The notes under the pieces: model-generated
Database searches by the model: none
What the model was told of the DNA's origin: nothing
What the model saw: the letters and a program-made list of their open reading frames with translations, nothing else
Part shown: in pieces, positions 1-64,000 of the stretch
Layout of the letters: each line of letters starts with the position of its first letter
How positions within the stretch are numbered: position 1 is the first letter of the stretch
Made by a program: the position numbers and the translations under genes
DNA from: an uncultured candidate division Zixibacteria bacterium
GTDB lineage: Bacteria > Zixibacteria > MSB-5A5 > RBG-16-43-9
Length of the DNA stretch: 64,000 nucleotides
Assembly: GCA_963713865.1 (NCBI GenBank)
Contig: OY970208.1
Coordinates: forward strand, 2,592,001-2,656,000
Direction of reading: 5' to 3'

Positions 1-537
1 ATTCATCCCCAATTCTAAAACCAAGACTTCAATCTCCTGGGTAAGTTTTAGTAAAGTCAAGGGTACTCCTATCTGGTTATTAAAGCTTTTCTCTGAGCGC
101 AAAACTTTATACTTTCTGGAGAGAATCTCTGCTATCATCTCCTTGGTAGTGGTCTTTCCATTCGTTCCGGCTATCCCCACAACTTTGAGCTTGAACTTAT
201 CTTTATACCATTTAGCTATGTCCTGCAGGGCAGTTCTGGTATCTTCAACCAGGACTGCCCTTTTCTCTGAGGTGGAAGAGAAGAGATGTTTTTCTTTCTC
301 TGAGAGTTTCTTTTCTTCCAGGATAACACAGGTCGCACCTTTATCCAGAGCATCTTTAACAAAGTGATGACCATCAAACCTCTCCCCTTTGATGGCAATA
401 AAAAGATTCTTAGGCTCCACCTTCCTGGAATCTATAGAGACTCCCTTTATCTTAAAATCTTCTAAGGGTTTTTCAGGAAAAGGCTTACCTTTAACTATAT
501 CTATAAGCTCATTATACTTTAGCTCTATCATAGACAT
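1..537 (-). CDS. murF: UDP-N-acetylmuramoyl-tripeptide--D-Ala-D-Ala ligase, 5' part (runs off the window)
   Basis: Not in the ORF track. Manual translation gives MSMIELKYNELIDIVKGK...GVSIDSRKV...LFIAIKGERFDGHHFV...VVGIAGTNGKTTTKEMI; overlaps the murE end. Start is 537 or 531. Confidence 0.9.
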   Translation of the reverse strand, partial: MSMIELKYNELIDIVKGKPFPEKPLEDFKIKGVSIDSRKVEPKNLFIAIKGERFDGHHFVKDALDKGATCVILEEKKLSEKEKHLFSSTSEKRAVLVEDTRTALQDIAKWYKDKFKLKVVGIAGTNGKTTTKEMIAEILSRKYKVLRSEKSFNNQIGVPLTLLKLTQEIEVLVLELGMN

Positions 538-1993
538 ATCCCAATCTTTTTAACTCTTCTTCAACAATCTCTCTTTCACTAAAATGGAGTTTCTCCTTGC
601 CTATAACCTGAGAAGTTTCATGTCCCTTACCAGCCAGTACTACCGTATCATCTTTTTTTGCCATTTTCAAAGCTGAAATTATCCCTTCTTTTCTATCCAG
701 GATTACCTCTACCTTAGACCTATCAATAACACCATTTAAGATCTCCTGTATAATATTCTCCGGGTTTTCACTTCTCGGATTATCAGTAGTAAGAATTAGG
801 TGATCTGAGAACTGGCTGGCAATTCTCCCCATAGGTTCCCTTTTGGTACTATCCCGGTCCCCACCACATCCAAACACAAAGATTATCTTGCCCTTAGTCA
901 TCTTTTTCACTGTCTGCAGTAAATTCTCAAAAGCAAACGGAGTATGAGCATAATCGATTATCACCTTGAAACCCTGACCCAAATCCACCTGCTCTAATCT
1001 TCCTTTGACCCCGGAGAAATTCTCTAAACCTTTTTTTATCTTTTCCAGACTTGTTCCGGTGACAAAAGCAGAGGCAGTCGAAGCTAAAGCATTATAAATG
1101 TTTACTTCACCTAATACTTTTAGATCTATTTCTAAGTGTCCGGACGGGGTAGAAATGTCCAGCTTATAACCTGAATTGTATGGTAAAAAATTTTTCAAAT
1201 AGAAATCAGCATTCTTATTTTTAAATGAATAAGTTACTCTCTGTGCTTTAGTTATCCGGTAAAAATATTCCCACTCCGGGTCATCAATATTTATAATGGC
1301 ATAAGCATCATCTTTCAAGCTCTGGAATAGAATCCCTTTAGCTTCTTTATATGATTTCATATTTTTATGAAAATCTAAATGCTCCGGGTTTAAGTTAGTA
1401 AGGACAGCCACATCGAAATCTACCATTTTAACCCGACCTAAGACTAAGGAATGGGAAGAAACCTCCATAGCCACGGAGCTGACCTTTTTTTTAAGCATCT
1501 CTGAGAGCATCCTCTGCAGGTCAAGTGATTCCGGAGTGGTATTCAGGGCTTGTACCCTTTTTTCTCCTATGAAATGAGCTATGGTCCCGATTAAACCTGT
1601 TTTTTCTCCGGAATTTTCCCAGATAGATTTCAACATATAGGTGATGGTGGTCTTACCATTTGTTCCGGTAATGCCAATAACTTTCATTTTATAAGAAGGG
1701 TTATCATAGTATACAGCAGAAAGGTAAGCTAAGGCCTCTCTTGCATTTTTTACGATAACCTGGGCTTTTAAAGGATAGTTCCCTTTTCTCTCTAAGACAC
1801 AGGCAATTGCTCCTTTCTTGATGGCTGAATTTATGAATTTATGTCCATCTTGTTCAAAACCAGCGATAGCGAAAAACAGGTCATTTATTTCAACTTTTCT
1901 GGAATCATATTCTAATTTATTTATATTGTATCCTGTATCACCTATAATCTCCTTCTGCGGCAGGGTATCTATAAGAATCTTTAACTTAATCAT
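512..1993 (-). CDS. murE: UDP-N-acetylmuramoyl-L-alanyl-D-glutamate--2,6-diaminopimelate ligase
   Basis: GITGTNGKTT P-loop, MEVSSH, DYAHTP, the DNPR meso-DAP motif and AGKGHE; dcw context. Confidence 0.97.
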   Translation of the reverse strand: MIKLKILIDTLPQKEIIGDTGYNINKLEYDSRKVEINDLFFAIAGFEQDGHKFINSAIKKGAIACVLERKGNYPLKAQVIVKNAREALAYLSAVYYDNPSYKMKVIGITGTNGKTTITYMLKSIWENSGEKTGLIGTIAHFIGEKRVQALNTTPESLDLQRMLSEMLKKKVSSVAMEVSSHSLVLGRVKMVDFDVAVLTNLNPEHLDFHKNMKSYKEAKGILFQSLKDDAYAIINIDDPEWEYFYRITKAQRVTYSFKNKNADFYLKNFLPYNSGYKLDISTPSGHLEIDLKVLGEVNIYNALASTASAFVTGTSLEKIKKGLENFSGVKGRLEQVDLGQGFKVIIDYAHTPFAFENLLQTVKKMTKGKIIFVFGCGGDRDSTKREPMGRIASQFSDHLILTTDNPRSENPENIIQEILNGVIDRSKVEVILDRKEGIISALKMAKKDDTVVLAGKGHETSQVIGKEKLHFSEREIVEEELKRLGYVYDRAKV

Positions 1994-4058
1994 CTATTTT
2001 GCACTCCAGAAAACAATTTTCTCCTTGCACAAGTTTAGTTCCTGGTAAGGGTATCTGTTTTTTAACCTTCCCACTCCCTTCGATTTTAAAGGGGATGGAA
2101 TGAGCGCCAAGTAACTTTACTGCTTCCCTGACAGTAAATCCTGTTACTTTTGGCATAATATTTATAGAACCATTCGTTTTGTTACATTCCGCAAGATTAA
2201 GCTCCGAATCTTGACCCGTAGGCGTTGCCTTTTTAATATATGGAGGAACCTCTGACATAGTTCTATTTAGATTTTTATCCCTGTTTATGTTATCTATAGG
2301 CTTTTGTTTGGAAACAACTGCATAAGAGAACTCTGCTCCTGAGGGTTCATCATTAGATTTTCCTCTCTCACTTTCAAAAACTATATTCTGACCTGGTATA
2401 ATTTTCTCGGTAATCCTTTTAAAGGCTGGCGCCGCGGTTTGACCCCCATAATGCAGACCTTTTGGAGAATCTAAAATTATAAGTCCGACAATCTGGGGAT
2501 TTTCTGCTGGAAAGAACCCAACAAATGAAGCTATATATTTATCTTTTTCATATCCCCTTGCACCAACTCTCGGCTTTTCAGCTGTGCCAGTCTTACCAGC
2601 TATATCAACTCCTTCGATCTGGACTGTACTTGCTGTCCCCTCATTGACCACTCCCCTTAGGAAGTCTGTTAGAAGATATGATGTTTTAGGCTCTAACGCT
2701 TTTCTTATAACCTTAGGTTGAAACTCCTGAACTACTTTCCCCTCCTCATTCAGAATTGCCTTAACCACATAAGGCTTAAGAAGATACCCACCATTAGCAA
2801 TAGCAGAGTAAGCTCTTATAAGTTGAAGTGGAGTAATGGAGAACCCCTGCCCTATGGCAAAAGTTGCCAGGGTAATATTAGACCATTTTCCAGGAGCAGG
2901 TAAAATTCCCTGCGCTTCTCCAGGCAGGTCTATCCCGGTCTTCTCACCAAATCCTAATCTCTTAGCATAGTCAAAAAGTGATTCTTCTCCAACCTCCATT
3001 GCTACCTTTGTCATCCCGATGTTACTGGAGAAGACCACGCACTCTTTAAAGGTAAGCCATCCATATTCATGAATATCATGGATAAACCTTTTCCCGATCT
3101 TAAATTTTCCCATCTCTGCAAAGATGCGGTCTTCAGGTTTTTTTATCCCTTTTTCCAGTGCGGCTGCGGCTGTAACTATTTTAAAAGTTGAGCCAGGCTC
3201 AAAATTATCACAGACCACCTTATTTTTGACCCTCAGCTCATTGTATTTACCTTGAGAATTCTCTCTTGAAACATAAGCCATAGCTAAAATCTCCCCGGTA
3301 TTTGGATTCATAAGGATACTTGAGCCTGCTTCCGATTTGGTAAGATCAACTGAATTCTTCAGTTCCTCTTCTAATTTTGCCTGAAGATCTAAATCGATAG
3401 TTAACACCAGGCTTTTTCCGCTCTGCGGATATACCAGTGGATAATTTTTTATCTGATAGGAGTTCCCCCAGCCATCTTTTTGAAAAAGTCCCTCCCCATC
3501 TTTACCCTTAAGGAGCTGGTCATATTGATATTCTATGCCAGCTAACCCTTTATTGTCTATATCCACAAAACCTATAAGGTCCGAAGTTAAAGGAAAACAG
3601 GGATAACTTCTTTTGGTCTCCTCCTGGATATATACACCTTTTAAATTCCAGCTTTTTATCTTTAAAGCCTCCTTCTCCTCACATTTTCTCTCAAGCCATA
3701 CAAATTTCTTTCCTTCCTGGTTAAAAGAGCTTCTTAATTGCTCATAAGTTTTGCCAGTTGAATTAGAGAATTTTCCTGCTACCAGATTCTTGTTGGAGAT
3801 ACTATCCGGCACCGCAAAAAACGACTCAGCTGGAAGATTAAAGGCTAAAAGCTTTAAATTCCGGTCATAGATCACCCCCCGTTTTGCCTCTAATTTTAAT
3901 CTGGCCTCCTGCTGCCTGGTGGCGATCTTTTGGATCTGGTTACTTCTGAGCACCTGAAAATAAAAAAGACGCAGGAATATCACCAGCGTAAATAAAATAG
4001 TAAGAAGAAAAAGGATTGTGCTTCTTCTTTTAAGTTCTATCTTCTTCTTAGAGGTCAT
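1986..4058 (-). CDS. ftsI: Penicillin-binding protein 3 / division transpeptidase with C-terminal PASTA domain
   Basis: N-terminal TM, RGVIYDRN, EPGSTFK (SxxK), SSN, KTGTA; dcw order. Confidence 0.93.
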   Translation of the reverse strand: MTSKKKIELKRRSTILFLLTILFTLVIFLRLFYFQVLRSNQIQKIATRQQEARLKLEAKRGVIYDRNLKLLAFNLPAESFFAVPDSISNKNLVAGKFSNSTGKTYEQLRSSFNQEGKKFVWLERKCEEKEALKIKSWNLKGVYIQEETKRSYPCFPLTSDLIGFVDIDNKGLAGIEYQYDQLLKGKDGEGLFQKDGWGNSYQIKNYPLVYPQSGKSLVLTIDLDLQAKLEEELKNSVDLTKSEAGSSILMNPNTGEILAMAYVSRENSQGKYNELRVKNKVVCDNFEPGSTFKIVTAAAALEKGIKKPEDRIFAEMGKFKIGKRFIHDIHEYGWLTFKECVVFSSNIGMTKVAMEVGEESLFDYAKRLGFGEKTGIDLPGEAQGILPAPGKWSNITLATFAIGQGFSITPLQLIRAYSAIANGGYLLKPYVVKAILNEEGKVVQEFQPKVIRKALEPKTSYLLTDFLRGVVNEGTASTVQIEGVDIAGKTGTAEKPRVGARGYEKDKYIASFVGFFPAENPQIVGLIILDSPKGLHYGGQTAAPAFKRITEKIIPGQNIVFESERGKSNDEPSGAEFSYAVVSKQKPIDNINRDKNLNRTMSEVPPYIKKATPTGQDSELNLAECNKTNGSINIMPKVTGFTVREAVKLLGAHSIPFKIEGSGKVKKQIPLPGTKLVQGENCFLECKIDD

Positions 4059-4488
4059 GTTTTATCTCTTTAGCCTGTACCCCCTTCTCTCCGAAAGGGT
4101 ACAGTTTTCCACCTAAGTTTTTGAGCTTAACCCAGATATTACCCGGCAGAGATGATTGTTTAATCTGTTTTTCATCTACCAGGACGATTTGTTCTCTCGG
4201 AGGGTGGATAAGTCCAAACTCATTCTGAGCGATCTTCTCAATCCTTTCAAAGGAGCTAAGCTCTGTTATTTCTAAGTTCAGATATTTATATTTTTTCTCT
4301 TCTTGAGCTAAAAGTATTTTTTGCTTTTCAATCTCCCTTAGAAGCTTTATAACCATAACCCTCTGCCAGACATAAAGGGTAGAGAAACCTATCAGAAGTA
4401 AAAGGATTAGAAAAAAGATTTTATTAGGATATTTTCTAATTCGTTTCTTATAGGTCCTGGGACGAAAAAAGAAATTAAGTTCTGACAA
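4048..4488 (-). CDS. ftsL: Cell division protein FtsL
   Basis: TM plus coiled coil, LSSFERIEKIA..FGL motif; lies between rsmH and ftsI. Confidence 0.8.
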   Translation of the reverse strand: MSELNFFFRPRTYKKRIRKYPNKIFFLILLLLIGFSTLYVWQRVMVIKLLREIEKQKILLAQEEKKYKYLNLEITELSSFERIEKIAQNEFGLIHPPREQIVLVDEKQIKQSSLPGNIWVKLKNLGGKLYPFGEKGVQAKEIKHDL

Positions 4489-4517
4489 AAGTCTCCTTTA
4501 TTCCCGACTGAGATGGA

Positions 4518-5465
4518 CTAAGCTATTTTTTCAGCCGCTCTGAACTTGGCACTTCTTGCTCGCGGGTTTTCTCTTATCTCCTCTTTTTCCGGGATAACCG
4601 GTTTACGTGTCAAAACTTGCAGAGTTTTCTTCCCTCCGCAGACACAGACTGGAAAATCAGGCGGACAGCTACATCCTTTTGAAAGCTCATAGAATTTATT
4701 TTTAACCAGCCTGTCCTCTAAAGAATGATAGGAGATCACACAGATCCTGCCACTTGAGCACAGGGCTTCAATTCCACTTTCTAAACCCTTTTTCAATTCA
4801 GAAAGCTCCTGGTTGACTTCAATTCTCAGAGCTTGAAAAATTCGGGAAAGGGTTTTAAGATCATATCTTGTTTTTAAGATACTCCTCACTATATCTTTTA
4901 TTGTCTGAGTAGTTTCAATCCTTTTTACCCTTCTATTCTGCACAATCGCTTGAGCTATCCTTCTGGAAAATCTTTCCTCCCCGTATTCTTTAAAGATCTG
5001 GCTCAGTTTTTCAACCGGATATTCGTTCACCACTTCTTCTGCTTTTTTACTTTCGTTCTGGTCAAATCTCATATCCAATGGACCCTTTGAAGAATAGCTA
5101 AAACCCCTTTCCGGATCATCTAATTGATAGGAGGAAAGTCCTAAATCGAAAAGGATCCCATCAATTTTTTCCAGATTTAAACTTTTTAATAGCTCAGGGA
5201 TTTGACTGTAGCTTTGCTGGAAAAACCTTACTTTCTTTCCAAACCTCCCAAGCCTTTCCTTGGATATCTTTAAGGATTCCTCATCCTTATCTATCCCTAA
5301 GAGCTGTCCTCCCTCGTTCAGCTCTTCTAAAATCCCTTCTGAATGACCTCCACACCCTATAGTTGCATCTATATATATTCCAGACTTATTGGTGATTAGA
5401 TATTCTATCGCCTTCTCTTTGAGAACCGGTTTATGGTAAGTCGTTCCAGTTTTCGTTTTCTTCAA
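4518..5465 (-). CDS. rsmH: 16S rRNA m4C1402 methyltransferase
   Basis: HKPVL, DATIGCGGHS, DLGLSSYQLD, FQALRIEVN, ISYHSLEDR, NPRARSAKFR. Confidence 0.97.
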   Translation of the reverse strand: MKKTKTGTTYHKPVLKEKAIEYLITNKSGIYIDATIGCGGHSEGILEELNEGGQLLGIDKDEESLKISKERLGRFGKKVRFFQQSYSQIPELLKSLNLEKIDGILFDLGLSSYQLDDPERGFSYSSKGPLDMRFDQNESKKAEEVVNEYPVEKLSQIFKEYGEERFSRRIAQAIVQNRRVKRIETTQTIKDIVRSILKTRYDLKTLSRIFQALRIEVNQELSELKKGLESGIEALCSSGRICVISYHSLEDRLVKNKFYELSKGCSCPPDFPVCVCGGKKTLQVLTRKPVIPEKEEIRENPRARSAKFRAAEKIA

Positions 5466-5892
5466 ATATCTCCTCTATAGTCTTCTTACCCTCACCACCC
5501 ATTACGTACTTCTGGAAGTTATCCGGATTCCAGAGCTCGATCCGGTCTGGTAGTTTAATTATATGAACATCTTTTTCTATCTTGGCATAATCTAAATGTT
5601 CCTGGGGAATTGCCATCCTGCCCTGCTTGTCTAATTGTGTTTCGCTGGCATTAGAGAAAATAATCCTTAGTAAACGCCTGACATCACCTTTGTTAGAATG
5701 TAGTTTTCTAACCTTATCTATAAACCTTTCCCATTCATCCATGGAATAAACCGCAAGACAGCCTTCCAAGCCAATTGTAATCATATAGGTATCGTTCAGA
5801 GCTGAACTATTTGTTTTTCTGAATTTGGCTGGAAGACTTACTCTACCCTTGTGGTCAACTGAGTATTTGTAAGAACTTTTGGTGAAGGGCAT
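5431..5892 (-). CDS. mraZ: Transcriptional regulator MraZ
   Basis: Two DxKGR/DKQGR SpoVT-AbrB repeats, IELW; first gene of the dcw cluster. Confidence 0.95.
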   Translation of the reverse strand: MPFTKSSYKYSVDHKGRVSLPAKFRKTNSSALNDTYMITIGLEGCLAVYSMDEWERFIDKVRKLHSNKGDVRRLLRIIFSNASETQLDKQGRMAIPQEHLDYAKIEKDVHIIKLPDRIELWNPDNFQKYVMGGEGKKTIEEIFEENENWNDLP

Positions 5893-5918
5893 TTTTAGTT
5901 AATTTTTAGGTTTTTTTG

Positions 5919-5942
5919 CCACCATATACCACGGCTTGCCAC
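5919..5942 (-). promoter_or_regulatory. MraZ operator (three GTGG boxes at 10-bp period)
   Basis: CCAC at 5919, 5929 and 5939 on + (GTGG on -), between a TTGACA (5967-5972, -) and the mraZ start; matches the known MraZ binding-site architecture. Confidence 0.8.
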
Positions 5943-6218
5943 CAATATTATCTTTCCTATGTTTTTTGTCAAGTAAAAAATTAAAAATTTTAAAATTTTT
6001 TTAAAAATCTGTAAGTATAGGAAAATCACCACTATTTATGGAGTTATTCCCTTAATATCTTGATTCAAATTTTCAACTTAAAAGTCTTTTAAATTTAAGT
6101 TCTTCTCTTAAAACAGAATAGACGAATCATTGAATTATCTACTTTCATATTATTCTGGCAAACCTTTTGCCATAATGTTATTGATTACTTAGAAATTCTC
6201 TAATGAGGGGGAGACTAA

Positions 6219-8645
6219 TTGATCAATAAGTTTTTATTAAGCTGTATATTTATATTAATCTTACCTTCATTTTCCTTTTCCCAATTAGTCTATCAGGTAA
6301 ATTTCTCTGAGGAAGAGCTTAATTTTCAAAAAAAAGAGAGTTTCGATTACATTCAGCTAAAAAATGGTGAAAATCTGGAAATAGAAGGGAAACCCCAACT
6401 ACCTTTAAGGATATTTAACTTCTTAATCCCCGAATATAAAGATATTGATACTATAATTTGTGAGGCAGAGAGCCAACAACTTCAAGGTAAGTTTTTAATT
6501 TATCCTGCTCAAAAGAAAGAAAAAACTGACGGAGCTCTTTTAGAGGATACTTTTGTTTTAGATAGTATAATTTACTTTTCTGAAAAACCTTATCCGGAAG
6601 AACCAGTTGAGATTATAAATAAAGGTATTTTAGATGGAAATTATATCTTAACCCTGGCTATTTATCCTTTAAAATATCTCCCTGAATCTCAGAACCTTAT
6701 TTTCCACAAGAGCTTAAAGCTGAAGATTATTTTGAAAGACAGTATTTTACCCTGCAATAAACCTATCTCAGAAAAAAAGACAATCTATAATAAGAGTTTT
6801 CTTTCAGATATTCTGTTTAATTCTGAGGAGCTTATCTCATACCCATCTTTTCGTGAATACTCCAGTCAGATTTCAGAACAACCAATTTACCTATTAATTA
6901 CTTCAGAAGGACTGAAAAGCTCGTTTTACCCTCTTATTGAATGGAAGACTCAAAAGGGATTAAGAGCATCTTTGATTACTTTGGACAGCATAGAAAACTA
7001 CTATAGTGGTGTAGACACCCAGGAAAAAATAAGGAATTTTCTAATCCAGACTTATCCACAAGGTCTTTTGTGGGTTCTTTTGGGTGGAGATGGAGAAATT
7101 ATCCCCTTTAGATATGCCTATCATGCTAACAGCTCTTCCTCTATACCAGTAACCAGCTTACAGATCTGTGACCTTTATTATGCAGATTTAGATGGTGAAT
7201 GGGACAAAGATCAAGACGGGATTTACGGCGAGCCAGCTGATGATTCTCCTGACCTCTACCCTGAGCTTTTTGTGGGCAGAGCACCCGTAAAAACCAGAGA
7301 AGAAGCAGAAACTTTTGTCCAGAAAATTATTAATTACGAGAAAAACCCTGGCTCAGGCGATTTTTTATATCTCAAAAAAGCTATATGGATAAGCTCTGAC
7401 CAGATGAGGGATTGGGATTCAGTTGGCCAGCATACTTTAGTTTCACAGAAAGTTGACCAGAGCTTTAATCAGGACCTGTGGAGCTTGGTGGAAGCACCTT
7501 CAGGAGATGCTGAAAACCCTACTAATCCATCAGGGTCAAAATGTATAGAGACTTTGAATCAGGGCTGGGGAATAATCGGTGTATTTGCCCATGGAAAATC
7601 CAATGGCTTTATAGCCAGTTCCAATCTTATAAATCAGTGGCCTAAATCCTATGTTCTGTCAGATTCCGGAACAGAAGATGGTAATGGTCATCTGAATTAC
7701 TTGAATAATCCCAATAAATTAGGAATATTATATTCTATCTCCTGCAACCAGACCGCCTTAGATGTGGAAACTGAACCCTCTTTGGGTACTCCGCCCTGCA
7801 TCGGAAAAAGCTTTTTAGTAGGAAAAGACAAAGGAACAGTTGCCTTTTTAGGATATTCTCGCTGGGGGTGGGTCTCAACTTCATATAAGTTAGCAGATGA
7901 ATTTATGAAAAACCTTTTCAAACCTGAATATGAACATCACATTGGAATAGCAGAAGCTTTCTCAAAAACAGCCTATTCAATTTATAGGGACCTGAATTAC
8001 GGGCACAACCTCTTGGGTGACCCGGAAATGCAAATCTGGACTGATATACCTTGTTCGCTTGAAGTGAATTACCCTTCTGAAAAAATAATTGGCGATTCTA
8101 CCATTAATGTAGAAGTTGATGCCAATCAGATACCTCTATCTGATGCAAAAGTTACCCTCAGTTACAAAGACAGCCTTCTTTATACAGGTATGACCAATTC
8201 AGAAGGAAAACTAACCATCTCATTGGCTGGTTTAAGAGAAGGTGAAATTTATTTGACGGTAACCAAGCATAATTACTTACCTTTTGAATCGAAGCTGATG
8301 CTCAAAAGCTCATCCGATGTAAAAGATGACCAAGAGAGATTAAATCCAAACTACACCCTCGGACAGAATTACCCAAACCCTTTTAACCCTTCCACTACCA
8401 TACCCTTCACCGTTAGTGGTTCGCAGTTAATAGTTCATAGCCCCATCCACACTACCCTGATAATATTTAATATCTTGGGGCAGAAAGTAAAAACTCTGGT
8501 GGACGAAGAAAAAAATCCTGGAAATTATCAGGTTATCTGGGATGGAAAAGACAGAAATGGAAATGAAGTTTCTTCAGGGATATATTTTTATCAGTTTAAA
8601 ACTGGAGTTTATAAAGAAACAAAAAAGATGAGTCTGTTGAGATAG
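6219..8645 (+). CDS. Secreted peptidase C25 (gingipain/PorU-like) with propeptide and C-terminal T9SS-type A/FlgD-Ig sorting domain
   Basis: Signal peptide; VLLGGD, DLYYADLDG, FVGRAP; catalytic-type AHG and SISC; NLLGDP; CTD QNYPNPFNP...WDGKD...SGIYFY...KKM. Confidence 0.88.
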   Translation: MINKFLLSCIFILILPSFSFSQLVYQVNFSEEELNFQKKESFDYIQLKNGENLEIEGKPQLPLRIFNFLIPEYKDIDTIICEAESQQLQGKFLIYPAQKKEKTDGALLEDTFVLDSIIYFSEKPYPEEPVEIINKGILDGNYILTLAIYPLKYLPESQNLIFHKSLKLKIILKDSILPCNKPISEKKTIYNKSFLSDILFNSEELISYPSFREYSSQISEQPIYLLITSEGLKSSFYPLIEWKTQKGLRASLITLDSIENYYSGVDTQEKIRNFLIQTYPQGLLWVLLGGDGEIIPFRYAYHANSSSSIPVTSLQICDLYYADLDGEWDKDQDGIYGEPADDSPDLYPELFVGRAPVKTREEAETFVQKIINYEKNPGSGDFLYLKKAIWISSDQMRDWDSVGQHTLVSQKVDQSFNQDLWSLVEAPSGDAENPTNPSGSKCIETLNQGWGIIGVFAHGKSNGFIASSNLINQWPKSYVLSDSGTEDGNGHLNYLNNPNKLGILYSISCNQTALDVETEPSLGTPPCIGKSFLVGKDKGTVAFLGYSRWGWVSTSYKLADEFMKNLFKPEYEHHIGIAEAFSKTAYSIYRDLNYGHNLLGDPEMQIWTDIPCSLEVNYPSEKIIGDSTINVEVDANQIPLSDAKVTLSYKDSLLYTGMTNSEGKLTISLAGLREGEIYLTVTKHNYLPFESKLMLKSSSDVKDDQERLNPNYTLGQNYPNPFNPSTTIPFTVSGSQLIVHSPIHTTLIIFNILGQKVKTLVDEEKNPGNYQVIWDGKDRNGNEVSSGIYFYQFKTGVYKETKKMSLLR

Positions 8646-8654
8646 AGCAGACCA

Positions 8655-8820
8655 GGTAGCCGCAAGCTTTAGCTTGCGTTCAGTATTTAAAAAAACGCAG
8701 ACTAAAATCTGCGGCTACCAAAAATTGATCCTGCATTCAGATGGTCTCTGGAGAAACACGTAACCGAGCCTTTAAGGTTCGGTTACAGAGGTCTAATCCC
8801 GCCAAAGGCGGGACTTCTAC
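8655..8820. repeat. Cluster of REP-like palindromes (inverted GTAGCCGCA doublet 8655-8719, CCGAGCC-type hairpin, nested CCGCC hairpin)
   Basis: GGTAGCCGCAAGCTTTAGCTTGCGT...ACGCAGACTAAAATCTGCGGCTACC; related copy GTAGTCGCAGACTTTAGTCTGCGT at 19291-19314. Confidence 0.75.
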
Positions 8821-8861
8821 GCGAACAAACTCCAAACATCAAACTCCAAACTGTATATAAA

Positions 8862-8947
8862 TGCCGGAGGTCGGAATTGAACCGACACGAGGTTTAAGCC
8901 TCACCGGATTTTGAGTCCGGCGCGTCTGCCAGTTTCACCACTCCGGC
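8862..8947 (-). tRNA. tRNA-Leu(CAA)
   Basis: Reverse complement GCCGGAG TGGTGAAACTGGCAGAC...CCGGA CT CAA AA TCCGG, long variable arm, GGTTCAATTCC T-loop; CCA not encoded. Confidence 0.95.
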
Positions 8948-9214
8948 GGGTAAGGCAGTGATTAGCGAAGAGTGATTAGTGACTAATCTACACCACCCAG
9001 CCATCCAATCACAAAACGTAACCAAAAACAATATTATATAGAAGAATTACTTTTCCTTGTCAAGCTTTCTTTTCGTGTAGCATTGCATTTTAAAATGACA
9101 TAAGATTTTTCTTGACAAGTCCTGATAACTGACTATTTTTGTCATTGTTTAGATTTTCGACCTTTGAACTTTTGTCCGCCTTAGGCGGATTAAACCTTTG
9201 AGCCTTGAATTTCC

Positions 9215-9287
9215 GGGGCCGTAGTTCAGTTGGGAGAACGTTTGACTGGCAGTCAAAAGGTCACGGGTTCGACTCCCGTCGGCTCCA
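9215..9287 (+). tRNA. tRNA-Ala(GGC)
   Basis: GGGGCCG..TTTGA CT GGC AG TCAAA..GGTTCGACTCC..CGGCTCCA; G3:U70 identity pair; CCA not encoded. Confidence 0.96.
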
Positions 9288-9421
9288 TTTTTAAAGAATT
9301 GTTGACAAAATACTTTTAAATTAAAGGATTTTCAGTTTCACCCGATAACTCTTAAAGAACATCGGAGGACATTACCAAGAGCAAATTTAACGATGCTTAT
9401 ATAAGGAATATATTAAATTTT

Positions 9422-9490
9422 ATGGGGATAGCCGTTGAAGTAGCGTTTTCCCTAGCCCCCCTACGCTATTTCGACCTAAGCTGTCCCCAT
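9422..9490 (+). ncRNA. Candidate structured small RNA / extended terminator hairpin
   Basis: 11-bp outer and 12-bp inner stems with three G-U pairs valid only on +, a C-rich loop, then a T-run. Confidence 0.35.
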
Positions 9491-9510
9491 TTTTTATTTT
9501 ATCCAAAAAA

Positions 9511-9538
9511 GTAGAGACGCATTGCTATGCGTCTCTAC
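9511..9538. repeat. GTAG-type REP palindrome (GTAGAGACGCA family)
   Basis: GTAGAGACGCATTGCTATGCGTCTCTAC; relatives at 17797-17823, 27988-28015 and 41127-41150. Confidence 0.85.
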
Positions 9539-9610
9539 GTCTTCATACTGCTTGAAAAAGCGTCGGGTACAAAACCCGACATTACCTTTATCTATGATTT
9601 CACTTAAAAA

Positions 9611-10855
9611 CTAACCCCTGATCATAGAAACCAGCAAGGCTATGCTCAACCCGACTAAAATAATCACCGTCCCCCAGGAGATGAAATTATAAACTCCCTT
9701 ATTAACATACTCCCCCATCAGCTTTTTATTATTAATCAGGACCAGCATGAAAATAAGGATCGCCGGAAGCACAATCCCGTTTATCACCTGAGAGATATAC
9801 ATCACGGGAATAAGCGGAATTCCCGGCAGAAGAACGACAGCCGCACCCAGGAAGATCAAAAGAGAGTATAGTCCATAAAACTGGGGAGCTTCAGAGAATT
9901 TCTTGTTTACTCCATCCTCCCATCCCATTCCTTCACATACTACAAAAGCAGTTGATAAAGGCAGGATCGAAGCGGCAAACAAAGATGCATTCAAAAGACC
10001 AAAGGCAAAAAGGTAAGAGCAGTATTTCCCCGCCAAAGGTTTTAAGGCTAAAGCCGCATCTTTGGCTGTTTCCACCCTGACCCCGGCTTTGAAAAGCGTA
10101 GCCCCGCAGGTCAGGATAATAAACCCGGCAACTATAGTAACGATTAAACTGCCGAGGATGACATCTAAACTGGAATATTTATAATCTTTAACTTTGATAT
10201 CTTTCTCCACCACTGCGGCTTGAAGATAAAACTGCATCCAGGGAGCAATAGTTGTCCCCACCAATCCGATGAGCATCCCTAAACTCCCTGCAGAAAACTC
10301 AAACTCAGGAGCCATCATACTGTTTTTAACTAAACCCCAGTCAGGCTTGGCTAAAAAACCAGAGATGATATAGGTAATATAGAACAAACAGGCAAATAAG
10401 AAAATCTTTTCCACTGACCTGTAAGTCCCCTTCACCACTAAGAGCCAGACTAAAAATGCACCAATTGGAACTGAAACATATTTGGGAATATAAAAGATCT
10501 CTAAACTTGACGCTACCCCAGCAAATTCGGCAATCACATTTCCGAAGTTGGTTAGCACCAGAGCTAAAAGCAGATAAAAGGTAATCCTTACCCCGAATCG
10601 CTCCCGAATAAGATCAGATAGCCCTTTTCCAGTAACTACCCCCATCCGGGCACTCATTTCCTGGATTACTACTAAGGCTACCATAATCGGAATTAAAGAC
10701 CAGAGCAACCCATAGCCGAAATGTGCACCTGCCATTGAATAGGTAGCAATTCCGCCTGCATCGTTATCCACGTTGGAGGTGATAATTCCGGGACCTACCA
10801 CTGCTAAGAAGATCAGAAGGGTTTTCCAGCGAGATTTAAAAAATCTTCTTCTCAT
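9611..10855 (-). CDS. NRAMP-family divalent metal transporter (Mg2+-type NRMT-like)
   Basis: GPGIITSNVDNDAGG, QEMSARMGVVTGKGL, GTTIAPWMQFY; about 11 TMs. Confidence 0.9.
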   Translation of the reverse strand: MRRRFFKSRWKTLLIFLAVVGPGIITSNVDNDAGGIATYSMAGAHFGYGLLWSLIPIMVALVVIQEMSARMGVVTGKGLSDLIRERFGVRITFYLLLALVLTNFGNVIAEFAGVASSLEIFYIPKYVSVPIGAFLVWLLVVKGTYRSVEKIFLFACLFYITYIISGFLAKPDWGLVKNSMMAPEFEFSAGSLGMLIGLVGTTIAPWMQFYLQAAVVEKDIKVKDYKYSSLDVILGSLIVTIVAGFIILTCGATLFKAGVRVETAKDAALALKPLAGKYCSYLFAFGLLNASLFAASILPLSTAFVVCEGMGWEDGVNKKFSEAPQFYGLYSLLIFLGAAVVLLPGIPLIPVMYISQVINGIVLPAILIFMLVLINNKKLMGEYVNKGVYNFISWGTVIILVGLSIALLVSMIRG

Positions 10856-10870
10856 ATTAAAAAATTTAAT

Positions 10871-10938
10871 CTGGAATGTAAAGCTTTACTTTTGAATAAG
10901 AATTAACGATAAGGTAAACCTGAAGGTTTACACTCCAG
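10871..10938. repeat. CTGGA...TCCAG double-hairpin repeat
   Basis: CTGGAATGTAAAG...GGTAAACCTGAAGGTTTACACTCCAG; near copy at 12475-12544. Confidence 0.7.
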
Positions 10939-10945
10939 AAGAACT

Positions 10946-12211
10946 TTAAAACTCTTTATATTTCGATTCCACCGCATCACGGAGAGTAATAACACCGCTC
11001 AGGTGATCATCTTTATCCACAACTGGAATTGCCATAAATTTATACTTTTTAAAAATCTCCGCTACTTTTTCCACATCCTCTTCCGGTTTGACTTTAACCA
11101 GATGAGTATTCATCAACTTTGATAAAGGTGCCTCATTCACACATAAAAGCAGGTGTCTTAAAGTCAAAACCCCAACTAAATGCCTCTCTTTATCAGTTAT
11201 ATATAAATAAGCAATGGTTTCTAAAGGATGAGTGGTTTTCCTGAACTCATCAATAGCATCTCCAATACTTTTATCCATCTGAATGGAGATAAAATCTTTG
11301 GTCATAATACTGCCTGCCGTTCCTTCTTTAAACTTCAATAACTCCTCTAAATTCTCCCGGTGAGGTTTCTCCATCGTCTGGATCAGCTTCATTTTCTTAT
11401 CTTCTGGCATGTCAGCCAGAAGGTCTGCTGCTTCATCCGGTGCCATTTCTTCTAAGATGTCCGAGGCATGCTCCTCCGTAGCGGATTCAATCAATGAAAC
11501 CTGAAGCTTGGGGTCAACCTCCTCTAAGGTCTCTGCGGCTGTTTGTAAATCCAGAGATTTGAAAACTGTAGCTCTTTTTTCCTGGTCTAACTCCTCGATT
11601 ATATCTGCCAGGTCTGAAGGATGAAGTTCGTGCAATTTTCGCAAGGTGACATTAAGCTTAAGATCTTTCTTTTTGGGGTCACTGGCTAAAGGCTGAACAT
11701 ATTTCCAGGAGATCATCTTCTCCGGAAACCGGTAAGCAAAAAACCAGTTAGTGAGAAAATCTACGATTTTAATCCAGCCCAGGCGTCTGAAGATCCCCCT
11801 CATACCGAAATCAACATGAACAATCCGTAACTCCCCATCCGTTATCAGAAGATGGATATCATTCACCCTCTCGATCTTAGCACCATAAGTATCCACCACC
11901 TGTTTATCTAAAAGCTCCTCTTTAAGGAGTATATCTCCCTCGCTTAGCTCTAAAGGTTTGAATTTCTTCTCTGCATCCGGTTTCAAACTAACAAGGTTCC
12001 CATTTAAACTCTGAATCTCAGACCAGTCTAAGGCTAAAGAGCTTTTATCTCCTCTCGGTTTAATCCTTAAGGTAACCACATTAGGAAAAAGCTCTCCCAA
12101 TTTAACTTTCAGATCTACCAGTTTACCCAAAGATTTCCCCTTAGAGTCAATTACCGAGCGACCTAAAAGCTCAGAGAAAAACAAAAACATTTTCAAGCCG
12201 GATTCCTGCAT
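10946..12211 (-). CDS. MgtE N-terminal domain/CBS-pair protein with PRC-barrel N-terminus (soluble, no TM domain)
   Basis: LHPSDLADIIEEL, EMAPDEAADLL, TAGSIMT, two CBS domains; upstream of the NRAMP gene. Confidence 0.88.
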   Translation of the reverse strand: MQESGLKMFLFFSELLGRSVIDSKGKSLGKLVDLKVKLGELFPNVVTLRIKPRGDKSSLALDWSEIQSLNGNLVSLKPDAEKKFKPLELSEGDILLKEELLDKQVVDTYGAKIERVNDIHLLITDGELRIVHVDFGMRGIFRRLGWIKIVDFLTNWFFAYRFPEKMISWKYVQPLASDPKKKDLKLNVTLRKLHELHPSDLADIIEELDQEKRATVFKSLDLQTAAETLEEVDPKLQVSLIESATEEHASDILEEMAPDEAADLLADMPEDKKMKLIQTMEKPHRENLEELLKFKEGTAGSIMTKDFISIQMDKSIGDAIDEFRKTTHPLETIAYLYITDKERHLVGVLTLRHLLLCVNEAPLSKLMNTHLVKVKPEEDVEKVAEIFKKYKFMAIPVVDKDDHLSGVITLRDAVESKYKEF

Positions 12212-12227
12212 ATTTATTTTATCAAAA

Positions 12228-12383
12228 TTAATAGACCAGTTTTTTTATCCCCCAGATAACTAAAATCAAGGGCCAGAATCTCCAGATGTCACCGCTAATA
12301 TATCCTAAATTATATAAAAAGAATAACAAGCCGATTAAAATCAAAACAAACCCGGTAAAAACTGGCTTTTTATTTTCACTCAT
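12228..12383 (-). CDS. 51-aa membrane protein, DUF5668/LiaF-TM-like
   Basis: Not in the ORF track. MSENKKPVFTGFVLILIGLLFFLYNLGYISGDIWRFWPLILVIWGIKKLVY; GGAGGT RBS; G..LI..G..F...N...W..WP..L...G pattern. Confidence 0.8.
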   Translation of the reverse strand: MSENKKPVFTGFVLILIGLLFFLYNLGYISGDIWRFWPLILVIWGIKKLVY

Positions 12384-12686
12384 CTAAGACCTCCTTTAGA
12401 TATATCGACAAAATTTTTGCCAAGATATTAACTCTTAACTGACTTGTCAAACGAAAATTGAAAATAGTGATGGACTGGAATATAAACCTTTAGGTTTATC
12501 TCTTAAATTGTTTTTGTAGGTAAAACTAAAGTTTTACACTCCAGGATGATTAAGTTTAGAAGTTCAAACCTCTTTAACCAAGTCGTTTATCTTTAGCGGA
12601 GTGCAAGAGCTTGCCTTTGCTTTTCTAAAGTTGTGGAATCAGCCTCAAGGTCAACATTGACAATCTGATGCACTCCCTCTTGTTCT

Positions 12687-13202
12687 CTAAACTTCTTTTA
12701 CCAGGTCGTTTATCTTTCTCCGGGGAGTGATTTCCGGCTCTTCGTTGGGATAACCTACAGGTAAAATTATAATAGGATTGAGCGTATCAGGCAGATTCAG
12801 GATTTTACTGACTGCATCTTCATCAAAGGCACCTACGATAACGCTTCCCAATTCTAAATCCACCGCAGCTAAATGAACACAGGTGGCTGAGATCGTAGCA
12901 TCCTGAATAGAATAAAGCTCTGCGCCTCTTTTCCCATATTTACGGGAAGAGCGCAAAGGGTCAGCACAGAAAATCAGTGACACCGGTGCTTGGGTTATGA
13001 AATCCTGCCCGTAAGCTGCATTAGACAGAGCTATCTTATGCGTAGGTTTTTTGACTAAAAATATTTGATAAGCCTGTAAATTACCGGCTGAAGGAGCAGA
13101 GTTAGCCACACAAAGCAATTTCTCCAATTTCTCTTTTTCGATCTCCTTGTCTTTAAAAGCCCTGACCGAATGCCTGTTTTTCACCACTTCGAAAAATTCC
13201 AT
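12687..13202 (-). CDS. Nitroreductase family protein
   Basis: RHSVRAF, SAPSAGNLQ, LGSVIVGAFD, VGYP...PRR. Confidence 0.93.
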   Translation of the reverse strand: MEFFEVVKNRHSVRAFKDKEIEKEKLEKLLCVANSAPSAGNLQAYQIFLVKKPTHKIALSNAAYGQDFITQAPVSLIFCADPLRSSRKYGKRGAELYSIQDATISATCVHLAAVDLELGSVIVGAFDEDAVSKILNLPDTLNPIIILPVGYPNEEPEITPRRKINDLVKEV

Positions 13203-13400
13203 TTTACACCTCCTGTCTATGGTCTACTATCTTTTTGTCAACTAATTTACAAAAAAGAAGTCGATCTGCAAAATATTTTTCTAATGAATTGTAATTTTTT
13301 CTCTATCTGTCGATAAAATATTAACCAGGGGGAAAATCCTTGACAATCGTATTAGCAAAATATAAATTCCACTTGAATTTAAACCATCAAGGAGGAGAAA

Positions 13401-14857
13401 ATGTTTCTCTTGAAAAGTCTGAAGTTCTTAGTTGTAATTTTCTTTTTTTCATTTTTATTAATCAATGCTAATTTGTTATTAGCCCAGACTGAAAACTTGA
13501 CTGAGGAATCCCTTTTTCAAGGAGTAAGAGAAGAATTATTTAAAGCCAAAAACCAGCAGGTGGATATTCTCTCCCCTAAGAATTATAAAAATGCTTCAGA
13601 TGAATATGGCTTGGCTTATGAGAAGTTCAAAAAAGGTGGAGAGCTTAAAGAGATTCAGAAAAGGTTAGAGAAAGTTAAAGGTTACTTAGCCGAAGCTTAT
13701 AAAACTGCAGAGGTAGCTCGTGTCCCTTTTGCCTCTTTGCTCCAGGCACGAGAAAAAGCTTTGAAAGCCAATGCTCCGGAATTCGCACCTGACCTGTATG
13801 AATTAGCCAAAAAAGCTTTAGAGGAAGCTTCTTTGCGAATAGAAGCAGGAGACTTAAATGGTCCCGAGAAAAGGCTAAATCAGCAGAAGTGAAGTTCAAC
13901 CAGGCAGAGCTGAAAGCAATCAAAGGAAGTATCCTGGGCGAAGCTAAAAAATCGATAGAGGAAGCCAGGCTCAAAGCCAAGGCGGATAAATATGCCCCCT
14001 TAACCCTGAAAAATTCCGAGGATCTCTTAGCTTCTACTGAACGGCTTTTGAATACGGAAAGGTATGCGGCAGAGGATGCTACCGTAAAAGCAGAACAGTC
14101 TGCCTATCAGGCTCGGCATGCCATTTACCTTTCCTCAAAACTCCAGAACCTGAAAATAGACTATACCTCTCTTGAAAAATTAGTCCTGGAGCAGGAAAAC
14201 CTTATTACACAAATAGCCAAGAATCTTGATTATAACCCTGAGTTTGACCAGGGCTCAGAAAAGCCGGTTGAATCCATAATTATGGCGATGGATAATCTCA
14301 AACGGGAAAAAAAAGAACTGCTTTCTGAGCTGAATGAAAAAGAGGAGAAAATTAAAAAGCTCTCTGAGCAATTGGATATTCTGGAGGAGAAGGTTGCCCA
14401 GAAAGAAGCTGGCTATAAAGAATTAGAATTGAAAAGTATGAAGGAAGAACAGTTCCTCTCCTTAGAAAAGTTTTTCACCAAAGAAGAAGCCAGCGTGATA
14501 AAAGAAGGAGAGAATATCGTCATACGACTTTATGGTATAAATTTCCCCAGTGGAAAATCAACTATTCTGCCAGAAAGCTTCGGGCTTCTATCTAAAATTC
14601 AAAAAGCGATCCGCGATTTCCCGGAGAGAAAAATTGTGATCGAAGGACATACCGATTCTATGGGGGATGAAACTTATAACCAGGAGCTGTCATTATCCCG
14701 GGCAAAAGCCGTAACCGCCTATCTTATAGCTAATATGGGATTAACCGAAGACAGGATCTCCTATACCGGATATGGAGAATCAAAACCAGTCGCCTCCAAC
14801 GACACCAATGAAGGAAGGAGCCTCAACCGCAGAATCGATGTGGTGCTGGTAAAGTAA
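13401..14857 (+). CDS. Secreted coiled-coil protein with C-terminal OmpA-like peptidoglycan-binding domain; apparent 1-nt frameshift near 13863-13870
   Basis: ORFs 13401-13892 and 13889-14857 share the same A..YAP-type repeats and join with +1 nt; IEGHTDS..N..LS..RA, GYGESKPVASN, NRRID. Confidence 0.8.
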
Positions 14858-14867
14858 ATCAGGAAAG

Positions 14868-15153
14868 GTAGGGTAAGACCGTCAAGGTCTTGAGACTTTA
14901 GCCTTGCGTTTTCAATACAGTTAACTCTTCCTGGGCAGGAGTACAACTCCTGCCCAAGCTCTTTCCGACAGTATCGGTGTATCTTGAGAAAAGCTCCTAA
15001 CACAACGATTAAGAGGTAAAGCTAAAGCTTTTCTGTGCTTGCCAGGTCCCCCCTTGACCTGGCAAGTTAAATCTTAGAAACTTATCCCGTCAGGTTAGGG
15101 AACCTGACGGCCACAAATTTTTAAGGTAGGAGCAATTCATGAATTGCTCCTAC
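14868..15153. repeat. Intergenic cluster of REP-like palindromes
   Basis: GTAGGGTAAGACC..CTTTAGCCTTGC (inverted relative at 38815-38857), GGGCAGGAGTACAACTCCTGCCC, CTTGCCAGGTC..GACCTGGCAAG, CCGTCAGGTT..AACCTGACGG, GTAGGAGCAATTCATGAATTGCTCCTAC (15126-15153). Confidence 0.75.
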
Positions 15154-15190
15154 CTTTACTCAAAAAATATTTTGTTCCCACTAAAAAGGG

Positions 15191-15219
15191 TTGACAATCG
15201 TCAAAATAAATACTATTAT
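15191..15219 (+). promoter_or_regulatory. Sigma70-type promoter of ssb
   Basis: TTGACA-17 nt-TATTAT. Confidence 0.6.
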
Positions 15220-15250
15220 ATAAAAAACAATAATTAAACCTGGAGTGAAA

Positions 15251-15657
15251 ATGCCAAGTTTAAACAAGATATTTTTAATCGGAAATTTAGGGCGGGATCC
15301 AGAAAAAAGGTATACTCCGAACGGCCAGGCGGTAACCTCAGTCACCTTAGCCACTACCTTCCGCTGGAAAGATAAATCTGACCAGTTTCAGGAGAAAACC
15401 GACTGGCATAATTTAGTGATCTGGGGGAAGCAGGCTGAAACTGCTAAGGATATCCTAAAAAAAGGAGATCAGGTCTTTGTGGAAGGAAGATCCAGAATCG
15501 TTCCTATGATGACCGTAATGGAAACAAAAAATATATTACTGAAATCATAGCCAAACGGATTTTTAAATTGGGCCGTAAAGAAGTTGAGCCTTCTGTAGAA
15601 CCGGTGGAGACAGAAGCAGAAGTCAGTGAAGCGCAAGATGAGGATCTGCCCTTCTAA
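15251..15657 (+). CDS. ssb: Single-stranded DNA-binding protein; apparent 1-nt frameshift near 15491
   Basis: LNKIFLIGNLGRDPE, TDWHNLV.WGKQAE; the shifted frame continues QNRSYDDRNGNKKYITEII to the canonical acidic tail DEDLPF*. Confidence 0.92.
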
Positions 15658-15732
15658 GCTCCATAAATTAGCTACGAACCTTTACCCCTCAGGTAAAACA
15701 GACCTCCTGGTTCTGGTTTAAATTCTAAGATT

Positions 15733-17568
15733 ATGTCCTCAAGGCTTTATCTTTTCCTGTGTGCCGGTTTGATTTTTTTCTTTAGCGGTGTTATTTATCT
15801 TTTAACCCTCTCCCCTTCTATTTCTTTTATCGATACCGGGGAGCTTGCCACCGTTTGTTACACTCTGGGAATCGCTCATCCAACGGGCTATCCTCTCTAT
15901 GCTTTAATCGGAAGGATTTTCACTCTTTTATCCTTGGGAACCCCGATTTTCTCTCTTAATCTACTTTCTCTATTTCTTGTCAGTTTTGCTAACCTGATTC
16001 TATTTTTTCTTTTTCTTAAAATTCTGGAGCTTCTTTTCCCCGATGCAAAAAACAATCTGCTTCAATATCTTTCTTTTATCAGTGTTCTTATTTTCTCCTT
16101 CACCCCCACCCTCTGGTCTCAGGCAACCTCCAATGAAGTCTATGGCTTAACTCTCCTTCTAACCTCAATCCTTCTCTACCTGCTTCTCTCCCAAGTAAAT
16201 CTAAGAGCTCAGGATAAATCTATAAAATCTGAAAAGTTTTCTTATCTTTTCTTTTTTCTTTATGGTCTGAGCTTTGGCAATCACCTTTTCACCCTTCTAC
16301 TTTTTCCTGGATTTATCTTCCTTTTTTTCTCGACTTACGGAAAATCGATCTTTCAGCTAAAACGACTTTTTCTCTTCCTGTCTTTTTTCCTCCTGGGCCT
16401 TTCGATCTATCTTTATCTCCCTATTCGCTCCTCCTGTAACCCAATCCTGAACTGGGGAGAACCCTCAACCCTTTCAAATTTCAAACGGCATATCACTGGC
16501 TGGCAGTATCAGGTATGGATGTTCTCCGAGTCAGCCCAGGTGCTCTGGGACAATTTCAGAAGTTATTTACATTTATTCTACTCTCAGTTCCCTATTTATT
16601 TACTCCCCTGGATATTCTTAGGATTCGTATTCCTTTTGAAAAAAAATCTCCAACTCTTTGTATTTCTTCTTTTAATTTTACTCTTCAATATTCTCTATGG
16701 CATAAATTATGATATTGCAGATATAGACCCGTATTTTCTCCCCTCTTTTTTGGTTGCTTCAATCTGGATGGTATGCGGAATAGCATTTCTCTTCGAGTCA
16801 CTTTACCGAAAAAATAAAATCTTTCCCTCGCTCTGGCTGGCTTTAGCTGTTCTGCTTTTTATTCTCCCTTTACTCAACCTTTTCCGCAATTACTCAAAAC
16901 AGGATCAGAGCAAAAGCTATTTTGCTTACGATTATGCTGAAAATATTTTAAGGTCAGTCAAAAAGGACCCAATCATACTGACCAAAAACTGGGACCATTA
17001 TTCCCCCTGGCTCTATTTAAGATTTGTGGAGAATAAAAGGCCGGATGTAAGATTTTTAGATACTGAGCTATCAAGAAGGAGCTGGTATCTAAATTATCTA
17101 AAAAATAATTACTCAGAACTATACAACAAATCCGAACAAGAGATAAACCGTTTTCGAGAACAGGTCTATTTATTTGAGAACAGAAAACCTTACGATCCGA
17201 ACGTTATTGAAAAAAGTTACGTGGATATGATCTCGAGTTTTCTTTCGAAAAACTATCCAGAAAAACCTCTTTATTGTGACCTTATGGTGGATAATAAATT
17301 CTTCAGCTCTTTCATCCAGTTTCCGGAAGGGATCCTTTTCCGGCTTCAAAAAGATTTAGGATATTATCCCTATCTTTTCCCGGACATTGAACTGCGTGGC
17401 ATAGTAGATGAAAAGATTTTCAAGGATGAAAGAACCCTGTTCAACCTTCAGGGTTATCCACAGGTCATCAAAGACCGCATCGCCTATCTTCTATATTTCA
17501 AGCAGGATTCTTTAGCCCAGGATTTAGGGGAAAGATACAGAAGTCTTTTAAGCCAGTCATATAGATAA
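15733..17568 (+). CDS. DUF2723 / TMEM260-like GT-C fold membrane glycosyltransferase
   Basis: DTGEL...LGIAHPTGYPLY, WSQAT..EVY, GNH, YLPIRS..P..NWG; many TMs. Confidence 0.85.
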   Translation: MSSRLYLFLCAGLIFFFSGVIYLLTLSPSISFIDTGELATVCYTLGIAHPTGYPLYALIGRIFTLLSLGTPIFSLNLLSLFLVSFANLILFFLFLKILELLFPDAKNNLLQYLSFISVLIFSFTPTLWSQATSNEVYGLTLLLTSILLYLLLSQVNLRAQDKSIKSEKFSYLFFFLYGLSFGNHLFTLLLFPGFIFLFFSTYGKSIFQLKRLFLFLSFFLLGLSIYLYLPIRSSCNPILNWGEPSTLSNFKRHITGWQYQVWMFSESAQVLWDNFRSYLHLFYSQFPIYLLPWIFLGFVFLLKKNLQLFVFLLLILLFNILYGINYDIADIDPYFLPSFLVASIWMVCGIAFLFESLYRKNKIFPSLWLALAVLLFILPLLNLFRNYSKQDQSKSYFAYDYAENILRSVKKDPIILTKNWDHYSPWLYLRFVENKRPDVRFLDTELSRRSWYLNYLKNNYSELYNKSEQEINRFREQVYLFENRKPYDPNVIEKSYVDMISSFLSKNYPEKPLYCDLMVDNKFFSSFIQFPEGILFRLQKDLGYYPYLFPDIELRGIVDEKIFKDERTLFNLQGYPQVIKDRIAYLLYFKQDSLAQDLGERYRSLLSQSYR

Positions 17569-17576
17569 AAAATAGT

Positions 17577-17823
17577 GTAGGGGGCAGGTTTGAAACCTGC
17601 TCCCTACAAACTATCCATTAAAACAGTAATTCTCTGTATATGTTTGACATTACGACAAATCCAATCGTAGGGGTTCAAATTTTTGAACCCCTACTGCAAC
17701 GATCACCGTTACGTCTAACATTTCTGCTGGATGATAAAAACTAAACGTCCGACACAAAGGTCGGACGTTACAAAACATTATTTTAGGGAAGGGGCATAGA
17801 GACGCATGGCGATGCGTCTCTAC
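17577..17823. repeat. Cluster of REP-like palindromes between convergent genes
   Basis: GTAGGGGGCAGGTTTGAAACCTGCTCCCTAC (17577-17607; relative at 48222-48250), GTAGGGGTTCAAATTTTTGAACCCCTAC (17667-17694), ACGTCCGACACAAAGGTCGGACGTTAC, TAGAGACGCA..TGCGTCTCTAC. Confidence 0.8.
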
Positions 17824-17827
17824 ATAT

Positions 17828-18658
17828 CTATCTTTTTTTCTTCTCTAAACCCAATTTCTCCTTTGCCAGTTTAGCCTCAGCCGAGTCTGGATATTTAGTT
17901 ATCACCTCTTTGAAATAGCGGTTGGCTCTGAGCTGATTTTTCAGCTCTTCATAACAGAGCCCTATCTTATAAAGTGCACTGGGAATTTTATCCGAAGCGG
18001 GGAAATTCTGCAACAGCTTCTGAAATTCATCCAGGCTCCGGTTATAATCCTCCCTGGCAAAATAACACTCTCCCAGCCAGTATTGAGCCTTATCTGCCGA
18101 TTTGCTCTTGGGAAAGTAGCTTAGAAACTCCGAGAACCCCTGAATGGCTAAGTCGTAATTCTTTTTGGCAAAATCAAGATAAGCCTGATCATACAATTTC
18201 TGAGGGTCTACGCTAACCTTTGCTTTCAGAGAGTCCGGGATTCCGGTAGTATCTGCTGGAGCAAGCTCTTCTTTTTCCATCTTGCGGAACAATTCGGAGA
18301 AACGGTATCCGGAATCTTCTACCCTCCCTTGTAACATCCCAAGCCTTTCATCGATCGAGCTTAAACTTGAGGAAAGATCAGCTTTGAGCCTCTGGTTCTC
18401 CTCTAACTGTATCCTCAACAAGCTATCCAGGGTAGCAACATCTCTTTCCAGTCGGTGATTACTCGCTTCCAGATAATCAAGCTTTTCCTGAAATCCTACA
18501 ATCTCCCTTCTTGAAACACAGCTTGAGATAACAAGAAGTAAAAGAAGAAATAGAAATCCCCTTCTCCGACTCCATATTCTGATTTTAAAATATCTCATCC
18601 TGCGGATCTGTTTACAGATAAGTAAACACCTCCTAACAGTTTTTTTAAATCTATCCAA
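17828..18658 (-). CDS. cpoB: Tol-Pal system protein CpoB/YbgF (lipoprotein; true start probably ~18598)
   Basis: Lipobox ISSC, coiled coil, TPRs (LYDQAY, AQYWLGECYF, ALYKIG, YPDSAEA); follows pal. Confidence 0.88.
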   Translation of the reverse strand: MDRFKKTVRRCLLICKQIRRMRYFKIRIWSRRRGFLFLLLLLVISSCVSRREIVGFQEKLDYLEASNHRLERDVATLDSLLRIQLEENQRLKADLSSSLSSIDERLGMLQGRVEDSGYRFSELFRKMEKEELAPADTTGIPDSLKAKVSVDPQKLYDQAYLDFAKKNYDLAIQGFSEFLSYFPKSKSADKAQYWLGECYFAREDYNRSLDEFQKLLQNFPASDKIPSALYKIGLCYEELKNQLRANRYFKEVITKYPDSAEAKLAKEKLGLEKKKR

Positions 18659-18664
18659 AACTTA

Positions 18665-19177
18665 TTACTTGGAAACGATTACGAAATCATCCCTTCGATT
18701 TTTAGACCAGGCTTCTTCATTTGAACCGGGATACAAAGGCTTTTCCTTGCCATAGCTGATTGTCGAGATCCGGGATGGGTCAACCCCTAAGTCCACCAGA
18801 TAATCCATGGCTGATCTGGCTCTTTTCTCACCTAAGGCTAAGTTATACTCTACAGTCCCTCTTTCATCGCAGTTCCCTTCTATCCTGATTTTAACCTGAG
18901 GGTTATCCTTTAAGAGCTGGGCGTTCTGATTTAAAGCCTCTTTAGCATCCTGACGGACGAAATATTTATCAAAATCAAAATAAATCGGTCCAAGTTTGAT
19001 CTCCACCGGCTCTGTTACTTTTTTCTCTTCAACTGGCGGGGTCGGTTTTACCTCTGGTTTTGGCTCTTCCTTGGGAGCTGGCTGTTCAACTGCGGGTTTT
19101 ATCTTGGTACCCTGCTTACATCCCCAGCAGAAAGCCAGGATAAAAACCCCTAATAGAATCACTAAAACACTTCTCAC
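18665..19177 (-). CDS. pal: Peptidoglycan-associated lipoprotein
   Basis: Lipobox CWGC, IYFDFDK, IEGNCDERGTVEYNLALGEKRA, ISYGKEKP, KNRR. Confidence 0.96.
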   Translation of the reverse strand: MRSVLVILLGVFILAFCWGCKQGTKIKPAVEQPAPKEEPKPEVKPTPPVEEKKVTEPVEIKLGPIYFDFDKYFVRQDAKEALNQNAQLLKDNPQVKIRIEGNCDERGTVEYNLALGEKRARSAMDYLVDLGVDPSRISTISYGKEKPLYPGSNEEAWSKNRRDDFVIVSK

Positions 19178-19217
19178 CTTACACCTCCTGGTAAAAGGTT
19201 ATAGTTAAATTTTTTGA

Positions 19218-19246
19218 ATTATAATTACATTCTCAAAAGTTGTCAA
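19218..19246 (-). promoter_or_regulatory. Consensus sigma70 promoter for pal-cpoB
   Basis: Perfect TTGACA-17 nt-TATAAT on the - strand. Confidence 0.75.
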
Positions 19247-19377
19247 GTAAAATCGAAAAAGAAAAAGCATTTTTTAAATTCCTAAACCCGGTAGTCGCAG
19301 ACTTTAGTCTGCGTATTGATGTTGAGGGTGCCACCCTGTTATGAATTTGTCATTATCAATCTGTCACTTGTCATTCT

Positions 19378-20685
19378 TCAATATCTAAAAGACCAGGAAG
19401 GATTATAATTTCCTCCTCCGGAAGTAATGGCTTTCTGATTGGAACCATCCCAGTTCATAATGTAGACCTCATACTTTCCTGTCCGATTGGAGCTGAAAAC
19501 CAAGTGATACCCGTCCGGCGACCAGGAAGGATTTTCATTATTACCACCATAAGTAAGTCTTCTCAAATTCTCTCCGGTAACATCGATGGTGTAGACATCA
19601 AATCCTGAACTGGTTCGAACCACAAAAGCGATCTTATCCCCTTTTGGGGACCAGGCAGGTGAATCGCAGTAATCTAAATCATAAGTCAGCCTGCGGATGT
19701 TGCTTCCCTGAATATCCATAATATATACCTGGGGAGAGCCAGTTCGATCTGAAGTGAAGACTATCTCATTACCGTTTGGAGAAAAAGAGGGTGAGGATTC
19801 TATAGCAGAGCTATTGGTCAATCTTCGGATGATTTTCCCGGATTGGTCAATTAGATATATCTCCGGATTACCATCCTTGCTCAAAGTCAATCCTATATTT
19901 TTACCATCTGGAGACCAGGCTGGTGCAGAATTCAATCCTGCCTGAGAAGATAAAATCCCGTTCGTATTCGTTTGCAGATCCCTTATCCAGAGGTCTGGAT
20001 TCCCTTTTTTATAAGAAGTGTAAATGAGTTTTTTCCCATTTGGAGACCAGCGTGGTGACAAATCTATGGATTTATCCTCAGTGACCCTTTTAATATTAAA
20101 ACCGTCATAATCTGAGATATAAATCTCCTTATTACCGCTTCGAGTGGAGACAAAAGCAATCCTGGTATTAAAAATCCCCTTTTCTCCAGTTAACTCCAAA
20201 ACTAAATCATCCGAGATAGTATGAGCTAATCCTCTGTAATTACCTGAGGAGGTTTTATACGATTTCGAATAGACCTTTTTCCCTTTTATCACCTCATAGA
20301 GAGAAACCTCAGTTATTATCTCCTCGTCTCTTAGTTCCAGCTCACCGGCAAGAACCATCTGCACCCCTAACTTATACCAGCCTTCAAGATTCAAAGGATT
20401 ATCCCCAACCACTTCTTTTGTGAAAGAATCGATCTCCGCTACATAGAACAAAAGTGAGAAATCCAGGTTTTCTCTTATTATCTGAGGAACCTGGTAAGAT
20501 AATTTTTTTTCTTCAGCCGAAAACCCTTTTTTCTTAGGGGAAAAATCAGTAACCGCAATGTCCAGAGGCTCTGCCCCACCCACTGGCATCTTCATATATA
20601 TCTCAGTCTGGGCAGAAACAGTTTTAAAACTAATCAAATAAAAAAGGAGATATATTACTACCATCCAAAGCTTTAGCTTTCTCAT
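19378..20685 (-). CDS. tolB: Tol-Pal beta-propeller protein TolB
   Basis: TolB_N followed by PD40 repeats (SPRWSPNG, PAWSPDG, PSFSPNG). Confidence 0.95.
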   Translation of the reverse strand: MRKLKLWMVVIYLLFYLISFKTVSAQTEIYMKMPVGGAEPLDIAVTDFSPKKKGFSAEEKKLSYQVPQIIRENLDFSLLFYVAEIDSFTKEVVGDNPLNLEGWYKLGVQMVLAGELELRDEEIITEVSLYEVIKGKKVYSKSYKTSSGNYRGLAHTISDDLVLELTGEKGIFNTRIAFVSTRSGNKEIYISDYDGFNIKRVTEDKSIDLSPRWSPNGKKLIYTSYKKGNPDLWIRDLQTNTNGILSSQAGLNSAPAWSPDGKNIGLTLSKDGNPEIYLIDQSGKIIRRLTNSSAIESSPSFSPNGNEIVFTSDRTGSPQVYIMDIQGSNIRRLTYDLDYCDSPAWSPKGDKIAFVVRTSSGFDVYTIDVTGENLRRLTYGGNNENPSWSPDGYHLVFSSNRTGKYEVYIMNWDGSNQKAITSGGGNYNPSWSFRY

Positions 20686-20697
20686 ATTTTTTTTAAT

Positions 20698-21396
20698 TTA
20701 AGGTAAAAATTCAAATTCCAGATGAATACCCAGCCACTCGCCTTTATATTCCTGTGGCAGAGGAGGTAAAGGGTCAGCGGAAAGTACTGCCCGAAGAGCT
20801 AACTGGTCAAAGATTGCAATCCCGGAAGAATTTTCAATCCTGGGTTCAACTATCTTTCCATTTTTCTGAATAATAAAGTAAATCATCGCTCTGATCGGAA
20901 GGTTAGTCTGTCTTAAAGGGTTAGTGAAATTCTCCCTGATCCTGCCAAAGGCAATATTCAGATAATAAGGTGATTCAAAATCCCCGCCTTCTACAAAAGC
21001 CGAGCCTAATCCACCACCTAAGGAAATTTCATAACCTTCTCCAGCTCCTTCCTTAGCAGAGGCACCTTTTCCTTCATCTTTTTTTGCTGAGACAGGAGTA
21101 GATTTTTTAGTCAGTTCTATTTTCTGCTGAGAAATTTTACTCTGCTTTTTTTTCTTTTGTTCAGTTTTTACTTCTTTTAAACCTATCCCTTCAGTTTTCT
21201 TGATTTCTCCAAGGGTAGCTTTTACCTCCTCCCCTTTTCCCCCTCCCATTCCACCTGTAGGTAGGCTTATCAATCCCACCCGGTAAACTTGAGGATACCC
21301 TTTTATCTGGTAATAAGCGGTAACTGGCACAAAAATAACCAACAATAGTATGAAAACGATATGAGAACTTAAGGAGATTATAATATCTTTACTCAT
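20698..21396 (-). CDS. tolA: TolA/TonB-family energy transducer
   Basis: N-terminal TM with SxxxH (SLSSH), Lys-rich linker, TonB_C-like SSG..FD..ALRAV...PLPPLP; tolQR-tolB context. Confidence 0.8.
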   Translation of the reverse strand: MSKDIIISLSSHIVFILLLVIFVPVTAYYQIKGYPQVYRVGLISLPTGGMGGGKGEEVKATLGEIKKTEGIGLKEVKTEQKKKKQSKISQQKIELTKKSTPVSAKKDEGKGASAKEGAGEGYEISLGGGLGSAFVEGGDFESPYYLNIAFGRIRENFTNPLRQTNLPIRAMIYFIIQKNGKIVEPRIENSSGIAIFDQLALRAVLSADPLPPLPQEYKGEWLGIHLEFEFLP

Positions 21397-21794
21397 TTTT
21401 TCATCTCAGGCTCAATAACCAACCCTAAGTCAGTTATACCCATCTCTTTAATCTTCCCCATGACCTCTACTACAAATCCATAAGGAACACTCGAATCCGA
21501 GCGGAGATATACCGCTTTAGCACCTTTCTTAGCTCTAAGACCCCCTAACCTCTGTTCAAATTTATTCAGAGGTGTGATCTTATCATCCACAAAGACCCTT
21601 TTCTCCTTGGTGATGGTAACTACAATCCCCTCCCCTAAGTCTTTCTGATTGGCAACTGTTTTAGGTAAATTAATATCAATTCCACTCTGCAACATAGGTG
21701 CAGTTATCATAAATATGATCAGGAGGACTAAAACCACATCCACCAAATTAGTTACGTTTATGTCGTAAAGTGCCGGATAGTGCCTTTTCTTCAT
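21393..21794 (-). CDS. tolR: TolR/ExbD
   Basis: INVTNLVDVVLVLLIIFMITAP, LRSD..VPYG.VV.VM. Confidence 0.9.
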   Translation of the reverse strand: MKKRHYPALYDINVTNLVDVVLVLLIIFMITAPMLQSGIDINLPKTVANQKDLGEGIVVTITKEKRVFVDDKITPLNKFEQRLGGLRAKKGAKAVYLRSDSSVPYGFVVEVMGKIKEMGITDLGLVIEPEMKK

Positions 21795-22525
21795 AAAATC
21801 CCTTCTTTTTTAGCGGAGGTAAGGAATTCTAAGGAAAAATTATCTATGTCTGTGGAGATGAATTTCAAACGGTTGTTGAAATAGTTATATCCTATGACTG
21901 CCGGGATAGCCACTGCTAAGCCGAAAATCGTGGCAATTAAAGCTTCTGCAATCCCGGGAGCAACCACGGCTAAACTGGCTGAACCCCTTACCCCTATGCT
22001 GGCAAAGGAATCCATAACACCCCACACGGTCCCTAAAAGCCCGAAGAAGGGACTTATATTCCCGGTGGTAGCTAAAAAAACCACGTACCTTTCCAGTCGG
22101 CTAATCTCTTCAGCTCCAACTCTATCTAAGGTCATCTTAACTAACTCAGTCTTTTTCCCAGAAGTAAGTTCCTCTTCCTTCCTGGGATTATCTAAATATT
22201 CTTTTTTAGAAAACTGCTCCGACTCTTTAAATCCTGCCTCTAACATTCGGGATAGAGGAGTTCGACGTAAAGTAGCACAGGCTAAATGCGCCTCAGATAT
22301 GGTCCTGCTCTTTCTGAATGCAGCAAGAAATCTTCTGGTTTCAGTTTCTACTTTCCTGAAAACCCTGAATTTATTTATAATTATTCCCCAGGAGATCACT
22401 GAGAAAACAAGTAAAATAACCAGAATAATTTTTGCAAAAATCCCTGATTCCATAACCATACGGATTACATTCCCCTTAAATGGAGCAGGGTCAGGAGCTA
22501 ATAATAAGAGGGTAAAAAGATGCAT
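21791..22525 (-). CDS. tolQ: TolQ/ExbB
   Basis: LATTGNISPFFGLLGTVWGVM, VAPGIAEALIAT..GL.VAIPA. Confidence 0.93.
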   Translation of the reverse strand: MHLFTLLLLAPDPAPFKGNVIRMVMESGIFAKIILVILLVFSVISWGIIINKFRVFRKVETETRRFLAAFRKSRTISEAHLACATLRRTPLSRMLEAGFKESEQFSKKEYLDNPRKEEELTSGKKTELVKMTLDRVGAEEISRLERYVVFLATTGNISPFFGLLGTVWGVMDSFASIGVRGSASLAVVAPGIAEALIATIFGLAVAIPAVIGYNYFNNRLKFISTDIDNFSLEFLTSAKKEGIL

Positions 22526-22750
22526 CGTTTTCCTTTCTTTAAAAAATCAAAGATTTTTTTGTTGACAATCGTAAAACATCTTATAAATTGAGCACAATAT
22601 ATTATACCCTGTCTGAAGTTAAAAGTTCAAACCGGTTTAAAGATAATACGAAAACCAGAAGGACAGGTCAAGAAAAAAAGAAAACTGAGAGAGAATCTAT
22701 CTGGATACCGAAATTTTAAAAAAAGAAACCAAAGGGAGGTGAGAACCTAA

Positions 22751-22912
22751 ATGAAGCGTTTGATTGCCTTATTGATTGCCCTTTTCATTAGCTTAGCAAT
22801 ATTTGCCAGCTGTGGGAAAAAGGAGGAGAAGAAGACAGAGGAAACTACCACCCAACAACAGGCTCCAGCTGAATCAACAGTTGCAGACACCACCGGTGGA
22901 GGTGGAAAGTAA
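22751..22912 (+). CDS. 53-aa lipoprotein
   Basis: Not in the ORF track. MKRLIALLIALFISLAIFASC-GKKEEKKTEETTTQQQAPAESTVADTTGGGGK; GGAGGTGA RBS; lipobox; downstream terminator. Confidence 0.8.
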   Translation: MKRLIALLIALFISLAIFASCGKKEEKKTEETTTQQQAPAESTVADTTGGGGK

Positions 22913-22937
22913 CATCTATCTTTGAATCGAAAAAATT

Positions 22938-22970
22938 GGCAGTTCCGATCTCAACGGGACTGCCTTTTTT
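22938..22970 (+). terminator. Rho-independent terminator
   Basis: GGCAGTTCCG-loop-CGGGACTGCC followed by a T-run. Confidence 0.7.
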
Positions 22971-23284
22971 ATTTTCCTTCTTCCTGTATTTGTTTTATGT
23001 TAGTCTGGAGACCAACATAGAATTGAATGCCGAGCCCTAAAGGCTTGGCTACGCGTCTTCTATGTCTTTTGCAGGGGTGTATTGCGATATGACCCTGCTT
23101 TCTTAAAAAAGCAAGGTTGAAACTTGGTCTTACCTATTTTTTATTTTATAAAAAAAATACTGCCTGGCGTAGAGCCCGACAATACAGTCGGTTTTAGCCT
23201 TTAGCCTCTTGACTTTTTTTATTTGACTTTGCCTGAAATCTTGAATAGATTATTATCAAACCTTATCCAAAACGGAGGAATAAA

Positions 23285-23521
23285 ATGGAAGAGCAACCCC
23301 AGGAAAAGGAAAAAGTAGAAGAAGAAAAGCCAAAATTAAAAGAGGAGAAAATCGGAAAGGAAAAACACGAAAGGTTAAAACATGAAAATGTGATCGAATC
23401 TCAATTCAAAGAAAGGATGAAAGATTTTCGAAGGGATATGGTCAAACATGGAAAACACCTTTTCGACCGCAAGCGGAAAGATAAATTCTTAGGCGGAACC
23501 AAAGGAAGAAGAGGTGGTTGA
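23285..23521 (+). CDS. Small highly charged hypothetical protein
   Basis: GGAGG RBS, upstream TTGACT, 78-aa Glu/Lys/Arg-rich ORF. Confidence 0.6.
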   Translation: MEEQPQEKEKVEEEKPKLKEEKIGKEKHERLKHENVIESQFKERMKDFRRDMVKHGKHLFDRKRKDKFLGGTKGRRGG

Positions 23522-23605
23522 AAGTACTTTTTGGAATGTATCTGCCTGAGATGGATAGCTTTACCTTTTGGCAAATCTAAAGAGGATTTTAAAAAAACTT
23601 ACTCT

Positions 23606-23687
23606 GTCATTCTGGGGGAGAGTAGCGACCGAAGAATCTCATTAATAATAAGGAGTTTCTTCGTCCCCTACGGGGACTCAGAATGAC
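23606..23687. repeat. GTCATTCTG...CAGAATGAC palindromic repeat element
   Basis: Terminal inverted repeats with internal GAAGAATCTC/GAGTTTCTTC arms; second copy at 58030-58106; half-relative at ~41000-41036. Confidence 0.8.
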
Positions 23688-23738
23688 TCTCTATTAACAC
23701 TGGTTTTTCAACAGTCTAAAAGATTTGTTTTGCTTTAG

Positions 23739-25773
<2,035 letters not shown>

Positions 25774-25843
25774 ACATTACGCTCCTGAGGATGTTACCAT
25801 CCAGAAAAAAATGTTGAATGATAACATCCACCTTGAGTTCTGA

Positions 25844-25868
25844 GGACAGAACACTGTTCTGTCCCTAC
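25844..25868 (-). repeat. REP copy identical to the hairpin inside the RAYT gene
   Basis: GGACAGAACACTGTTCTGTCCCTAC is the exact reverse complement of 55708-55732. Confidence 0.9.
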
Positions 25869-25927
25869 ATTTAGATTCTTCAACCCTTGAACTTTTGAGC
25901 CTTTGAACCATTGAACCATTTTTAATT

Positions 25928-27634
25928 ATGAATAATCAGGATATAGCCAATATATTTTACCGCATCGCAGAGATTCTGGAGATCCAAGGAGAAAACCCTT
26001 TCAAGATCAGGGCTTATATTAAAGCTGCCCAAACTGTAGAAAGTTACACCAGAGAGCTTTCAGAGATCAAGGATACTGAGGAATTAAAAGAGCTTCCCGG
26101 TATTGGTGAAAAAATTGCACTGAAGATCAAGGAAATGATAGAAACCGGGAAATTGGAAATGTATGAAAAGCTGAAAAAATCCGAATTCGCTTCCTTGATT
26201 GCTCTTCTTGACGTGCCCGGAATGGGACCAAAACATGTAAGACTGGTTTATGATAAATTAGGAGTCAAAACCATCGACCAGCTTGAAAAAGCTGCCCGCA
26301 GGGGAAAATTAAGAGACCTCCCAGGTTTGGGAGAAAAAACTGAGCAGAATATCCTGAAAGGAATAGAACAGGACAGAAGACATAAAGAGAGATTTCCTCT
26401 GGGAGTCATCTTACCCAAAGCTGAGTCAATAGTTTCAGAGCTGAAAAAGGTAAAAGAGGTTAAAGATGTCTCTCTGGGTGGAAGTTTGAGGAGAATGAAG
26501 GAGACTATCGGAGACGTGGATATATTAGTCTCCTCTTCAAAACCGAAAAAAGTCTCTGATACTTTTATAAAATTACCAGAAGTGAAAAATGTTTTGTCTA
26601 AAGGTTCAACCAAATCCAGCGTCGTCACCAAAGATGGTTTTCAAATGGACTTAAGGGTCGTGAAACCTGAATCGTATGGTGCAGCCCTGCACTATTTCAC
26701 CGGTTCCAAAGCCCATAACATCAGGATAAGGTCTCTGGGTGTGGAGCGGGGACTGAAGATTAATGAATATGGTGTTTTTAAAGGTAAAAAGAGTATTGCC
26801 GGAAAAACTGAAGAAGAGGTTTTCAAGTCCGTGGGTCTTCCTTATATCCCGCCTGAGCTCAGGGAAGATTGGGGCGAGATCGAAGCAGCTCAAAAAGGTA
26901 AATTACCTCATCTTGTAGAATTAAAAGACATCAGAGGAGATTTGCATGTCCATTCCAACTGGACTGATGGCAGAAGCACCATCGAGGAGATGGCAAAAGC
27001 TGCACAGAAATTTGGTTATCAATATATAGCCTTATGCGACCACTCCCCCACCATCGGGATAACCAATGGACTTACTCCGGAAAGGATTGAAAAACGGAAA
27101 AAGGAGATCGATGAGCTGAACCGGAGATTCAAAGGTTTTTTCATCTTAAACGGGGCCGAGGTTGACATCAGGTCCAATGGTAAAATGGATTTTGAAGATG
27201 AGATTTTAAAGGAGTTAGACATAGTAATCGGAGCAGTGCATACCAAATTCACTCAACCCAAAGAGGAGATAACTAAAAGAATCATCCAGGCAATAGAAAA
27301 TTCAAATGTAGATATAATCGCCCATCCCACTGGAAGGCTAATTGGCAAAAGAGACCCTTATGAAGTGGATATGGATAAACTCCTGGATGCGGCTAAAGCC
27401 AATGGAAAGATTATGGAGCTGAACGCTTACCCGGACAGGCTGGATTTGAATGATTTGCACTGCAGAAAAGCCAAAGAGAAAGGAGTAAAAATCGCCATCT
27501 CCACAGATTCCCACTGGACCGAGCATCTAAGTTGGATAAGATACGGAATAGCCACCGCCCGCAGGGGCTGGCTTGAGCCAGAGGATGTGATAAACACCTT
27601 ACCCCTGGAAAAGTTGAGAACAGTTTTGAAATGA
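25928..27634 (+). CDS. polX: DNA polymerase X family with PHP domain
   Basis: ENPFKIRAY, GSLRRMKETIGDVDIL, YFTGSKAHN, PPELRE, DLHVHSNWTDG, IAHPTGR, STDSH. Confidence 0.95.
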   Translation: MNNQDIANIFYRIAEILEIQGENPFKIRAYIKAAQTVESYTRELSEIKDTEELKELPGIGEKIALKIKEMIETGKLEMYEKLKKSEFASLIALLDVPGMGPKHVRLVYDKLGVKTIDQLEKAARRGKLRDLPGLGEKTEQNILKGIEQDRRHKERFPLGVILPKAESIVSELKKVKEVKDVSLGGSLRRMKETIGDVDILVSSSKPKKVSDTFIKLPEVKNVLSKGSTKSSVVTKDGFQMDLRVVKPESYGAALHYFTGSKAHNIRIRSLGVERGLKINEYGVFKGKKSIAGKTEEEVFKSVGLPYIPPELREDWGEIEAAQKGKLPHLVELKDIRGDLHVHSNWTDGRSTIEEMAKAAQKFGYQYIALCDHSPTIGITNGLTPERIEKRKKEIDELNRRFKGFFILNGAEVDIRSNGKMDFEDEILKELDIVIGAVHTKFTQPKEEITKRIIQAIENSNVDIIAHPTGRLIGKRDPYEVDMDKLLDAAKANGKIMELNAYPDRLDLNDLHCRKAKEKGVKIAISTDSHWTEHLSWIRYGIATARRGWLEPEDVINTLPLEKLRTVLK

Positions 27635-27700
27635 TTATGGAGTGATTTCGTAGTGCGACTGGGTGGGGGTGCCATCCCCAAACTTATTTGGGGATGTAAG

Positions 27701-27991
27701 ATGAAAAAGAAAAAAAGAAAAACAAAAGATTTTCCGGTTAGAGTAAAGGTAATTAAAGTAGAGAAAAAGCCCTGTTCTTTTGGGCACAAGGCTGGAGATA
27801 CCTGGATTTTAAAAGGAGGAAAAACCGTAGAAGGTATATGCGGTTCAGCTTTTGACGTTATATTTCTTTACTGGAGGGTCTTAAGATTCGGAGGAGAGTT
27901 CCCCTGGGAAAAGGACAAAGATAAAGCTTATATCTGCTGCCCGGACCCGGAGTCCTGTGTGGTTTTCGAATTGACCAGAGTAAACAGGTAG
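27701..27991 (+). CDS. TIGR04076-family small Cys-containing protein
   Basis: VKVIKV..PCSFGHKAGD, ICGSAF, ICCPDPE..VVFEL; ATG at 27701. Confidence 0.8.
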   Translation: MKKKKRKTKDFPVRVKVIKVEKKPCSFGHKAGDTWILKGGKTVEGICGSAFDVIFLYWRVLRFGGEFPWEKDKDKAYICCPDPESCVVFELTRVNR

Positions 27992-28297
27992 AGACGCATT
28001 GCAATGCGTCTCTACAAAATATTTTAGGCGTATGCAATACGCCCCTACAAAAAAATTACGAGCAGGAGTGCAACTCCTGCCCGAGCAGGTGAGGGAAAGG
28101 TCAATGTATCGGTGGCTCAGGCATCCTGTCCTACAGACCCGTTTTAGGGCCTGAGCTTAAATGAACAGACAGGATGTCTGTTCCACCATTATCTGGTGTC
28201 AGGAGGTAACTCCTGACACCACAGAAAATATAAAGCGACCCTGTCCTGCGGTGCCTACGGCAGACGTAGTCTCCGTTTAGGAAAAGGGTCGCACTAC
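27988..28297. repeat. Dense array of six different palindromic elements
   Basis: GTAGAGACGCA, GGCGTATGCAATACGCC, GCAGGAGTGCAACTCCTGC, GGTGG..CAGGCATCCTGTC...GACAGGATGTCTG..CCACC, GGTGTCAGGAG..CTCCTGACACC, GCGACCCT..AGGGTCGC. Confidence 0.8.
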
Positions 28298-28310
28298 GAA
28301 ATATAAAAAT

Positions 28311-29162
28311 ATGAAACTCAAGGAAAATATAATCTTTTTATGGAACTGGTTTAAACAAACCTATATCCATTTCTTCTCTAAGGATAATTGTCCCTTGATG
28401 GCGGCGGGTATTTCTTTTTATTCTCTTTTATCTTTAATCCCTTTTTTCTTATTAATGATCTCTCTTTTAGGTTTTGTATTGCATTCTTCGGAGAAAGCAT
28501 CCTCCTGGGCTTATTTCCTCATAGCCAAGTCTCTACCCATCTCCACGGTCTCCTCCTTTAAGCTTATTTTCCATCTTATCCAGAAAAGAGAGGTCCTTGG
28601 TTTATTCGGCCTTTTAGGCTTGATCTGGACTGCATCCCGGATTTTCAGTGTTATCGAACAGGCTTTAAATACAGTTTGGAAAGTAAGTAAGGGACGGAGG
28701 TATCTACACAGTAAATTTATATCTGTGATTTTAGTTCCAATATCTTTATTAATCTTACTTTTATCTTTAGGTTTAACCAGCATATATACATTTGCTAAAA
28801 ACCAGAATATACCTTATTTGAATTTCAGACTCGCAGATGCTCCATTCCTGGCAAATCTCTTGGGAATATTTATCCCGATTATTTTAGGCTTATTCCTTTT
28901 CTTCTTACTCTACAAATTCATTCCTTATCGAAAAATACCCAATTCCCCTGCTTTTACCGGTGCACTCTTTGCCGCACTTTTATGGGAGCTCTCCAAACAT
29001 CTTTTTGATATCTATATAAAGAATTATGCTGGCATAGAAAAAATCTATGGCTCTTTTGGCACGATTGTAATTCTGCTTTTCTGGATTTACTATTCTGCGT
29101 TTATCCTTTTGATTGGAGCAGAGGTTGGAGCTAACTTAGAAACCCTGAGAAAAAAATCATAA
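28311..29162 (+). CDS. YihY/virulence factor BrkB family membrane protein
   Basis: AAGISFYSLLSLIP, ALNTVW, LYKFIP, IYGSFG..ILLFWIYYS..ILLIGAE. Confidence 0.92.
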   Translation: MKLKENIIFLWNWFKQTYIHFFSKDNCPLMAAGISFYSLLSLIPFFLLMISLLGFVLHSSEKASSWAYFLIAKSLPISTVSSFKLIFHLIQKREVLGLFGLLGLIWTASRIFSVIEQALNTVWKVSKGRRYLHSKFISVILVPISLLILLLSLGLTSIYTFAKNQNIPYLNFRLADAPFLANLLGIFIPIILGLFLFFLLYKFIPYRKIPNSPAFTGALFAALLWELSKHLFDIYIKNYAGIEKIYGSFGTIVILLFWIYYSAFILLIGAEVGANLETLRKKS

Positions 29163-29179
29163 AAATGAAAGGTGGAACT

Positions 29180-30808
29180 ATGAAAAATCAACTGTTAAAA
29201 GTAGTTATTTATCTATTTGTTTATATCCTTTCAACCAGCCAACCAGCGGAAGCCTGCACCAGTCTTCTGGTAACCAGAGGTGCTTCTGTAGATTCTTCGG
29301 TAATGATTACCTATACCTGCGATGGTGAGTTTCATCCACATCTGGAATATACCCCTGCCAGGGACCACAAACTGGAAGATTCGTTACAGATAACGGACTG
29401 GTCTGGAAAAGTAAGAGGTAAGATCAAACAGGTACCCCATACTTACGCAGTGGTTGACCTTATGAATGAACACCAGTTAACTATTGGCGAGACAACCTTT
29501 GACGGGCGCGAGGAATTGGAAAATCCGGATGGCCTTTTAAATTACTGGGACCTGATGCAGCTGGCACTGGAAAGAGCCAAAACTGCCAGGGAGGCAATTG
29601 AGGTTATTACTCAACTGGTTGCTGATTATGGTTATCGTTCCACGGGTGAGTCTTTTTCGATCGCAGACACTAAAGAAGTTTGGATAATGGAGATGATTGG
29701 ACCCGGTCCTGGAGGTAAAGGAGCAGAATGGGTTGCTCTCAGGATTCCAGATGGTTATATATCCTGTCACGCCAATAAATCCCGAATTGGTGAATTCCCT
29801 TTAAAAGACCCTAAAAACTGTCTTTATTCCGGGAACGTCATATCTTTTGCCATAGAAAAAGGATATTACGACCCGAAATCAGGAAAGCCTTTCCGGTTTT
29901 GTGACGCCTACTGCCCTGCTACTCCGAAAATCCAGCGGCATGCAGATGCACGCGTCTGGAGCATCTTCCGCCGGTCTGCTCCTTCAAAAAATTTCTCCCC
30001 TGATTACCACAGAGGAATCGATGGAGCAGAACCATATCCATTATGGATTAAACCTGATAAAAAACTTTCTCTTTCAGATGTTTTTGCTTTAATGCGAGAC
30101 CATTATGAGGGGACACCCTTTGATATGACCAAAGGAATCGATGCAGGTCCTTATGGCTCTCCATATCGCTGGCGTCCTTTGGATTGGACAGTCGATAGTA
30201 TTGAGTATAGTTGGGAGCGAGCGATCTCAACCCAGCAGACCGCTTTTTCATTTATCTCTCAATCCCGTTCCTGGTTACCAGATCCAGTAGGTGGCGTCCT
30301 CTGGTATGGCTTAGATGATACCTACACTTCCTGTTACATACCATTGTATTGTGGTATTGATACCATTCCAAAATCTTTTACAATCGGCAGTTTAAACAAG
30401 TTCTCCTGGGAATCTGCCTGGTGGGTTTTCAATTTCGTGGCAAATTTTGCCAACCTGAAATATTCTTATATACTACCGGAGATTCAAGCCGTGCAAAAAG
30501 ATATGGAAGGAAACTTCATGAAATTACAGCCGACAGTGGAAAAGACGGCAGTTGAACTCTCTGAATCTGATTCAAAACTTATGGTTCGTTATTTGACTGA
30601 TTACTCTGTTACTAATGCAGAAATGGTAGTATCACGTTGGAAGGAATTAGGAGAACATTTGATAACCAAATATAACGATGGTTATGTCCAGGACGAAGAA
30701 GGAGAACCACAGGAAAAAGGGTATCCTGAAACCTGGCTCAGAGAGGTTTTAAAATCAAGACCTGACCAGTTCTTATTAAAACCTGAAAAGGAAGATATGT
30801 CAAAATGA
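29180..30808 (+). CDS. Secreted peptidase family C69 (dipeptidase)
   Basis: Signal peptide ending AEA|CTS (N-terminal Cys nucleophile), MNEHQL.IGETT, GESFSIAD, RDHYEGT. Confidence 0.9.
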   Translation: MKNQLLKVVIYLFVYILSTSQPAEACTSLLVTRGASVDSSVMITYTCDGEFHPHLEYTPARDHKLEDSLQITDWSGKVRGKIKQVPHTYAVVDLMNEHQLTIGETTFDGREELENPDGLLNYWDLMQLALERAKTAREAIEVITQLVADYGYRSTGESFSIADTKEVWIMEMIGPGPGGKGAEWVALRIPDGYISCHANKSRIGEFPLKDPKNCLYSGNVISFAIEKGYYDPKSGKPFRFCDAYCPATPKIQRHADARVWSIFRRSAPSKNFSPDYHRGIDGAEPYPLWIKPDKKLSLSDVFALMRDHYEGTPFDMTKGIDAGPYGSPYRWRPLDWTVDSIEYSWERAISTQQTAFSFISQSRSWLPDPVGGVLWYGLDDTYTSCYIPLYCGIDTIPKSFTIGSLNKFSWESAWWVFNFVANFANLKYSYILPEIQAVQKDMEGNFMKLQPTVEKTAVELSESDSKLMVRYLTDYSVTNAEMVVSRWKELGEHLITKYNDGYVQDEEGEPQEKGYPETWLREVLKSRPDQFLLKPEKEDMSK

Positions 30809-30865
30809 AACTTCTAAAATAGCAATTCGTATAGATATGTATATCATAATTAAGGAGGATAGGTT

Positions 30866-32500
30866 ATGAAAGACAGGATTTTGGAGAGAAGAGCTTTTAT
30901 TAAAACCTTGCTGGCAGGAATTTCCGTTACAGCACTTGACTGGGCTTCCCTGCCCAAAGCAGAAAGTGCTGACTCAAACGAAAACCAGTTCGATGCCATA
31001 ATCATTGGCTCAGGTCTCGGAGGATTAACCTGTGCGGCTGCTTTTGCCCGGCAGGGATTTAAACCCCTGGTTCTGGAACAACACTACGTTCCCGGAGGGT
31101 ATGCTACCACTTTCAAGCGAAAAGATTTTGTCTTTGACGTCTCGTTACACTCTACCACCGTAGGTGAAAGGAATGGAATACACAATCTTATCCCTGGTTT
31201 CCCTGAAATCACCGAGGTCGAGTTTGTCCCTCATCCCAATCTTTACCGGGTAATCTATCCGGATTATGACATCCGGGTACCGCAGAAAAATCTGGATGGA
31301 TACATTACTATACTCACCGGCTACTTTCCTGATGAGAAAGAAGGTATTACTGCTCTTTTTGAGGATATGAAAGGGGTTGCCGGTGACATTAACAAGATTT
31401 CAGCTGCCAGAGGAAACGTGGATATGAGCAAATTCCCCATCGATTTTCCGTATCTTTACAAAAGCTACACTAAAACCTGGGGAGAGATGATGGATGCCCG
31501 GATCAAGAACCCGAAGCTAAAGTCAGTCATCTCCACCCTCTGGGGATATTATGGATTGCCTCCCTCTAAACTTGCCAGCATATATTATGCTCTCCCCACT
31601 ATAGGTTATCTACAAGAGGGCGGTTATTACCCGGTAGGGAAATCCCAGAAAATTAGTAATGCTCTGGTAAAATTTATCGAAGGCCAAGGTGGTATGGTAA
31701 AGCTTAAATCCGGGGTAGAAAAAATACTGGTAAAGGAGCAGACTGCGTATGGAGTGAAAACCACTGATGGTAAAGAATACCAGGGTAAAGTAGTAGTCTC
31801 AAATGCCAATGCTTATGATACTTTCCATAAGATGCTGGATGAAGGGGAATATCTTAAGGATTACCTGACGAAAATGGAGAATTTCAGCGTCAGCTTCTCA
31901 TCTTTCCAGATATTTTTAGGATTGAAAAATGACCTGATTGGTAAACTCGGGATTAAAGACACTGAGATCTTTTATGAACCTGGATATGATGCAGAGGAAG
32001 GCTACAAATCTGCTCTTAATGCGGATGTTGAAAATTCAGGCTTTGGTTTAACCTTATATGATAACCTTTATCCCGGTTATTCACCTGAAGGGAAAAACAC
32101 CCTCAATATCTTAGTTCTCCAGGGATATGACCACTGGAAAAAATATGAAGCTGACTACTTTAAAGATGAAAAGACTGCCTATCGGAACGAAAAAGAACGA
32201 ATGGCAGATATTCTGATCAACCAGGTAGAAAAAACTCTTCTTCCCGGACTCTCAAACGCAATAGAGGTCAAGGAAATCGGCACCCCTTTGACAAACGTTC
32301 ACTATACTAGGAATTATCGCGGGGCGATATACGGATGGGACCAGACTCTGGACAATTCTGGAATAAATCGATTACCGCATAATACCCCGATTAAAAATCT
32401 TTATCTTGCCGGAGCCTGGACCAGGCCGGGGCATGGCTATGGCGGAGTTATCTGGAGCGGGCTGGAGTGCTTTGGTACGATAATGAGCAACTGGCAATAA
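30866..32500 (+). CDS. Tat-exported FAD-dependent oxidoreductase, phytoene desaturase/retinol saturase family
   Basis: ERRAFIK twin-arginine signal; IIGSGLGGL, EQHYVPGGY, TPLT..YT....GAIYG, NLYLAG. Confidence 0.85.
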   Translation: MKDRILERRAFIKTLLAGISVTALDWASLPKAESADSNENQFDAIIIGSGLGGLTCAAAFARQGFKPLVLEQHYVPGGYATTFKRKDFVFDVSLHSTTVGERNGIHNLIPGFPEITEVEFVPHPNLYRVIYPDYDIRVPQKNLDGYITILTGYFPDEKEGITALFEDMKGVAGDINKISAARGNVDMSKFPIDFPYLYKSYTKTWGEMMDARIKNPKLKSVISTLWGYYGLPPSKLASIYYALPTIGYLQEGGYYPVGKSQKISNALVKFIEGQGGMVKLKSGVEKILVKEQTAYGVKTTDGKEYQGKVVVSNANAYDTFHKMLDEGEYLKDYLTKMENFSVSFSSFQIFLGLKNDLIGKLGIKDTEIFYEPGYDAEEGYKSALNADVENSGFGLTLYDNLYPGYSPEGKNTLNILVLQGYDHWKKYEADYFKDEKTAYRNEKERMADILINQVEKTLLPGLSNAIEVKEIGTPLTNVHYTRNYRGAIYGWDQTLDNSGINRLPHNTPIKNLYLAGAWTRPGHGYGGVIWSGLECFGTIMSNWQ

Positions 32501-32522
32501 GATAAAAATATCAGGAGGTAAT

Positions 32523-32999
32523 ATGCTGTCAGAAAACAATCCTTTACTTGAATATCTAATGAAATTCTGGAGAGAAAGTCTCAAGCCAACCCTGGATAAG
32601 GCTTTAGAACTAACTCCTGAGGATAAGCTCAACTGGGCACCAGCGGAGAAGATGCTAACGCTCGGTAATATATTTCTGCACATATCCGAATGCTCTGACT
32701 GGTGGTATGATGAGGTCATGAAAGGGAACAAATCAACTGAGCTTGCTTTTGCAGACAAGCCTTGCCCATCTAAAGAAAAAATCAAAGAATATCTTCAGCT
32801 TCACTGGGAAAGGATGGAAAGATTTTTCGCAGACTCCAGAGAAGTGTTAAGCAAAACCTATAAGATAGAGCATGAGGGTAAAACTCACCATCTGGATGGC
32901 TACTGGATATTTACCCATCTACTTGAACATGATATTCACCACCGAAGCCAGATCAATCAATATCTAAGGATATTAGGTATCAAACCGCCGAAGATATAA
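32523..32999 (+). CDS. DinB/YfiT family protein
   Basis: W.P...M.TLG.IFLHI and HLLEHDIHHRSQI..YLR.LG..PP. Confidence 0.88.
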   Translation: MLSENNPLLEYLMKFWRESLKPTLDKALELTPEDKLNWAPAEKMLTLGNIFLHISECSDWWYDEVMKGNKSTELAFADKPCPSKEKIKEYLQLHWERMERFFADSREVLSKTYKIEHEGKTHHLDGYWIFTHLLEHDIHHRSQINQYLRILGIKPPKI

Positions 33000-33229
33000 A
33001 GGTAAGATTCACCCTTAAACAAGTTTGAGGATGCCACCCTGCAAATTTAAGAAGTAGGGCAAGGCTTTAGCTTTGCGAGAAAATAAAACATCCGGGATAA
33101 ACTCCGAGAAACGGAGACTACGTCTGGCGCCCTACGGGCGGGCTGGCTCGTAGCCACCGTAGGACCGGACGCTACGAAATTTATTCCTCTTCTGGACAGG
33201 CTGGAATCCTGTCCCACCAAATTATCTTA

Positions 33230-34348
33230 TTATAATTCCCTTGCTATTTCCTCCGCAACTTCCAATGTGGAATTCTTCCCACCCATATCGTAGGTTTTAA
33301 CTTTACTTTCTTTCACCACCATAGCCACTGCATTTTCCAATCTCTCCGCTTTTTCCTTTTCACCTAACCAGTCCAGCATTAATTTAGCCGCTAAAATAGT
33401 TGCTATTGGATTGACTTTATATTGCCCTGTATATTTTGGCGCTGAGCCGTGAGTCGGCTCGAAAACGGCATAATCATCCCCGATATTTCCGCTGGAGGCA
33501 AATCCCAGTCCGCCGACTAACTGGGCACACAAGTCTGAGATTATATCCCCGAACATATTCGAGGTTACCAGTACATCATAATCAAAAGGATTTTTCAAAA
33601 GCCACATACAGATGGCATCGATATTAGCTTCATAGAGTTTGATCTCCGGATATTCTTTGGCTATTTTCCTTGCCTCACGGATAAAAAGCCCGGAGGTCTC
33701 ACGGATGACATTCGGCTTTTCCACAACTGTTACCGATTTCCTCTTATTTTTCTTGGCATACTCAAAAGCATCCCGGATGATATTCTGGGAAGCTTTTCGG
33801 GTGATGATTCTCAGGCTTATTGCAATATCCTCTAAGGAAGTATTCGAGAACCTTTTCATCTTAATATGATTCTTGACCAGAACATCCATCACTTCCTTTG
33901 GCAGCGGATGAAACTCCACCCCGGCATATAAATCCTCTGTATTCTCTCTGAAGACTACTAAATCTATCCCCTCTTTATAATTCAATGGATTACCCGGATA
34001 GGCTTTACAAGGCCTCAAGTTTGTTCTCAGATCAAACTCCTGGCGCAACCTCACAATCGGACTTGAATATACTAATCCTTTACCTCTTAGGGTCGGGACT
34101 AATTCAGCCTCTGCTTCTTCCTTTGGCTTCGAAGTTATCGCCCCAAAAAGGCAGCAATCAGTATTTTTCAGAAGTTTGATTGTCCTGTCAGGGAGAGGAT
34201 TCCCTTCTTTACACCAGAATTCCCAGCCGATATCTCCTTTTGTATATTCTGCATCCAATCCAATTTTTCCCAGGACAATTTTCGCTGCCTCCATTACATC
34301 TTTACCCACACCATCACCAGGCAACCAGGCAATCTTATATTTGGGCAT
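33230..34348 (-). CDS. Isocitrate/isopropylmalate dehydrogenase family
   Basis: LPGDGVG, RENTEDLY, NMFGDIISD, FEPTHGSAPK, NPIA, TYDMGG. Confidence 0.92.
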   Translation of the reverse strand: MPKYKIAWLPGDGVGKDVMEAAKIVLGKIGLDAEYTKGDIGWEFWCKEGNPLPDRTIKLLKNTDCCLFGAITSKPKEEAEAELVPTLRGKGLVYSSPIVRLRQEFDLRTNLRPCKAYPGNPLNYKEGIDLVVFRENTEDLYAGVEFHPLPKEVMDVLVKNHIKMKRFSNTSLEDIAISLRIITRKASQNIIRDAFEYAKKNKRKSVTVVEKPNVIRETSGLFIREARKIAKEYPEIKLYEANIDAICMWLLKNPFDYDVLVTSNMFGDIISDLCAQLVGGLGFASSGNIGDDYAVFEPTHGSAPKYTGQYKVNPIATILAAKLMLDWLGEKEKAERLENAVAMVVKESKVKTYDMGGKNSTLEVAEEIAREL

Positions 34349-34483
34349 TAATTAACCTCCTCAGTATTCAGACAATATTGTCGGAACTATAATTTTTGTT
34401 AATCTCCCGCACGGGAGCAAGAACGCTACCTCAATTAATATGAACTTATGTCCTGTATCTATCTGAACATCTCTTTACGACTT

Positions 34484-35398
34484 TTATATTTTTAGATTAA
34501 TGGAAATCCGGTGAGCATTACCTAAATCCGAACTAAAGGGAACAAAGGCATAATCTATCTGATATTTCTTGATCTTCAAACCCAATCCCAGGGAAAGATT
34601 TCTATCATCATAACCGATCTGATAACCACTTCGTAAAGCAAACTTCTGTTTATAAATATACTCCCCACCTAAATTAACCTTGAGATCAGTATCTCTCGGT
34701 TTAACCAGATCCAGGCTTAGAATATACTCTCCCTTAAGATAGTTTTCATTACCTGCATATGCCATTCCCAATTTATACCGGGTTGGCAGATTGAATTTTT
34801 CCTGCTCGAATTTCATCTTCGGACCAAAATTCTGGATTGCTCCTCCTATTTGTAGATAGGGTTTTAAAAAATATATTCCGCCTAAGTCGAACCCCGATCC
34901 GGTAGCTGAATAAAAATCAATTTTTTCGTACAGAAATTTTGCTGAGAGGCCAAGATCGAACTTCTCATTAAATTTTCTACTCCAGGAAAAGGAAAGAGCT
35001 AAGTTATGCTGATCAAAATAGCTTAAAGGATTTTCCGTGGGTCCCTCTCTTCTTTCCAGATCTTTCACCTGACTAAGGGTCAAACTCATCCCGAAAACGT
35101 TTTTCTTGTAACCAAAACAAACTGCCGCATATTCTAAACTTATATCCTGAATCCATTCATTATGCATAAAAGCAAACTCCACTCCTTTATGCTGGGCAAT
35201 CCCGGCTGGATTCCAGTAAAGAGAAAATATGTCTCCGGAAATGGCAGTATAAGCTTCACCCATCCCAGAAGCTCTGGCTCCAACTCCTAATTTAAGAAAA
35301 GCTAAACCTGATGTACCTGCCTTGTCCGGGATATCCGAGCCGAAGACCTGCAAGTTAACTAAAACAATCATACAGACTATCAAGCCTAACTTTTTCAT
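34484..35398 (-). CDS. PorV/PorQ-family outer-membrane beta-barrel
   Basis: FLKLGVGARASGMGEA, YWNPAG, DYAFVP..DLG..HRIS; terminal beta-strand. Confidence 0.82.
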   Translation of the reverse strand: MKKLGLIVCMIVLVNLQVFGSDIPDKAGTSGLAFLKLGVGARASGMGEAYTAISGDIFSLYWNPAGIAQHKGVEFAFMHNEWIQDISLEYAAVCFGYKKNVFGMSLTLSQVKDLERREGPTENPLSYFDQHNLALSFSWSRKFNEKFDLGLSAKFLYEKIDFYSATGSGFDLGGIYFLKPYLQIGGAIQNFGPKMKFEQEKFNLPTRYKLGMAYAGNENYLKGEYILSLDLVKPRDTDLKVNLGGEYIYKQKFALRSGYQIGYDDRNLSLGLGLKIKKYQIDYAFVPFSSDLGNAHRISINLKI

Positions 35399-35516
35399 CT
35401 AACACCTCATTTATACTCTGCTGTAGCGTTATCGCTCCAGTTCTACAGATTTGTTTCTATGACGGCAACGAAAAGACGTCTTCACAGGAGTGAAGACGCT
35501 ACATTTATCTCCAGGC

Positions 35517-36455
35517 TTAGAATCCAAAACTCATCGAGACAAGATGGTCCGGATTTGTCTCCACCTGGCTGGAGATAAAAGCATAATCGAATCCTAAAGT
35601 TATGGATTTAACTTTATGTTTGATTCCCAAGCCAAAGGTAAGAGAACCATCGTTATATCCTAATCTCCCGGCAAAATATTCCAGCCAGCGGTATTCAGCC
35701 CCTAAATGAAATCTAACATCCTGTTTATTGTTTTTATCTGCTTGCAGTGACAAAAGGAGCTTATCCTTTAATAAAAGATACGAGCCACCTAATTTGAAAT
35801 TTACGGGAAATTCATCTTCTGTATCTGTGCCTGTTTGGTCGAACTCCTGCCAGTATTTGCTTGAGACCCAGGAATATTTCATCCCTAAATTATCTACTGC
35901 CAGCCCAACTCTTAACTTGTCTGTTGGATAAATCAGCACACCCAAATCTATTCCCATAGTATAGGCGTTTAAACTGGCAAGGTTATATTGTGAATATCTT
36001 ATATTCACCCCTAAAGAAAACTCTTTGATCAACTTTTTAGCAAAATTAACGGTGATAGCGTTTTCATAATTAGTCAATTCACCGGACACCTTTCCCCGGT
36101 CATCTCTGGTCTCTACATCCTTAACTCCTGAATTTATCCAGTAAGCTCCGATGGCTGCTTCTCCTTTAACCTGTTGTTGATAACTTACATAGCTAAGTTT
36201 TCGATCTAAGCTCATAAATCTGTAACTTGCGCTAAAGGTAGGTCTTTCGATCTGAATTAAACCAGCCGGGTTATAGGATGAAGCAAAACCATCATCTGCT
36301 ACCCCGATAAAAGCTCCACCCATCCCTAAAGCTCTGGCACTTAAACCCATCCTTAAGAAAGCACCAGCATATCCACCCTCACCAGTTCCTGCATAGGTTA
36401 AAGAGATACTGAATAAAACCAATAGACTCAGGGCAACAAAAATCTTCTTTATCAT
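35517..36455 (-). CDS. PorV/PorQ-family outer-membrane beta-barrel
   Basis: FLRMGLSARALGMGGA, YNPAGL, DYAF, C-terminal Phe. Confidence 0.82.
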   Translation of the reverse strand: MIKKIFVALSLLVLFSISLTYAGTGEGGYAGAFLRMGLSARALGMGGAFIGVADDGFASSYNPAGLIQIERPTFSASYRFMSLDRKLSYVSYQQQVKGEAAIGAYWINSGVKDVETRDDRGKVSGELTNYENAITVNFAKKLIKEFSLGVNIRYSQYNLASLNAYTMGIDLGVLIYPTDKLRVGLAVDNLGMKYSWVSSKYWQEFDQTGTDTEDEFPVNFKLGGSYLLLKDKLLLSLQADKNNKQDVRFHLGAEYRWLEYFAGRLGYNDGSLTFGLGIKHKVKSITLGFDYAFISSQVETNPDHLVSMSFGF

Positions 36456-36465
36456 TATTTTCTCC

Positions 36466-37947
36466 TTATTTTAAAACCCCGATTTTACCCCATTCTTCCT
36501 GACTACCGGGTCCTTCTATTTTAAAGAAATATATTCCATTGGCAACCACCTCTCCCTTATCATTTCTTCCATCCCAGACCTGGTCGTATTCCACCCCTCC
36601 GGTGCGATAGGTATTTTCCAGGATGGTTTTAACCAATTTCATCTCAAAGTCATAAATGTTTATAGTAATATCCCCATCCGATTTGGGTTTGTAGTGGATT
36701 CTGGTAGCTTCATTGGCTATCAGAGGTGAAAAAGGACTGGGATAGGCATAAGAGTCTTTCGCCTCAGGAGAACCTATGGGAACAAAGGACCGGAATACTT
36801 TCCAGGTATTACCATAATCAGTGCTTTTCACCACCCCGTCGAAATTACCAGCCCAGATTATGGAATCATCTACTATTCTTACGGCATAAAACTCAGTACT
36901 TAATATCTGTTGATCCGGTTGGTCTTTATCCTGCATATAGTTTTTGACTTCCCAGTTTTGTCCAAGATCGGTTGATTTTTTAAGCCCTGAACTTGTAGCG
37001 GCCCAGATAACTGAATCCGGTCCTCCTGATCCGTTACCGGAAAAATCGAAATTCCAGATCTTATCCCCCTCTAAGGTCTGTGACCAGTTAGCACCTTCAT
37101 CTGTAGTATAACTTGCAGCATAGGTACCATAGTAGGTAGGCTGGGTCCCTGCCCAGATAATCTTTTTGCTCCCATAATTCTGAACTGCTAATGAAACTAC
37201 GAAGTTTCCTGAAATGGGTGAAAGAGTATCGCTTTGTACATAGCCGATAACCGTATCTGCAGTATCCGCTGTCGTATAGACGAACTTGAATATCCCCGCC
37301 GCAGTCCCTGCCCAGATAAAAGTTGTATCATTAGAAGTATCAGCTACTACTGAGAAAAGCCTGTTCCGGTAATCCTCATAATAGCCACTATCATAATCTA
37401 CTTTAGCAGTTGAATCCACAAACACATTCTCCCAGTTTAAACCTTTGTCCCTGGAACGGATCAACCCACCATAAAAACAAGCCGCCCAAACTGTGGTATC
37501 AGAAAACGTTATGTCATAAGCTAATTTCCCCACCTTGCTTGCCTGCTCAGGTTCGGGGAAAAGCTTATCCCAGGTTTGTCCTAAATTAGTTGTTTTATTA
37601 AATCCAGCTCCATATGGAATTGGAACTCCATCTATTATCTGATTATAAGAAATAGCAACCCATAAAGTTGAATCTTTATAACCTATAGCCGAAACCCCAT
37701 CCTGGTTTAAGCCATTAGTGTGGTCAAAAGATACCCAGGTTGAACCACCATCTGAACTTACGCTTATTCCATTCCCGGTCCCCACCCAGATATTAACCCC
37801 ATCGTAGATAATCTCCACCACGCTGTTACCCGCTAATCCAGAAAACGGTTCCTCTAAAGAATAATTGATATACGCCCAGGCGGGACTTGATAGCATTACC
37901 GATAAATATAAAGAGAAAAGCAGGATGATTTTATTTTTAAAACGCAT
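36466..37947 (-). CDS. Secreted BNR/Asp-box beta-propeller protein with FlgD-Ig CTD (PorZ-like architecture)
   Basis: S.DGG.TW-type Asp boxes, IWAGT blades; YAYPSPFSP...WDGRNDKG..VANGIYF. Confidence 0.75.
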   Translation of the reverse strand: MRFKNKIILLFSLYLSVMLSSPAWAYINYSLEEPFSGLAGNSVVEIIYDGVNIWVGTGNGISVSSDGGSTWVSFDHTNGLNQDGVSAIGYKDSTLWVAISYNQIIDGVPIPYGAGFNKTTNLGQTWDKLFPEPEQASKVGKLAYDITFSDTTVWAACFYGGLIRSRDKGLNWENVFVDSTAKVDYDSGYYEDYRNRLFSVVADTSNDTTFIWAGTAAGIFKFVYTTADTADTVIGYVQSDTLSPISGNFVVSLAVQNYGSKKIIWAGTQPTYYGTYAASYTTDEGANWSQTLEGDKIWNFDFSGNGSGGPDSVIWAATSSGLKKSTDLGQNWEVKNYMQDKDQPDQQILSTEFYAVRIVDDSIIWAGNFDGVVKSTDYGNTWKVFRSFVPIGSPEAKDSYAYPSPFSPLIANEATRIHYKPKSDGDITINIYDFEMKLVKTILENTYRTGGVEYDQVWDGRNDKGEVVANGIYFFKIEGPGSQEEWGKIGVLK

Positions 37948-37981
37948 TCAACCCTCCATTATTAAGGTAAAAGAAGTTCAT

Positions 37982-38098
37982 AAAAAAAGCCGACTGGTCA
38001 TCTCGGCTAAAAAAGTAGTCGCCCATAAATAAACTATCCTTTCCTCTGCGATTAAAACCTTTTAAATCCAAAACCTTTAAGAAGCTTTATAGGCGACC
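37982..38098 (-). promoter_or_regulatory. Structured 5' leader with intrinsic terminator (candidate attenuator)
   Basis: 13-bp stem (38086-38098 with 38017-38029, G-U pairs on - only), then an AGCCGA..TCGGCT hairpin and T7, just upstream of the 37947 start. Confidence 0.4.
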
Positions 38099-38206
38099 TC
38101 CGTCAGGCTTAATAAAGTATAAAATATTATTTTGTCAAGACTTAAATATCAGAACTTTTGAAAAGTTAAATCCGCCTGAGATATAAAAAACTGAATTACA
38201 TCCAGG

Positions 38207-38626
38207 TTACATGGTTTTTTCTTTAATACATTCCTCGCAGACTGCAATCCTATTTTGAGCTCTTTTAAAGGCGGCTAAAGCCCTGGGGATATCGATTTCT
38301 TTTTCCTTTGATTTGAGCCTTTGTTTTGCTCTTTCTAAAGCCTTTTCCGCTCTTTCCAGGTCTATATCTTTAGCAAATTCCACTGCATCTGCCAAGATCA
38401 CCACTTTATTTTTTAAGACCTCTAAAAACCCTCCACTTACTGCCAGGATAACCTCTGAATCTTTTGAGTCTTTCTTCATAGTCAACTTTCCAGAGACCAA
38501 GGAAGTGATCAAGGGAGCATGGTCCGTTAAAACCCCCAAATATCCTTCCACTCCCGGTGCAATCAGGGAGGATACTTCTTCCTCATAGAAGATTTTTTCT
38601 GATGTTACGATAGTTAGTAGAAACAT
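38207..38626 (-). CDS. atpC: F1 ATP synthase epsilon subunit
   Basis: [45 protein letters not shown]. Confidence 0.95.
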
Positions 38627-38878
38627 TTTGTTTCGTTATTCGCTATTAGCTGTTTGCTGTTCGATTCTTTAAAAAGCATTTAATTTACGATTATATATAA
38701 AAACATCTTTTTGTCAACTTATTTCTGAGACAAACCAGGGTTCGACAAATTTGACCCCCCACCTCTAAAAAACGAAGAGGCGTCCTGTAATCCATGCCTA
38801 TACTCTTAAAAGACAATGCAAGGCTGAAGTCCCAAGACCTTGATGGCTTTGCCCTGCATTCTAATTCATCCTTAGCTT

Positions 38879-40909
38879 TTATTTTTTTTTAAACCTTGAA
38901 CTTTTGAACCTTTGATCCTTTGAACCTTTTTCATGTCCCTCTTTTAACTTCTTCAACTCATCTCGATAAAAAGCCGCTTTTTCGAACTCTAAGTTTTTAG
39001 AAGCTTTTTTCATTGCCCTCTCTAAATGCTCGATTTTATCTTCTAAGGTTAAAAGGTCCAAATAATTCATCCTCTCTTCTTTGACCATAGATTCTGTCCT
39101 GGAATCAGCAAAGGTGGTGGTTTTCAAAATTTCCTCTCTGGTTTTGTAAATGGTCTGGGGTGTAATCCCGTGAGATTTATTATACTCTTCTTGAATCATT
39201 CTTCTCCGATTCGTCTCTTCAATCGCCTTTCTCATAGAGTCTGTAACCCCATCCGCATACATAATCACCTCACCCGCTTTATTCCTGGCTGCTCTGCCTG
39301 CGATCTGAATGAGTGAAGTTTCCGAACGAAGAAAACCTTCTTTATCCGCATCTAAGATAGCTACCAATGAAACCTCTGGCAGGTCCAGGCCCTCCCTTAA
39401 TAGATTAATCCCCACCAGGACATCGAACTCTGCTAACCTTAAATCCCTTAAAATATCCACCCTCTCAATCGCATCTATTTCCGAATGAAGGTACCTAACT
39501 TTTATGCCCATCTGGGCAAGATAATCTGCTAAATCTTCTGCCATTCTCTTGGTTAAAGTGGTGACTAAAACCCTTTCCTTTTTCTCTGACCTTAATTTTA
39601 TCTCCTCTAAAAGATCATCCACCTGATTTTTTAAAGGTTTAACTATAATTAGAGGGTCGATCAATCCAGTAGGCCGGATGATCTGTTCAACCACTACCCC
39701 TTTGCTTCTTTCCAGCTCAAAGTTGGCAGGAGTGGCTGAGACAAAGACAACCTGATTAATCATAGATTCGAACTCCTTGAAAAAAAGAGGGCGATTATCT
39801 AAAGCTGAAGGGAGCCTGAACCCATATTCAACTAAGACCTCTTTCCTGGACCTGTCCCCGGCATACATCCCTCTTATCTGGGGGATGGTTTGATGAGATT
39901 CATCTATGATTATCAAAAAATCCTTTGGAAAAAAATCTAAAAGACAATAAGGCTTTTCTCCCGGTTTCCTGCCGGAAAGATGACGTGAATAGTTTTCGAT
40001 TCCAGGACAATACCCGATCTCCCTCATCATCTCTAAATCGAATTTCGTGCGTGATTCCAGTCTCTGTGCCTCAAGGAGCTTTCCCTGGTCCCTAAACCAG
40101 TTCAGCCTTTCCTCTAATTCTATTTCGATATTTTTAATCGCCTGTTCTAATTGAGGCGGTGTGGTAACAAAATGTTTAGCCGGATAAATCGCAACCCTCT
40201 TTTTCTCCTCCAGGACATCACCTTTTAAGGTATCGATAACCGAAATCCTCTCGAGTTTATCGCCGAACAGCTCTAATCTGATTGCGGTCTCCTCATAAGC
40301 TGGATGAACCTCAATCGTATCCCCTCTTACCCGGAAAGTTCCCCGGGCAAATTCGATATCGTTTCTGGAATAATGGATATCGATCAGAGATTTTAAAATC
40401 TGGTCCCTTTCGAACTCTTCTCCTACCTCTAAGAACAAGAGTAGCTCCTTGTAATCCTTAGGAGAGCCTAACCCATATATGCAGGAGACGCTGGCAACGA
40501 TAACCACATCTTCTCTTTCTAATAAAGATGAGGTAGCGCGCAGGCGCAGTCTGTCGATATCATCATTCATCGAGGTATCTTTCTCAATATAGGTATCAGT
40601 CTGCGGGACATAAGCCTCTGGCTGGTAATAGTCATAATAGCTTATGAAAAACTCCACCGCATTATGCGGGAAAAAACCTTTAAGTTCACCATAAAGCTGA
40701 GCCGCTAAGGTTTTATTATGGGAAATTACTATACTTGGCTTACCCACATTGGCGATGAGATTAGCAACCGTAAAAGTCTTGCCTGAGCCGGTTACACCCA
40801 AAAGGGTCTGATATTTTTCACATCTCCGGACACCTTCAGTTAATTTTTCAATCGCTTGAGGCTGATCACCAGTGGGTTTGTAATTTGAAACCAGTCTAAA
40901 CTCAGCCAT
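38879..40909 (-). CDS. uvrB: Excinuclease ABC subunit B
   Basis: [44 protein letters not shown] domain. Confidence 0.98.
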
Positions 40910-40999
40910 ATCATTCCTTTTAAATCCTAACTTATATACGGAAAAAACAGTGTCAAGTCAGAAATTATAAAACCAAGCTAAGTTCGTTTCTCGATACTA

Positions 41000-41290
41000 T
41001 CATTGCGAGTCTCGCCAGAGGCGGACGAAGCAATCCGTTGATTTTTTTGTATATTATTCCAAACATAAACCAACACTTCAATCTGTAGCTGCTTGATTTA
41101 TCAAGCCTTATTGTTCTGATTATTTCGTAGAGACGCATAGCATGCGTCTCCATACCTCTTAGACAATGCTGCCATAGTCAAACCCTATCCTACCCTCCCC
41201 TATAGGGGAGGGAATATGTCCCCTCTCCTCTACGAGCCGCAAAGCTTTTAACGGCCTACGGGAGAGGGTCAGGGTGAGTTCACGCCCCTA
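41000..41290. repeat. Cluster of palindromic elements (TCATTGCGAG..GAAGCAATC, GTAGAGACGCA, CCCTCCCC..GGGGAGGG, CCCTCTCC..GGGAGAGGG)
   Basis: Inverted repeats read directly; several have relatives elsewhere in the window. Confidence 0.65.
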
Positions 41291-41309
41291 CAAAAAAAGG
41301 GGATAAAAA

Positions 41310-41343
41310 AATCCCCCGCCCCGATTTTAATCAGGGCGGGGGA
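41310..41343 (-). terminator. Rho-independent terminator of the dockerin/peptidase gene
   Basis: TCCCCCGCCC..GGGCGGGGGA stem next to an A-run on + (T-run on -). Confidence 0.65.
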
Positions 41344-41380
41344 CAATCTCCTTCTCAATCACAAGATTCATCCTGAGGGT

Positions 41381-44300
41381 TTAACAAGGACAGTTCACGC
41401 ATGGTATGGGACCACCCTTGAAAAGGTAGTTAATGAGGTAGATAACATCCGCAACATTCACCTTGCCATCGCAGTTAACATCGCTATTCTTTAGTGGAGC
41501 TGGGCCTCCTTTGTAGAGATAATTAATCAAGTAGATGACGTCGTCGACCAAAACTTTATCATCTCCATTAGCATCTCCACACCTATCCACTAAACGAGCC
41601 CAGTTCGGGTCCCCAAACAGACCAGGATTCCGGATCCCTAATGCTTTATGAGCCGGGTCAACAAACGGTGAGTTCAGAAGGAAGCGATTCTTATCAATCG
41701 GTGCAGGCCCGCCATGATTGACAAAGTTATCTATATAATCCACGTCAGCTTGGTTAACGATACCATCGCAGTTAACGTCTCCCTGATCTGCAAATTCTAT
41801 TGGTGGCGGCCCGCCTGCGTTTACATAAGCGTTCAAGATCGCTTTGTCTGTCGCATCGCACCTGCCATCCTGGTTCACATCACCACGGTAGAACCCTTCC
41901 TGGTGCAGTAACTTATAGAGGAAGCATTTCCAGGCTCCGTAGGAGAATTCATTCTTTTTATTTATTGGGTTACCATAACCCCACTTGAGATACTTCTCCA
42001 TCCGCATCGCACCAGGGGCAAGGGTATAGTTGGTGTCAACCAGTATAATCGATCTATCCTGTGGAATTGAGTCATTATCAATTCCCCAACCAAGGTTCTC
42101 CATCCAGTAGAACAGTGAATCCATATACTGCCCATCGTAAACCCTGTCTGCCTGGCTGAAAGCCCAACCGGTAATAACCTTTCCACCCGGACCCGGTATC
42201 AAGGGCTTCTTGGTCATTCCGAAGACCTCAGTTGGACCATTCACATCCCACATCCAGATCGAGTTATGCTGTTGATCAAAATCAGCTAAATCTGCAGTTC
42301 CACCAGTGGAGATATCAAGATCCAGCCACATACCATCCTTCAAGCCTTCGATAGCAACGGCACCTTTGTTTTTGATGACGAATACATCCTCTATCGCATA
42401 CTCACAGTCCTTTGTTCCGCCTTCTGGTATCCAGACTCCAAAGGCATACTTGGTGATCTCAAGAGGAAGAATAGGATGAGCAAACTTGGTGGTAAGCTGT
42501 TTAATCAGATAATTACCTGCTGAACCAGTCACCACGAAGCTATTTGTGTCTGGACGTCCTAATGGTTTAAAGGTATGAAGTGGAGCGTAGTCTCCATAAT
42601 CGCAAGTCAGATTGTCCTGAGAGTTGCCCTTGATAAAGGTTCCATAATAGAGCCCACTCTGTAGTCCTGCTCCAAAGTCAACGTAGAATTTTTCGATTCC
42701 GCCCTGGTTATTCTCGACTTCTCTGGCTTTGGAAGCATCGACTGTGTCACTCATCTTGTAAGGACCAGGAGAAACCACTATCGCCTGCTCTACCTCAACA
42801 TAAACTGGCAGAGTTGGATTGTAAGGTCCGGTGTTGGGTAAAGGTCCGGCGTTCTGACCCTGGAAATCTGGCCAGGGTAAGTAATAATCCGGAATCCACA
42901 CGATTCCTCCCGGACTGATTGAGGGCCAGGCTACAAAATACTTGCCATAACCTTCGGGAGTAGTAGCCGGGTCGCTTAAGGCAAAAGCGTAATTGGTGTA
43001 ATCCACACCAGCTAAAGTGACAAAATGACCACCAAACCTGTTCCAAACTCCCAGAGATATTCCTGCCAGAAACCTAAGAGCAGAACCACATCCTCACAGA
43101 TTCTCAGCTGATACTGCAGATACCAGAATTCAGGTGCATAGACTGTGGTCTCTGTGAACCACCAGCCACCATGAGCTTTGATTACACCAATGAGAGCCGC
43201 CTCTAAAGCATCGCAGTTAGTCCCAAGAATCGGGTCTGTGCCAGCCGAGTCTGCTACTTCATTGACCAGCGCAATCTCCATCCCTGGATCACAACCACCC
43301 CAGGAAGGTGGAAATTGACTGTCAACGCATGCAAACCACCAGATTGAGTTAGCACCTGCGACTGGGCCGCAATATGCCATCCCATTATTAGGGAAGGCAC
43401 CCTGATATTGATAGAAATCAGGCAGACCTACCTTGTAATAATAGTCATCTGGTAGAATTGGGCAGGCGTTCTCTGGCCTGTTATAACCCTGAGTCCTGAC
43501 CCTTATCGCTCCAGAACATATCCCGTTTTCCACTACGTCAAACCAGCCGTAGGGTAGACCATATTCAGCGTAAGGACCCCAATAGCTCTGTTCCAGCCTG
43601 CCTGTAATATCGAATATCCAGGATTGATAATCGGGTATAGCGTTTCCATCTGGACAATAAGCTGGATCCAAACGGTCATCTGTATTCATGTAAGTAATCA
43701 CCGCAAACCAGCGATCATAAAGACAGACATCAGCACCTAAGCTAAAATATTTGGTCCAAGTGCCACCAGGAGCTTGAAATGTATACTCTGGTCCAATCCA
43801 TATCGGTTCATCAGGATAAGGAGAATGGTCTATATAGGCTGCGCTCCAGATCTCCGGCCGGAAAACCACGGTACAGGTATCAGAGGTGTTAAGTGCCATC
43901 GCCACCTGAGTTGCATTAAAAGGATAGATCGGGTATGGACACACAGCTATACCATAGCCGTTATTGTCAGGGTCCATAAAGGTAGCAGTCGATACCGCAC
44001 CATAGCACCTTAAGTAGGGATTATCAGGAGTGCTTCTATAGCAGCAAGGTAACTGCTGATTGCCTATGGTGCAAAAGGTTAAAGGCTCCTTTTCTAATGC
44101 CTCAAAATCCTCAACTGGCACATTTTCTAACTTTCTCTGTTCCAGCATCTCCCGAGTTATCCCCTTCTTTTCTAACATCAGCTTCTGGAAATCCTCTACC
44201 GTCGGCTTAGTTGGCTTTGCCTTCGGCAATACTACCGCTGGAAATGCCTCCGGTCCTGGCTCAGCTTTCTGAATCTGGGTCGGCTGTTTGGCAGGTTCTT

Positions 44301-44385
44301 CCTGCTTTGCCTTACCAAAAACCAGGACTGACCAAACTGTAAAAGCTAAAAGAACTAATAAGATTACTAAAATACTTTTCTTCAT
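41381..44385 (-). CDS. Large secreted protein with C39/papain-like Cys peptidase domain and two C-terminal dockerin modules; apparent frameshift near 43051-43060
   Basis: Signal peptide; YCGPVAGANSIWW, then after the frameshift GGHFVTLAGVD and ALSDP; four GDxNxDG Ca-binding repeats (e.g. GDANGDDKVLVDDVIYLINYLYKGGPAP). Confidence 0.7.
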
Positions 44386-45166
44386 TTGAAATCCTCCTTA
44401 GTCAACTTCTAAATTGTAAAAAAAGTCAAGTTAACCATCTTTAAATCCGTTAAATCACCTCCTTCTTTCTACCCTTCTCACCTCTAAAATTTTAAAAAAC
44501 AATTAGAGTTAGCTGAAAACCGTGGCTGTAAGGTGGGATTGTTTCCAGCTAACTTTGGTGAAAAGGGTGCAAAAATTCCCTTTTACCAATTCTGTGAGAT
44601 CAAAATTGGTGTGACTTTATATGAGGTAAAACCAACCACTCCCCCGCCAACGGCGGGGGACGACTATTCTTTTTTTAACTTTATTTTAATTTATCGGGGG
44701 AAGAAAAACTCGATACACCCACCAAAGCCCGAAGGGAGATTTTATTCTCTCCCTTTCCTTCTCCAGTCCATTAGAGTAATTTTCCCTTTACGGTATTTAT
44801 ATAATATATCATAATAAATTTGTCAAGTAAAAAATTTAGAATTTTAAATATATTTATTTCCTGGTATCCTGATTATAGTCTATAATCAATGTGTTTTAAA
44901 GGTCTAAGTTATTATATATTAATAAGTTTAGTTCATTTTCCAGGGTAAATATGAGGTATTTACCTGTCTTTTGGATAACTAATCACAATACTCCATTTAC
45001 CCTCATTACGAGCTAATTATAAATCTTATTTCTTGTTCTCCTGATTGAAAAAATGAGAAATCTGCAGTGCAATCATTTCAGGCCCGCTAAAAATGATTAT
45101 GAAAAAAACTGTAAACAAAAAAGCCCCCGCCAGATGCGAGGGCTTTTTCCAATATGAGGAATGAGG

Positions 45167-45340
45167 TTATTTGTCAACATAGTGCAGATTTAGGGGTTCT
45201 GTAGATTTTGGTTTATCAATCAGAGGTTTTGCCATAACTGGATTTGAAGACTCAGAGGAAAGTGCAATTGGAGCTGGCCCATCTTTAAATTGAAGTAAAT
45301 TAAATAAACTATGTCGCTTATGGTTACATTTTCCGATATC
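45167..45340 (-). pseudogene. Orphan 3' remnant of a dockerin-tagged gene
   Basis: Two frames give ENVTISDIVYLI and FKDGPAPIALSSESSNP...VDK*; no start; followed by a terminator-like hairpin at ~45118-45148. Confidence 0.6.
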
Positions 45341-45422
45341 TTAGATTTTAGAAAATGATTTTATCCCAAAAGGAACAGGAGAAAATAAATTTTTACTTAT
45401 TTATTTAATATAAATATCAGTT

Positions 45423-48116
45423 TTACCTTACCAGCGTCATCTTCTTTGTTTGAGTAAGTTCTTTAGTCTTAATCACATAGAAGTAAATTCCGCTACCAAC
45501 ATCTTTAGCTTCTTCATTTTTCCCATCCCATATAACCTGATAACTGCCTGATAATTTGTCCTCATCCACCAAAGTCTTCACCTTCTGTCCCAGTAGATTA
45601 TAGATGGTCAAGGTGGTGTGGATGGGCCCCTTGAACGTTGAACCTTGAGCCTTTAAACAGAAGGGTATGGTGGTTGCGGGGTTAAACGGATTTGGATAGT
45701 TCTGAAGTAATATATATTGAGGTTTATTCAATAGTTCCTCGTCAGAAACAAATGTAGGTTCAAAACTTATTACTTTACAGAAGATATCGAAACCAGAACC
45801 TGAATCTCTATTATCCCCCCAGGCAAAGTAATAATTCTTATCGTCCGTTGCTACAACAGGAGATTGTTGAATGTTATCTCCCTGATCATTATTGACTCTG
45901 AAATTTCCACCTAAGGGATTACCTTCTGCATCAAATCTCTGGGCATAGATATCCGGATTACCATTTCGGTTATCCGTCCAGGTAACCAAGAATTCACCAG
46001 AGGGTTTTACAGCTAAAGAGAATCCGTTGAACTTAGGCACTTGAGGATATATTGCTTTGATAATCGGGCCTATCTTCGAACCATCTGCCTTGAACCTCTG
46101 AATGAATATGTTACCTGATGCAAGCCAGCTTACCACAAAATTACCGTTTTCGTCCGCCCCTACGTCCGGGAACTGGTTATACCTGCAAACAGCGCTATCG
46201 CTTATCTCAAAATTCACTCCAATCCTTTCTCCAGATTGATTATACAACTGCCCCCAGATTTCAACATCACTCTTGGTCTTATAAGAATTTTGCCAGACTA
46301 TCACAAAGCTACCATTTGCTGATTTAGCCACTTTAGGATGATCACTAGATTGGGCTGTATCTAAAAAACTATTTGCTATAAAATTAGTTCCGACTTTTTC
46401 ACCTTGGGGAGTGTAAAGCTGAGCGAAAATAAGCTGATCCAAAGATCCTATCATCTGAGCCCATACAACCACGAAACTTCCCCTATGATCGATTACCACA
46501 TCAGACTCAGTTGCCCAATATGGTAAAGGACTTTCATTTACTAGGATATTCTCTCCCAAACCGTTTCCGTCAGAATCATATCTCTGAAAATAAATACCAT
46601 AATCACTAAAGAAAGTAATAACAGAATTCCCTGAGCTATCCATTGCAACTGAAGATAAGAAACCTGAACTTTTTTCTTCCCTTTCATGATTTACTTGAAA
46701 ATTAGAACCCAAGAATTCTCCAGAGGAAGAAAATCTCTGCGCGAAAATATCAGTATCACAAAATCTCAAATCATCCCAAGAAATGATAAAATGATCTGAC
46801 AGGGAAGCCGCTATAGCTGGATTTCTCTGCGAAGAGCTCCCTTTATCATCGTTAACCTTGAAGCTCTCCTTCACTATCTCACCCTTCTGGTTCAAGATCA
46901 TCGCAAAGATATCAACATCATTACTACATTTATAACCATCCCAAGCTAAAGACAGAGACCCTGAAGGTGTCTTTGAAACGCCAAAAAAGAATGGACGATA
47001 ACGTGCCAAATCAGCTACTTTGAGGTTACCACCTTCAGGCTCGCCTGATTGATTGTAATACTGAAGATAAATATTTACCCCTCTATCCCTTGAATCTAAC
47101 CAAGCGATAGCGAATTTTTTAGAGAGATTCATAACTGCTTTAGGAAATTGTTTAAAAAATTTTCCTGTGACTTCATTCACTCTAAAATTAGACCCTAAAG
47201 CTTCTCCTTTGAAATTATACCTCTGAGCATAAATATCTTGAGATTCGGTTCTTTTCTCCATCCAGGTTATAACGAAATTACCTGGTGCGTCCATTGCCAC
47301 ATCAGGATTATTGAGAAAGAGAATGCTATCACTATCATTAACTTTAAACTCGGAACCTAAAATCTCATTTTTATGATTAAACCTTACAGTATGAATTTCC
47401 AGATTAAGGCTATCTGTTTCTTGATAATATATCTGTGCTATCCAGGTTGCCACGAAATCGCCCTTTGGATTAATTGCTATCGCCGGGATAGTTGTGCCAA
47501 ACTTTCTACCTGTTTGGACAGATGCAATCTTAAAATTATTTCCTGTTTTCTCGCCTGAAGAGGAATATCTTTGTCCATAAAGCGAGTAGAGTCCCTCTCT
47601 ATTATCAAACCAGGCAACAACGAATTCCCCTGAGGGGTTCATTGCTACAGCAGGGCCAAATTGATCCCCACCCAAGTTATCATTCACTTTAAAATTGTGC
47701 CCTATCGGGGTGCCGGCAGCATCGTACCTTTGAGCATAAATATCTGAACCCATGTTCCTGTTATCCTGCCAGACCACCACAAAATCTCCATCCGCATCCA
47801 TAGCTACTCCAAGGTTATATCCGATATATTTACCTGTCCCCTGAGCATCATTCACCTTAAAGTTCTCTCCCAAAGTATTTCCTGAACAATCAAACCTCTG
47901 TCCATAGATATCCATACCTCCATTTCTTTCATCTACCCATACAACCACGAAATTACCCTCGTGGTCCATAGCTATTGCAGGCATCCTCTGGTTCGAGCCA
48001 CCGACATCGGAATCATCATTCACCCTGAAATCATCCTTCACTATAGTCTGGGCAAAAACAGAGCTGATTAAAACAAAGAAGAGAATAATCCCTAAAGCCA
48101 AAATTTTATTGAACAT
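45423..48116 (-). CDS. Secreted repeat (beta-propeller-like) protein with T9SS-type A/FlgD-Ig CTD
   Basis: About a dozen repeats of P..AMD..G.FVVVW.D.R....DIY.QRF...G..G.NF.VN; CTD QNYPNPFNP...WDGKN...SGIYFY...KKM. Confidence 0.8.
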   Translation of the reverse strand: MFNKILALGIILFFVLISSVFAQTIVKDDFRVNDDSDVGGSNQRMPAIAMDHEGNFVVVWVDERNGGMDIYGQRFDCSGNTLGENFKVNDAQGTGKYIGYNLGVAMDADGDFVVVWQDNRNMGSDIYAQRYDAAGTPIGHNFKVNDNLGGDQFGPAVAMNPSGEFVVAWFDNREGLYSLYGQRYSSSGEKTGNNFKIASVQTGRKFGTTIPAIAINPKGDFVATWIAQIYYQETDSLNLEIHTVRFNHKNEILGSEFKVNDSDSILFLNNPDVAMDAPGNFVITWMEKRTESQDIYAQRYNFKGEALGSNFRVNEVTGKFFKQFPKAVMNLSKKFAIAWLDSRDRGVNIYLQYYNQSGEPEGGNLKVADLARYRPFFFGVSKTPSGSLSLAWDGYKCSNDVDIFAMILNQKGEIVKESFKVNDDKGSSSQRNPAIAASLSDHFIISWDDLRFCDTDIFAQRFSSSGEFLGSNFQVNHEREEKSSGFLSSVAMDSSGNSVITFFSDYGIYFQRYDSDGNGLGENILVNESPLPYWATESDVVIDHRGSFVVVWAQMIGSLDQLIFAQLYTPQGEKVGTNFIANSFLDTAQSSDHPKVAKSANGSFVIVWQNSYKTKSDVEIWGQLYNQSGERIGVNFEISDSAVCRYNQFPDVGADENGNFVVSWLASGNIFIQRFKADGSKIGPIIKAIYPQVPKFNGFSLAVKPSGEFLVTWTDNRNGNPDIYAQRFDAEGNPLGGNFRVNNDQGDNIQQSPVVATDDKNYYFAWGDNRDSGSGFDIFCKVISFEPTFVSDEELLNKPQYILLQNYPNPFNPATTIPFCLKAQGSTFKGPIHTTLTIYNLLGQKVKTLVDEDKLSGSYQVIWDGKNEEAKDVGSGIYFYVIKTKELTQTKKMTLVR

Positions 48117-48294
48117 AGAGCCTCCATTTCTTATTTAAGAAATATTTTTACCTCCCCCTCTTATCTACTATAAATATATTACGAATTATAGAAAAAGCAA
48201 TATATTTCTTCACAAAAATAGGCAGGGGCAGGTTTAAAACCTGCCCCTGCAACAAACTCCAGCACCGATCCGCCTCAAGCGGACAAACTGTATT

Positions 48295-50974
48295 CTAACA
48301 GGCTGGTTTTGGTCCACCCTTGAATAGGTAATTTATCAAATAGATAACATCGCTAACCGTTACTTTACCATCACAATTTACATCCCCGGTAGAAAGCGGC
48401 ACAGGAGCAGAACCTCCTTTGAAAAGATAGTTTATCAGGTAAACAACATCTGTGACATTAACCACTTTATCCCCATTAGCATCCCCGGGCAGATACATCC
48501 CAACCATTGCCCTGGCTTTACTCACGCTCGCCTTCAGGGAATCAAGACTTGTCCTGGTGGAAACCAATGCAAAATCAAGTTTAACTGAATCACCTGGGTT
48601 AAGATCTATCATTTTGGCGGTGAGAATTGAGTTCAAATCTTTGTTAGAACCTTCAATAAAATAACCCGGAGTTGAGGTGAATTGATAAAGTTCACCAGTC
48701 ATAAAATCGTGAGTGGTGGGATAAATATGTAAGTCGTTCCTTATCGCCTTAGCGCCATACAAAGCATCATAGGAAAGATAGGCTATCCCTGCATACCTCT
48801 GATTGGCTGTGCCTTGCTGCCATAACAGATTCAGAGAGGAATCATATCCTGCATAATTATCGTTCCAGTTCGTAACATCCCAGTCTATAACCATTCCCAA
48901 GTATAGGTTTTTAATCGTATCTAGAGTCAGGTTAGTAACCAAATATTTATAAATCATCAGCTCAGAGGAATCTGGATGAGAGGGTGCTAAGACCTCAGCT
49001 TTTATCTTGAGGTTACATCCCAGATCAGCTGAGCTGAAATCACCTTTCTGCCAGTGTGGATTTGAGGTATCGATATTCAGGGTCGAAGAGGCTCCAAAGG
49101 AATGAGTTTGGTATATATCACGGTAGACGATTGTATCTGAGGGGTTTTTCAGGTAAGCTAAGAATAAAGATCCATCAAATAGGCAATCGTCCCACTCGTC
49201 TAAATATCTCCAGCCACAACCCTCTTCTCGTCCATACCCATTGATGTTAGTTACATTGGTGATATCACTTCTTATCCTACCGGTGTAAATTGAGCTCACC
49301 TGTTTAGTAGGACCGTTCATTAAGGTAACCGGAACTATTATGCTGTCGCAATCTACTCCATTATTCACATAGAAAATAATAGCACCATTAACCGATGAGC
49401 CCACACACTGGCTGGGAAGCAAAGTAGCATCTAAGACTACCCGATGGTCAAAATAGTCGCCGGGTGAAACCTCCCCGCTCGGTGGATCAACCCTTAACCA
49501 GTTACCCACTGGATAAACGGTTGTCCTAGTTTTTAGACCATACCAATTATGTACCTCTTTATTAATCTTTCCACCTGATATATCTTTAATGTTACTTACT
49601 TCAGATGAAATTTCAAAGCTGTTCGGGTCTGATACAGTCCAGCTCAAATTACCTGAGGTTTGATGCCCGATAATTCTCAGATTTAGGACTAAGCTGTCAC
49701 CTGCAACCAGAAAAGTATCGATGAAATTAGGTTGGGACTCAAAAAAACGATAGGGATGATTATAAAGTTCACCTGCCTTTTTGGCCATATATATATTCGG
49801 TCCTAAATTCTCCTGACATAAAGGCAAAATCCGCTCAGACGGAGGCCAGAAACCATCAGCATCACCTCCTACCTCCGGTGTAAATGAGATTATCTTGTTC
49901 TTACCTGACCAATCACCATAATCCCAATCATCTATATCCCCATTAGTAGAATACAAAGTTACCCAGCCGGGAGCTGAGATAAATCCATTATAAGCACTCA
50001 TACTATCCCCGATCTCTTTAAAAATCCAGTAATCCTCTGGATATTCAGTTTCATATCCCCATGGATAGATTAATAGATTGCTGTAAGAATGATAATTAAG
50101 GGCAGTTACAAAATCGTGGGCCTTTATAAAATCTCTTAACGCTTGTATCTCCGGCTCGGAAAAAGGACCTGCTCCTCTATAAGTTTCAGAGCTGGTATAA
50201 GGTGAAGAGCCCTCATTATCATACCCCCACATATAACCGAAATTGCGGTTCAAATCAATCCCGTAAGTTCCATCTCCGTTATTCCTTCTGTTCTTTCTCC
50301 ACATCCCTCCGCCAGAAGGATTTGTAGTTTGATTGCGAACATACCCGTCCGGATTGATTACCGGGACGAACCAGAGCTCACGGTTATTTACAATGTCTGT
50401 TACCTCGGGATCAGTTCCATAATTATCAGTCAGGTATCTCATAAAGTAGAGTAAAATTTCAATGGTAATAGGTTCCCTCGCATGGATCAAACCGCTGTAA
50501 AATGCCTCCGGCTCTTCTTCATCTATGTTCTGGATTATCTGAGATCTTCATTGCCCAGATGGTCCTGCCCTCGATAGTAGTTCCAATATTTATTTTAGCT
50601 GTAGTGATGGAAGGATGTTCGTTGTGAATCGAATCTAAAGCTGAATTCGTCTCATCATAAGTATGATACCCTCCCATAGATAAATTCGGGTCTAATCTGC
50701 TTCCATAGAACTCCTCCAAATCAGGATGAATTACTTCAGTTTTAAATCCGAGTAGCTGTAATTTACTCACCTCTTCAGAGTTTGTGACTATATCTATATA
50801 TTCACCCGGCTTAACCTGAGCTATATCCAAATTCAGCTTTTTTGCTTGTAGGTATTCAGCCTGAGTAGAAAGATAGAGCCTGACCTGCATATATTGCTCT
50901 TTTGCTGACCCTGAGTTGAATATAAATAAAACCAGTAGAACCCCCAATCCCAATCTGAAAAATTGTCTTAACAT
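48295..50974 (-). CDS. Secreted M14 zinc carboxypeptidase (carboxypeptidase T-like) with C-terminal dockerin; apparent 1-nt insertion at 50527-50533
   Basis: Signal and propeptide, GYHTY, IG.T.EGR.I, HARE, NPDG, WRKNR, DLNRNF, NYHSY, FTPEVG; GDANGD/GDVNCDG dockerin. Confidence 0.88.
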
Positions 50975-51313
50975 AATACTCCTTTTGTTAGAAAATTTAG
51001 CGGAGGTCTTCAGACCTCCATTGATATTTCAGCAGATAAATCCCTTTTAATTTAGAACAAAGAACAATAATTATCCCCCACTCTGTATTATGATACATCA
51101 AAATCGAATTTTGTCAATAGGTAAAAATCGGACTTCTGCAGAGATCAATCTTAAACCAAGGTCATTCGCAAGCTATATGCATCTTTTGAAATTACAAAAT
51201 TGAAAAGGTGGAATCCGGCTGAGCAGATCCTGTCCCTGAAGTATAAGGAATATAAAAAGCCCCGGCTCTTTTTTTAGAACCGGGGCTTCCCCTACGCTGT
51301 CAAACCGTTAACT

Positions 51314-51487
51314 CTATTCCTCTACTGTATTCTTCTCCTCACGTATATCCAGGATTTCCAATTCTTCCTTAAGGATCTTATTCGCTATCTTGATAAACCG
51401 TTCTAAGGCCAATTTCTGCAGGTTGTAGGGATGCCAGCAAGGCTTCTCTGAGATCAGCTCGATCTCTTTCTTCTTGGATTTGGACAT
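51314..51487 (-). CDS. Small hypothetical protein (~57 aa)
   Basis: MSKSKKKEIELISEKPCWHPYNLQKLALERF...; purine-rich RBS (GAGGGGAAGG); terminator hairpin at ~51255-51290. Confidence 0.55.
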   Translation of the reverse strand: MSKSKKKEIELISEKPCWHPYNLQKLALERFIKIANKILKEELEILDIREEKNTVEE

Positions 51488-51518
51488 CCTTCCCCTCAAG
51501 CCTGAAATTGTAACAATC

Positions 51519-51537
51519 AATAATAATAACCATTATT
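51519..51537. promoter_or_regulatory. Fur-box-like operator
   Basis: AATAATAATAACCATTATT matches GATAATGATAATCATTATC at 15/19; directly downstream of the Fur-family gene. Confidence 0.5.
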
Positions 51538-51555
51538 ATATACGAAGGAAAATTT

Positions 51556-51954
51556 TTATTGGTTAAATTTTAGACAATTTAAACACCGCCCGTGAAATTC
51601 CACCTCGATCTCTTCCACTTTAAACTTTTCCTTTTTTTCTACCTTGACCTTCAGGTTCTTCCCTAGATCGATAAAAAGGTCATATATCTTCCCGCATTTT
51701 TTGCAGATGAAATGCTGGTGTGTAGAGGTGTTGCCGTCGAAATGTTCAAAAGGAGTGCCAAAGTTATACTTTTTTATTTTACCCTTTAGCTGCAGCTGGT
51801 TTAAGTTACGATAGACTGTGCCCAGGCTTATCCTGGGTATTTTTTTCTTGGTTTGAAAATAAACCCATTCCGCAGTTGGATGGAGGTTTGTCCCTTTCAA
51901 AATTCTCAGGACCTCTTCCCTCTGCCGGCTATATCTTTTGAAATCTTCTTCCAT
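51556..51954 (-). CDS. Fur-family regulator (PerR/Fur-like)
   Basis: SRQR..VL, HPTAE.VY, ISLGTVYRNL, HQHFICKKCG, G.C..C. Confidence 0.93.
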   Translation of the reverse strand: MEEDFKRYSRQREEVLRILKGTNLHPTAEWVYFQTKKKIPRISLGTVYRNLNQLQLKGKIKKYNFGTPFEHFDGNTSTHQHFICKKCGKIYDLFIDLGKNLKVKVEKKEKFKVEEIEVEFHGRCLNCLKFNQ

Positions 51955-52553
51955 TATTTTTTATATAAAGATTTTACCTGAATGAACTCCTCGATACCGG
52001 GCGGAACCAAATATCGGATCGATTTCCCGGCTCTGACCTTCTCCCTTATCTGGGTAGAAGAGATATCCAGTCCATTTATCGGGACGGAAAGGCTTTTTTG
52101 AGCAAATTTATTCTTCTGGTCAATCTTGTCAAGTCCGGGTCTTAAAGCGATTACGACTTTTACCTCTTGGAATATCTTGTCCGGCTCTTTCCAGCTCTCA
52201 ATTTCATCTAAAACATCCGAACCCAAAAGAAGGAAAAGCTCTGAGCTGGGATAAAGCTTTTTAAATTCATTTAGAGTATCGACGGTATAGGACTTCCCTT
52301 CCCTTTTCAGCTCAAGGTCAGAAAGGATGAAAAAAGGATTGTCTTTGATGGCTATCTGGGTCATCCTCAGGCGGTCTTCAGCTGAAGAGACCAAAGAATT
52401 CTTCTTATGCGGAGGATTAGCTGAAGGGACGAAGATTACCTTTTTTAAATCCAGCCCCTCTCTCAACTGCTCCGCTAAGATCAGATGACCTGAGTGGATT
52501 GGATCGAAGGTTCCTCCTAAAATTCCCAATCTATCTTTTTTATCTTTTTGCAT
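51954..52553 (-). CDS. nadD: Nicotinate-nucleotide adenylyltransferase
   Basis: GGTFDPIHSGHL, PPHK, SYTVDTL, ISSTQIRE. Confidence 0.97.
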   Translation of the reverse strand: MQKDKKDRLGILGGTFDPIHSGHLILAEQLREGLDLKKVIFVPSANPPHKKNSLVSSAEDRLRMTQIAIKDNPFFILSDLELKREGKSYTVDTLNEFKKLYPSSELFLLLGSDVLDEIESWKEPDKIFQEVKVVIALRPGLDKIDQKNKFAQKSLSVPINGLDISSTQIREKVRAGKSIRYLVPPGIEEFIQVKSLYKK

Positions 52554-52567
52554 CTTGATTAAACTTT

Positions 52568-53329
52568 TTATTTCTGTGCCTGGACTCTTTCCTTATCCAG
52601 TTTTTTCAACCTGTTTTTAACTTTACCTGTTAATTTATCCCCGGGATACTTCTCTAAAAATTTACGGTACTCCAGCTCAGCCAGATCATATTTTTTCTGC
52701 TGCCAGTAGGTCTCGGCTATAAAGAAACTGGAAGAGGGGGAAAACTTGGTATCAGGGTATTGGTCTAAAACTTCCTGAAGATAAAGTAAAGTTGCCTCAT
52801 AATGCTTCAGCTTATAATAAATGCATCCACTCTTGTAGAATTTCTGAGCTATCTTGGACCGGGCTTCAAATAAAAGCTGTTGTGCTTCCGGGAAATGCTC
52901 GCTTGCCGGATATTCTTCTAAAAAGCTTTCTAATTCTCCAATGGCTTGCAGTGTATTTTTTTGATCCAGCTCAGCCTTAGGCGAATCGTTATAATGGGCA
53001 AAGGCTATCATAAAAGAGGCATCATCTGCCAGGGAGCTGGTGGAGAAAGAGGTAAGTAATTTCTTGAACTCTCCCACTGAAGCCGGATAGTCTTTCTCTT
53101 TGAAATAGCACATTCCGAAAAGGAACTGGGCTGAGTCAATAAAGGCCGCACCCGGATAGTTAAAAATCAATTTCTGAAACTCCAGGACAGCGTCAGAATA
53201 TTTTTTTTTCTCATATTCGCTTTTGGCTAAATTAAACTGTTCTTCCGCACCCAATATCAGACCTACTTTATGACCGGCACAGCCCAGAATTAACAGCAAA
53301 AGTCCGAATAAATACCATCTTCTTATCAT
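52568..53329 (-). CDS. bamD: Outer-membrane assembly lipoprotein BamD
   Basis: Lipobox ILGC, TPRs, SP..ELDQ..T..AI..L..F...YP.S. Confidence 0.85.
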   Translation of the reverse strand: MIRRWYLFGLLLLILGCAGHKVGLILGAEEQFNLAKSEYEKKKYSDAVLEFQKLIFNYPGAAFIDSAQFLFGMCYFKEKDYPASVGEFKKLLTSFSTSSLADDASFMIAFAHYNDSPKAELDQKNTLQAIGELESFLEEYPASEHFPEAQQLLFEARSKIAQKFYKSGCIYYKLKHYEATLLYLQEVLDQYPDTKFSPSSSFFIAETYWQQKKYDLAELEYRKFLEKYPGDKLTGKVKNRLKKLDKERVQAQK

Positions 53330-53341
53330 CTTTCTCCCTTG

Positions 53342-53986
53342 TTAGCGATTAGCAAAAAAAAGATAAATCAATGCACCTGCCACTACGGTAACCACTGCTG
53401 GCTCAACCAGCCTTCCCCAGCCGCCTTCTGGAATCTCAGGACTTAAAAATGAATACTGTTTGTTGTTCAAAGAGAAAATCTCTTCTTTTTTTAAGAGATC
53501 AGAGCTTTCCTTTTCCCCTCTTTTACTCCACAGAACTTTCCCTTCAGAATCGCTCAGGTCAAATGATAGCGCCACCTGTGTTTCTCTTCTCACCCGGCTT
53601 TTCCCGAAAAAGTTTTTCCTTTTTATCTCCGGATATGCTAAATTCAATTTGATGATCCTGAAATTCAAACTTAAAAAAGATTTTTCGCTTTCATCCTTTT
53701 TTATCTTACCCACTGGTCCCCTTTTCTGCAGAAAAGATACTATTTCCTCCTCCACTATCCAGTTCGAGGGATTTTCTTCTTCCGTCTTTATCCAGACCAG
53801 CTGAGAATCAAATGGAGCTTCCGTTAAGCAATCCAGTAAAACTTCCCTTATAGTGCTCCTCAAAAAATTCTCATTGGTCAGAGGGATAACCTTTTCCTGG
53901 GCTAAAATTACAGAAGGAAACAGGATAGAAATCAACAGAACAAGATTGAAAGCTGTCTTTTTGAATTTTAATACCGATTCAACCAT
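53342..53986 (-). CDS. Hypothetical exported protein with C-terminal TM anchor
   Basis: Signal peptide; C-terminal LVEPAVVTVVAGALIYLFFANR; coupled to slt and bamD. Confidence 0.65.
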   Translation of the reverse strand: MVESVLKFKKTAFNLVLLISILFPSVILAQEKVIPLTNENFLRSTIREVLLDCLTEAPFDSQLVWIKTEEENPSNWIVEEEIVSFLQKRGPVGKIKKDESEKSFLSLNFRIIKLNLAYPEIKRKNFFGKSRVRRETQVALSFDLSDSEGKVLWSKRGEKESSDLLKKEEIFSLNNKQYSFLSPEIPEGGWGRLVEPAVVTVVAGALIYLFFANR

Positions 53987-54632
53987 ATTTACTTTTAAGC
54001 TCCTTATATTTTTTAAGGACTCTGGCTAAAAAATAAGTGGGAAGTTTTTCACCGGATTTGATTTTTAACCTGAGAGCATCTTCGCCTACATTATAAGCAA
54101 TCAGCGCTTTTTTCACATCCTTGAATTTTAAAATAAGCTCAAAAAGATGTAAAGTTCCCAACTGGATATTAAAAGTCTCCTCAAATAAAGAGAGATCCCC
54201 TTTCCACTCCAGTCCTCTTCTCTTGGCTAGATCCTGAGCCACCGAGGGCTTGACCTGCATCAGCCCCTGGGCTCCCAACATCGATTCCTCCCCTTTTCTG
54301 AATGAGCTTTCCGTCATTATCAACGCCAGGATTAATAGCGGGTCATAACTATATTTTTTACTCTCAGCATATATCACCTGCGTAAGTTCCTTCACCTCTT
54401 CTTTTTTAAACCCAACCTGAAAGTCTTCAATTATCTTTAAGATTTTTAGCTTGTCCTCCAACTCTTTGATTTTTTGTTCTTGCTGTTGTAAAAGTTTATC
54501 TTTTTCTCCCCGCTCATATAAAAGATAAACAAGTCCGGCAGTTTGAACTAACCAGATAAGGATTAAAAAAAAAGTAACCGACTTGGATATGGTTAATCCA
54601 GCCTTTCTGATGATTTTTATACCTAAGACCAT
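53979..54632 (-). CDS. Membrane-anchored lytic transglycosylase (SLT domain)
   Basis: ALIMTESSF, GAQGLMQV, NI.LGT, ALIAYN.G. Confidence 0.9.
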   Translation of the reverse strand: MVLGIKIIRKAGLTISKSVTFFLILIWLVQTAGLVYLLYERGEKDKLLQQQEQKIKELEDKLKILKIIEDFQVGFKKEEVKELTQVIYAESKKYSYDPLLILALIMTESSFRKGEESMLGAQGLMQVKPSVAQDLAKRRGLEWKGDLSLFEETFNIQLGTLHLFELILKFKDVKKALIAYNVGEDALRLKIKSGEKLPTYFLARVLKKYKELKSKYG

Positions 54633-54647
54633 AAGTTGCCTCCTTAA

Positions 54648-55464
54648 TTAAAAGACTAAGTTCAATTCAAAGGAGGAATTAGTAAAATGTTTTTTGATCT
54701 TTGTTCTAAGTTCTTCAGCATAAAACCCATTATTATTGTAAATACTCTGATAACCAGATAAAAGTTCTGGAAAATTTATATTCAAAAATTTTCTTAACCT
54801 CTCCCAGATTGAGGGTGTATAGTTCATCTTATCTATATAGATATATTTAACCTTTGCATCAATGGCTTTCTGGAAAAATAAAGATAAACTCTCATCCGTA
54901 TCTGAGAAATACGGAAGAACCGGACCAAAAAAGATAAAGGTATCTATTTTTTCTTGATTTAATATTTTTAAAGCTTCAAATCTACTCTCCACCGAAGAAG
55001 CCACCGGCTCAAATTTTTTCTGGACTACCGGGTCCAAACAGGTGATAGTGAAACCAACTTCGCAATCCTTCATTCTTTTCAATATATCCAGATCTCTCAA
55101 GACTAAACCCGATTTGGTTCTGGATTTGCACTGAGAAATCAGATTTAGCTAAAATCTCCAGTGCACCGCGAGTAAGTTTATATTTCTCCTCCAGGGGCTG
55201 ATAAGGGTCAGTAACCGAGCTTAGCATTACTACTCCGGATTTAGCTTTTATAACCTCTTTTTCTAACCTTTCCAGAAAATTAACCTTAACATCTGCGAAC
55301 GTTCCCCATTCTTCGTTATGATCCGAAAATCTTTTCATAAAAATAGCATAACAATACGCACAATTATGCTCACACCCCGTATAAGGGTTCAGACAATAAT
55401 CCACCCCCTGAATCCTGGATTTAACCAAGGCGTTTTTGCAGGTTATCTCTTTGAGTTTGAGCAT
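54648..55464 (-). CDS. Radical SAM protein, SplB/DNA-repair photolyase-like; apparent 1-nt insertion at 55117-55123
   Basis: NPYTGCEHNCAYCYA (CxxxCxxC), SSVTDPYQP.E; rejoined QIQTKS..RDLD..FEP....R. Confidence 0.85.
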
Positions 55465-56015
55465 AAAATCGATTGAAAATTTTCAATATTATTCTTTTCC
55501 AAATCCCATTTTAAAGGATTATAAATGATATATTCCCGAATTTCATATAATGATTTCTCATTTCGAATAACGTGATCATAGAAAGACCTCTGCCACTGGA
55601 ATTTATTATCAGAGAATTTTTCATGAATATCTTTGATTACAACATTTTTAAATGACTTTATGATTTTTGACAATAAACCATATCTTCTTTCAGTATTTGT
55701 TGTATTTGTAGGGACAGAACAGTGTTCTGTCCATTTATCGTTATCATCATTAATACTTATAATTCCATGTATATGGTTAGGCATTATTACAAATTCATCA
55801 ATTTCAACATTATCATAGTGGTTGGGAATTTCTTTCCAACACCTTTCTGCAGTTTCACCAAATTGATTCAAAATCATTTCCTCATTTTCAATTTTACCGA
55901 AATATTCAATCCCATCTTTTGTACACAGAGTAATAAAATAGTATCCGTTTTTAGAATAATCATATTCATTTAGGCGATTTAATTTTCTTTCTTTAAAAGT
56001 TGACTTCATCCTCAC
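55443..56015 (-). mobile_element. REP-associated tyrosine transposase (RAYT, IS200-like Y1 HUH nuclease)
   Basis: RL..YDY...GYYFITLCT, IMPNHIHGII (HUH), WQRSFYDHVIR, YI.YNP.KW. Confidence 0.9.
55708..55732 (+). repeat. REP hairpin embedded in-frame in the RAYT gene
   Basis: GTAGGGACAGAACAGTGTTCTGTCC; encodes WTEHCSVPT on the coding strand. Confidence 0.88.
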
Positions 56016-56028
56016 CTATTATATAATA

Positions 56029-56053
56029 GGACAAAACGATGTTTTGTCCCTAC
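56029..56053 (-). repeat. REP hairpin between RAYT and the cargo gene
   Basis: GGACAAAACGATGTTTTGTCCCTAC, with a compensatory A-T pair relative to the other copies. Confidence 0.88.
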
Positions 56054-56058
56054 AAAAC

Positions 56059-56586
56059 TTAATCCCCATAGATTTTAAATGCTTTATAGTTTCCTCCTTC
56101 ATGAGAAGGTGCTAGATGCAATAGATAGATGGCCTGAAAGGAATTTTTTCCAGTGATTTGTATTAAATTTAAACATTCTTTAACCGATATTTCATTACTT
56201 AGAGGAGCTCTTTCTTCTATACATAACCAGATTTTATCAGTTCCTGAATATTTTTTACTGTATTTATCAATTATCTCTTTTTGAATTCTTATACATATTA
56301 AATCGCTTGAATTTTTAATGACCCCACCCCATCGCTCTTCATAACCTCTCTTGGGGAACTCTCGCTCTCCTCTGGCAAGTGTCCATTCTTGTTTTGCATC
56401 GCTATCTTCATAATATGCGGTGGCAACTTCAATCCCAAGTAAGTATCCCTCAAATCTATAAATACAATCAGGTTCGTTTATATCATTTCCGTATCTTTCA
56501 AATTTAGCATTTAGATTTAAACAATTTATCAATCTATCACAAACACATTTTTCATGCTGTTTTTGTATTTGTTTTGCAGAATTCAT
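56059..56586 (-). CDS. Hypothetical AT-rich protein, possible PD-(D/E)xK nuclease fold
   Basis: N-terminal helix Glu (QHE), EPDCIY, GIEVAT; bracketed by direct REP copies. Confidence 0.6.
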   Translation of the reverse strand: MNSAKQIQKQHEKCVCDRLINCLNLNAKFERYGNDINEPDCIYRFEGYLLGIEVATAYYEDSDAKQEWTLARGEREFPKRGYEERWGGVIKNSSDLICIRIQKEIIDKYSKKYSGTDKIWLCIEERAPLSNEISVKECLNLIQITGKNSFQAIYLLHLAPSHEGGNYKAFKIYGD

Positions 56587-56611
56587 AATTTTTACTCTTC
56601 AAATACAAAAT

Positions 56612-56636
56612 GGACAGAACGATGTTCTGTCCCTAC
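56612..56636 (-). repeat. REP hairpin between rimO and the cargo gene
   Basis: GGACAGAACGATGTTCTGTCCCTAC, 4 bp from the rimO stop. Confidence 0.88.
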
Positions 56637-56640
56637 AGAA

Positions 56641-57978
56641 TTACGAAACCTCTCCTATCAAATCATAATCCTTCCACCCAGTAATCTTAACTTCTGAGAA
56701 ATCTCCAATTTTTAAATTCTTTCCTTTAACCAGAATCACCCCATCTATCTCCGGGGCTTCTTTTTGGCTGCGTCCTATATAGTATTCATTTTTCCCTGAG
56801 AAATCATTTGTTTTAGACTCAATCAGAACTTTAACTTTTTCCCCTACTCTTTTCTCATTTTTCTCAAAAGCAATCCCCTGCTGGAGAGTCATCAGTTTAT
56901 CCACTCTTTTCTCTTTTTCTTTGAAAGAAAGGTGCTCTTTTAGATTAAAAGCTTCAGTTCTCTCTTCTCTGGAGTAAGTAAAAGCTCCCAATCTATCAAA
57001 TCTCTGTTCTTCTACAAAATTTAACAGCTCTTCGAATTCTTCTTCCCCCTCTCCGGGAAAACCGACTATAAAAGTAGTCCTCAAGACCAGATCCGGGATT
57101 TTATTCTTTAGAGTTTTAATAAGTCTTTGAATCTTCTTGCGATCAATTTTCCTGCCCATCAAATAAAGAAGTTTATCTGAAATATGCTGCAAAGGAATGT
57201 CTAAGTATTTGCAGGTCTTCTTATTGGCGGCAATCTCTTTTATGAGTTTTCCATTGTAATGAGCGGGATGAGTATAAAGTAATCTAATCCACTCAATCCC
57301 TTCTATTTTAGAAAGTAACGAAAGTAATTCAGGGAGTCTTTGTTCTCCATAGATATCCTGCCCGTATAGAGTAGTATCCTGAGCTACCAGATTAATCTCC
57401 TTAACTCCATTTTCAGCTAAAGATTTTGCTTCCACTAAGATATTTTCGATCTTCCTGCTTCTATATCTTCCTCTGATTTGAGGAATTGAGCAATAAGCAC
57501 AGAAGTTATCACAGCCATCCGCAATCCTCAAATAAGCATATGGGAAAGTTTGAAGGGCTCTTCTTTCAATTTTTTCTTCATATTCTCTGGGCAAAGGTGA
57601 AATAAAAGAAACTCTATTCCCCGTTATCACCTCTGAGCATAGTTTAGAGATATTATCTATTTCATTCAGCCCTAAAATTCCGTCTACTTCTGGCATAGAT
57701 TCCCACAGCTCAGAATTATATCTTTGAGCTAAACATCCGGTAACTACGATTTTCTTTCCGTTGCTGCCATTTTTAAAACGGGAAAGCTCTAAAACTGCTT
57801 TAATGGATTCTTTTTTAGCCTGCTCGATAAATCCGCAGGTATTGATAATAAAAATTTCTGCTTTATCTTTTTCTTCAGTCAATTCAAAGCCGGAAGACTG
57901 GAGTTGAGCTTGAATTACTTCCGCATCTAAATCGTTTTTAGGACAACCCAATTTTATTACATTTACCCTTATTCCCAT
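56641..57978 (-). CDS. rimO: Ribosomal protein S12 methylthiotransferase
   Basis: LGCPKN..D.E, INTCGFI..AK.ES, GCDNFCAYCSIP, TTFIVGFPGE, APEIDG. Confidence 0.96.
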   Translation of the reverse strand: MGIRVNVIKLGCPKNDLDAEVIQAQLQSSGFELTEEKDKAEIFIINTCGFIEQAKKESIKAVLELSRFKNGSNGKKIVVTGCLAQRYNSELWESMPEVDGILGLNEIDNISKLCSEVITGNRVSFISPLPREYEEKIERRALQTFPYAYLRIADGCDNFCAYCSIPQIRGRYRSRKIENILVEAKSLAENGVKEINLVAQDTTLYGQDIYGEQRLPELLSLLSKIEGIEWIRLLYTHPAHYNGKLIKEIAANKKTCKYLDIPLQHISDKLLYLMGRKIDRKKIQRLIKTLKNKIPDLVLRTTFIVGFPGEGEEEFEELLNFVEEQRFDRLGAFTYSREERTEAFNLKEHLSFKEKEKRVDKLMTLQQGIAFEKNEKRVGEKVKVLIESKTNDFSGKNEYYIGRSQKEAPEIDGVILVKGKNLKIGDFSEVKITGWKDYDLIGEVS

Positions 57979-58126
57979 TATTCACACCTAATTTGAGCGG
58001 TGGAGAAAAACTTTAGCCTTGCTGGAAGTGTCATTCTGAAGGAGTCCGCCTTTAGCGAGACGACTGAAGAATCTCAGGATTCTTCGCCCTACGGGCTCAG
58101 AATGACATCCAAGCTCTGATCCAGCA

Positions 58127-58804
58127 TTATTTCTCCCCACCTATTTCAGTTAGATCCACCAGCTCAACCCCTGGTGGTGGATTATAGATGAATCTGGAAT
58201 CGTTGATAACTACATCCGGCTTTACCGCTTTAAAGCTTAAAGTCGTATAATTATCATTCTGGTCCAGATATTCTATCCTTTGCGCTAAAAGGGACTCTTT
58301 TTCAAAGAAAACTGTAATCTTTTTGAAAAACTCCTCTTCGGTCTTTGAAGTATAAACCATCTTATAACAGAGACTTTCTCCAATTTTTTGTTCCCCTGAA
58401 AGCTCATAATTGTAATTTTTTCTGAAGTTGAATAAATAATCGTTAGGCCTGAAAAGCTCTCTGGATTTATCCACCCGGTTTTTGGTTACCTGTTTATTCT
58501 CCTTGGAATAAACCCAGATAAAATCTCCATCTGAAACCACAACCTGAGAGGGCAATTCAATCCTGAACTTGTTAGGATTTTTCAAAAGCATCTTCCCTTT
58601 TAACTTGCGAATGGTGGAGAAGTCCTGTGATTTAGTTTCCTCCTGAAAATTGATGGAGAGGGTTTTTAAAGAGTCATATTTACCTTCGATCTTCAAAGCT
58701 AACTCCTCTGACGTAATCCCCGAGCTTAGGCTTACAAAAAAAAGAGAAAGTAATAAACTAAAGATTATTGTTTTCGTCCCTCTTCTCATCTTTATTTTCT
58801 TCAA
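58127..58804 (-). CDS. lolA: Outer-membrane lipoprotein carrier LolA
   Basis: Signal peptide; F.EE, G.M.L..PNKFR, VVSDG..IWVY, F.Y.PP.GVE; follows ftsK. Confidence 0.85.
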   Translation of the reverse strand: MKKIKMRRGTKTIIFSLLLSLFFVSLSSGITSEELALKIEGKYDSLKTLSINFQEETKSQDFSTIRKLKGKMLLKNPNKFRIELPSQVVVSDGDFIWVYSKENKQVTKNRVDKSRELFRPNDYLFNFRKNYNYELSGEQKIGESLCYKMVYTSKTEEEFFKKITVFFEKESLLAQRIEYLDQNDNYTTLSFKAVKPDVVINDSRFIYNPPPGVELVDLTEIGGEK

Positions 58805-61076
58805 AAGAAATTTCTCCTTTTTCTAAATAACCGCGATCAACTAAAACCTCCCTAGCTTTGCTCCCATCATAAGGTCCGACAATACCGTCGCTCTCCATCT
58901 GGTCGATCAGGCGTGCAGCTCTTTGATACCCTACACCTAATCTCCTCTGTAAAAGCGAGACCGAACCCTGCCGGTGTCTGACCACTATTTCTACTGCTTG
59001 TTTATAAAGGTCATCTTCTTCTTTATCCTCCCAGCCCTCTGAAACCTCCTGTTTATCATCTTCCCTGGCAAAGACCCCGATGGGAGTTGGCACATAATCC
59101 TGAGATTTAATGAAATCTACTAACTTCTGGGTTTCCTCGCTGGTGATATAGGCACCGTGAATCCTTCGTGGCTCCGGATGACCAGCCTGAATAAAGAGCA
59201 TATCCCCATTACCTAAAAGCTTTTCAGCACCCGCACCATCGATGATTGTACGCGAGTCTATCCGGGACGCTACCTGAAAAGCTATCCGGGCAGAGAAGTT
59301 TGCTTTAATCAAGCCGGTGATCACATCCACCGATGGTCTCTGGGTAGCTAAAATCAGATGAATCCCCACTGCTCTTGCCATCTGAGCCAGGCGGGTGATT
59401 AAAGCTTCGGTCTTCAATGAACTGGACATCATCAGGTCAGCTAACTCATCCACGATAATGATAAGATAAGGCAAAAGCCCCTCTTTCTTTTTCTTCTTAT
59501 TATAATCTTCTATATTTCTGACACCGGCACGGGCTAATTTCTTATACCTTTCCTCCATCTCCACTACTGTTTCAGCCAAAACCCTTTCTGCAACTTTGGG
59601 ATTAGTTACCACTGGCCTTTCCAAATGGGGTATTTGGTTATAAACCGTCAACTCCAGCATCTTGGGATCGATCATTATAAACCTTATCTCCTCCGGATGA
59701 AGACGGTAAAGCAGACTGGCTAAAATTACATTTATACAGACGCTTTTTCCGGAGCCAGTTGCCCCGGCTATCAGAAGGTGGGGCATCTTGGATAGATCAG
59801 CCACTAAAGGTTCCCCGGAAATAGATTTCCCTAAGGCTATGGCTAATCGATAAGTTGTGTTTTGAAAAAATGGAGAGACTAATATCTCTTTCAGATTAAC
59901 TATCTGCGGGGTTTTATTCGGTATCTCCACCCCCACCGCCGCCTTGCCAGGTATCGGTGCAACTATCCTGATCCTTTTGGCTTGCAAGGCTAATGCCAGG
60001 TCATCTGACAGGCTCATTATCTGGTTTACTTTGACTCCTGGCGCAGGCTTGAATTCATACCGGGTGATAACCGGACCAGGGCTTTTATCAATTAATTCAC
60101 CCTCTATCCCAATATCAAAAGTAGCTAAAGTATCTCTTAAAGCTTTAGCCGTTTGATTCAATTCTTCATTTGTAACCGATGGCTTTACAAATGGAGGGTC
60201 ATTTAAAATACTAAGACCTGGATATTGATAAGCACCGATTTTACTTTCCTCTTTACCCCGGACCAAATTTAGAGAGGTCTTTAACTCTTTAACTATATTT
60301 ACCGCCTCTTCCTTTTCTTCTACTGAATGAATCGATTCTGGCTTGACTTCTTTTTCATGAAGGTGTTCTTTTAATATTAACCCCTCCTTTTTCTCCTTTT
60401 CATAAGTTTCTTTGAGCTCCTCTTCTCTTTGAGTCCTCCTTTTCTGCACTCTCTTAAGCTCCCACCATCTGCTTCCTCGATCATAAAATCTCTGGAACAG
60501 ATTCTTTCCAAAGATTAAAGATTCTGAAAATTTCCAGGGAGTAGCTAACAGGGCAACGATTATCAATAAGGCTAAGCTGAGCGTATAGGAGCCAAAAGTC
60601 CCGAAGATTTTAACTAAGAATTTTGCAAAAAGAAGGGAGCTCCAACCCCCTAAGGATACTCTGGAAAAATCCAATCCTATACTGGAGTGAGCTTGAGAAA
60701 TGGAGAAAAAGATGCCTAATAGTAAAATGAATATAAAAATGTAAATTGTCTTCTTGAAGACAGTACTTAGCTCTGTTTTAAAAAGGTAAACCGTTCCCCA
60801 GAAAATTAAACTTATTGGCAGAAAAAAAGCTGCAAGTCCAAAAAGATAAAATAGCATATAAGAGATCAAAGCTCCAATGATACCAGCTTGATTTCTTATC
60901 GGTTGAGTGAAAAGCTTTTCCAGATTACTCCAGGAAAACTCCTGGTTAAAAAACCTGGCATCCTTGGAATAGCTGTAAGTAAAAAGGCTTAAAAGAATAA
61001 ATAAAGCCGATGCCCAGAGCAGGACCCCGAAGACCTCGTTTTTTCTCTCCGGTGAAATGTTTTTAAAGAGTTTCAC
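58758..61076 (-). CDS. ftsK: DNA translocase FtsK
   Basis: N-terminal TMs, GPVITRYE, PHLLIAGATGSGKS, DELADLMM, ATQRPSVDVITG, gamma domain. Confidence 0.97.
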   Translation of the reverse strand: MKLFKNISPERKNEVFGVLLWASALFILLSLFTYSYSKDARFFNQEFSWSNLEKLFTQPIRNQAGIIGALISYMLFYLFGLAAFFLPISLIFWGTVYLFKTELSTVFKKTIYIFIFILLLGIFFSISQAHSSIGLDFSRVSLGGWSSLLFAKFLVKIFGTFGSYTLSLALLIIVALLATPWKFSESLIFGKNLFQRFYDRGSRWWELKRVQKRRTQREEELKETYEKEKKEGLILKEHLHEKEVKPESIHSVEEKEEAVNIVKELKTSLNLVRGKEESKIGAYQYPGLSILNDPPFVKPSVTNEELNQTAKALRDTLATFDIGIEGELIDKSPGPVITRYEFKPAPGVKVNQIMSLSDDLALALQAKRIRIVAPIPGKAAVGVEIPNKTPQIVNLKEILVSPFFQNTTYRLAIALGKSISGEPLVADLSKMPHLLIAGATGSGKSVCINVILASLLYRLHPEEIRFIMIDPKMLELTVYNQIPHLERPVVTNPKVAERVLAETVVEMEERYKKLARAGVRNIEDYNKKKKKEGLLPYLIIIVDELADLMMSSSLKTEALITRLAQMARAVGIHLILATQRPSVDVITGLIKANFSARIAFQVASRIDSRTIIDGAGAEKLLGNGDMLFIQAGHPEPRRIHGAYITSEETQKLVDFIKSQDYVPTPIGVFAREDDKQEVSEGWEDKEEDDLYKQAVEIVVRHRQGSVSLLQRRLGVGYQRAARLIDQMESDGIVGPYDGSKAREVLVDRGYLEKGEISFEENKDEKRDENNNL

Positions 61077-61464
61077 TTAATCTACCTCTCTGCCAATCAG
61101 AATTTTGTGCCCTTCTATTTTTTCCCGATAAATAAGAGCTGAAAACTCAAAAGACCTTCTAATTTATATTATCTTATCATCAAATTGCGTAAATGTCAAT
61201 TATTTTTTCTTGGAAAACTGCAATTTCAAGATCAATTTATTATACAACTCAAAATTAAATAAAACAAAAAAGGCAAGTAGGTCAGGAGACATGCTCTCCT
61301 GACTTTGAAATTGATGTCAGGAGTATAAGGATCCTGACCTACACTTGAACTCCGCTGGTCCAGCCTTGAGGGTAAGACGGGATTACCAATCAGATGATGA
61401 GAGTTAGTTCCAACCTTACAAGTTTTTCTAACTGTTGAACTGTTTAACCTTTGAGCCTTTAAAC

Positions 61465-61502
61465 AAAAAAGGCAGTCCCGCCAAAGGCGGACTGCCTTTT
61501 TT
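61465..61502. terminator. Bidirectional terminator downstream of HU
   Basis: AAAAAAGGCAGT-CCCGCCAAAGGCGG-ACTGCCTTTTTT. Confidence 0.75.
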
Positions 61503-61520
61503 AGCTCATTGAAAATCTCT

Positions 61521-61793
61521 CTACCTCACCGCATCCTTTAACGACTTTCCAGCCTTGAAACGTGGCACTCTGGCGGCAGCTATCTTTATCGGCTCACCGG
61601 TCTGAGGATTCCTTCCGGTCCGGGCTTTACGCTTTGCCACTGAGAAAGTGCCAAAACCCACAAAACTGACTTTCTTCCCTTTCTTCAGGGCGCTGGTTAC
61701 CCCCTCGAAAAAGGCGTTCATAGCCTTGTGAGCTTGGGATTTGGTTACCACGGCTTCCTTTGCTATCTTGGAAACCAGTTCCTCCTTTGTCAT
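61521..61793 (-). CDS. hup: DNA-binding protein HU
   Basis: MTKEELV, GFGTF, RKARTGRNPQTGE, PRFKAGK.LK. Confidence 0.96.
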   Translation of the reverse strand: MTKEELVSKIAKEAVVTKSQAHKAMNAFFEGVTSALKKGKKVSFVGFGTFSVAKRKARTGRNPQTGEPIKIAAARVPRFKAGKSLKDAVR

Positions 61794-61944
61794 CGACTCA
61801 CCCCCTTACTCTGGGATAAAGGTTAACGTTTTAAAGTTTACGCTTGGTAGAATATAGTATCTATGCGGGTTTGTCAAGGATTATTTTCATTTTTTTAAAA
61901 ATATTTTTATACCCTCCATTTTAATGTCTCTATAATAAGGGTTA

Positions 61945-64000
61945 TCAGTAAACCATTTCCCTTATACCTGCCATCCCTTTTTCTATCTTAACCTCAGGTA
62001 AAGATTTTATATTTATCCGGAAATAGTAACCCTGCCGATACCCGTTGACTATCCAGGTAAAGTGCCCTTCCCAGCAATGCAGGTCCCGATAGAATGTAAA
62101 AGTCTGCTCGGAAAGTTGCTTCAGGGAGAAATCGTATCGGGTCAGATAACTTATATGCCACTTCTGAGTTAACCAGAAATCCAAGGAAAGGCTTATCCAG
62201 TGATTTTTAATAGTTCCGGGTGAGTACCTGGTCTCAGAATATCTGTGGTTCAAGGAGAGATTATACTCTCTACCACCACTCTTTTGTCCTTCTTCATCTT
62301 TCTGCGCTCCCCAGAACACCATTATATGATAAATCAGTGTTCAGGCTAAAGTTTAAAAGTCGTAAATGAGAAAGATCAAGCTCTTTAGTGGTTGGATTAT
62401 ATGGATCATGGGTAAAAGCTAATTCAAAACCTATTCCAGGAATAGCATTAGACCTCAAGCTGGATGCAAAATTAGAGAGCTTACGTTCTTCAGCTAAGAA
62501 ATTGTAGCTGGTGCTAAGAGTATAGTTGAATAGCTCAAATTTTTTCTCCTTACCCTCCTTCTGGGTTTTCATTTGCAGAAGATGGGTAAAACTAAAGTTA
62601 AGTGATTGAGCTTTTCCTCCTCCACTCCCCACCCCAGTATAGCTGACATAGGCTTGATGTCTTTTTATCTCTGGAACAAAGACAAAAGCTAAGCTTGGAG
62701 TCATAACCTGCCTGATCCCGGTTACAGGACCAAGCTTAGTATGGAAAGTTCCATAAAGCGTGGTTCTGGCATTTAAACCTAAGGAATAAGTACCTCTTCG
62801 AGCAGGTGAGTTGGCTTTTACCTTGCCTTTACTCTGGTCTGTTTCATAAACATAATACCAGCTTTCCCGATAATTTAACCCCGGAGACAAGATCAGCCAG
62901 CCAAAAAGTGTCTGGGGAAAATCAAGATGAAGGGCATTATCCACAGTCATAAATTTCTTACGAGTAAAATTCTCATTGAGCCTGGCTTTGCTGTAATAGT
63001 TCTGAAAAGAGGAGGAGAAAGAAAGATAAAGGCTTTGATACCATCTTTTGGGTTGGTCAGATTCAGACTTAAAAGGTGAAAAAGATGGTTGGGTTATCTT
63101 AAAAGTAGGGAGCCCCAAGGTTTTTGAATCTGTATCTAAATTCTCCACTTGGTCAAAAGCTAAATATATTCCCGCGCCTGAATATTTACTGTTCAAACTT
63201 GCCTGGGAATGGATACTCCGGTCTCTTCTTTCCTGAGCATTAAAGCTGTAATCCCGATAATAGGATTTATCGCTGATGAATCTGCCATTGGCTGAGAGTT
63301 TTGTAATAGGGGAAATATTCTGTGAATGGCTTAAGACTAAATCCCAGCGATTATTTTTAATTTTAGTAAATCCACTCTCCTGAACTTCCCGTTTATAGGA
63401 GCTGGCAATACTCCCATTATATAAATACCTTTTTGCATATCTGAAATTCTCCCTTAAAAGCCAGCCGGTATTCTCATAATAATCCAAACTGGTTTCTAAA
63501 TCCCAGTAATCTGAAGGAGCCCAAAAATACCCTAAGTTCCGTATAAACCTTTCACCGGAAACAAAGTCTCCAACCTCGAAGGTTAAAAAGCCAGAATGTC
63601 TGCCTGGTTTGATGGGGAAGACATAAAAAGGGATTACCGCTACTGGAAGTCTCCCGATATATAAAACCACGGGCCTGGCAATCACCTTATCCTTGGTAAT
63701 TACCTTCATCTTCCGGGAATAAAAATGGTAATGAGGAGGTTCCTGGTCACAGGTAGTATAACTCCCGCCTGCAGCTAAGAAAACATCATCCTTTATCTTT
63801 CCTAATTCACTTCCATGGTAATACCCGTCCTGAAATTCAGTCTGACCAGCTTTTACCTTACCTTTACGGGTTTTAAGATAATAGCTCATCTCCTCCCCTT
63901 TTATCTCTTCATTCCCATCTATAAGTACCGGAAGTTGGGAAACTATCTTTTTACCCTCCTCTTCTTTATAAATCCCTTCTGCTTTCAGGTATTCCTTTTC
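61945..64000 (-). CDS. lptD: LPS-assembly protein LptD (5' end beyond the window); apparent 1-nt insertion at 62311-62317
   Basis: Frame open to 64000; GSYTTCD...PHYHF, P.FPIK.GRHSGFL, RNLGYFWA.SDYWD; C-terminal YRDLHCWE. Confidence 0.85.

Follow-up and report, generated by a model that had tools for sequence, protein, structure and literature searches.

It is an open question in the field how REPs spread through a genome and what keeps each RAYT paired with its own REP family. The locus described here raises this question in a particular form. Within the window (the whole stretch of 64,000 nucleotides that was analysed), a RAYT gene of a Zixibacteria genome carries a GTAG hairpin in its own reading frame, and two further copies of that hairpin bracket a small neighbouring ORF, hereafter the cargo. 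The original prediction was that the enzyme captures single genes at such hairpins in an integron-like manner. Our analyses favour a different reading, with a probability of roughly 0.75: the locus is a subclass 2.4 REPtron, in which the in-gene REP is kept, the outer REPs are ordinary members of their family, and the cargo is an accessory gene that was not captured. The features concerned are collected in Table 1.

Table 1. Features of the RAYT locus and the distant REP-A copy, in coordinates of the window
Feature	Position	Strand	Remarks
Radical SAM gene (SplB / PA0069-like)	54648..55464	(-)	Conserved right flank; frameshift-split here
RAYT / TnpAREP gene, subclass 2.4 type	55443..56009	(-)	188 aa from ATG at 56009
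REP-A within RAYT frame	55708..55732	(+), GTAG antisense to RAYT	Translated WTEHCSVPT
REP-A variant, compensated stem	56029..56053	(-)	5 bp past stop of 175-aa ORF; cargo/RAYT junction
Cargo ORF, 175 aa, small accessory protein	56059..56586	(-)	No family; weak nuclease-like fold matches
REP-A copy	56612..56636	(-), sense strand of rimO, GTAG there	4 bp past rimO stop
rimO (ribosomal protein S12 methylthiotransferase type)	56641..57978	(-)	Pfam UPF0004 + Radical_SAM + TRAM_2; conserved left flank
REP-A exact copy, 30 kb off	25844..25868	(-)	Ordinary member of 56-copy family

The prediction that the gene encodes a RAYT, a Y1 HUH enzyme, was borne out by its motifs, its Pfam match and its modelled fold. 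The longest ORF (55443-56015, minus strand) begins with a GTG at 56015; alignment with two orthologs places the true start probably at the ATG at 56009 instead, and a protein of 188 aa in the sequence collection agrees. The ORF matched Pfam Y1_Tnp at 27.9 bits (cut-off 23), and NCBIfam NF047646 (REP_Tyr_transpos) at 72.4 bits, which is under the curated cut-off of 80; the gene was therefore assigned by its motifs, fold and REP association, and not as an NF047646 equivalog. Both the HuH motif (MPNHIHG, with HIH at residues 79-81) and the W motif (WQRSFYDH, residues 139-146) fit those of subclass 2.4, and the Y region, YIIYNP, is one residue off the YIxNNP of that subclass, the G001 ortholog having YIINNP and paralog P2 YIQNNP. 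For the AF2 model (pLDDT 77), the closest structure was 4er8_A, the E. coli TnpAREP with bound REP (E 7.6e-07, TM 0.54/0.61), followed by ISDra2, IS200 and IS608; a sequence search of the PDB returned nothing at E 0.01. By tblastn, this class-A RAYT is single-copy in the genome, with one match at 100% and the next paralog at 46% identity. Judged by its motifs, fold and REP association, the gene is a member of TnpAREP subclass 2.4, the RAYT group 4 of Bertels (PMC6006769), in a Zixibacteria chromosome.

This subclass is treated in passages of Quentin, Siguier, Chandler and Fichant (2018, PMC6006769), which describe the in-frame REP in the tnpAREP gene, give NH[IFV]H, WQ and YIxNNP as the motifs (Table 1 of that paper) and name Cyanobacteria, Bacteroidetes and 'various phyla' as hosts. 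Beyond the HuH and WQ motifs, the agreement with those passages extends to a protein of about 194 aa, to a beta3-alphaC segment that is variable and has its in-frame REP between HuH and Y, to REPs of the canonical and the 'double foot' type (GT[AG]G...C[TC]AC), to GTAG REPs at most 1 kb from the gene (here the two outer copies of Table 1), to genomes with several paralogs each and to a patchy distribution across phyla; the host phylum and the Y motif are different here. The E. coli TnpAREP/RAYT shares with our gene the Y1 HUH fold, a GTAG-footed hairpin target and a single-copy gene flanked by REPs. That system, with its REP and BIME elements, was reportedly described in 2012, by Messing and by Ton-Hoang. 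It differs from the present one in belonging to subclass 2.2, with DHLH and WE motifs, and, as the subclass descriptions in PMC6006769 have it, in bulged REP stems and no REP within the gene.

The hairpins proved to be the REP family of this RAYT, as had been proposed. The 25-mer GTAGGGACAGAACAGTGTTCTGTCC, here called REP-A, is found exactly in the RAYT gene and 30 kb away; the copy beside rimO differs from it at two loop bases, and that at the cargo/RAYT junction has compensating substitutions in its stem (G>A / C>T), an A/T variant unique among the REP-A copies of the genome. All of the positions first reported hold, as do the 4-bp and 5-bp spacings and the compensatory change itself. The 25-mer had no match in 100 dinucleotide-preserving shuffles of the window. 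Genome-wide (2.72 Mb), the pattern GTAGGGACARAACNNNGTTYTGTCC has 37 matches and its reversed control none, and with up to three mismatches allowed the family comprises 56 loci, 52 of which are intergenic, with a sense bias of 29 vs 12, as counted on a crude longest-ORF gene set. One REP pair, at genome positions 329376 and 330643, encloses 1.2 kb free of ORFs, in which an Rfam search gave no match; the sole Rfam match near that pair is a tRNA, beyond the ORF-free stretch.

Within the 188-aa protein, the in-frame REP-A corresponds to residues 93-101, 12 residues past HIH, and its peptide sits in a loop (92-110, pLDDT <50 in the AF2 model) between a strand (79-86) and a helix (112-132). That a RAYT gene holds its own target hairpin in frame is confirmed, but it had already been published: PMC6006769 was the sole paper on REPs inside RAYT genes that our literature search found. 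What the present analysis adds is the occurrence in six paralogs and in 28 of 31 RAYTs of relatives, the match between hairpin class and tree, and the conservation of the stems. Both G001 and G008 have kept the in-frame REP-A in their orthologs of this gene. In addition, this genome (G000) harbors six RAYT paralogs, each with a different in-frame GTAG/CTAC palindrome in the same place; for five of the six hairpin types there are additional full-length copies at other genomic positions, and for the sixth, the composite P4 hairpin, half-stem copies only. Across 41 relatives, 28 of the 31 RAYT loci contain such a palindrome in the same loop, 2-13 residues past the HUH glycine, even though paralogs sharing this position are just ~40% identical. 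In the passages of PMC6006769 the REP within the gene figures as an insertion that is tolerated, and the 2018 study can be read as saying that REPs insert by chance in a loop on the surface of their transposase that tolerates them, and play no role there. Such a neutral passenger sits uneasily with a loop occupied in 28 of 31 genes over such divergence, and with an HUH-to-WQ spacing that stays constant at 44-61 residues.

Other features of these genes are more favorable to the neutral passenger. Three of the 31 RAYT genes (L094, L096 and L099) have decayed hairpins, so in some cases at least a RAYT gene can do without it; 2 to 6 in-frame copies stand in tandem in some homologs, as would be seen if insertion were still going on; and the hairpin-encoded peptide varies among classes and is modelled as disordered. 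The loop is placed away from the DNA-binding face in passages of PMC6006769, and REPs in frame within other genes are reported in passages of PMC3733652. The distribution and conservation of the hairpins point the other way. When the 13 hairpin classes were placed on a RAYT tree built with the insertion masked, 14 changes were needed (minimum 12), compared with a shuffled mean of 24.1 and with none of 200 shuffles as low, although this test overstates the signal because kin have tree labels in common. The stems are near 100% identical between RAYT orthologs, compared with 63-85% for the DNA outside the hairpin (for example, 28/28 at 72%, 26/26 at 66% and 30/30 at 64%). Moreover, RAYT is the sole convincing gene hit by REP-A in this genome, the other three in-ORF copies lying in doubtful ORFs of 90-141 aa. 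A passenger without any role is thus conceivable, but we consider it rather doubtful. Because of the paralogs, the 28 of 31 loci, the tree match and the stem identity, our comparisons suggest that the in-gene hairpin is a maintained nucleic-acid feature: unlike a tolerated insertion as portrayed in those passages, it is fixed in position, tracks the RAYT tree and is conserved as DNA.

How it is maintained can be stated less firmly. It may be a selected nucleic-acid element, which would link each RAYT physically to its cognate hairpin; we put this forward tentatively, as a proposal that falls well short of even odds. If so, the copy in the gene would be a master or seed, able to found a REP family, or to renew one, once the gene has been duplicated or horizontally transferred; the enzyme could sense or limit its own gene via the in-gene hairpin; and RAYT with its in-gene REP would form a self-contained replicator, which would explain the joint divergence of hairpin type and enzyme clade. 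Alternatively, copying from extragenic REPs alone, without selection on the gene copy, could yield near-perfect stems. In a comparison of flanks aimed at a master-copy signal, the in-gene REP and the extragenic copies had in common just a T before GTAG (45 of 56 copies). The commonest loop triplet is AGT in this genome (15/37) and ATT in the relative G008 (8/17), in each case that of the in-gene loop, but this comparison covers three genomes, too few to weigh as a master-copy signal. REP-A is also abundant (4-39 exact copies) in seven genomes in which a class-A RAYT was not found, all of them draft assemblies 65-97% complete, so persistence of the REPs needs no linked gene copy.

The course of events that we propose within the REPtron reading is as follows. 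The in-gene hairpin would be inherited along with the RAYT lineage, remaining intact as DNA while the remaining gene drifts. When the RAYT gene is single-stranded, the enzyme would bind the in-gene hairpin like any other REP, and either selection or copying from the genomic REPs may keep the in-gene copy as a cognate site permanently linked to its enzyme. The likeliest roles of this copy would be to serve as a source or seed of the REP family and to hold back expression of the enzyme itself. The outer REP at the 3' end of rimO would be an old, fixed member of the extragenic family and that between cargo and RAYT a recent insertion, both of them ordinary, and the cargo and RAYT would share an intergenic hot spot at which relatives carry other small accessory genes, e.g., toxin-antitoxin genes. 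One genome thus appears to hold six cognate enzyme-hairpin pairs, with the hairpin in each enzyme gene and conserved as DNA; because of this arrangement, the pairing is testable by recoding the stem without a change in the protein.

The hot spot itself is readily seen when the rimO-radical SAM interval is compared across relatives, and the expectation of variable content, including an empty site, was borne out. Of the 41 relatives, 40 have a rimO ortholog. The radical SAM gene on the other side, which here consists of two overlapping ORFs in different frames, is a single frame in relatives (its NCBIfam matches are far under cut-offs). A REP-A copy lies directly 3' of the rimO stop in seven of the eight family-f1 genomes with rimO found (G000, G001, G003, G004, G006, G007 and G008, but not G005). 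The interval is empty in G004, G029 and G009, holds MNT+HEPN in G006 and G007, a 225-aa unnamed ORF with an ORF6N-domain gene in G003, and cargo with RAYT in G000, G001 and G008.

Such variability is what would be expected if RAYT inserted single genes at REPs, so that REP-gene-REP units were mobile cassettes and the interval a cassette array, and the f1 inserts indeed start directly 3' of the conserved REP, that of G005 apart. The resemblance to integrons (IntI with attC) also lies in a variable spot with small, promoterless accessory genes in one orientation, and in recombination sites that are folded single-strand hairpins. However, the enzyme here is an HUH Y1 protein and not a tyrosine recombinase, no integrase was found among the scanned interval ORFs, and the inserts are not each bounded by hairpins. 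Only in G000 does the cargo have REPs on both sides, since the junction REP is a ~40-nt insertion specific to this genome that is absent in G001 and G008, where 1-3 nt separate the cargo stop from the RAYT start with no REP between; in G006, G007 and G003 the insert is preceded by a REP on the rimO side but has none on the right; and those of G005 (f1) and G021 (f2) have no REP at the site at all, G021 having 0 REP-A copies genome-wide. The same hot spot therefore varies in genomes without the hairpin.

A second line of evidence concerns direct REP pairs. A direct pair of hairpins looks much like the ends of an IS200/IS605 element, which would speak for capture; in those elements the hairpin ends are direct on one strand and transposition is of the single-strand 'peel and paste' type. 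The IS200/IS605 enzymes (IS608, ISDra2) have the same fold as ours, but here the class-A gene has one copy and the 25-nt hairpin alone is repeated. Two direct REP-A copies enclose a 98-aa nucleotidyltransferase gene in G008, and direct pairs bracketing exactly one gene number four, compared with 0.56 under uniform placement (P = 0.0024). This excess loses significance once the clustering of REPs is kept (P = 0.135), and on the crude ORF set the number of ORFs within a direct pair ranges from 0 to 4, whatever their size; in addition, one bracketed gene, of 281 aa, is a core gene present in 21 of 21 relatives, REP-A-free families included. Five distant homologs of the cargo have no REP or RAYT nearby, within up to 4 kb on each side. 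Integron-like capture would have meant a new way of acquiring genes; it finds no support in the comparative data, and we regard it as very improbable. In Logan contigs of four runs, only REP-to-REP joints were seen (depth 3-4, sides of 22-25 nt); they were rejected as evidence of capture, as the joints are other REP loci.

What the cargo does can be approached through its model. The protein matched no Pfam, NCBIfam or PADLOC family, and its 57 homologs are all without an assigned name; residues including E12, D40, E53, D107 and K108 are invariant. The AF2 model has a pLDDT of 93. No PDB entry matched it in Foldseek at E 0.001, and the best VIA-align matches, weak to middling, were mostly restriction-endonuclease-like (1y0k, Z 9.4; CdiA-CT 4g6v, Z 7.4), with further weak ones to SfsA, PaqCI and XisH. 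A PD-(D/E)xK nuclease-like fold is thus probable from the model, and is to be taken as a lead only, since these matches are middling. It might be supposed that such a nuclease-like partner acts with the transposase as a functional two-gene module, given the 1-3 nt spacing in G001 and G008 and several other Zixibacteria contigs of equal size for cargo and RAYT homologs (23183, 22994, 1523 and 14178). We consider this unlikely, if somewhat less so than capture: the cargo has one match in this genome, and none of the five other RAYT paralogs matched a cargo copy. Furthermore, the five distant cargo homologs, from Verrucomicrobiota, Acidobacteria and another Zixibacteria genus, had neither a RAYT nor a matching hairpin pair within up to 4 kb on each side (less at contig ends).

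Metagenome contigs provide two further observations on this interval. In one X1 contig, RAYT is joined to rimO by 563 other letters in place of 613, a segment that may represent a diverged allele of the cargo lacking the additional REP. Two metagenome contigs give a hint, which if borne out would speak for integration by a mechanism independent of REPs, that a 792-nt insert is flanked by 129 nt copied from the 5' end of the radical SAM gene.

The REP-A hairpin consists of GTAG, a 9-bp stem and a 3-nt loop (25 nt). The four copies of it treated here in the window (G000:C1:2592001-2656000, within a genome that is a single contig of 2.72 Mb with 40% G + C and is placed in Zixibacteria by the names of close homologs) lie at the coordinates and distances originally predicted, and the compensatory stem change in the 56029 copy was confirmed. 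Shuffled versions of the window gave no REP-A matches, and the predicted fold energy of the single strand is -8.4 kcal/mol (DNA parameters) or -12.2 kcal/mol (RNA parameters). The proposed search of the genome returned 37 matches to a degenerate pattern (0 for the reversed control pattern) and 56 loci with up to three mismatches, 52 of which are intergenic on a crude longest-ORF gene set. On the same set, among the 43 located between co-directional genes, GTAG is on the upstream gene's sense strand in 29 and on the opposite strand in 12, and two are double-footed. 'Double foot' REPs are described by Quentin et al. 2018 (PMC6006769). The repeated unit is at most T + GTAG + hairpin, with no longer shared sequence. 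REP-A is a GTAG-type REP family in the sense of the catalogue of Di Nocera et al. 2013 (PMC3733652). G000 harbors many additional GTAG hairpin families, besides the RAYT paralogs described below (examples at C1:61794, 489496, 1278665, 2174835 and 2533096).

Features of the window discussed in the text (window positions)
Feature	Position	Strand	Remark
REP-A exact copy	55708-55732	+	inside RAYT ORF
REP-A exact copy	25844-25868	-	sequence match
REP-A copy, two loop changes	56612-56636	-	sequence match
REP-A copy, compensated stem change	56029-56053	-	sequence match
RAYT ORF	55443-56015	-	passes Pfam Y1_Tnp; holds the 55708 copy
Cargo ORF	56059-56586	-	175 aa
Radical SAM gene	54648-55464	-	two overlapping ORFs in different frames; single frame in relatives

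On the crude gene set, RAYT is the only convincing REP-A-containing gene in G000. As predicted, the hairpin is read in frame, as WTEHCSVPT, 12 residues past the HIH motif. The protein has 188-190 residues and the motifs NHIH, WQ and YIIYNP; it scored 72.4 bits against NCBIfam REP_Tyr_transpos, under the cut-off of 80. The structure nearest to its AF2 model (pLDDT 77) is E. coli TnpAREP with bound REP (4er8_A, E 7.6e-07); IS200/IS605 transposases come next. Its motifs, its length and the variable beta3-alphaC segment fit TnpAREP subclass 2.4 as tabulated by Quentin et al. 2018 (Table 1). That paper already describes subclass 2.4 REPtrons that hold a REP in frame, and regards the beta3-alphaC segment as a peripheral extension that hardly affects activity. 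Thus, the presence of a REP inside the RAYT gene is already in print, and the window element is a new, well-populated Zixibacteria example of it.

The in-frame hairpin is not confined to this gene. By tblastn, G000 contains at least six RAYT paralogs of this type, 40-46% identical to the window gene, and each of the six carries its own distinct GTAG/CTAC palindrome at the same position (encoding WTEHCSVPT, VGAIHELPLQ, VETHGHASLH plus a second hairpin, a 48-nt composite, GRGTLQRAPP and VGAGLKPAPT); more distant Y1 genes have none. Five of the six types recur at full length at other genomic positions, whereas the 48-nt composite is confined to its gene, with its half-stems recurring elsewhere. 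A screen of 41 related genomes at E 1e-20 or better yielded 31 RAYT loci in 16 of them. In 28 of these loci, a palindrome of 8-18 bp begins 2-13 residues past the HUH glycine and has one or more GTAG or CTAC feet; the other three look like decayed copies. When the 13 hairpin classes were placed on a maximum-likelihood RAYT tree with the insertion masked, 14 changes were required (minimum 12), compared with a mean of 24.1 for shuffled labels, none of 200 shuffles being as low. Hairpin class therefore clusters along the protein tree, although kin share labels and this shows clustering only. In ortholog pairs from different genomes, DNA outside the hairpin is 63-85% identical and the stems agree at 28/28, 26/26, 30/30 and 21/22 positions; a stem score of 15/26 for the pair L089/L090 was rejected as an alignment artefact, as both loci carry the same hairpin. 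Sister classes differ by compensated stem changes.

The encoded peptide varies between classes, and RAYT residues 92-110 are modelled as disordered (pLDDT <50); it is not conserved as protein. Within class A, VGTE[HQ]CSVPT is kept in homologs 52-77% identical from several phyla. Some RAYT homologs have 2 to 6 tandem in-frame hairpin copies; in the homolog alignment, protein P0035 and others carry these as decapeptides of VGTEQCIAAN type, and so the REP can multiply within the RAYT gene with the frame intact. Together, the paralogs, the near-universality, the tree clustering, the stem conservation, the non-conserved peptide and the widespread class-A peptide argue that the in-gene hairpin is maintained at the DNA or RNA level and diverges with the enzyme, through either selection or repeated copying from genomic REPs. 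Such a maintained, co-diverging cognate site is a lead worth following, and literature searches gave no discussion of it beyond the 2018 description (PMC6006769).

Exact REP-A copies occur in all nine genomes of the family including G000 (4-39 each) and in G010 (21), and in none of the remaining 31. Class-A RAYT was detected only in G000, G001 and G008, leaving seven genomes (G002-G007 and G010) with 4-39 exact copies and no detected class-A RAYT; in G004, which has 39 copies, no RAYT homolog was detected at E 1e-20. The repeat may persist because it serves the host, for instance as a 3' end element; alternatively, the draft assemblies may have missed the gene. Similarly, G000 families with the stems GGGGTTCAA, GGGGCGTAT and GGGGCAGAC have a cognate RAYT class that was found only in related genomes. 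REP families therefore either outlast their enzyme genes or were not assembled with them, and those without a detected RAYT count against the in-gene copy being strictly required.

The original prediction also proposed integron-like capture of REP-bracketed single genes by RAYT, starting from the cargo ORF between rimO and RAYT. The interval between rimO and the radical SAM gene did prove variable among relatives, with empty sites, as anticipated. Small accessory genes thus have a hot spot at this site. The REP adjoining the rimO stop, present in 7 of the 8 same-family genomes in which rimO was found, is old.

Contents of the interval following rimO
Genome	After rimO
G000 (own)	REP, cargo, REP, RAYT
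G001 (same genus)	REP, cargo, RAYT
G008 (same family)	REP, 98-aa nucleotidyltransferase, REP, cargo, RAYT
G004	REP alone, 140-bp gap
G006	REP, nucleotidyltransferase + HEPN
G007	REP, nucleotidyltransferase + shortened HEPN
G003	REP, unnamed 225-aa ORF + ORF6N-domain gene
G005	no REP; single 719-aa ORF with SPL domain
G021 (another family)	no REP; PemK/MazF-type pair
G029, G009	empty, no REP

The cargo matched no Pfam, NCBIfam or PADLOC family, and its 57 homologs are all unnamed; the best structural matches to its confident model (pLDDT 93) are weak, mostly restriction-endonuclease-like proteins. In five more distant genomes, neither a RAYT nor matching hairpins were found around cargo homologs (RAYT within 4 kb on each side, less at contig ends), which counts against capture. 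G000 has 16 neighbouring REP-A pairs less than 3.3 kb apart (8 direct, 7 inverted, 1 mixed), and the direct pairs enclose 0 to 4 ORFs of any size on the crude set. Four direct pairs each enclose exactly one gene, versus 0.56 expected under uniform placement (P = 0.0024). REP-A copies cluster in all arrangements, and with positions kept and strands shuffled the excess loses significance (P = 0.135). The sense-strand bias of REP-A would itself lead to direct pairs around co-directional genes. Contigs of four runs yielded nothing bearing on excision.

Integron-like capture is not supported: alignment of the cargo-RAYT junction shows the 56029 REP to be a G000-specific insertion of about 40 nt that changed the final cargo codons and the initial RAYT codons; inserts reach the start of the radical SAM gene with no REP on their right; contents of the hot spot vary also where REP-A is missing genome-wide; and a bracketed 281-aa gene (REPs at genome positions 1266885 and 1267946) is a core gene, its ortholog being present in 21 of 21 relatives, among them members of families that lack REP-A. 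Elsewhere, at G000:C1:329300-330700 (L006, L007), two 169-nt direct repeats, 92% identical and 1267 bp apart, each contain REP-A; the roughly 1.1 kb between them has no ORF of at least 70 aa and no Rfam match.

The 719-aa ORF of G005 (L073, G005:C241, 2625-4784, minus strand) has a spore-photoproduct-lyase-type radical SAM domain and lies directly upstream of the resident SplB-like gene. The split in the window's radical SAM gene, which lies downstream of RAYT, stems either from a recent frameshift that made it a pseudogene or from an error in the assembly; related metagenome contigs have one base missing near 55118-55120. In one contig from each of the metagenome runs X3 and X4, covering window 55337-55468, the radical SAM gene's first 129 nt occur twice, with 792 other letters between. 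This duplication would fit an element that integrates at the radical SAM 5' end and supplies a new start; such an element could have given rise to the hot spot independently of REPs.
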